A stretch of DNA of 24,000 bases from Methanocaldococcus sp. 16A (lineage in GTDB: Archaea; AGJL01; Methanococci; Methanococcales; Methanocaldococcaceae), in the NCBI GenBank assembly GCA_049860595.1, contig CP187551.1; one strand, written 5' to 3'. The notes beneath the pieces were generated by a model. The model was given only the letters and a program-made list of their open reading frames with translations. It was not told the origin of the DNA and ran no database searches. The position numbers were made by a program, and so were the translations under genes. Shown here in pieces: positions 1-24,000 of this stretch. Within the stretch, counting starts at the first letter, position 1, and every line of letters begins with the position of its first letter.

Positions 1-270
1 GAAGATTTAGCTAATAAAAAAGGAGAGAAGGTTTTGAATGTAGAAAATCCTATTTCATCATGCATAACAACAAAAAAAGACCCATTAGATGTTGCTGGTA
101 AGCTTTACAATTTAAGAGTTACTGGACCGAGAGGTGTGAGAAAGAATGACAAATTTGGGACCTGTTATTTAAAAGAGTATCCTTATGATTATATAGTTGT
201 AAATTCAGCTATTGGAGTTAAAAAAGAGGACATCTACAAAGTTATTGAGAAATTAGATGAAGTTTTATAA
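1..270 (+). CDS. Hypothetical protein, probably the 3' end of a gene entering from the left edge; alternatively a 78-aa protein starting at TTG 34
   Basis: Frame 1 is open from base 1 (EDLANKKGEKVLNVEN...) to TAA at 268-270. A GGAGAG Shine-Dalgarno-like motif at 21-27 precedes TTG at 34, so an internal start is possible. No family recognised. Confidence 0.45.
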   Translation, partial: EDLANKKGEKVLNVENPISSCITTKKDPLDVAGKLYNLRVTGPRGVRKNDKFGTCYLKEYPYDYIVVNSAIGVKKEDIYKVIEKLDEVL

Positions 271-423
271 ACTGTAGGAGGTCGTGCTGTATCGTGGTCA
301 TCTTCATTGAGCAAAAGCTCTCTCCCACGACTCGCCCTGACCTCCTTTACTGTTCCCCCAACTTCGAACCCGCTATCATCGCAACCTCTATGGATATGCT
401 CCATGTGGGTCGGTTCGTTGGGG
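271..423 (-). ncRNA. Candidate two-hairpin archaeal H/ACA box pseudouridylation guide sRNA
   Basis: This is the only strongly GC-rich non-coding block in the window. Read on the minus strand, hairpin 1 has lower stem CCCCAAC (423-417) / GUUGGGG (362-356) followed by GA-ACA (ACA at 353-351). Hairpin 2 has lower stem AGGAGGUC (346-339) / GACCUCCU (283-276) followed directly by ACA (275-273), and upper stem GUCGUGG/CCACGAU. Unpaired pocket strands lie between the stems. GAUGA/UGA-GA (K-turn/K-loop-like) motifs sit in the apical parts. The 3' pocket-to-ACA distance is about 14-15 nt in both hairpins. A TATA box lies about 27 nt upstream of position 423. Confidence 0.55.
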
Positions 424-445
424 ATAAATATATATCTTTAAGCAG

Positions 446-455
446 TTATATAAAA
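446..455. promoter_or_regulatory. TATA box (TTATATAAAA / TTTTATATAA), possibly serving both divergent units
   Basis: This is a near-palindromic match to the archaeal TATA consensus. It is centred about 27 nt upstream of the sRNA 5' end (423, minus strand) and about 35 nt upstream of the ppaC GTG (487, plus strand). Confidence 0.4.
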
Positions 456-486
456 TTTAGCTAAACAAGATTATGAAGGTGAGAGA

Positions 487-1410
487 GTGAGATACGTAGT
501 AGGGCACAAAAATCCAGATACTGACAGTATAGCATCAGCTATTGTTTTAGCTTACTTCTTAGATTGTTATCCTGCAAGATTGGGAGATATAAATCCAGAA
601 ACAGAGTTTGTTTTAAGAAAATTTGGAGTTATGGAGCCAGAGTTAATAACATCAGCTAAGGGCAAAGAAATAATTTTAGTTGACCACTCAGAAAAGAGCC
701 AAAGCTTTGATGATTTAGAAGAAGGGAAGTTAATAGCTGTTATAGACCACCACAAAGTTGGTTTAACAACAGCTGAGCCAATTTTATACTATGCTAAGCC
801 AGTTGGTTCAACAGCAACAGTTATAGCAGAACTCTACTTCAAAGATGCCATTGAGTTAATTGGTGGGAAAAAGAAAAAATTAGGAGCAGATTTAGCTGGT
901 TTATTATTGAGTGCAATAATATCAGATACAGTTTTGTTTAAATCACCAACGACAACAGAATTAGATAAAGAGATGGCTAAGAAGTTAGCTGAGATTGCTG
1001 GAATAAGCAATATAGAAGAGTTTGGTATGGAAATTTTAAAGGCTAAGTCAGTTGTTGGTAAATTGAAACCAGAAGAAATTATTAATATGGACTTCAAAAA
1101 CTTTGATTTCAATGGAAAGAAGGTTGGAATTGGGCAGGTAGAGGTTATAGATGTCAGTGAGGTTGAGAGTAAAAAAGAAGATATATATAAATTATTAGAG
1201 GAGAAGTTGAAAAATGAGGGCTATGATTTGATTGTCTTTTTGATAACTGATATTATGAAAGAAGGTAGTGAGGCATTGGTTGTTGGTAATAAGGAGATGT
1301 TTGAGAAAGCATTTAATGTTAAAGTTGAAGGAAACAGTGTATTCTTAGAAGGAGTAATGTCAAGAAAGAAACAGGTTGTTCCTCCATTAGAAAAGGCATA
1401 CAACGAGTAA
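487..1410 (+). CDS. ppaC: Manganese-dependent inorganic pyrophosphatase, family II (DHH/DHHA2)
   Basis: N-terminal VVGHKNPDTDSIASA, then DHH (VIDHHK) and a DHHA2-type C-terminal half. GTG start preceded by AAGGTGAG at 476-483. 307 aa, typical for the family. Confidence 0.93.
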   Translation: MRYVVGHKNPDTDSIASAIVLAYFLDCYPARLGDINPETEFVLRKFGVMEPELITSAKGKEIILVDHSEKSQSFDDLEEGKLIAVIDHHKVGLTTAEPILYYAKPVGSTATVIAELYFKDAIELIGGKKKKLGADLAGLLLSAIISDTVLFKSPTTTELDKEMAKKLAEIAGISNIEEFGMEILKAKSVVGKLKPEEIINMDFKNFDFNGKKVGIGQVEVIDVSEVESKKEDIYKLLEEKLKNEGYDLIVFLITDIMKEGSEALVVGNKEMFEKAFNVKVEGNSVFLEGVMSRKKQVVPPLEKAYNE

Positions 1411-1467
1411 AATTATATTATAAATTTTAATTTTATTTTAATTTTTTGTTTTAATTAGTAAAAAGGG

Positions 1468-1713
1468 ATGTATATGCATTACTCTATAATAAAACCAATA
1501 TGCAAAAAAGAAGTTATTGAGATAGATAAAGGTTCATTAAAGACAAAAAGAAAGTTTGCATTTTTGCTTGAAGTTGGAGATAAAATATTAAAAAATAAAG
1601 AATTTTGGGCTAATGAAGATGTTGAGATTGTAGTAGATTACTCTTTTACAAATTCTAAAAGACCTAAGGAGAAGATAGAGATTTATACAATAGAAAATAT
1701 AGAGAGGGAATAA
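1468..1713 (+). CDS. Hypothetical small protein (81 aa)
   Basis: The ORF is tightly coupled to the next gene (TAA at 1711-1713, ATG at 1715). K/E-rich soluble sequence. No family recognised. Start could be ATG 1468 or 1474. Confidence 0.45.
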   Translation: MYMHYSIIKPICKKEVIEIDKGSLKTKRKFAFLLEVGDKILKNKEFWANEDVEIVVDYSFTNSKRPKEKIEIYTIENIERE

Positions 1714-1714
1714 T

Positions 1715-1990
1715 ATGGATTTAGAAGGAAAATGTTGTTTAATTCATGCTATTGGTGGAATTATTTTTGGTTATTTTGCTAATTATGTATATACATCAGG
1801 TTTAGGAATGTTTAGCGGAATTACCACTTTAATATTTTTATTTATTGGAGCTGTAATTTTTGGACACATTTCTGCTAAAGTATTTGGAGAAGAGAGTTTA
1901 ACTCAAAAACAGTGGCTTGGCTGTGGAGTATTACCATTTTTTTTAGTAGGTATTGTAGTCTGGATATTGAAGTTTAACGGGCTAATTTAA
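1715..1990 (+). CDS. Hypothetical small membrane protein (91 aa, about 3 TM segments)
   Basis: Three hydrophobic stretches (IHAIGGIIFGYFANYVY, ITTLIFLFIGAVIFGHI, VLPFFLVGIVVWIL). Coupled to the upstream ORF. Confidence 0.55.
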   Translation: MDLEGKCCLIHAIGGIIFGYFANYVYTSGLGMFSGITTLIFLFIGAVIFGHISAKVFGEESLTQKQWLGCGVLPFFLVGIVVWILKFNGLI

Positions 1991-1991
1991 A

Positions 1992-2086
1992 ATAGGACTT
2001 TCGCAGGGATGAATATTTTTATTGAAGAAGGACACCTTTAAGGTGTCTTAATTCCAAAATTAATATATAAATTGCGAAAGTCCTAT
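1992..2086. repeat. Palindromic MITE/MJRE-like repetitive element, copy 1 (~95 bp)
   Basis: Terminal inverted repeats ATAGGACTTTCGCA ... TGCGAAAGTCCTAT and a central palindrome GACACCTTTAAGGTGTC. About 80% identical over its full length, in the same orientation, to 12213-12306. Intergenic. Confidence 0.8.
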
Positions 2087-2101
2087 TTAATAGGACTTTT
2101 A
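2085..2101. repeat. Extra solo repeat end (ATTTAATAGGACTTTTA), inverted partner of 7519-7535
   Basis: Perfect 17-nt reverse-complement match to 7519-7535. It contains the TAGGACTTT terminal motif of the palindromic element. Confidence 0.6.
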
Positions 2102-2165
2102 AAGAAGAAATATTTTTATTGGGAATAAGATTTCTATTAAAAGTAAAAATTATATGGTGGAAATT

Positions 2166-3446
2166 ATGGTTTTAAAAATGGATAAGTCAAAAGAATTATT
2201 TGAAGAGGCAAAAAAATACTTAGTTGGAGGAGTTAATAGTCCAGTTAGATACTTTAAGCCATATCCATTTTTTGTTGAGAGAGCTAAAGATTGTTATTTA
2301 TTTGACGTTGATGGAAACTGCTACATAGATTACTGTTTAGCGTATGGTCCTATGGTTTTAGGTCATGCAAATGAAAAGATTATTGAAGCTGTTAAAGAGC
2401 AACTTGAATTAGGTAGTGCTTATGGATGTCCTACAGAGAAAGAGATTATTTTAGCTAAGGAAGTTATTAAGAGGGTTCCATGCGCGGAGATGGTGAGATT
2501 TGTCAATTCTGGAACAGAGGCAACAATGTCAGCAATAAGATTGGCAAGAGGAGTTACTGGAAGAAAAAAGATTATAAAATTTGATGGAGCTTATCATGGA
2601 GCTCATGATTATGTTTTAGTTAAGAGTGGTAGTGGAGCTTTAACTCATGGACATCCAAACTCTCCAGGAATTCCAGAAGAAACAACAAAAAATACTATTT
2701 TAATTCCATTTAATGATGAAGATGCAGTAAAAAAAGCAATAAATGAAAATAAAGATGAGATTGCCTGTATTATAGTTGAGCCAGTAATGGGGAATGTTGG
2801 ATGTATCTTACCAAAAGAAGGTTATTTAGAATTTTTGAGAGAAATAACTGAGGAAAATGACATTTTATTAATATTTGATGAAGTTATAACTGGGTTTAGA
2901 TTAGCAAAAGGAGGAGCTCAGGAATATTTTGGAGTAGTTCCTGATATAGCTACTTTGGGTAAAATATTGGGTGGAGGGTTTCCAATTGGTGCTATTGTTG
3001 GGAAAAAAGAGATTATGGAGCAGTTCTCTCCATTAGGTCCAATATATCAAGCAGGAACATTCAACGGAAATCCAATATCAATAACTGCTGGAATTGCTAC
3101 ACTTGAGCAATTGGATGATAAATTTTATAGAGAAACATCAAGAACGGCTAAGATATTGGCAGACACTTTAAGAGAGTTAGCTGATAAATACAATATTAAG
3201 GCAAAGGTTTATAACATTGCTTCAATGTTCCAAATATACTTCAATGAAAATGAGGTTTTAAATTATGAAATAGCTAAGCAGAGTGATGTTGAGAGATTTA
3301 TGAAATACTTCTGGGGATTATTGGAGAGAGGCGTTTTTGTTCCTCCTTCACAATTTGAATGTTGCTTTACATCAATAAAACATAATGATGAAGTTGTAGA
3401 TAAGACAATAAAGGCTATGGAAGATGTTTTTAAGGGATTAGAGTAA
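2166..3446 (+). CDS. hemL: Glutamate-1-semialdehyde 2,1-aminomutase
   Basis: Class III aminotransferase signatures: [31 protein letters not shown], and the PLP-lysine context [10 protein letters not shown]. The ORF opens at 2154. GGTGG at 2156-2160 favours ATG 2166, and ATG 2178 is also possible. Confidence 0.93.
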
Positions 3447-3658
3447 ATCACGACATTCAAAATATTCAAGACATCTAAATTTGAGTACTGACAGTGTGAT
3501 TTAACGATATCGAACATAAAACCAAAAAATAGAAATAGATGAAACTTAAATTAAAGTTTATTACGAATAAAAAGAATTGAAGTGGGCATTTAATGGGTAA
3601 AGCTATGAGAGAAATCCCTGAGGAGGATTATAAGTTGATTGTAGGTGAATAAGAAATA

Positions 3659-6505
3659 TTAATTACCCTCATCAGTATAATAATTAGATTTTATGAAGTT
3701 TTGAATGAATTGTTTTAAATCTTTTAGTTTTTCATTTACTAAGTCTTCTGAAGCATTTATAGCGATTATATAAGCAATTTCTGTCTTATTATCTATATTT
3801 TTTGGTATATCTACTTCTTTACTAAATTCTTTATTTAGAAAATCAGTCCAATCATAATCAGGACATGCATAAATATAATATTCGTCTCGCAATTTTTCAG
3901 CAATTTTATCATAAACAGGTTTTATACATTTCTCCACAATTTCATCTCTATTTTTAATTGTGTTTGGTAGTTTAAGACTTTCTTTAATTTTATTAATGTA
4001 TTCATCATTTAACCAATCTGGTGAATAGAGTTCCTTAAGATTTTTAAGTATTATTGGCATACTTATTTTGTTCTTATCTTTACTACTATTTTCGTTCGTA
4101 TAAAAATTAAATGCCGTGTCTCCATCACAAACAATACAATATGGAATGTTTAAAGAATCCATTAGTTTCATATATTTTTTAAATCCATTCTTGCCGCCGA
4201 CATTTATAATTTCTATGTTATATTTTTCGAGTGGATTGTTGTATTTTTCATCTTCAAATTTAAATTTTCTTATTAATATTGGAAGAGTTATCAACTCTGA
4301 AATTCCTTCTACCAATATTACACCATTTGCAAAAAGTGAGGGAATTAATCTATCATTTTCTTCAAACATTTTTTTCATCATGTTTATATTTGTGCTTGTG
4401 GTGATGTATGAAATATCATCATTTTTTTTAATTTTAGGAATTTTTGAATATATTTCTTCTAAAATCTCATTAAGATTAATTTTGTAGATTCCATTACAAA
4501 AATTATCAATATATTCCTGACATTTTTTTATTAAGTCATCATATTTTCCATCTTTATTAGATACCTTCTTTAAATAACCTATCTTACCATTTAATTCATT
4601 GAATTTTATAAACTGTTTTTCTAAAAATTCAAGTTCATTTAAATCTAATTCGTCTAAATTAATGTTTATTTTTCTACCTAAACGACTTTCAAAGTTTGAT
4701 AAATCCTTTTCTAATTTTTGCTTAATATCCTCTTTAATAAATTCAAAGAATACTCTATATATATTTACTAACTTTGTAGCTCCATTTTCTTTATCTTTAT
4801 AAAATCTAAAAGTATGTTTTAATAATTCAGAATCTACAAAATAGGGTGAGTGGGTTATTATTATAATTTGGTTACCCCCATTTTCATTTAAATTTAACTT
4901 TTTAAAATCTTCCAATAATCTTTTCTGATAAATTGGATGTAAATGTAGTGCTGGCTCATCTAATAAAATAACTTTATTTTTATTTCCAACGACTACAGCC
5001 AAAATATTTAAAACTTCAAAAATACCTGAACCTACTCTATCAATAGGTAGTTGCTTAGAATCTTTTGATTGAATATCATATGTAATAAAAATTTCTGGAT
5101 AGCCATTATGATTAACTACATCGAAATCTATGTTTTCAGTAGCAAAAATTTCTTGAAAATATTTTCTAATATCTTTATATTTGTTTCTAATATCTAATTC
5201 ATGGGAATTTTTTAAATAAAACAAATATTTTGCCAAATCTTTTCCATTCCCATAATAGGCATTAAATCCATACCCATAAGTAGGTATTTTTCGTATAGCC
5301 TCTGTTACTTTACTTAACTTATCTACAGATACCTTAATATCTGATGTTGGAGGAATCCACAACTTTAATCCTTTTATTAATGATTTAACATCTTCAGAAA
5401 GGTCTTTAGGATATCCCCTAACTTCTTCAAATTTTATAATTGCTTTATCAAAGAGTTTTAGTATAAAATAATGAAATAATAACGAATTAGGAAATTTAAA
5501 TTCTATATTTAGATATTCAAAGATTCTTTTTATTTTCTCATATATCTCACTGTCTAACGGATTTTCATTTACATAATTTGTAATTTTCTCATAATTTATG
5601 TAACTATTCTGTCCTAAGTAAAATAAGCCCAATGCTAATAATAATGCATATAGTAATCTAAAATGCTTTATTGTTTGATATTTTTCTTCTAAAAATCTGT
5701 ATCCATTATCACTATCAATAAATTCACGCAAATAATCACATAAAATATCTTTATTTTGACCATTATTGAAATCGGAAATAAACAATATATTGTTGGTTTT
5801 ATCCACAATATAATACAAATTATAACTCATTACTACGTTTAAAAACTTATTTAAACTCTTAAAATATTTTCCATCATTATTTTCAAATTCTTTATACTTC
5901 TGAGGATTAGGTTTCTTAGATAATATCTCATTAAATGTTTTTTTATTAACTAAAAATTCATACCATTTCATATCATCCTCAATATCAGATAGTGATAGTC
6001 CCCACTTAGATAACTCATTTTTTAATTCTTTAGATATTTCAATTAACTTATTAATAGAAACTTTGTAATATGGATGTATTATACCTGTAGGATTTCCGTG
6101 ATATTCCCAAATTATCTGCCCTTTTGAGAATACATCTATTAATTCATCAAAAACATTAAAATTTAATTTATTGCAGATTTCTAAGAATGTTTCTATGGAA
6201 TTAGAACCTGTAGATTTAAAAAATCCTTCAAAATAATCTTTTAGTAAATTTTTCTCCAAATCATCAAATTCAATATCTACAACAATTTTAGCAAATCTAT
6301 TACTATCATTATGTAAATAATTTGGGACATCTTCGGCTTTTATTCTATTATTTATCACATCCTTTAAAAACTCAAGAACTCTAAATAGATTTGATTTTCC
6401 AGCATTATTTGGACCTACTATAACAGCAATATTGCCCTCATTAAATTCAATCTTAAATTCATCATAAGAAAATAAGTTATTAACTTCAATAGCCTTAATC
6501 TTCAT
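3659..6505 (-). CDS. OLD-family nuclease: ABC/SMC-like ATPase fused to a C-terminal Toprim domain, unusually long at 948 aa
   Basis: Walker A GPNNAGKS (nt 6392-6415), signature-like RVGSGIFE, Walker B/D-loop VILLDEPALHLHP (around nt 4934-4972), H-motif IIIITHSPYF. Toprim motifs VILVEGISE (nt 4295-4318), INVGGKNGF and CIVCDGD (around nt 4118-4126). GGTGA Shine-Dalgarno 6 nt upstream of ATG 6505. Confidence 0.85.
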   Translation of the reverse strand: MKIKAIEVNNLFSYDEFKIEFNEGNIAVIVGPNNAGKSNLFRVLEFLKDVINNRIKAEDVPNYLHNDSNRFAKIVVDIEFDDLEKNLLKDYFEGFFKSTGSNSIETFLEICNKLNFNVFDELIDVFSKGQIIWEYHGNPTGIIHPYYKVSINKLIEISKELKNELSKWGLSLSDIEDDMKWYEFLVNKKTFNEILSKKPNPQKYKEFENNDGKYFKSLNKFLNVVMSYNLYYIVDKTNNILFISDFNNGQNKDILCDYLREFIDSDNGYRFLEEKYQTIKHFRLLYALLLALGLFYLGQNSYINYEKITNYVNENPLDSEIYEKIKRIFEYLNIEFKFPNSLLFHYFILKLFDKAIIKFEEVRGYPKDLSEDVKSLIKGLKLWIPPTSDIKVSVDKLSKVTEAIRKIPTYGYGFNAYYGNGKDLAKYLFYLKNSHELDIRNKYKDIRKYFQEIFATENIDFDVVNHNGYPEIFITYDIQSKDSKQLPIDRVGSGIFEVLNILAVVVGNKNKVILLDEPALHLHPIYQKRLLEDFKKLNLNENGGNQIIIITHSPYFVDSELLKHTFRFYKDKENGATKLVNIYRVFFEFIKEDIKQKLEKDLSNFESRLGRKININLDELDLNELEFLEKQFIKFNELNGKIGYLKKVSNKDGKYDDLIKKCQEYIDNFCNGIYKINLNEILEEIYSKIPKIKKNDDISYITTSTNINMMKKMFEENDRLIPSLFANGVILVEGISELITLPILIRKFKFEDEKYNNPLEKYNIEIINVGGKNGFKKYMKLMDSLNIPYCIVCDGDTAFNFYTNENSSKDKNKISMPIILKNLKELYSPDWLNDEYINKIKESLKLPNTIKNRDEIVEKCIKPVYDKIAEKLRDEYYIYACPDYDWTDFLNKEFSKEVDIPKNIDNKTEIAYIIAINASEDLVNEKLKDLKQFIQNFIKSNYYTDEGN

Positions 6506-6702
6506 AAAAATTCACCATATTTTTTAGGTTATTGCATTTTCCTTAATATTACAATTTTGAACTGTTGATTAATTATATTGCTTTTTAAAAATATTTAAAA
6601 ATAATCCTACACATAACTAAAAAATAAAACAATTATATATTATCTAAACTACCACATTTTCATAATAAGTTATTAACTCTTTAATAAGATGAAGTGATTC
6701 AA

Positions 6703-7488
6703 ATGTTATTAGAAAAGAGCAAAATAGAAATTATAGAGCAATTTATTCATATCTTAGAAATCTTAGACATGTATGCAAAAGAAGGAAGTGATGAGAAGGC
6801 AATTATAAGATTGATGTTAGATTACCTTGAAAAAGGACATGTTTTAGATGAAGATATTATTCCAATAGCAAGTAAAATTTCGGAAATAGCTAAAAAAGTT
6901 GGTAGTTTTGACATGAAAAGAGAGATAAACCTTTTACTATTTGGAGAGAAAGTAAGATTAACAAAATCCCAAAAAAACAAAATAAAAAAGATTATTGAAA
7001 TTTTAGAGTATTTAAAAGGTTATATAGAGAAAAAGCCATACAAATCTTATGAAGACAGGCATATTTTAAATCTAATTGGTTTAAAAATTTTAAGGCTGGA
7101 TGAAGGAATTGTTTTAGATTATAATTCAGAAGTTAGGAGCTTAACCAATATGGCTTTAAGAGTGGGAAGTTATGAATTAAAAAATGAAATTGAGTTATTA
7201 TTAACTGGAAGAAGAAGGAGGAAATTAACAGAAGAATTTATACAAAAGAGAATATCAATTATAGAGATTTTAGAAATGGTTAAAGACTTTATAGACAAAA
7301 AAGAATTTAAATCATCTTTTGACTATGAAGCACTCTTCTTAATAAATTTGAAGATTCATAGAATTGAAGAAGGAATTTTAAAAAATTTTGATGAAGAAGT
7401 AGAATCAATTTTAAGCATAGCAAGAAAAGTAGGAAATCACAAATTGAGGGAGAAAATTGTTTTATTAAAAGAGAGTATAAAGAACTAA
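6703..7488 (+). CDS. Hypothetical protein made of three tandem ~85-aa repeats
   Basis: Internal triplication. The repeat cores are IIEQFIHILEILD...KVGSFDMKREINLLL, then IIEILEYLKGYIE...RVGSYELKNEIELLL, then IIEILEMVKDFID...KVGNHKLREKIVLLK. The ORF opens at GTG 6694. ATG 6703 follows GAAGTGA. Divergent from the OLD-family gene. Confidence 0.7.
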   Translation: MLLEKSKIEIIEQFIHILEILDMYAKEGSDEKAIIRLMLDYLEKGHVLDEDIIPIASKISEIAKKVGSFDMKREINLLLFGEKVRLTKSQKNKIKKIIEILEYLKGYIEKKPYKSYEDRHILNLIGLKILRLDEGIVLDYNSEVRSLTNMALRVGSYELKNEIELLLTGRRRRKLTEEFIQKRISIIEILEMVKDFIDKKEFKSSFDYEALFLINLKIHRIEEGILKNFDEEVESILSIARKVGNHKLREKIVLLKESIKN

Positions 7489-7518
7489 AATAGAATTTTT
7501 ACATTTTATTTATTCCTA

Positions 7519-7534
7519 TAAAAGTCCTATTAAA

Positions 7535-7535
<1 letters not shown>
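7519..7535. repeat. Solo repeat end (TAAAAGTCCTATTAAAT), inverted partner of 2085-2101
   Basis: Perfect 17-nt reverse complement of 2085-2101. It carries the AAAGTCCTA terminal motif of the palindromic elements and abuts the thi4 stop codon. Confidence 0.6.
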
Positions 7536-9361
<1,826 letters not shown>

Positions 9362-9372
<11 letters not shown>

Positions 9373-9787
9373 TTTCTCTCTCCTTTTCAATATATTTCTC
9401 AATAACTTTTGGAGAGACTCTTGTTTGAATACCTAATCTCTCTAAGATTATATTGTTTAAAATAGCTTTAAGTATTTCTTTTCCTTCTTTGGATTCAGTT
9501 ATTTCATTTAATTTTCTTGTAGTTGCAGGGGATTTTAGCTTTTTTAAAACTTCTGCTATCTCTTCTTCTGTAATTCTACCCTTTTTCTTCTGATATATTT
9601 CATCAGCTATTTTATACAACTTATTCATATCAAATGGTAAATATTCAGGGATTTTATTTAAAACTGTCTCATCTATAGATGCCAATAATCTTGCTATCTC
9701 AATATCTTCAATATTTTCATCTATTTTCAATTTTTTTACTACAAACCATTTTTTATGTTTTGCTATAAACTCAATTTTATCCTCCAT
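9362..9787 (-). CDS. Conserved hypothetical protein (141 aa)
   Basis: Clean ORF overlapping the downstream radical-SAM start by 11 nt, which suggests an operon. Helical K/E-rich sequence. No family recognised. Confidence 0.6.
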
Positions 9788-9879
9788 AATCTCACCAAAA
9801 TAGAATTTACTTTAAGTATGGAAAAAGAATAATCTAACAAAATAAAAAAATAAAAATTATAAAAAATATATTTTTTATC

Positions 9880-10107
9880 TTATGCAGTGACTAATCTCTT
9901 CAAAATAGGGTCGGTTACATCTTCTGGGCTTATCTCTTCTATATTTAATATTTTTATTTTTGACCTCTTAACTTTGTATCTTCCACCAAATTCAGAGTAT
10001 AAAATCTCTAAAGCATGCTCTGGCTTTAAAGCTTTGTATTCTTTTCTGAAGAGCATTGGTTCTCCTTTTCTTAATATTTTTCCTGTTATTCTGAATATCT
10101 TAGCCAA
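9880..10107 (-). CDS. rplX: 50S ribosomal protein LX (L18Ae/L20A family)
   Basis: AKIFRITGKIL...FRKEYKALKPEHALEILYSEFGGRYKVKRSKIKI matches the LX family. The likely true start is TTG at 10107, directly after GGAGGTGGT. The track start at 10128 is also TTG but overlaps that Shine-Dalgarno motif. Confidence 0.8.
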   Translation of the reverse strand: MAKIFRITGKILRKGEPMLFRKEYKALKPEHALEILYSEFGGRYKVKRSKIKILNIEEISPEDVTDPILKRLVTA

Positions 10108-10156
10108 ATTACCACCTCCTTTTATCAATCTTTATCATTAAAAGAGTTTAGGTAGT

Positions 10157-10411
10157 TTATTCTTTACAAATCTTATAAATGTTTTGTGCTACACCTATCC
10201 ATCTTAAGTAAGAGTAGATAGATGCCTTTAATATAGAAATATCTTCAGCTTTAACATTTATCTTTATTACATTTTTATTTATTTCCATTGTAGCAGAGGA
10301 TTTTATTTGAGATGTTAAATGTTCTAAAAATATAGATTTATAAATAGTTTCTGCCTCTTCCTCACTATTGAATTCTAATATCAGTTCAAAAGAATTCATA
10401 AAAATCCCCAT
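10157..10411 (-). CDS. pcc1: Pcc1-like KEOPS subunit (CTAG/Pcc1 family)
   Basis: About 80 aa with the characteristic C-terminal ...AEDISILKASIYSYLRWIGVA motif. It occupies the position between Brix and LX expected in the archaeal superoperon. Alternative start at ATG 10399. Confidence 0.65.
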   Translation of the reverse strand: MGIFMNSFELILEFNSEEEAETIYKSIFLEHLTSQIKSSATMEINKNVIKINVKAEDISILKASIYSYLRWIGVAQNIYKICKE

Positions 10412-10416
10412 AACAT

Positions 10417-10926
10417 TTAGAAAAGGCTGTCAAATAGTTTAATAGACTTTACTCTAATTAAAGGACCTATTTTAACTCTTCCCTTATAGAATTGGATAGC
10501 AAATAGATATTTTGGGTCTCTCTCCAATCTTAATGTTATATTGCTATCTTCATCAATATTTAAATATTGGAACAAAAATTCATCATAAATTTCATAATGT
10601 TTTTGGAACTCTTCATTATCTTTAAGCTCTTTGCTAATCTTTATTTTTATTCCATCATCATTGTATATTTTCTCTCCACAAACTTCTCTCTGTAACTTAA
10701 CAGAAATAAAGCTTGACAACCTTCTCTCATTTTCAACATCATAAACTACTAAAGTTCCAGGGTTAGCTTTAAATTCTCCAATTAAAAGAACATGCTTGTC
10801 CATTTCAAAAATCTCTTTTAATGAAAGCTTCCCTCTTTGGACATAAGGTAAATTTAAGGTTCTCTCTAAATCTCTGACAAAACTTCTTGTTCTTTGAGAA
10901 GGTTTTCTTGAGGTTGTGAGTATCAT
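10417..10926 (-). CDS. Brix-domain (Imp4-like) ribosome biogenesis protein
   Basis: The N-terminus [24 protein letters not shown] is the archaeal Brix hallmark. 169 aa. It starts 2 nt after the rpoP stop. Confidence 0.85.
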
Positions 10927-10927
10927 T

Positions 10928-11068
10928 TTACCTCGCCTTTACATGTTTAACTACTTTTGGTCTAAGTTTAACCAATATTTTATAACTGCAGTGAGGACAT
11001 CTTGCTCTATTTCCTAATTCTTCAAATTTTATAATTTTTTTACAGTTTAAACACTTGTATTCAACCAT
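10928..11068 (-). CDS. rpoP: DNA-directed RNA polymerase subunit P (Rpo12/RpoP), 46 aa; not in the ORF track
   Basis: Manual translation gives [46 protein letters not shown]. It has a CxxC...CxxC zinc ribbon and sits at the conserved position between L37Ae and Brix. Confidence 0.8.
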
Positions 11069-11132
11069 AATTTATCCCCAAATAATTTTGGTCTCTTAAA
11101 AGAAAAAAATTAGATATATATGGTTTGATAAA

Positions 11133-11411
11133 TTATTCTTCTTTTCTCTCAACAATTCTTCTAATTGCTTTCATAACTGCTTTGCCAGCCCCAGTCTCTG
11201 GTGTGTAAGCCCCTCCAGCTATCTTAGCTCCACACTTTCCACAAACCCATATTGATGTTGAAGCTCTCTTTAATTTTGGAAATCCACAAACAGGACATTT
11301 GTATTTTTTCTTTGCTTTAATTTCAACATCTCTAACTCTAACTCTTATTTTTAAACCATATCTTGGACCAAATCTTCCTGTAGGTCCTACTTTCTTTGTG
11401 TGGCTGAACAT
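11133..11411 (-). CDS. rpl37ae: 50S ribosomal protein L37Ae (eL43)
   Basis: [19 protein letters not shown]... followed by a CPVCG...CGKCG zinc ribbon. 92 aa. Confidence 0.93.
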
Positions 11412-11441
11412 ACACTCTCACCTCATCTTTAATTTCTATAA

Positions 11442-12149
11442 CTATTCACTATATTTCTTAACAACTTTTGTTTGGACATTTCCTTTGGTTATTTTGTTTA
11501 GATGAGCATAGAACTCTGCTTCAATACCACTTGGTATTTCAATTAATACAATTAAAGAACCATCTGGTTGCCATTCTTCCTGTTTAACAGCTCCAAATTG
11601 ATATAAAGCATTATATGCCTTAGAAGCAAATTCTGCAGGAATTTTAACAGCAATATCTCTCTTTTCAAATCTAATGGGTAGAACCTTTTTAAGCTTTTTA
11701 ACAATTTCAGGAACTTGTTCTTCAGCACTTTTGTAAATGTCAATATTAATTCTTAACTCTTCAATTGCCTTTTCAATTCTATGTGGTGGATGTGGTGTAT
11801 CTGTTTGTGGGTTTATGGTGTTTCTACTAATTATGGTTATAATTTGTCTTTTCTTTTGTTCTCTAATTTCTTCTCTCTGCTTAGCAGTTAATTGAACTTG
11901 ACCTTTTAATATAATTTTTTTAGCAATTTCTTTAACATCAGTAGTTCCAAAAACCTTTGATAAAAGCTCTTCAGGGGCTTTTTCCCCTTTATTTGCGTCT
12001 CTAAACACTACCTCAACAGCTAAAAGCTCATCCATATCTACATTTTGACCTTCTTTAAGTTTAGCTGCTAAATATGGGTCAACTAAAATTTCAAATTTTT
12101 CGCCATGTGAATTATATCTTGCAATTACTGCCTCTTCTAAGGACACCAT
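11442..12149 (-). CDS. sdo1: SBDS-family ribosome maturation protein
   Basis: [24 protein letters not shown] (FYSH domain) and an overall length of about 235 aa. The ORF opens at GTG 12164. ATG 12149 follows GGGGAGTGAT. Confidence 0.9.
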
Positions 12150-12212
12150 AATATCACTCCCCACATTATATAAATGTTTCGGATAAGATTTTTAGATACC
12201 ATAGAAAAATAT

Positions 12213-12306
12213 ATAGGACTTTCGCAGGAATGAATTTTTTATTGAAATATAGACACTTAAAGGTGTCAAAGTTCCAATTTTAATATATAAACTGCAAAAG
12301 TCCTAT
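12213..12306. repeat. Palindromic MITE/MJRE-like repetitive element, copy 2 (~94 bp)
   Basis: ATAGGACTTTCGCA ... TGCAAAAGTCCTAT termini and a central GACAC-TTAAAG-GTGTC palindrome. Colinear with copy 1 (1992-2086). It lies between psmA and the SBDS gene. Confidence 0.8.
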
Positions 12307-12419
12307 ATAAACTATTTAATAAAACTAAAATATATTTCTCATTATGATTCAAAAATAAAGTAAGGTTTTATATTAATAATTTAAAATAGCAGGATTTAAA
12401 AATTTTACTATGTTTTATT

Positions 12420-13187
12420 TTATTGATTCTCCTTGTTTTCTTCTTCTTTCTTATTTTCTTCATTTAATTTCTTTTTAACTTTTTCTATGAGTTTTTTTAT
12501 TTCTTCTACAGAAATTTTCTTAAATTGTGAATCTTTAACTGTTATTACACAAACATCAACATTTTCTGCTTTTATATCTTCATTTGCTTTTGCTAATGCA
12601 GTTATGGCTAACTCTAAACCTTCGTCTAATGTTATATCATCTTTATACTCTTTTTCTAACAGCTCCATAACTACAGGTCTTCCACTACCAATTGCAGTCG
12701 CTTTATATTCAATTAAAGCCCCACTTGGGTCTGTTTCAAATAATCTTGCTTCATTTTTATCAATTCCAGCAATTAATAATGAAACTCCAAATGGTCTAAC
12801 TCCTCCATGTTGTGTATATGCTTGTTTAATATCGCAAATTTTTTTTGCTAACATTTCAATTGATATCTCTTCCCCATAAGTTAATCTGTAAATCTGAGCT
12901 TCCAATCTCGCCCTATCAATTAAGACTCTTGCATCAGCGACTAATCCAGAGGTAGCAGCAGCGACGTGGTCGTCAATTTGGAATATCTTCTCTATTGACC
13001 TAATTTTTACGAGTTTGCTTGTTATTCTTCTATCAACCGCTAATACAACACCATCTTTACAGGCAATACCTATCGCTGTAGTTCCTCTCCTTACAGCCTC
13101 TCTTGCATATTCTACTTGATATAATCTACCCTCTGGGCTAAATACTGTAATTGCTCTATCATAAGCACTTGGTGGCACCATTTGCAT
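12420..13187 (-). CDS. psmA: Proteasome subunit alpha
   Basis: [20 protein letters not shown] (alpha-subunit signature) and the full 20S alpha fold sequence, with a K/E-rich C-terminal tail. Confidence 0.95.
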
Positions 13188-13425
13188 GCTTTCCCTCCTA
13201 GTATAATATTAATTAAGTAATCTAAAATAAACATCAACTTTGGATGTTTTTTAGTTATTCATCTCATTATAATAAATTATTATTTTTATTCTTTTTTATT
13301 TTTATGTGTAATCTCATTTTGTTATTGGTTGTGTTAAGTATTGACATAACCATAAATTATATATATGATGAGGTATATATGAGATTACGTTATAAAATAA
13401 ATTAGAGAGTGTGTGGTGATACAGA

Positions 13426-13713
13426 ATGAAGAAGGTAGTTATATCAGATGAAGCTAAAGAGTTCATCTTAGATAAGTTAAAGAAAGCTAACCAAGATACA
13501 GTAGTTATACACTTTGAAGGGTTTGGGTGAGCTGGACCTAAATTTGGAATTTCAATAGCTCAACCAAACGAAAATGATAAACTAATCTATGACAACGAAT
13601 TTAAAATCTACATCGACCCTATTGCCGACCAATGGCTTGATGAAGTTAATATCTCATTAAGAAGGTCAATATTTGGAAAGTCTCTTAAGATAAAAGGTAG
13701 TAGTGAGTGCTAA
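13426..13713 (+). CDS. HesB/IscA-like selenoprotein (95 aa) with in-frame TGA = selenocysteine at 13528-13530; not in the ORF track
   Basis: ATG 13426 is preceded by GGTGAT. Translation gives MKKVVISDEAKEFILDKLKKANQDTVVIHFEGFG-U-AGPKFGISIAQPNENDKLIYDNEFKIYIDPIADQWLDEVNISLRRSIFGKSLKIKGSSEC. The UGA sits where A-type Fe-S carriers have the conserved Cys (G-C-x-G). The reading frame is clean on both sides of the TGA. A SECIS element lies immediately 3'. Confidence 0.85.
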
Positions 13714-13742
13714 CCGGGAACCCAATTTTGGGACCGGTTAGC
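13709..13742 (+). promoter_or_regulatory. Archaeal SECIS element (3'-UTR type), overlapping the stop codon
   Basis: GCUAACCGG-GAA-CCC-AAUUUU-GGG-A-CCGGUUAGC. This gives a 9-bp GC-containing helix I, the conserved asymmetric GAA/A internal loop, a 3-bp G:C helix II and a 6-nt apical loop. A T-tract (13743-13746) follows. Confidence 0.85.
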
Positions 13743-14179
13743 TTTTATTATTGGATGAATTTATAATTTATACTATTTTTTTAGAGTTGATTAAATTTAT
13801 AATTTTACAGTATCTACGAATATGTATTAGATATGCATTATACATAACTACATTTAAATAATCAAATTTATCTAATAACTTACTCACTTCGACGATGAAG
13901 AATTTTAGAGACATACTTTCTTTTTTATTTCGTATTTTAATCCATAAGTTATGAATAACTCATCTAAGCATAAAAAGGAACAACCTAACTTTTGGAGAGG
14001 TTAATTTTGTTTTTATTAATGCATCTTGAAAATATTGCTAATAATCTATTTACATAGTAGTAGGCGATTTCAAAACTCCCTATGATGCGTATTTTGAAAA
14101 TATTTAGTTATAATAATGGAATACTATTATGAGTAAGAATGGAGAAATAATACAACATAATTACTAATTAGGTGGTAAA

Positions 14180-15187
14180 ATGGAGGTTTTATGCATAGAT
14201 ATTGGAAAAGGGACACAAGATATCCTATATATAGACACCAATAAGAATATTGAGAACTCCATAAAGTTAATTCTTCCATCTCCAACAGTAATTTTGGCAG
14301 AAAAAATAAAGAAAATGACTGAGGACTTAAGGATAGATGGAGTTGTAATGGGGGGAGGTCCAGTAAATAAAGCAATATATGAACACATAAAAAAAGGGTT
14401 TAAGGTTGAGATATCAGAAAGTGCAGCAAGAACAATAAGGGATGATTTAGAGGAGGTAAAAAAGAGGGGAATAATAGTTAAAGAAAGTATAGAGAACCCA
14501 AACATCATTTTTAGAGATTTAGATTTTGACATGCTAAAAAATATATTTGCATCAATAGGAAAGGAGTTTAATCCTGACTTTGTATGTGTGGCATGCCAAG
14601 ATCACGGTTTTGTTAAGGGGCAGAGTGATAGAATCACAAGGTTCAAATACTTTGAAAATAAGTTAAAAGAGACAAACGACCCATATAAATTTTACTTTGA
14701 AGAAAAGACAAATTATTTTTCAAGGTTTGATGCAATCTTAGAAACATTAAAAGAAAACAAATACAAAGGATTTGTAATGGATAGTAAGATCGCCTCTATA
14801 TGCGGAATTTTAAACTATGCAAAGGAAAATGGCATTAATGAGTTTATTGGTTTGGACATAGGTAATGGTCATACCTTAGGAGTTTCTATAAAAGATGGGG
14901 AAATTGTTGGATTATTTGAGCATCATACGAGACTTCTAACTCCTAAAAAATTAAAAAACATTGTCGATAAATTGGCAGATGGGTCATTAACAAACGAAGA
15001 AATATTTAATGATAATGGTCATGGAGCTGTGGTTTTAGACAGTGTAAATCCAGAAGAAATTTTAATTGCTGGACCAAATAGAGAAATGTTTAAGGATTAT
15101 GGAAAATACGCATATCCTGGTGGAGATGTGATGATTACTGGGTGTGTTGGGTTATATGACGTGTTAAAATCTATAAAGGGATGCTGA
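14180..15187 (+). CDS. ASKHA-superfamily (actin/sugar-kinase-like ATPase fold) protein, DUF1786-like
   Basis: Two phosphate-binding-type motifs: CIDIGKGTQDILY near the N-terminus and GLDIGNGHTLG mid-protein. AGGTGG Shine-Dalgarno before ATG 14180. The family assignment is from memory of DUF1786 N-termini. Confidence 0.6.
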   Translation: MEVLCIDIGKGTQDILYIDTNKNIENSIKLILPSPTVILAEKIKKMTEDLRIDGVVMGGGPVNKAIYEHIKKGFKVEISESAARTIRDDLEEVKKRGIIVKESIENPNIIFRDLDFDMLKNIFASIGKEFNPDFVCVACQDHGFVKGQSDRITRFKYFENKLKETNDPYKFYFEEKTNYFSRFDAILETLKENKYKGFVMDSKIASICGILNYAKENGINEFIGLDIGNGHTLGVSIKDGEIVGLFEHHTRLLTPKKLKNIVDKLADGSLTNEEIFNDNGHGAVVLDSVNPEEILIAGPNREMFKDYGKYAYPGGDVMITGCVGLYDVLKSIKGC

Positions 15188-15406
15188 GCTAACCATCTCT
15201 TTCCTTTTGATGAAACTATTATAAGGTGGAGTCTTCCCGATGTAGTCAAATATAGAAGATGAAGATTATAGAAATATAAAATAGCGACCGTTATAGTTGA
15301 GTTATAGACTAAGTTTATCTAAATCTTACAAAGATAAAAATGTTTTATTGTAATTATTATCTTCCCATTTTCTTTATCGTATTTTATGCATCACATTCAA
15401 TTATAT

Positions 15407-17506
15407 TTATTTGATTATTCTTGCATCACCAATGCATCCTCCTTCTTTATCATTAAAGACAAATACTGGATTTAAATCCATTTCTTTAATATTTTTGTGG
15501 ATATCCATAAATACTCCAATCTTTATTAGAGTATCTACAATAAAATTAATATCTTTCTTAGCTCTTCCCCTAACACCCTCTAAAACTTTATATGATTTTA
15601 ATTCTTTTAACATATTGAGTGCAAAGTCTCTTGTTATTGGAGAAATTCCAAAGCTAACATCTTTTAAAACTTCAACGAACACTCCTCCTAATCCAACCAT
15701 CACAACAGAGCCAAAAATATCATCCTTCTTAGCTCCTATTATAATTTCCATCTTGTCCTTTTCAATAAATTCTTCAACTAAAACTCCTTCTATAATTAAA
15801 TCATCTATTCCATTTCTTTTTGCATATTCCTTAGCATTTCCAATTAATTTTTTAAAAGCATCTTTAGGATTTTTTGGATTTATTATAACTCCTCCTGCCT
15901 CTGTCTTATGTATTATTTGTGGAGATACTATTTTCATCACACATTTACCTAATTTTTTGCAATATTCTAAAGCTTCATCTTCATTTTTAGCTAAATAGCC
16001 TTTAGGAACTGGAAGACCATAGATGCTTAATAATTTTTTTGCTTTATACTCGTTTGGATTTTGTAGTAATTCTTTAATAATATCTTTATTTTCTTCAGTA
16101 ATTTTTAAGAACTCTTCTTTAACATGTTCTAAGTATTCATCATAATCTTCTTTAACTTTCATCAAACTGTATTTGTATAAATGGGAGAGAGCTTTAATAC
16201 CATTTTCTGGAGTTATATAGGCAGGAATTCCGTTCTTTCTTAAATAACTCTTAGCCCCTTTAACTGAAACTCCTCCAATAAATGAAGCAATTAACGGTTT
16301 ATTTTTAAATTCTTTATGGGAATTTTTAACATCTACAATAGATTTTGCTACTTCCAAAGGTTTTGTCATCTCTTGTGGAGTTAATATTACCAAAAGCCCT
16401 CTAACATTGCTATCTTCAGCTAAAACTTCTATAGCCTTTTTATATCTTTCAGGAGTTGCATCTCCTATAATATCCAATGGATTTGAGATGTTGGCAGTTG
16501 GTGGTAGAATATTTTTAAGTTTTTCTATTGTTGATTCATTAAAGTTAGCCAACTTCATGTTATAATCAACACAGCTATCAGCTGCTAAAACACCAAATCC
16601 TCCAGCGTTTGTTATAATTCCAATTTCATTTGAGCTTATGGTTGGCTGAGTTGAAAAGAGATGAATTAAATCAACTAACTCTTCAAATGTATAAGCTCTA
16701 ATAATTCCAGCTTCTTTAAATGCAGCCTCATAAATAACATCTTCTCCAGCTAAAGAGCCAGTGTGGGATTTGGCAGCCTTTTTCCCAACTTCAGTTCTTC
16801 CAGATTTTAAAGCAATTATTGGCTTCTTTTTAGATAGCTTTTTAGCAACTTTTAAGAATCTCTTATCCTTTAATCCTTCTATGTATAAAACAACTATATT
16901 TGTGTCTTTATCATCTAAAAAATATTCTAATAAATCACTTTCTTGAATATCAGCTTTATTTCCAATGCTAATAACCTTAGAAAAGCCAATATTTAAAAGA
17001 GGAGCTATATCTAATATGGCGTTTAAAACAGCCCCACTTTGTGAGATTATTGAGACTTTTCCTTTTGGTGGGAATATCTTTGCAAATGTAGCGTTTAGGT
17101 TTATGTGAGTGTTCATAATCCCAAGACAATTAGGCCCTATAATTCTTATGCCATATCTTTTTGCTATTTCTTTAACTTTCCTCTCTAATTCATAATTTCC
17201 TACTTCTGAAAAGCCAGCTGTAATAATTACAGCCCCTTTAACTCCTTTTTTTCCACACTCCTCCAACACCTTAGGGACAACAACATTTGGAACTACTATA
17301 ATTGCTAAATCTACATCATCTTTAATATCTAAAACTGATTTATAGCATTTTATGCCAAATATCTCATCATATTTTGGATTTACAGGATAAATTTTTCCAT
17401 TAAAGTCTTTTAAATTTTTTAAAATTGCATATCCAACTTTTCCTTCAGTTTTTGAAGCTCCTATAACAGCTATTGATTTTGGATAGAAAATATATTTTAA
17501 GCTCAT
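15407..17506 (-). CDS. acd: Acetyl-CoA synthetase (ADP-forming), fused alpha/beta subunits
   Basis: N-terminal CoA-binding domain (PKSIAVIGAS...GKIYPVNPKY), a succinyl-CoA-synthetase-like flavodoxin domain including the SHTGSLAG phosphohistidine loop, and a C-terminal ATP-grasp domain. 699 aa. Confidence 0.92.
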   Translation of the reverse strand: MSLKYIFYPKSIAVIGASKTEGKVGYAILKNLKDFNGKIYPVNPKYDEIFGIKCYKSVLDIKDDVDLAIIVVPNVVVPKVLEECGKKGVKGAVIITAGFSEVGNYELERKVKEIAKRYGIRIIGPNCLGIMNTHINLNATFAKIFPPKGKVSIISQSGAVLNAILDIAPLLNIGFSKVISIGNKADIQESDLLEYFLDDKDTNIVVLYIEGLKDKRFLKVAKKLSKKKPIIALKSGRTEVGKKAAKSHTGSLAGEDVIYEAAFKEAGIIRAYTFEELVDLIHLFSTQPTISSNEIGIITNAGGFGVLAADSCVDYNMKLANFNESTIEKLKNILPPTANISNPLDIIGDATPERYKKAIEVLAEDSNVRGLLVILTPQEMTKPLEVAKSIVDVKNSHKEFKNKPLIASFIGGVSVKGAKSYLRKNGIPAYITPENGIKALSHLYKYSLMKVKEDYDEYLEHVKEEFLKITEENKDIIKELLQNPNEYKAKKLLSIYGLPVPKGYLAKNEDEALEYCKKLGKCVMKIVSPQIIHKTEAGGVIINPKNPKDAFKKLIGNAKEYAKRNGIDDLIIEGVLVEEFIEKDKMEIIIGAKKDDIFGSVVMVGLGGVFVEVLKDVSFGISPITRDFALNMLKELKSYKVLEGVRGRAKKDINFIVDTLIKIGVFMDIHKNIKEMDLNPVFVFNDKEGGCIGDARIIK

Positions 17507-17594
17507 AATCCCTCCCCCACATATTTTTTAGAGAAAATTTTTTATACTGATTTTTAATATCTAATTAGAGAGTATCTCTTTTAACATTTATATA

Positions 17595-17624
17595 CTCACC
17601 TCCCATAACGATTATGGAGGTGAG
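17595..17624 (+). promoter_or_regulatory. Hairpin sequestering the Shine-Dalgarno of the downstream zinc-finger ORF (or a palindromic operator)
   Basis: CTCACCTCCCATAA-CGA-TTATGGAGGTGAG. The arms form 13 bp with one bulged C. The 3' arm is the GGAGGTGA ribosome-binding site for ATG 17628. Confidence 0.45.
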
Positions 17625-17627
17625 CTT

Positions 17628-17771
17628 ATGAGATTAAAAGCTATAAAAATAACAAGTAGAGATGGAGAAACATTCTTCAGATGTCCAAGATGTGGAAAAA
17701 TTTTCAGATACTCAAAAGATTACACAAGACATGTAAATAAAGCTCATGGCTATCTCTTTAAAAAAGAATAA
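17628..17771 (+). CDS. Small classical C2H2 zinc-finger protein (47 aa); not in the ORF track
   Basis: [47 protein letters not shown], with spacing C-x2-C-x12-H-x4-H. A strong GGAGGTGAG Shine-Dalgarno lies 3 nt upstream. Confidence 0.65.
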
Positions 17772-17780
17772 AGAATAAAG

Positions 17781-18089
17781 TTATTCTTTATAAATAAGAT
17801 TTCCTTCTTCAGTTTCCACTATTTTTGGATGTAACTTTAAAAAAGATTTTATTGCTGGTGGGATGTTCCATTCAACACCATGAACAAGCTTATCCCAATT
17901 TTCAACAAACCTCTTTTTCCCTAAAACTTCATCCAATTTTCCTCTAAGTTTTTCAATAACAATTTTGTCCTTGGTAAAGCTTTTTATTCTATAAGCCCCT
18001 CTTTTAGTTTTTGAATAAAAAATTTTGTCTTCATCATAGTAATTTTTTGCTATTTCCAACAACTCTCTCCAGACCTCTTTAGGTCTCAT
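17781..18089 (-). CDS. Hypothetical protein (102 aa)
   Basis: Clean ORF with coding-like composition, divergent from truD across a 45-bp TATA-containing spacer. No family recognised. Confidence 0.6.
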   Translation of the reverse strand: MRPKEVWRELLEIAKNYYDEDKIFYSKTKRGAYRIKSFTKDKIVIEKLRGKLDEVLGKKRFVENWDKLVHGVEWNIPPAIKSFLKLHPKIVETEEGNLIYKE

Positions 18090-18134
18090 ATTATCACCTT
18101 ATATATAAATAAATTTTTAATTTAAGGTGGTTAT

Positions 18135-19439
18135 ATGAATTTTTTGATTCAGCAAAGAAAGAAAGATAGTGAAAAAAATTTGAAAGAAAAATTAAAAAGA
18201 TATAGAAAAAAATTGAGAGACAGTAGAATTAAAGAAAAGTTAAAAGAAATGCCATTAAACATGAATAAATACTTAACTGACATTTATACTGGAGGAATTA
18301 TTAAAAAATATCCAGAGGATTTTGTTGTTGAGGAAATTACACCAGAAGGTATTATTTTAGAAGTTGGAAAAAGTATAGAGTTTAAAGATGTTGAAAATTG
18401 GAAAGGAAATTATATTCATTTCACTTTAGAGAAGAGAAATTGGACGACCTTAGATGCTATTAGAGAAATAGCTAATAGAGTAGGAAAGCAAAGAAAACAT
18501 TTTGGATTTGCTGGAAATAAAGATAAATATGCAATAACTACTCAAAGAGTAGGATGTTTCAATGTAAAATTAGAAGATTTAATGAATGTTAAGATTAAGG
18601 GCATTATATTGAGAGACTTCCAAAAAACAAATAGAAAAATAAGGTTAGGGGATTTGTGGGGGAATAGATTCACTATAAGAGTTAGAAATCCAAAACTTAA
18701 AGGAAAAGAGTTAGAGGAGATTTTAAATAAGTTATGTAAGTTGAAATATTTCCTAAATTACTATGGTGTTCAAAGATTTGGGACTACAAGACCAATAACT
18801 CATATTGTAGGTAGGTTTATTATAGAGAGGGATTGGGAAGCTGCCTTTCATGCATATTGTGGAACTCCTCTCCCTTATGATGATGAAAAATCAAAATTAG
18901 CAAGAGAGTTGGTTGATGAAGAAAACTTTAAAGAAGCATATAAAAAATTTCCAAAGGCATTCTTTTATGAAAGAAGGATGATTAAAGCTTATATAGAAAC
19001 TGGGAGCTATCAGAAGGCGTTTATGATTCTTCCACCATATTTAAGATGTATGTTTATAAATGCCTATCAATCATATTTATTCAATGAGATAATTAATAGA
19101 AGGTTTGAGTATGGTTTTGAACCAATGGAAGGGGATATTTTGATTGATAATATTCCAACTGGGGCATTATTTGGTTATAAAACAAAATTTGCTTCTGGGA
19201 TACAGGGAGAGATTGAGAGAGAAATTTATGAAAGAGAGGGATTAAAACCAGAAGATTTTAAGATTGGTAAGTTTGGTTCATTTATTGGAGATAGAAGAAA
19301 ACTTATTGAAAAAATATACAATATGAAATATTGGATTGAGACAGATAGTTATGTTTTACAGTTCTGTTTAAAAAAAGGAAATTATGCAACTTCAGTTTTA
19401 AGAGAGTTTATAGAAGATAAAAATAAAAAAGATGAATAA
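18135..19439 (+). CDS. truD: tRNA pseudouridine synthase TruD (Pus7 family)
   Basis: PEDFVVEE near the N-terminus, FGFAGNKDKYAITTQ (catalytic Asp motif), NYYGVQRFG and NAYQSYLFN. AAGGTGG precedes ATG 18135. The K/R-rich first ~38 aa may be an extension, with an alternative start at ATG 18249. Confidence 0.9.
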   Translation: MNFLIQQRKKDSEKNLKEKLKRYRKKLRDSRIKEKLKEMPLNMNKYLTDIYTGGIIKKYPEDFVVEEITPEGIILEVGKSIEFKDVENWKGNYIHFTLEKRNWTTLDAIREIANRVGKQRKHFGFAGNKDKYAITTQRVGCFNVKLEDLMNVKIKGIILRDFQKTNRKIRLGDLWGNRFTIRVRNPKLKGKELEEILNKLCKLKYFLNYYGVQRFGTTRPITHIVGRFIIERDWEAAFHAYCGTPLPYDDEKSKLARELVDEENFKEAYKKFPKAFFYERRMIKAYIETGSYQKAFMILPPYLRCMFINAYQSYLFNEIINRRFEYGFEPMEGDILIDNIPTGALFGYKTKFASGIQGEIEREIYEREGLKPEDFKIGKFGSFIGDRRKLIEKIYNMKYWIETDSYVLQFCLKKGNYATSVLREFIEDKNKKDE

Positions 19440-19442
19440 CTT

Positions 19443-19937
19443 TTATTTTTTAATTTTAATGAAATCACCTAAGGTAAAGCCATTGTCATCTCCACTACCA
19501 TAATATGTACTCTCTTCCCCAACATTCTCAGTTAAAGTAATTTTTAACTCTTTCTCTAATAATTTAATTTCTTTTTCATTTGGCTCTAATTCATACCTTT
19601 CAAATTTTTGTAATGTAGAGGCTTTCATCTTAAGTTTTTTTGCAAGGTCTTCAATTGTTAAACCTCTTTTCTCTCTAGCTTCTCTAATAACATCACCATA
19701 ATCTTCTCTCAACATTGGTAAGGTATCAAAGATATCTCTTTTTCTTTTTTTAACAGGTTTATTAGTAGATGATATTGAACTTCTTCCAATTATTGTAGTT
19801 TTTTTACCAAATCTTGAATATGTTTTTGGACTTTTTCCAAATTTAGCACATTCTTTACAAACTTGCATTTCAGAACCTTCAATCATTACCTTGTAAAGCT
19901 TATCTGTAAGCTTTCCGCACAATTCACACATTTTCAT
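19443..19937 (-). CDS. mbf1: Archaeal MBF1-type transcription factor (N-terminal zinc ribbon plus Cro/C1 HTH)
   Basis: CELCG...CKECAKFG zinc ribbon and an HTH region [32 protein letters not shown]. The track start at 19952 is TTG. ATG 19937 follows GAGGGA. Confidence 0.85.
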
Positions 19938-20035
19938 AATACTATCCCTCAAAAATGTAATAACATTTATATATTATGGAGTTCATTTATAATTTTATTA
20001 AATAATTTTAGTTATATATTGGTTGTGGTGAAATT

Positions 20036-20206
20036 ATGGAAAGAGAAAAGTTAATAAAAAAACTTCTTCACACATTGCACCATACAGAAGAGCATTTTGA
20101 AGCAATAATAAACCAATTAAAAGAACTCGGCTTAGAAACTAAGGAGTATGAAGAGCTATACAATAAATTAAAAGAGTTAAATGAAAATATTAAGAAAAAT
20201 CTATAA
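20036..20206 (+). CDS. Possible small helical protein (56 aa); not in the ORF track
   Basis: MEREKLIKKLLHTLHHTEEHFEAIINQLKELGLETKEYEELYNKLKELNENIKKNL. GGTGGTGA Shine-Dalgarno 5 nt upstream of the ATG. No family recognised. Confidence 0.4.
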   Translation: MEREKLIKKLLHTLHHTEEHFEAIINQLKELGLETKEYEELYNKLKELNENIKKNL

Positions 20207-20216
20207 AATAAATTAA

Positions 20217-21311
20217 TTATCCAAGAATTATTCCTGCAATATAACCACAAATTGTTGAAAATATTACAACTAAAGCTAAATAAGTTGCTGCCTTGGTTTT
20301 TCCTAATATCTTTGAGATTGTTAAAACTGTAGGAATACTTAAGCTTGGTCCTGCTAATAATAAAGCCATTGCCGGACCAACACCCATACCAAGTTCCATT
20401 AGAGCTTTTATAATTGGAACTTCTGTTAATGTGGCAAAATACATTAAAGCCCCAATGAATGAAGCTATGAAATTAGCTTGTAAAGAGTTTCCTCCAACGT
20501 AATTGGCTATGTAGCTTGGTGGGATAATAGCTTTAATAACTCCTGCTATAGCAACCCCAATAATTAGCAGTGGGAATACTATTTTTAATAAAACAAATGT
20601 TTCTCTAAGCCAACTTTCAATTTCATCTTTTTTAAACCACATTTTTGTTGTTATAGCTAAGATAATCCCAAGTATTATAAATAGTAAATGTTTTAGTAAA
20701 AATCCATCATATAATGGCATTGATAATGTTGGAAACAGCTTAGGTGAAGCAGTTATCACAAGTAGCATAATAAATTGCAGTGCAAAGAATATTATTGTTT
20801 GATATAAAGGTCTATTTGATATTTTATCTGCTTTTATGTTTAATTTTCTTCTCTTTTCTTCTTTTCTAAATATCATCTCCATTGATAAACCTATAAATAT
20901 TGAAACAATTATAGCAAACACTGCTCTTAAAAATCCAATATCCCATCCAAGTAATGCCGCTGAATAAAATATTGCCAAAACATTAATTGCTGGACCAGAG
21001 AATAAAAATGTTGTTGCCGGTCCTATTCCTGCTCCTCTTTTGTATATACTGGCAAACAATGGAAGAATTGTGCAAGAACAAACAGCTAATAGAGTTCCAC
21101 TGATAGCAGCAACACTATAAGATATATACTTTGGTGTGTTTGAACCAAAATACTTTATAATAAAGTTTTTGTTAATCATTGATGCAATACCTCCAGCCAT
21201 GAAAAAGGCTGTTAATAATGCTAAAACTCTATTTATGCTTAAATAATCAATAATTGTGTTTATCATAACGTTAATAATGTGAATTATAAAACTTGTGGCA
21301 TCCATTTTCAT
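20217..21311 (-). CDS. Permease of the COG0701/DUF318 (ArsP-like) family
   Basis: Polytopic membrane protein of 364 aa with the family-typical LAVCSCTILPLF motif and two homologous halves. Confidence 0.85.
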   Translation of the reverse strand: MKMDATSFIIHIINVMINTIIDYLSINRVLALLTAFFMAGGIASMINKNFIIKYFGSNTPKYISYSVAAISGTLLAVCSCTILPLFASIYKRGAGIGPATTFLFSGPAINVLAIFYSAALLGWDIGFLRAVFAIIVSIFIGLSMEMIFRKEEKRRKLNIKADKISNRPLYQTIIFFALQFIMLLVITASPKLFPTLSMPLYDGFLLKHLLFIILGIILAITTKMWFKKDEIESWLRETFVLLKIVFPLLIIGVAIAGVIKAIIPPSYIANYVGGNSLQANFIASFIGALMYFATLTEVPIIKALMELGMGVGPAMALLLAGPSLSIPTVLTISKILGKTKAATYLALVVIFSTICGYIAGIILG

Positions 21312-21481
21312 CCCCTCTTGATTCTTCTCCTTCCTTTTAGTGAATTTATATCATAGGTCATTTTTTCTCCACAATCTGGACAGTTTGGAAGTTCCACCTC
21401 TGATGCCATGCATGGGCAGACATCTACTTTGTATCTCATTCTTTTTCCACACTTTGGACAGATTAAGTTCCAGACAATCAT
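21308..21481 (-). CDS. Small zinc-ribbon protein (57 aa) translationally coupled to the permease; not in the ORF track
   Basis: MIVWNLICPKCGKRMRYKVDVCPCMASEVELPNCPDCGEKMTYDINSLKGRRRIKRG, with CPKCG...CPC...CPDCG motifs. Its TGA overlaps the permease ATG (ATGA at 21308-21311). Confidence 0.6.
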   Translation of the reverse strand: MIVWNLICPKCGKRMRYKVDVCPCMASEVELPNCPDCGEKMTYDINSLKGRRRIKRG

Positions 21482-21568
21482 CTTCTCACCATAAATCTAC
21501 ATATTTAACTTAATTAATTAAAATATCTATAAAAATAAGAATTTAAATGAGTAATCTTCTAATCATTC

Positions 21569-21817
21569 TTATTTACCCTCCAAATAACTTTTTAACTCTT
21601 CTTTAATTTCTTCAACAGATGGAATTTTACCTTCAAAAACAACTACATCATCAAACGCAACTCCTGGAGCTACAAAAATCCACTCTGCTATTTCATTTAT
21701 ATCAGTAACTTTAACAATCTCTGCATCTATGCCAAGTTCTTCAACTGCCTTTTTAACATTTTCATAGGTTTGATTGCATTTTGGACAACCGGTTCCAAAC
21801 ACTCTTATCACTACCAT
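21569..21817 (-). CDS. Thioredoxin-fold 'redox-active disulfide protein 2'-type small protein
   Basis: 82 aa. The CPKC active site lies in the MVVIRVFGTGCPKCNQ context typical of the small glutaredoxin-like thioredoxins often found next to COG0701 permeases. Confidence 0.85.
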   Translation of the reverse strand: MVVIRVFGTGCPKCNQTYENVKKAVEELGIDAEIVKVTDINEIAEWIFVAPGVAFDDVVVFEGKIPSVEEIKEELKSYLEGK

Positions 21818-21898
21818 ATTGTTCCACCGAAATTTAATAGGAAATAACTAATATTTATAGATAATTTTTGATTTGGTTTATATATTTTAATTTTACAA

Positions 21899-22372
21899 CT
21901 AACCCCTCTTCACTATCAAAACTGGTTTGTCTGATTTTTTAATAACATTTTCAGTAACTGAACCAAGCAAGATGTCTTTTAAGTTGGTTTTTCCATGAGA
22001 GCCCATTATAATCACATCAACATTTTCTTCTTCTGCAATTTCAACAATTTTTTCATGTGGATTTCCTACAATAACAATGTCTTTAACTTTAAATCCAATG
22101 TCTTCAAGTTCTTTTTTAATTTTTTCCATTTTGTCTTTTGCTTCTTCACTAAGTTTCTTTTTTAATTCATTTTCTAACTCTTCTATTGATTTGTTCAATC
22201 CAGCAACACCCAATATCAAGGAGAATATATCTTTCTTTTTAATATCGTTCTCATCTATAATATGCAGTAAAATAACCTCCTCCCCCCCAAGGTTTTTAAA
22301 TGCTTTGACATGCTTTAATACCATCTCAGCCACTTCAGAAAAGTCTGTTGGATATAGAATTTTTTTATACAT
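21899..22372 (-). CDS. usp: Universal stress protein (UspA family, ATP-binding MJ0577 type)
   Basis: MYKKILYPTDFSE N-terminus and the C-terminal ATP-binding motif IIMGSHGKTNLKDILLGSVTENVIKKSDKPVLIV (G-2x-G-9x-G-S/T). Confidence 0.9.
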   Translation of the reverse strand: MYKKILYPTDFSEVAEMVLKHVKAFKNLGGEEVILLHIIDENDIKKKDIFSLILGVAGLNKSIEELENELKKKLSEEAKDKMEKIKKELEDIGFKVKDIVIVGNPHEKIVEIAEEENVDVIIMGSHGKTNLKDILLGSVTENVIKKSDKPVLIVKRG

Positions 22373-22452
22373 CTGCTTTCACCCAAATTTGATTGAATCA
22401 TATTTAAAATTATTATTCCATCTATATTATAATTTTTACTATATTTATTTTA

Positions 22453-23147
22453 GAGACTGTCAAGATAAAGATTAAATAAATATGTGTAAATAAAGGAAGA
22501 TATGAAACTTACGATAGAAATGTTAAAGGAAGGGATTAAGAAGATAGTTAAAAGGAATAAGAAGTCGATAGAGATTAAAATTTTAGCTGGAATTTTGTAT
22601 TATTTAGGATTATCGTTAAGAAAGGTTAGTTTGTTTCTTTCTCAATTTGAAAGTATAAGTCATGAATCGGTTAGAACATATTATCACAAGATTAAGGAGA
22701 TTTTAAACGAGCCTGAAAGAAAGACAAGAAACCTAATAGCAATCGATGAAACTAAACTAAAGATTGGAAATGAAACTATTTATGTATGGTCTGCTATCGA
22801 TGTGGGTTCTAAAGAATGTTTAGGTATCTATGTCTCTAAAACAAGATGCTACCTCGATACAATCTTATTCGTAAAAAATATATTAAAATTTTGCTCGAAT
22901 AAACCAAAGATTTTAGTCGATGGTGGCAAATGGTATCCGTGGGCACTGCAAAGATTAGGACTAAAATTCGAAAGAGTTCGATTCGGTTTAAGAAATTGTG
23001 TCGAAAGTTTCTTTTCCCTACTCAAACGAAGAACTAAATCTTTCTATAATCGATTCCCAAGTAATACTAAATTCTCAACCGTCATTAGCTGGCTCGTATC
23101 TTTCTCCTCTTTCTATAACTTCTTTCTCTCCTTATCTTGACATCGTC
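22453..23147 (+). mobile_element. IS6-family insertion sequence (~695 bp) with terminal inverted repeats and a 9-bp target-site duplication
   Basis: IRL is GAGACTGTCAAGATAAAG (22453-22470). The reverse complement of IRR (23130-23147) is GACGATGTCAAGATAAGG. They match at 14 of 18 positions, with a perfect TGTCAAGATAA core. An identical TTTATTTTA lies immediately outside both ends (22444-22452 and 23148-23156). One transposase ORF ends inside IRR. Confidence 0.8.
22502..23140 (+). CDS. tnp: IS6-family DDE transposase
   Basis: An N-terminal HTH-like region is followed by the DDE triad contexts [19 protein letters not shown] and [13 protein letters not shown]. 212 aa, matching the size and layout of IS6/IS26-type transposases. 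Confidence 0.85.
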
Positions 23148-23211
23148 TTTATTTTAATACAAAAGAGAAAAATTAATCAAAAAATTGAAATTTTAATATT
23201 AAACAAAATTG

Positions 23212-23586
23212 TTAAATTAGATTATGATTTTTTAAGGTTTCTTTAGCTTTTAATAAAATTTTATGATTTTTAATGATATTTTGCATATAATCTCTTCCTG
23301 GAAACTCTAAAGCATCAACTGGACAGAGTGTTTTGCAAGTTGTGCATGCAACAACACAATTGTAAGGTCTTGCTACAACAGGTTTTTTCTTTTCTTTATC
23401 CCAATCAAATACAATTCTATTTGCACATGTTATAAAGCACACTCCACAACCTATACATTTATCATAATTTATTTTTGGATACCATTCTATTTCTTTTCTG
23501 TCTATTCCCCACCATGGTTTTTTGCTCCAATCCTTTATTGTTCTACCCAATGCATCTTTTCCTATTACTGGAAGTTCTTCACTCAT
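23212..23586 (-). CDS. Ferredoxin-domain protein, 2x[4Fe-4S]
   Basis: Two cluster motifs: CIGCGVCFITC and CVVACTTCKTLCP. 124 aa. Confidence 0.8.
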   Translation of the reverse strand: MSEELPVIGKDALGRTIKDWSKKPWWGIDRKEIEWYPKINYDKCIGCGVCFITCANRIVFDWDKEKKKPVVARPYNCVVACTTCKTLCPVDALEFPGRDYMQNIIKNHKILLKAKETLKNHNLI

Positions 23587-23691
23587 AAAATCACCATATT
23601 AAATTTTTATGGTATGGTTTATTGTAATACCTATATTTATAGTTTTCGATTAATTAATGTATTTTGATATTTTTTAAGAATATTTAAATAT

Positions 23692-24000
23692 TTAAATAAA
23701 AATTATACCTTTCAATATAGCCTCTTTATGTATTTTTAAAGCCTTCTGCTTTTTACAATCCCCTCTAAAAATTTTTATCTTTCCAGCAACACATGGATAT
23801 CTTTGAATTAACATGGCTGATTTTTTGCTGAACTCTTCAATATCACCAACTTCCATTCCTTTCATCAACTTAGCCATGAATAGGGTTGAGCCACAGATTG
23901 ATGTTCTTAAAACCTCCACATTTTCAACTTTGTTGTCTTTAACATAAACTTTAACCTTTGGACTTCCAAATTCATCTAAAAATTCTTTTAATTTTGGATA
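23692..24000 (-). CDS. Hypothetical protein, 3' part of a gene entering from the right edge
   Basis: The minus-strand frame is open from base 24000 ([38 protein letters not shown]...) to the stop at 23692. The track start at 23919 is an internal GTG. Confidence 0.5.

What the first reader, a model, noticed from the sequence alone, without database searches (positions are those of the whole stretch)
3659..6505. Outsized stand-alone OLD-family ATPase-Toprim nuclease: candidate archaeal anti-virus or anti-plasmid effector of unusual architecture
All catalytic motifs of an OLD (overcoming lysogenization defect) nuclease are visible. The ATPase part shows Walker A GPNNAGKS, Walker B/D-loop LLDEPALHLHP and H-motif ITHSPYF. 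The Toprim part shows VEGISE, GGKNGF and CDGD. This architecture is shared with P2 Old and Gabija GajA, and OLD-like ATPase and Toprim modules also occur in PARIS-type and some retron-associated systems. The protein is atypical in four ways. It is 948 aa, well above the roughly 550-650 aa I recall for characterised members. About 475 aa of helical, N/K/Y-rich sequence are inserted between Walker A and Walker B. A second K/E/N-rich linker of about 190 aa separates the ATPase from the Toprim domain. About 170 aa follow the DxD motif. No UvrD-like helicase (GajB), reverse transcriptase or separate Toprim partner lies anywhere nearby. The gene is intact, has a good Shine-Dalgarno motif, and looks more AT-rich than its housekeeping neighbours.
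Basis: partly seen in the sequence, partly recalled or inferred. Interest (0 to 1): 0.75.

Follow-up and report, generated by a model that had tools for sequence, protein, structure and literature searches.

The report
Oversized archaeal OLD nuclease, recently inserted
The gene encodes a real but unusually long ATP-driven DNA-cutting enzyme of the known OLD family. It was inserted into this Methanocaldococcus strain's chromosome as a mobile accessory gene, and it is most likely a single-gene defence against viruses or plasmids, not a new kind of system.

Summary
The ORF at 3659-6505 (minus strand, 948 aa) is real and every quoted motif is present. Pfam, PADLOC, PDB profile search and an AlphaFold2/Foldseek comparison all place it in the OLD family. 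The closest class is the single-gene Class 1 (Thermus scotoductus OLD, P2 Old). It is the NCBI protein "AAA family ATPase [Methanocaldococcus sp. 16A]".

It belongs to a tiny, Methanococcales-restricted clade of about 12-15 proteins among billions searched. The catalytic cores of this clade are conserved (57-69% identity) and several inserted regions are hypervariable (9-19%).

Two related Methanocaldococcus genomes have an empty site, so window 3447-6673 is a strain-specific 3.2-kb insertion. It carries the gene, its conserved promoter and a dead 3' stub of an EVE-domain gene (3557-3643). An intact EVE gene lies tail-to-tail with several relatives. Relatives sit in differing, often defence-rich contexts.

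The real excess over Ts OLD is about +240, +115 and +55 aa. Low GC is not evidence of foreign origin.

Verdict: a divergent variant of a known kind and a plausible stand-alone defence nuclease. The function is untested.

The parts
3659..6505 (-). OLD-family gene, 948 aa plus stop. It is identical to NCBI XRP96515.1 'AAA family ATPase [Methanocaldococcus sp. 16A]'.
   Evidence: ORF. Pfam and PADLOC matches. 100% match to P0001.
6056..6505 (-). ABC-ATPase N-terminal lobe, aa 1-150, including Walker A GPNNAGKS (aa 31-38, nt 6392-6415).
   Evidence: aa 4-77 align to Ts OLD 3-75. pLDDT is 73-95. Identity across the clade is 69% for aa 1-80.
5246..6055 (-). Expanded, hypervariable, mostly helical insertion in the ATPase, aa ~151-420. 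It occupies the region where Ts OLD carries its four-helix dimerization domain, and it is about 240 aa longer than in Ts OLD.
   Evidence: Length comparison. Clade identity is 12-15% with many gaps, except for a conserved FILKLFDxAIIKFEEVRGYP block at aa 343-366. aa 60-480 alone finds only 12 proteins among 1.84e9 representatives. pLDDT is mixed, 37-92.
4763..5245 (-). ABC-ATPase C-terminal lobe, aa 421-581. It holds the signature-like GSG (aa 492-494), Walker B VILLDE (512-517), the D-loop PALHLHP and the H-loop THSP (551-554).
   Evidence: aa 485-574 align to Ts OLD 241-332. These residues are invariant in alignments A1 and A2. Clade identity is 62%.
4370..4762 (-). Helical linker between ATPase and Toprim, aa 582-712. 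The model shows two 28-residue helices and three shorter ones. It is present only in P0001, P0002 and, in a different form, P0010.
   Evidence: Alignment A1. The H-loop to Toprim Glu distance is 180-192 aa in these three and 60-68 aa in the others. DSSP and pLDDT of 77-90.
3830..4369 (-). Toprim nuclease domain, aa 713-892. It contains E733 and E737, the DxD D794/D796, a variable helical stretch (aa ~800-875), and the clade-invariant motif YAC-P-D-Y-D-W (aa 879-886) after a predicted strand.
   Evidence: PF20469 covers aa 724-796. E733/D794/D796 align with Ts E377/D431/D433. The motif lies at a variable distance of 21-142 aa after the DxD in all members.
3662..3829 (-). C-terminal helical tail, aa 893-948.
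   Evidence: DSSP helices 907-942 with pLDDT 80-91. L930, F933 and F937 are invariant.
6506..6566 (-). Conserved 5' leader and putative promoter that travels with the gene. The Shine-Dalgarno match GGTGA lies at 6516-6512.
   Evidence: Window 6470-6566 is 88-90% identical at nucleotide level to the upstream regions of homologues in unrelated contexts (L001-L004). Sequence.
3557..3643 (+). Dead 3' remnant of an EVE-domain (PF01878) gene. Only the last ~29-33 codons remain, with an in-frame stop. It is convergent with the OLD gene.
   Evidence: tblastn gives 93% identity to aa 114-142 of the EVE proteins of L001 and L016. blastn gives 88% identity to the DNA downstream of the OLD homologues in L001, L009 and L010, and 80% in L004.
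3447..6673 (.). Strain-specific inserted segment of about 3.2 kb between the class-III aminotransferase (HemL-like) gene and the conserved 264-aa repeat-protein gene.
   Evidence: In L012 and L013 the aminotransferase stop lies 25-55 bp from the start of the 264-aa gene, with no OLD gene between them. Homology to L011, L012 and L013 breaks at window 3446 on the left and resumes at 6674-6689 on the right.

Best explanation
The gene encodes an intact single-gene (Class 1-type) OLD-family enzyme. An ABC-type ATPase is fused to a Toprim two-metal nuclease.

**Shown**
- It belongs to a very small, Methanococcales-restricted, rapidly diversifying clade.
- It reached this strain as part of a ~3.2-kb DNA segment inserted between two conserved chromosomal genes.

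**Inferred mechanism**
- The protein forms a dimer or higher oligomer through the enlarged helical insertion in its ATPase. This is the region where Ts OLD has its dimerization domain.
- ATP binding and hydrolysis by the two ABC heads controls the Toprim active site (E733, D794, D796, E737 and probably the YAC-x-D/E-x-D-W motif).
- That site nicks or degrades DNA of an invading virus or plasmid, or the host's own DNA as abortive infection.
- The hypervariable insertions are the likely specificity or trigger-sensing surfaces.
- Here the enzyme works without a partner gene.
For: **Family membership**
- Pfam AAA_21, AAA_15 and OLD-like_TOPRIM all match.
- PADLOC Old scores 1.9e-34, ahead of all GajA models.
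- The clade profile hits Ts OLD (Class 1, 6P74) at 3.6e-48. GajA scores 6e-31, AriA 5e-23 and Eco8 OLD 3e-21.
- In the AF2 model (pLDDT 76.5, pTM 0.77), the top Foldseek PDB hits are the Eco8 OLD, Ts OLD and GajA.

**Catalytic residues**
- K37, D516/E517, H552, E733, E737 and D794 are invariant or nearly so in the clade.
- They align with Ts residues that were shown by mutation to be required (PMC7049728).

**Accessory and mobile status**
- There is an empty site in L012 and L013.
- The 90%-identity cluster contains this one protein only.
- The profile search found only 12 clade members, then a gap from E 1e-142 to 5e-27.
- Every relative sits in a different neighbourhood.

**Defence flavour of relatives' contexts**
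- P0003 lies inside a DUF1156-methyltransferase/DUF499/SNF2-helicase locus, with MNT/HepT and AAA_15+DUF3226 genes nearby. OLD-Toprim genes are described as auxiliary effectors of such BREX-related systems (PMC12839542).
- P0010 and P0018 lie next to a type III CRISPR module.
- P0004 lies near PIN, DUF87 and MNT/HepT genes.
- P0030 lies beside homologues of M. jannaschii extrachromosomal-element genes MJECL32/33.

**Arms-race-like pattern**
- Catalytic cores are 57-69% identical and insertions 9-19%.
- L001 and L016 are the same locus, with flanks 84-90% identical at nucleotide level. Their OLD proteins share only about 22% identity overall.
- There is one split copy and there are catalytically dead relatives.

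**Precedent**
- Class 1 OLD proteins can defend alone: P2 Old, and Vc OLD, a nickase (PMC12392090).
Against: - No experiment exists for this protein or for any member of its clade.
- The only archaeal OLD protein studied (Cran1) is not antiviral (PMC12796447).
- No other defence gene lies in the 24-kb window, so the local context gives no support.
- The EVE neighbour found beside several relatives is truncated here. If OLD needs it, this copy is crippled.
- The distal metal-B ligands (Ts S478/E480) could not be mapped by sequence.
- The key insertion is modelled with low to moderate confidence (pLDDT 37-75 over much of aa 170-420). The insertion modelled on its own gave pLDDT 51. Dimerization and sensing roles are therefore inference.
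- No relatives were found in viral contigs, phages or plasmids, so the vehicle of transfer is unknown.
Confidence: 0.6

Rival explanations
1. It is an orphaned piece of a multi-gene system. In the ancestor the OLD nuclease worked with the neighbouring EVE modified-base reader, and possibly with the DUF499-type BREX-related restriction system that EVE accompanies in archaea. In this strain only the nuclease and a stub of EVE were transferred, so the gene is inactive, mis-regulated or on its way to decay.
For: - EVE, or its remnant, lies tail-to-tail with the OLD homologue in four independent contexts: L001/L016, L009/L010, L004 and the window.
- The DNA from the OLD 3' end into the EVE 3' end is 80-88% identical between these contexts, which is more conserved than the OLD genes themselves.
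- Stand-alone EVE proteins recurrently accompany the COG1743-DUF499-SNF2 helicase-nuclease system in archaea (PMC7641849). P0003 sits inside exactly such a locus.
Against: - The OLD ORF is intact with every catalytic residue, while EVE is degraded in the window and L004 and frameshifted in L009/L010. OLD is therefore kept without EVE.
- Clade members P0005, P0010, P0030 and P0031 have no EVE neighbour.
- The two genes are convergent and do not form an operon.
- The same 90%-identity EVE cluster includes M. jannaschii MJ1382, which sits among housekeeping genes with no OLD nearby.
- Adjacency may therefore only record the donor locus.
Confidence: 0.2
2. It is a selfish or inter-element competition gene carried on a fragment of a plasmid-like extrachromosomal element. 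Like phage P2 old, it would serve the mobile element (exclusion of rival elements or post-segregational killing) and not the host.
For: - P2 Old, the founding Class 1 member, is phage-borne and excludes lambda (PMC7049728, PMC10568477).
- Relative P0030 lies next to MJECL32/MJECL33 homologues.
- The EVE cluster includes MJECL36 of the M. jannaschii large extrachromosomal element.
- The gene arrived here by insertion.
Against: - No integrase, replication gene or other element gene lies in the 3.2-kb insert.
- No terminal repeats or target-site duplication were found.
- No relatives were found in IMG/VR viral contigs, the INPHARED phage collection or the PLSDB plasmid collection.
- Most relatives are on chromosomes.
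Confidence: 0.12
3. It is a housekeeping genome-maintenance or cell-cycle factor, like the Sulfolobales OLD protein Cran1.
For: Cran1 shows that an archaeal OLD-family ATPase-nickase can be essential and cell-cycle linked (PMC12796447). The window is otherwise entirely housekeeping.
Against: - The gene is absent from the same site in two close relatives.
- It is unique at 90% identity.
- Only about 12-15 relatives exist, in scattered contexts.
- One copy is split.
- Cran1-type genes are vertically inherited and sit in an operon with a membrane-protein gene. Neither is true here.
Confidence: 0.04

Closest known systems
Thermus scotoductus OLD (Class 1 OLD nuclease, PDB 6P74)
   Same: It is the best solved relative by sequence profile (3.6e-48) and among the top Foldseek hits. 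It has the same order of parts: ABC ATPase, helical insertion within the ATPase, Toprim. Walker A/B, the H-loop and the metal-A triad (E377/D431/D433 = E733/D794/D796) align, as does the first metal-B ligand position (D381 = E737). It is a single gene with no fixed partner.
   Different: Ts OLD is 528 aa against 948 aa here. The excess is about 242 aa in the ATPase insertion, about 114 aa between ATPase and Toprim, and about 57 aa after the DxD. The spacing from the DxD to the next conserved strand motif is 85 aa, against 45 aa to S478 in Ts OLD. The host here is archaeal and hyperthermophilic, and the clade is restricted to Methanococcales.
Phage P2 Old, represented by the PADLOC 'Old' model PDLC02358
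   Same: It is the best PADLOC model (1.9e-34, 117 bits, three matched stretches). It is a single-gene system carried on mobile DNA.
   Different: The profile has 578 positions. The match covers only the conserved cores. There is no evidence here for RecBCD-type sensing, which has no obvious archaeal counterpart.
Gabija GajA (Class 2 OLD nuclease)
   Same: Many GajA models match at 1e-28 to 1e-16. GajA structures are among the Foldseek and profile hits. The gap between the DxD and the following acidic motif is similarly long.
   Different: There is no GajB/UvrD-like helicase gene anywhere in the window. The profile score is lower than for Class 1 (111 against 168 bits).
Retron-Eco8 OLD nuclease (Class 3)
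   Same: It is the top Foldseek PDB hit (9lpa_B, E 4e-9). It is also a long OLD protein, 743-750 aa.
   Different: There is no reverse transcriptase and no retron ncRNA. The profile similarity is weak (79 bits).
Giant-virus OLD-like 'ATP-dependent endonucleases' (Terrestrivirus A0A3G4ZNS6, 849 aa; Catovirus, 748-750 aa)
   Same: They are the best structural matches of all libraries searched (E 5e-16 to 4e-11). They show that OLD-like proteins of 750-850 aa exist.
   Different: Sequence identity is 13-16%. They come from eukaryotic viruses. They were not recovered in the sequence searches run from this protein.
Cran1 (Class 5 OLD ATPase-nickase of Sulfolobales)
   Same: It is the only characterised archaeal OLD protein, with the same ATPase-Toprim layout (PMC12796447).
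   Different: Cran1 is vertically inherited, essential and in an operon with a membrane-protein gene. The present gene is a strain-specific insertion. No Methanococcales sequence appears in that paper's dataset.
Toprim-OLD auxiliary effectors of BREX-related DUF499 systems
   Same: Relative P0003 lies between the DUF1156 methyltransferase and DUF499 genes of such a system, as described in general terms in PMC12839542.
   Different: No component of such a system is present in this window.

Membership tests
OLD family (ABC ATPase + Toprim nuclease) | N-terminal ABC-type ATPase with Walker A, signature-like motif, Walker B, D-loop and H-loop | tested here: met
   AAA_21 2.3e-21, AAA_15 4.5e-18 and SMC_N/ABC_tran N-terminal matches. 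The motifs are invariant in the clade. They align to Ts OLD residues 3-75 and 241-332.
OLD family (ABC ATPase + Toprim nuclease) | C-terminal OLD-type Toprim domain with a catalytic Glu and a DxD (metal A site) | tested here: met
   PF20469 2.7e-21 over its full length, 1-67 of 67. E733, D794 and D796 align with Ts E377, D431 and D433. E733 and D794 are invariant across 23 sequences.
OLD family (ABC ATPase + Toprim nuclease) | Second metal site (Ts D381, S478, E480) | tested here: inconclusive
   E737 occupies the D381 position and is invariant in the clade. Alignments to Ts OLD stop at residues 437-454. The candidate is the invariant YAC-x-[DE]-[YH]-D-W motif at aa 879-886.
OLD family (ABC ATPase + Toprim nuclease) | Overall fold similar to solved OLD proteins | tested here: met
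   The AF2 model (pLDDT 76.5) has Eco8 OLD, Ts OLD and GajA as top Foldseek hits, each with probability 1.00. TM-scores are low (0.24-0.28 on the query) because of the extra regions.
OLD family (ABC ATPase + Toprim nuclease) | ATP hydrolysis and metal-dependent DNA nicking or exonuclease activity | not testable with these tools
   Requires purified protein.
Class 1 OLD | Single gene, with no conserved partner gene immediately adjacent | tested here: met
   The neighbours are an aminotransferase gene and a conserved 264-aa gene that also occurs without OLD. Caveat: an EVE gene or its remnant lies tail-to-tail in four contexts of relatives.
Class 1 OLD | Closer in sequence to Class 1 than to Class 2-4 representatives | tested here: met
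   Ts OLD scores 168 bits. GajA scores 111, AriA 85 and Eco8 OLD 79. PADLOC Old ranks above the GajA models. A phylogeny against the published dataset was not run.
Class 1 OLD | Short form: on average about 50 aa shorter than Class 2, and lacking the extra helical element in or after the Toprim domain | tested here: not met
   The protein is 948 aa. There are 85 aa of mostly helical sequence between the DxD and the next conserved strand, against 45 aa in Ts OLD. This spacing varies from 21 to 142 aa within the clade, so it does not define a class here.
Class 2 OLD (Gabija GajA) | [quoted passage not shown] | tested here: not met
   No helicase domain occurs in any window ORF of 90 aa or more.
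Class 3 OLD (retron effector) | Adjacent reverse transcriptase and retron ncRNA | tested here: not met
   There is no RT domain and no Rfam family hit in the window.
Class 4 OLD (PARIS AriA/AriB) | ATPase and Toprim encoded as two separate proteins | tested here: not met
   Both domains lie in one 948-aa ORF.
Class 5 OLD (Cran1-like) | Vertical inheritance within one order, conserved operon with a membrane-protein gene, essential gene | tested here: not met
   There are empty sites in close relatives and variable contexts. No co-directional membrane-protein gene is present. Essentiality was not testable.

The most novel reading that the evidence does not exclude
The Methanococcales proteins form a separate, so far unclassified class of OLD enzymes. 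In this class the ATPase insertion, the ATPase-Toprim linker and the intra-Toprim insertion are swappable sensor modules. These modules are exchanged by recombination between the conserved 5' end/promoter and the conserved EVE gene 3' end: the same locus carries ~22%-identical alleles in L001 and L016. The ancestral unit would be an OLD nuclease paired with an EVE modified-base reader, acting as a back-up effector of DUF499-type BREX-related restriction in archaea.
Probability: 0.2. Interest if true: 0.65.

Novelty: new variant of a known kind. Interest (0 to 1): 0.4.

Why it matters
No archaeal OLD protein has been shown to act in defence, and the one studied (Cran1) does something else. This clade offers intact, single-gene, clearly accessory candidates from hyperthermophilic methanogens. 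Their conserved catalytic cores and hypervariable insertions form a natural experiment on which parts of an OLD enzyme determine specificity.

If the insertions prove to be sensor or oligomerisation modules, that would help explain how single-gene Class 1 OLD enzymes are triggered, which the field lists as an open question (PMC10568477). The recurrent EVE neighbour hints at a link to modified-base recognition.

On the other hand, standard domain searches identify the gene and its basic architecture is the known one, so the practical gain is modest.

Tried and rejected
- **The 264-aa divergent neighbour (6694-7488) as a partner.** Rejected. It is a conserved Methanocaldococcus gene found next to Thi4 with no OLD gene in L011-L013.
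- **Low GC as proof of foreign origin.** Rejected. Native genes have similar GC and GC3, and the value follows the N/K/Y/I-rich composition.
- **Terminal inverted repeats or a target-site duplication around the insert.** None convincing. The exact 15-mer at 6471-6485 and 6664-6678 has a chance probability of about 0.2 (my estimate).
- **tRNA or ncRNA integration target.** None.
- **Bacterial-type promoter and terminator scan.** Not different from shuffles, and not appropriate for archaea.
- **Small partner ORFs inside the insert.** None of 20 aa or more, apart from the EVE stub and an antisense ORF overlapping the end of the aminotransferase gene.
- **Relatives in mobile-element collections.** There were none in the IMG/VR viral-contig collection. 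Phages and plasmids gave only distant ATPase-core hits. The metagenome scan added only one 2-kb fragment and one distant hit.
- **Structure of the ATPase insertion alone (aa 140-465, 9-sequence alignment).** pLDDT was 51 and pTM 0.28, so it was not used for fold search.
- **Mapping the distal metal-B ligands by profile or by the shortest clade member.** Alignments end before them.
- **Checking the Methanococcales clade against the published OLD phylogeny.** The dataset holds no Methanococcales entry, and its sequences are truncated in the held text, so no tree was built.


Full report
**Observation**

The window has a 948-codon ORF at 3659-6505 on the minus strand. At this base composition about 9% of random codons are stops, so such an ORF cannot be chance. 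A GGTGA Shine-Dalgarno match lies 6 nt before the ATG. The protein is identical to the NCBI entry 'AAA family ATPase [Methanocaldococcus sp. 16A]' and is the only member of its 90%-identity cluster.

**Family assignment**

- Pfam gives AAA_21 (2.3e-21), AAA_15 (4.5e-18) and a full-length match to OLD-like_TOPRIM (2.7e-21, aa 724-796).
- In PADLOC the best model is Old (1.9e-34), followed by many GajA models. NCBIfam has no specific model.
- Against solved structures, the single sequence finds Ts OLD (6P74) and the Xanthomonas Class 2 C-terminal region.
- A profile of the clade plus distant relatives finds Ts OLD at 3.6e-48 (168 bits). GajA scores 111 bits, AriA 85 bits and the retron Eco8 OLD 79 bits.
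- E733, D794 and D796 align with Ts E377, D431 and D433, the metal-A ligands shown by mutation to be needed. E737 sits at the position of metal-B ligand D381.
- The distal metal-B ligands could not be mapped, because alignments stop before them. A strictly conserved YAC-x-[DE]-[YH]-D-W motif after a predicted strand (aa 879-886) is the obvious candidate.
- An AlphaFold2 model built on 23 sequences has mean pLDDT 76.5 and pTM 0.77. Its best PDB matches are the Eco8 OLD, Ts OLD and GajA. Its best matches among viral models are giant-virus OLD-like proteins of 748-849 aa.

**Anatomy and size**

The aligned blocks against Ts OLD show where the extra length sits:

| Region | Excess over Ts OLD |
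|---|---|
| ATPase insertion (the region of the Ts dimerization domain; PMC7049728) | about 242 aa |
| Between the ATPase and the Toprim domain | about 114 aa |
| After the DxD | about 57 aa |

That distance is already 240-326 aa in ordinary OLD proteins.
- All clade members have a long distance here (429-548 aa). Only P0001, P0002 and P0010 have the long helical ATPase-Toprim linker. The others have the usual ~60 aa.
- Between the DxD and the YAC...DW motif the spacing ranges from 21 to 142 aa. This is one more variable insertion site.
- Identity to P0001 across nine full-length relatives is 69% (aa 1-80), 62% (ATPase C-lobe) and 57% (Toprim core). In the insertions it is only 9-19%.
- The insertion region alone (aa 60-480) finds just 12 proteins among 1.84 billion representatives, all of them relatives of the same kind.
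- Modelling the insertion by itself failed (pLDDT 51), so what it forms remains uncertain. In the full model it is mostly helical with small strands. The linker contains two 28-residue helices.

**Distribution**

Two searches of 5.8 billion clustered proteins found 12 clade members. All of those with a taxonomic label come from Methanocaldococcus or Methanothermococcus. After them the E-value jumps from 1e-142 to 5e-27 for ordinary bacterial OLD proteins. The recent survey of OLD diversity, which defines five classes and clades U1-U11, contains no Methanococcales sequence.

**The gene is a recent insertion**

- The divergent neighbour (6694-7488, a 264-aa protein with three internal repeats and no Pfam family) is a conserved Methanocaldococcus gene.
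- In two related genomes (L012, L013; flanking proteins 90-96% identical) the aminotransferase stop codon lies 25-55 bp from its start, with no OLD gene between them.
- Homology to these genomes ends at window 3446 and resumes at 6674-6689. Window 3447-6673 is therefore strain-specific.
- In strain 28A the right flank is 96% identical from 6674 onward, but the left flank is a different set of housekeeping genes. The same junction has been broken more than once.
- No repeats, integrase or tRNA mark the insert.
- Low GC does not help. The gene has 24.1% GC, native neighbours have 25.6-26.3%, and GC3 is within the host range.

**What travelled with the gene**

- About 60 nt upstream of the ATG are 88-90% identical to the upstream regions of homologues in unrelated contexts.
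- About 95 nt downstream of the stop are 80-88% identical to DNA downstream of the homologues in L001, L004, L009 and L010.
- The downstream block is the 3' end of an EVE-domain gene. Window 3557-3643 translates to the last ~29 residues of the EVE protein of L001/L016 (93% identity), with an in-frame stop just before them.
- An intact 144-aa EVE gene lies tail-to-tail with the OLD gene in L001 and L016/L017. A frameshifted copy lies in L009/L010, and fragments lie in L004.
- This EVE protein belongs to a 90%-identity cluster that includes M. jannaschii MJ1382 and MJECL36, the latter on the large extrachromosomal element. MJ1382 has no OLD neighbour.
- EVE is therefore not an obligate partner, and here it is dead.

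**Contexts of relatives**

- P0003 lies between a DUF1156 methyltransferase and DUF499, with an SNF2 helicase, MNT/HepT and AAA_15+DUF3226 genes around it. This matches the archaeal EVE-associated restriction system of PMC7641849 and the 'BREX-related' systems, in which OLD-Toprim genes are described as auxiliary effectors (PMC12839542).
- P0010 and the split copy P0018 lie beside a type III CRISPR module. Each is followed by a double-ABC ATPase gene.
- P0004 lies near PIN, DUF87 and MNT/HepT genes.
- P0030 lies next to MJECL32/33 homologues.
- P0005 and P0031 lie among housekeeping genes.
- L001 and L016 are the same locus. The EVE and helicase genes are 90% identical at nucleotide level, and the promoter plus the first ~170 nt are 84-86% identical. 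The OLD proteins, however, share only ~22% identity overall. This looks like allelic replacement between conserved flanks.
- Catalytically dead relatives exist: P0026 in M. vulcanius and P0029, with DAP for DEP, no Toprim Glu and no DxD.

**Interpretation**

The protein is a member of the OLD family, and by gene organisation and profile similarity it is closest to Class 1. It fails the 'short form' trait of that class.

The patchy distribution, the insertion, the defence-rich neighbourhoods of relatives, the pseudogenised copies and the conserved-core/hypervariable-insertion pattern together make a role in conflict with viruses or plasmids the best reading (confidence about 0.6). Several points are inference by analogy with Ts OLD, P2 Old and Vc OLD (PMC7049728, PMC12392090). 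These are the mechanism (an ATP-gated two-metal nuclease), the oligomerisation through the enlarged insertion, and the role of the variable regions as specificity surfaces.

The main rival is that it is an orphaned part of an OLD-EVE (plus restriction system) unit (about 0.2). A mobile-element-serving role (about 0.12) and a Cran1-like housekeeping role (about 0.04) are less likely.

**Novelty and score**

The kind is known and standard profiles find it. The clade, its size and its modular variability are not described in the literature I could search. OLD-like proteins of 743-849 aa are already known from retrons and giant viruses. I rate it a new variant of a known kind, with interest 0.4.

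Noticed in passing
window 3557-3643 (+): Dead 3' stub of an EVE-domain gene, about 29-33 codons with an in-frame stop. It is 93% identical to the C-terminus of the EVE protein that lies tail-to-tail with OLD homologues elsewhere. That EVE protein clusters at 90% identity or more with M. jannaschii MJ1382 and the extrachromosomal-element gene MJECL36.
   Followed up: yes
L001 7678-13583 vs L016 883-6008: This is the same locus in two metagenomic genomes. The EVE and SF2-helicase flanks are 90% identical at nucleotide level, and the promoter plus the first ~170 nt of the OLD gene are 84-86% identical. The OLD bodies (P0002 against P0007) are only ~22% identical overall. This looks like allelic or cassette replacement of a defence gene between conserved flanks.
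   Followed up: partly
window 6694-7488 (+): A 264-aa protein made of three ~85-aa internal repeats, with no Pfam family. It is conserved next to Thi4 in several Methanocaldococcus genomes (64-99% identity). Its function is unknown.
   Followed up: partly
L011 1-10000 (Methanocaldococcus sp. 28A) vs window 6674: In strain 28A the 264-aa gene, Thi4 and the radical-SAM gene are kept (97-99% identity). The left flank, however, is a different set of housekeeping genes (ATP-cone/AAA_18, DUF2100, LOR/SDH). The breakpoint is the same one that bounds the OLD insertion, which suggests a recombination hotspot just upstream of the 264-aa gene.
   Followed up: partly
L027 7001-9367 (M. vulcanius CP001787; P0026) and P0029: These are relatives of 757-788 aa that keep the clade's ATPase insertion but have lost the catalytic residues: DAP instead of DEP, no Toprim Glu and no DxD. 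P0026 lies between ilvC and an amidohydrolase gene. They may be exapted or decaying copies.
   Followed up: partly
L018 6815-9176 (Methanocaldococcus sp. FS406-22) and L005 8001-12969 (M. bathoardescens): The OLD homologue is split into 351- and 391-aa ORFs in FS406-22 but is intact (1091 aa) at the same locus in M. bathoardescens. Both lie next to a type III CRISPR module. Both are followed, with an overlap or a 26-nt gap, by a 555-563-aa protein with two ABC_tran domains (97% identical between the two genomes). This could be a partner in that sub-lineage.
   Followed up: partly
L028 5719-8448: OLD relative P0030 (743 aa, all catalytic motifs intact) lies beside genes assigned to the Pfam families MJECL32 and MJECL33, which are named after genes of the M. 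jannaschii large extrachromosomal element. This hints at plasmid-like carriage.
   Followed up: no
window 6471-6485 and 6664-6678: An exact 15-nt direct repeat, AATAAGTTATTAACT. One copy lies inside the OLD 5' coding region and the other lies at the right-hand junction of the insertion. It could be microhomology used in the insertion, or chance (estimated p about 0.2).
   Followed up: partly
window 22502-23140 (+): A 212-aa ORF with a DDE transposase domain (DDE_Tnp_IS240, 1.7e-09). It is the only other mobile-element signature in the window and lies 16 kb from the OLD gene.
   Followed up: no
L009 10356-10783 and L010 5778-6205: The EVE gene next to P0004 reads in two frames (aa 1-119, then 118-143) across an A-rich KKK run. 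This is either a real frameshift or an assembly error at a homopolymer.
   Followed up: no

What the first reader, a model, noticed from the sequence alone, without database searches (positions are those of the whole stretch)
13426..13742. Hidden selenoprotein: HesB/IscA-like gene with in-frame UGA and a canonical archaeal SECIS overlapping its stop codon
The ORF track shows nothing here because TGA at 13528-13530 splits the frame. Reading through gives a 95-aa A-type Fe-S carrier-like protein, with Sec in the G-U-A-G position where homologues carry the cluster-ligating Cys. The sequence from 2 nt before the TAA stop (13709-13742) folds exactly as the archaeal SECIS consensus: helix I, a GAA/A internal loop, a 3-bp GC helix II and a small loop. 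From memory, a HesB-like selenoprotein was predicted in Methanococcales by computational selenoproteome work (Kryukov and Gladyshev), so the family is probably known. It is routinely missed by gene callers, and the SECIS overlapping the stop codon is a tidy detail. It also marks the host as a Sec-decoding methanogen.
Basis: partly seen in the sequence, partly recalled or inferred. Interest (0 to 1): 0.7.

Follow-up and report, generated by a model that had tools for sequence, protein, structure and literature searches.

The report
Known HesB-like selenoprotein gene with SECIS

Summary
An ORF at 13426-13713 (+) carries one in-frame TGA (13528-13530, codon 35). A 34-nt hairpin (13709-13742) starts 2 nt before the TAA stop. 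It has a 9-bp basal stem, a GAA/A internal loop, a CCC/GGG clamp and an A/U loop.

A SECIS descriptor hits only here in the window. Fewer than 0.004 hits per 24 kb are expected by chance.

The read-through protein scores 131.5 bits against NCBIfam TIGR01911 "HesB_rel_seleno" (cutoff 66.35). Its modelled fold matches IscA and SufA (TM about 0.75).

All 12 distinct orthologues I recovered keep TGA at the same column, and 10 of them keep a SECIS within -5 to +10 nt of the stop. Eight of the 11 SECIS base pairs show compensatory changes, while GAA and the bulged A never vary.

Substitutions downstream of TGA fall mainly on third codon positions (84/65/335). TGA ends three other genes in the window. 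Distant homologues carry only TGA or Cys at this column.

The family was predicted in 2004, shown by 75Se labelling and mutagenesis in M. maripaludis, and is listed in current reviews with motif UxGP. The finding is correct but already known.

Side observations: two orthologues keep TGA but lack a recognisable SECIS, in one case next to a transposase fragment.

The parts
13330..13368 (+). Conserved upstream block containing an A/T-rich TATA-like box (AAATTATATATAT, 13354-13366). This is the putative archaeal promoter of the gene.
   Evidence: The block is conserved across 6 orthologous loci, while the spacer between it and the RBS varies from about 25 to 110 nt. Promoter function is inferred, not shown.
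13415..13420 (+). Shine-Dalgarno-like GGTGAT, 5 nt upstream of the ATG.
   Evidence: It is invariant in the window/L001/L002/L003 alignment and present in L011 and L020 but not L013.
13426..13713 (+). HesB-like selenoprotein CDS: 95 residues including Sec35, plus the TAA stop.
   Evidence: Translation is. TIGR01911 scores 131.5 bits against a cutoff of 66.35, and PF01521 scores 26.4 against 26.3. The AF2 model has pLDDT 91.6 and matches IscA and SufA.
13528..13530 (+). In-frame UGA, the selenocysteine codon (residue 35, motif U-A-G-P).
   Evidence: TGA sits at the same column in 12 of 12 distinct orthologues. It is the only in-frame TGA in the 22 window ORFs, and TGA is a true stop for 3 of them. 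Homologues carry only TGA-derived W or Cys at this column.
13708..13710 (+). Codon for the invariant C-terminal Cys95.
   Evidence: C95 is invariant in 15 close homologues and present in 55 of 62 distant ones.
13709..13742 (+). Euryarchaeal SECIS element. Basal stem 13709-13717 pairs with 13734-13742 (9 bp). GAA is at 13718-13720. The apical clamp is CCC 13721-13723 with GGG 13730-13732. The loop is AAUUUU, 13724-13729, and the bulged A is at 13733. The 5' arm contains the last 2 nt of the Cys codon and the whole TAA stop (13711-13713).
   Evidence: A SECIS sits at the equivalent position in 10 of 12 distinct orthologues. On the SECIS alignment, 100% of cells pair, 8 of 11 pairs show compensatory change, and GAA and A are invariant. 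These features match the definitions in PMC13188914 and PMC11881835.
13743..13752 (+). T-rich tract (TTTTATTATT) directly after the SECIS. It is a likely archaeal oligo-T transcription termination signal.
   Evidence: The sequence is. T-runs follow the SECIS directly in seven of the nine other SECIS-bearing loci, for example L001, L002, L008 and L014, but not in L013 or L017. Function is inferred only.

Best explanation
The region is one gene for a 95-residue HesB-like selenoprotein (NCBIfam TIGR01911) of Methanocaldococcus sp. 16A.

Transcription probably starts downstream of a conserved TATA-like block and ends at the T-run just after the hairpin. Translation starts at 13426. At UGA 13528-30 the ribosome inserts selenocysteine instead of terminating. 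The mRNA carries a euryarchaeal SECIS about 180 nt downstream. This is a kink-turn-like GAA/A internal loop held between a 9-bp basal stem and a CCC/GGG clamp. It recruits the archaeal Sec-insertion machinery: SelB carrying Sec-tRNA(Sec), plus a still unidentified SECIS-binding factor.

Translation then continues to TAA at 13711-13, which lies inside the 5' arm of the SECIS. The terminating ribosome must therefore melt the base of the element.

The product has the IscA/SufA fold. Sec35 takes the place of the first cluster- or metal-ligating Cys of A-type carriers. An invariant C-terminal Cys95 sits on a flexible tail in place of the usual CxC motif. Its most likely role is handling of Fe-S clusters, metal or chalcogen through a Sec/Cys pair.

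What is shown here: the gene structure, the conservation of UGA, SECIS structure and covariation, selection on the downstream reading frame, and family and fold membership. What is inferred: actual Sec insertion in this organism (by homology to the M. maripaludis protein, confirmed by 75Se labelling), the promoter and terminator roles, and the biochemical function (unknown even in M. maripaludis).
For: - **Sequence and fold.**
- **SECIS uniqueness.** One hit in the window against fewer than 0.004 expected.
- **Family and fold.** TIGR01911 scores 131.5 bits against a cutoff of 66.35. Foldseek gives IscA 1r94 and 1x0g and SufA 2d2a as top hits, TM 0.71-0.75.
- **Conservation.** 12 of 12 distinct orthologues have TGA at the same column. 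10 of 12 have a SECIS starting -5 to +10 nt from the stop.
- **Covariation.** 100% of cells pair, 8 of 11 pairs show compensatory change, 0 of 500 shuffles reach the observed score, and slid controls collapse.
- **Selection.** Substitutions downstream of TGA fall 84/65/335 on codon positions 1/2/3.
- **Genetic code.** TGA is a real stop for 3 of 22 window ORFs, and Trp is always TGG.
- **Sec/Cys column.** It holds only a TGA-derived residue or Cys, and Sec35 aligns with the GGGCSG Cys of PDB 2apn.
- **Literature.** HesB-like is listed as an archaeal selenoprotein, identified by 75Se labelling and mutagenesis in M. maripaludis (PMC11097638; PMC2933860 Table 1, refs 29-30). It is catalogued as TIGR01911 with motif UxGP (PMC13188914 Table 1). 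SECIS requirements were defined by mutagenesis (PMC11881835).
Against: - There is no direct evidence of Sec incorporation in this organism.
- No Sec machinery gene or tRNA(Sec) lies in the 24 kb, so host competence rests on the genus (Methanocaldococcus) and the literature.
- Rfam has no matching model, so no independent covariance-model hit was possible.
- The 100% pairing is partly by construction, because the SECIS copies were picked with a pairing descriptor.
- Two orthologues (L003, L020/L021) keep TGA without a recognisable SECIS. Either a SECIS can lie elsewhere, or such genes can persist for some time after losing it.
Confidence: 0.95

Rival explanations
1. The gene is a pseudogene. 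An IscA-like gene was inactivated by a nonsense mutation (TGY Cys to TGA), and the hairpin is unrelated.
For: Gene callers split it at the TGA: the ORF list shows only a 34-aa piece, and the databases hold 34-aa N-terminal and 46-53-aa C-terminal fragments. IS remnants lie nearby.
Against: TGA sits at the identical column in 12 distinct orthologues across sequences only 48-87% identical. The downstream part is under strong purifying selection, with substitutions falling 84/65/335 on codon positions 1/2/3. A co-conserved, covarying SECIS is present. The family's M. maripaludis member is a 75Se-labelled protein (PMC11097638).
Confidence: 0.02
2. UGA is read as Trp, or another standard amino acid, because the organism uses an altered genetic code. 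This is what the database translations with W at this position would suggest.
For: All 15 close full-length database homologues (P0001-P0015), and 52 of the 62 distant ones, carry W at the column.
Against: At the DNA level the codon is TGA in all 10 of P0001-P0014 for which a locus was recovered (8 by look-up, 2 by identity to a genome locus), and those loci do not translate to the query under table 11. In the window TGA terminates 3 well-supported genes, Trp is encoded by TGG 41 times, and this is the only in-frame TGA. The W is therefore an artefact of gene calling with code 4 or 25.
Confidence: 0.01
3. The hairpin is only a transcription terminator or mRNA-stabilising stem-loop at the 3' end of a short gene. 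It is not a recoding signal, and its resemblance to a SECIS is coincidental.
For: It sits at the 3' end of the gene and is followed directly by a T-run, here and in most of the SECIS-bearing orthologues. It may well also contribute to 3'-end formation.
Against: A plain terminator would not need an invariant GAA...A internal loop and a C/G clamp held constant while 7 of 8 basal-stem pairs covary. [quoted passage not shown] The expected chance occurrence is below 0.004 per 24 kb. The co-occurrence with a conserved in-frame UGA would also go unexplained.
Confidence: 0.02

Closest known systems
HesB-like selenoprotein of Methanococcales (NCBIfam TIGR01911 HesB_rel_seleno). Examples are M. maripaludis MMJJ_08070 and the M. 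jannaschii HesB-like gene.
   Same: It has the same family HMM, at 131.5 bits, about twice the cutoff. It has the same UxGP Sec motif, similar length, a C-terminal Cys, and a 3' SECIS directly after the ORF. In Methanocaldococcus (L001, L003, L011, L012), and in one further locus (L014), the gene sits next to psmA in the same way.
   Different: Only details differ. Residue 36 is Ala (U-A-G-P), where all 15 close homologues have Gly. A DUF1786 gene plus an IS remnant are inserted downstream relative to L001 and L011. This is an orthologue in another strain, not a new kind.
Euryarchaeal (methanogen) SECIS element, as defined for fruA and sps of M. maripaludis and M. jannaschii.
   Same: It has a basal stem with a G-C clamp, a GAA/A kink-turn-like internal loop, three C-G pairs above it, and a 4-6 nt A/U loop. 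It lies about 180 nt downstream of the UGA, inside the reported 80-1300 nt range (PMC2933860).
   Different: Its 5' arm overlaps the last Cys codon and the stop codon, so it is not strictly within the untranslated region. This overlap is shared by the Methanocaldococcus-type orthologues (offset -4 or -5) and by L008 (offset -1). Other Methanococcales start 1-10 nt after the stop.
A-type Fe-S cluster carriers IscA, SufA and ErpA (Pfam PF01521; PDB 1r94, 1x0g, 2d2a, 2apn).
   Same: The fold is the same (TM 0.66-0.75). Sec35 aligns with the first conserved cluster-ligating Cys in the G-G-C-S-G loop.
   Different: Sequence identity is only 13-19%. Sec replaces Cys. The C-terminal C-x-C ligand pair is replaced by one terminal Cys. 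TIGR00049 and the IscA, SufA and ErpA equivalog models all score far below their cutoffs. The M. maripaludis mutant has no reported phenotype, so a role as a carrier is not established.
Bacterial HesB-like and IscA_HesB_Se selenoproteins (NF038090), for example in Deltaproteobacteria and Clostridia (PMC1794560).
   Same: They share the superfamily and place Sec at the same Cys column.
   Different: Bacterial members use a SelB-binding SECIS inside the coding region directly after the UGA. The window protein scores only 24 bits against NF038090 (cutoff 85).

Membership tests
HesB-like selenoprotein (TIGR01911 HesB_rel_seleno) | Whole-protein score above the curated NCBIfam cutoff. | tested here: met
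   It scores 131.5 bits against a cutoff of 66.35, E = 1.2e-38, covering residues 1-89 of 95. Cys was substituted for Sec in the query.
HesB-like selenoprotein (TIGR01911 HesB_rel_seleno) | Single Sec encoded by an in-frame UGA in a UxGP motif (PMC13188914 Table 1). | tested here: met
   The motif is G-F-G-U-A-G-P, with TGA at 13528-30. TGA is at the same column in 12 of 12 distinct orthologues.
HesB-like selenoprotein (TIGR01911 HesB_rel_seleno) | The Sec column is occupied by Cys in non-seleno homologues (a Sec/Cys pair). | tested here: met
   Among 62 distant full-length homologues the column holds only W (52) or C (10). The W is inferred to be a code-4/25 translation of TGA; the codon was read as TGA at the DNA level only for close homologues. 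Sec35 also aligns to the Cys of GGGCSG in PDB 2apn.
HesB-like selenoprotein (TIGR01911 HesB_rel_seleno) | Selenium is actually incorporated into the polypeptide. | not testable with these tools
   This is known only for the M. maripaludis member, from 75Se labelling and mutagenesis (cited in PMC11097638 and PMC2933860).
Euryarchaeal SECIS element | On the same mRNA as the UGA, in the 3' (rarely 5') untranslated region, tens to hundreds of nt from the UGA. | tested here: met
   It starts 178 nt after the UGA. The first 5 nt overlap the last codon and the stop, and the remainder is untranslated.
Euryarchaeal SECIS element | Basal stem of at least 3 bp, in which structure rather than sequence matters (PMC11881835). 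| tested here: met
   The stem is 9 bp. Seven of its 8 aligned pairs show compensatory changes across 10 orthologues, and 100% of cells pair.
Euryarchaeal SECIS element | Internal loop 5'-GAA ... A-3' (kink-turn-like) with the two A residues invariant. | tested here: met
   GAA is at 13718-20 and A at 13733. Both are invariant in all 10 SECIS copies.
Euryarchaeal SECIS element | Apical clamp of two to three C-G/G-C pairs and a terminal loop of 4-6 nt, mostly A/U. | tested here: met
   The clamp is CCC/GGG and the loop is AAUUUU, or AUUU if the A-U pair closes. In two orthologues the third clamp pair is A-U or U-A.
Euryarchaeal SECIS element | Drives UGA read-through in vivo. | not testable with these tools
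   This needs a reporter assay. No Rfam model exists for this element.
A-type Fe-S carrier (IscA/SufA/ErpA, Pfam PF01521) | Pfam Fe-S_biosyn domain at or above the gathering score. | tested here: met
   It scores 26.4 bits against 26.3, only just above.
A-type Fe-S carrier (IscA/SufA/ErpA, Pfam PF01521) | IscA fold. | tested here: met
   The AF2 model of orthologue P0004 (82% identical) has pLDDT 91.6. Foldseek top hits are 1r94, 1x0g, 2d2a, 2apn and 1nwb, with probability 1.00 and TM 0.66-0.75.
A-type Fe-S carrier (IscA/SufA/ErpA, Pfam PF01521) | Three conserved ligand cysteines, C-X(n)-C-X-C. The motif is recalled from established knowledge of IscA (Cys35, Cys99 and Cys101 in E. coli). | tested here: not met
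   The first Cys is replaced by Sec. The C-terminus is ...GSSEC, with a single terminal Cys and no CxC.
A-type Fe-S carrier (IscA/SufA/ErpA, Pfam PF01521) | Score above the cutoff of the TIGR00049, IscA, SufA or ErpA models. | tested here: not met
   TIGR00049 scores 29.5 against 58.8, ErpA 25.4 against 117, SufA 21.1 against 136 and IscA 16.4 against 151.
Sec-decoding host | Genome encodes tRNA(Sec), SelB, PSTK, SepSecS and selenophosphate synthetase. | not testable with these tools
   None of these lies in the 24-kb window: no tRNA was found and no such families. The window matches Methanocaldococcus sp. 16A exactly, a genus known from the literature to decode Sec.

The most novel reading that the evidence does not exclude
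In every SECIS-bearing orthologue the SECIS sits against or over the stop codon, at -5 to +10 nt. This placement might be functional rather than just compact. One possibility is that each terminating ribosome melts the basal stem. That would transiently disable recoding for the ribosomes behind it and couple Sec-insertion efficiency to ribosome traffic. Another is that the element doubles as the 3'-end-forming structure of the transcript. A related question concerns the two orthologues that retain UGA but have no recognisable SECIS (sp. 28A, next to a transposase fragment, and L020/21). They could be natural cases of SECIS-independent or remotely directed recoding, rather than recently dead genes.
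Probability: 0.08. Interest if true: 0.4.

Novelty: already known. Interest (0 to 1): 0.15.

Why it matters
It matters little beyond correct annotation. The gene is easily lost or split by ORF finders: public databases hold it as 34-aa stubs, as C-terminal fragments, or with a spurious Trp from code-4 calling. Recognising it recovers one member of the small archaeal selenoproteome, and it flags the host as a selenium user.

The biochemical role of the HesB-like selenoprotein is still unknown. That open question is not made more tractable by this additional orthologue.

The set of 10 covarying SECIS copies assembled here agrees with, and slightly extends, the mutagenesis-based definition of the methanogen SECIS.

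Tried and rejected
- **Rfam.** Neither the gathering threshold nor E up to 10 gave a SECIS hit. No Rfam family matched the element, so this is uninformative rather than negative.
- **PDB profile search.** A search with the 14-sequence alignment, which has W at the Sec column, found nothing. The single-sequence search with Cys substituted gave only 2apn at E = 0.079. Fold comparison settled the point instead.
- **hhalign against E. coli IscA.** It gave only a weak 38-column match, consistent in register but not used as evidence.
- **Genome-collection scan.** Run with the single protein, it returned only 4 loci, because it needs exact 8-residue peptides. More diverse orthologues were obtained through profile search and contig look-ups.
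- **SECIS searches in L003 and L020/L021.** Both strict and relaxed descriptors found nothing convincing. In L020 I saw by eye that GCUAAAA...UUUUAGC could still pair around a 52-nt insert, but the core is not GAA/A, so I do not call it a SECIS.
- **Exact look-up of the window protein.** The 34-aa stub and the W-substituted full length are not in the collection.
- **Rival readings.** Pseudogene, alternative genetic code, and terminator-only were considered and rejected (see rivals).

Full report
**1. The observation**

- An ATG at 13426 follows a GGTGAT Shine-Dalgarno-like hexamer (13415-13420).
- The frame runs 34 codons to TGA at 13528-13530. It then continues without another stop for 60 more codons to a terminal Cys codon (13708-10) and TAA (13711-13).
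- The other two frames downstream of the TGA are full of stops.
- The read-through product is 95 residues: MKKVVISDEAKEFILDKLKKANQDTVVIHFEGFG-U-AGPKFG...GSSEC.

From 13709, 2 nt before the stop codon, to 13742 the RNA folds as follows.
- A 9-bp basal stem, GCUAACCGG with CCGGUUAGC.
- An asymmetric internal loop, GAA opposite a single A.
- Three C-G pairs.
- An AAUUUU loop.

The minimum free energy of the 51-nt context is -25 kcal/mol, against -10.7 +/- 2.7 for shuffles (z = -5.3, 0 of 200 shuffles as stable).

I wrote a descriptor scan requiring GAA, three G/C pairs, a 3-10 nt loop, a bulged A and a basal stem of at least 4 bp. It finds this site and nothing else on either strand of the 24 kb. 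It gave 1 hit in 300 dinucleotide-preserving shuffles, and none with a stem of 5 bp or more. The window is 29% G+C, which makes a G/C-rich structured element like this stand out.

**2. What the protein is**

- With Cys substituted for Sec, the protein scores 131.5 bits against NCBIfam TIGR01911 "HesB_rel_seleno / HesB-like protein" (curated cutoff 66.35).
- It just reaches the Pfam Fe-S_biosyn gathering score, 26.4 against 26.3.
- The canonical A-type carrier models (TIGR00049, IscA, SufA, ErpA) all fall far below their cutoffs.
- An AlphaFold2 model of an 82%-identical orthologue is confident (pLDDT 91.6, pTM 0.81), apart from a floppy C-terminal tail.
- Its best PDB matches are E. coli IscA (1r94, 1s98), [2Fe-2S]-IscA (1x0g), SufA (2d2a), HI1723 (2apn) and AQ_1857 (1nwb), with probability 1.00 and TM 0.66-0.75.
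- In the phmmer alignment with 2apn, Sec35 aligns with the cysteine of the G-G-G-C-S-G loop. From established knowledge of IscA, this is the first of the three cluster-ligating cysteines.
- The usual C-terminal C-x-C is absent. Instead there is a single, invariant, terminal Cys.

The protein therefore has the IscA fold and a Sec at the ligand position, but it is not a canonical A-type carrier.

**3. Is the UGA really decoded?**

Four lines of evidence say yes.

(a) *Conservation.* I recovered 21 loci through a genome scan, profile searches and contig look-ups. They represent 12 distinct orthologues (48-87% protein identity to the window), and every one has TGA at the same column. Full-length database entries show W there, and the looked-up loci do not translate to the query under table 11. 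The W is therefore an artefact of gene calling with a TGA=Trp code. The databases also hold 34-aa N-terminal stubs and C-terminal fragments of the family. This is the usual signature of callers breaking at UGA.

(b) *Selection.* Among six close orthologues, differences downstream of the TGA fall 84/65/335 on codon positions 1/2/3. There are 242 synonymous against 151 non-synonymous codon differences. This constraint is at least as strong as in the part upstream of the TGA.

(c) *Genetic code.* TGA terminates three well-supported genes in the window (DUF2666, DUF1786 and the IS6 transposase). Trp is TGG 41 times, and this is the only in-frame TGA in 22 ORFs.

(d) *Sec/Cys column.* In 62 more distant full-length homologues from the exhaustive profile search, the column contains only W (52, inferred to be TGA-derived; the codon was read at the DNA level only in close homologues) or Cys (10), and nothing else. 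The ratio is biased, because the query profile carried W.

**4. Is the hairpin a SECIS?**

Current descriptions define the euryarchaeal SECIS as two stems separated by a purine-only GAA_A bulge. Three consecutive S-S pairs sit above the bulge, and the apical loop is variable (PMC13188914).

Mutagenesis in M. maripaludis refines this definition (PMC11881835).
- The basal stem matters as structure, with a minimum of about 3 bp.
- The apical G/C clamp is required.
- The two A residues of GAA are indispensable.
- The loop is 4-6 mostly A/U bases of little importance.

The window element meets each of these features.

Ten of the 12 distinct orthologues have such an element, starting between -5 and +10 nt relative to the end of the stop codon. 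On an alignment of the ten:
- GAA and the bulged A are invariant.
- 100% of cells pair.
- 8 of 11 pairs show changes on both sides.
- The covariation score is 0.76 against 0.26 in shuffles (0 of 500 reach it).
- Sliding the 3' partners by one to three columns collapses pairing to 10-61%.

One caveat applies. The copies were picked with a pairing descriptor, so the pairing percentage is partly by construction. The independent evidence is that a motif expected fewer than 0.004 times per 24 kb recurs at the same place in ten divergent loci, with different basal-stem sequences. Examples are CUAACCGG, CUAACUGG, AAGUCCAA, AAACCUAA and UUAUCUAA.

The UGA-to-SECIS distance of about 180 nt lies within the 80-1300 nt reported for Archaea (PMC2933860). 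Rfam has no model that matches.

**5. Other parts of the gene**

- A block at 13330-13368, containing AAATTATATATAT, is conserved in six orthologous loci, while the spacer to the RBS varies greatly in length. I take it to be the promoter (inferred).
- A T-run follows the SECIS directly here and in most of the other SECIS-bearing loci. This is consistent with archaeal oligo-T termination, so the SECIS is probably the last structured element of the mRNA (inferred).
- The stop codon lies in the 5' arm of the basal stem. The overlap is shared by the Methanocaldococcus-type orthologues (offset -4 or -5) and by L008 (-1). Other Methanococcales start 1-10 nt after the stop.
- Sec insertion happens 60 codons earlier, so the SECIS is intact when it is needed. 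Only a ribosome near termination would unwind it.

**6. Source organism and context**

The window's PsmA and DUF1786 proteins match GenBank proteins XRP96526.1 and XRP96528.1 of Methanocaldococcus sp. 16A exactly. Exactly one accession number lies between them. This suggests that the deposited annotation already has a CDS here (inference).

The neighbours are housekeeping genes in an arrangement I recall from M. jannaschii: psmA, SBDS, L37Ae, a Brix-type rRNA maturation factor, ADP-forming acetyl-CoA synthetase, TruD, aMBF1, hemL and Mn-pyrophosphatase. None is a Sec-machinery gene, and there is no tRNA. The host's Sec competence therefore cannot be checked within the window.

**7. Comparison with what is known**

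- The HesB-like selenoprotein was predicted by Kryukov and Gladyshev in 2004 (reference 30 of PMC2933860).
- The M. jannaschii gene is noted as missed by Glimmer (PMC5054222).
- The M. maripaludis protein was identified by 75Se labelling and mutagenesis (Stock et al. 2010, as cited in PMC11097638 and in PMC2933860 Table 1).
- It is listed in a 2026 review as TIGR01911 with motif UxGP (PMC13188914).
- Its function remains unclear. A disruption mutant is viable and fixes nitrogen normally (PMC11097638).

The window gene is an orthologue in another Methanocaldococcus strain. It is neither a new family nor a new mechanism. Its only idiosyncrasy is Ala instead of Gly after the Sec.

**8. Rival readings**

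- *Pseudogene.* Excluded by the conservation of TGA, the selection on the downstream frame and the covarying SECIS.
- *Reassigned code.* Excluded by TGA stops and TGG Trp codons in the same window.
- *Terminator only.* This cannot explain the invariant GAA/A and G/C clamp amid a covarying stem, nor the linked UGA. A secondary role in 3'-end formation remains possible.

**9. Verdict**

Novelty is "already known" and interest is low (0.15).

The most interesting leftovers concern other genomes. Two orthologues retain the UGA but have no recognisable SECIS. In Methanocaldococcus sp. 28A, homology stops inside the SECIS at GCUAAC. It is replaced by a 21-bp perfect hairpin and a DDE transposase fragment. 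A remnant of the same transposase lies just downstream of the intact SECIS in the window.

Noticed in passing
L003:3285-3946 (Methanocaldococcus sp. 28A, CP187540): The hesB-like orthologue keeps its TGA, but the SECIS is gone. Homology to the window stops after GCTAAC, inside the 5' arm. What follows is a perfect 21-bp hairpin (L003 3295-3356, z = -7.7), then a DDE_Tnp_1 transposase fragment (ORF 3458-3946), then different downstream genes. The protein also has D56N at a column invariant in the other 14 homologues. The gene was probably recently inactivated by an IS-mediated rearrangement, or else uses an unrecognised SECIS.
   Followed up: partly
L020:1015-1100 and L021 (metagenomic Methanocaldococcus-like, protein P0006): The TGA is retained, but only 25 nt separate the stop from a convergent flavoprotein gene. 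No SECIS is found by strict or relaxed descriptors anywhere in the locus. GCUAAAA...UUUUAGC around a 52-nt insert could still pair at the usual position, but the core is not GAA/A.
   Followed up: partly
window 13759-14030 (-): An IS remnant lies directly downstream of the SECIS. It is 77% identical in DNA to L003 3858-4135, and tblastn matches the last 28 residues of the L003 DDE transposase at 13945-14028 (E = 1e-8). Together with the DUF1786 gene, it forms an insertion of about 1.65 kb (13753-15398) relative to L001, L011 and L012, where the acetyl-CoA synthetase gene follows hesB-like directly.
   Followed up: partly
window 14180-15187 (+): A DUF1786 protein (PF08735, 286 bits). Its 90%-identity cluster contains Methanotorris formicicus and M. 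igneus proteins besides Methanocaldococcus sp. 16A and 10A. This hints at recent horizontal transfer into this locus.
   Followed up: no
window 3659-6505 (-): A 948-aa protein with an N-terminal ABC/AAA_21/AAA_15 ATPase and an OLD-like TOPRIM domain. It is an OLD-family nuclease, a class often linked to anti-phage defence, sitting among housekeeping genes.
   Followed up: no
window 22502-23140 (+): An IS6-family transposase (NF033587, 133 bits). It is one of three genes in the window that end in TGA.
   Followed up: no
window 13330-13368 (+): The promoter-region block GTGTTAAGTATTGACATAACCATAAATTATATATATGA is strongly conserved across six hesB-like loci, while the 5' leader varies from about 25 to 110 nt. 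Conservation extends well upstream of the TATA-like box, so it could include a regulator binding site.
   Followed up: no
public protein databases (P0001-P0015, P0018, P0026, P0040, P0047, P0062): All 15 close full-length entries of this family (and most distant ones) carry a spurious Trp at the Sec position, from gene calling with a TGA=Trp code. Others are 34-aa N-terminal stubs or C-terminal fragments. The family is systematically mis-represented in metagenome-derived protein sets.
   Followed up: yes
window 6694-7488 (+) and 17781-18089 (-): ORFs of 264 aa and 102 aa with no NCBIfam or Pfam match.
   Followed up: no
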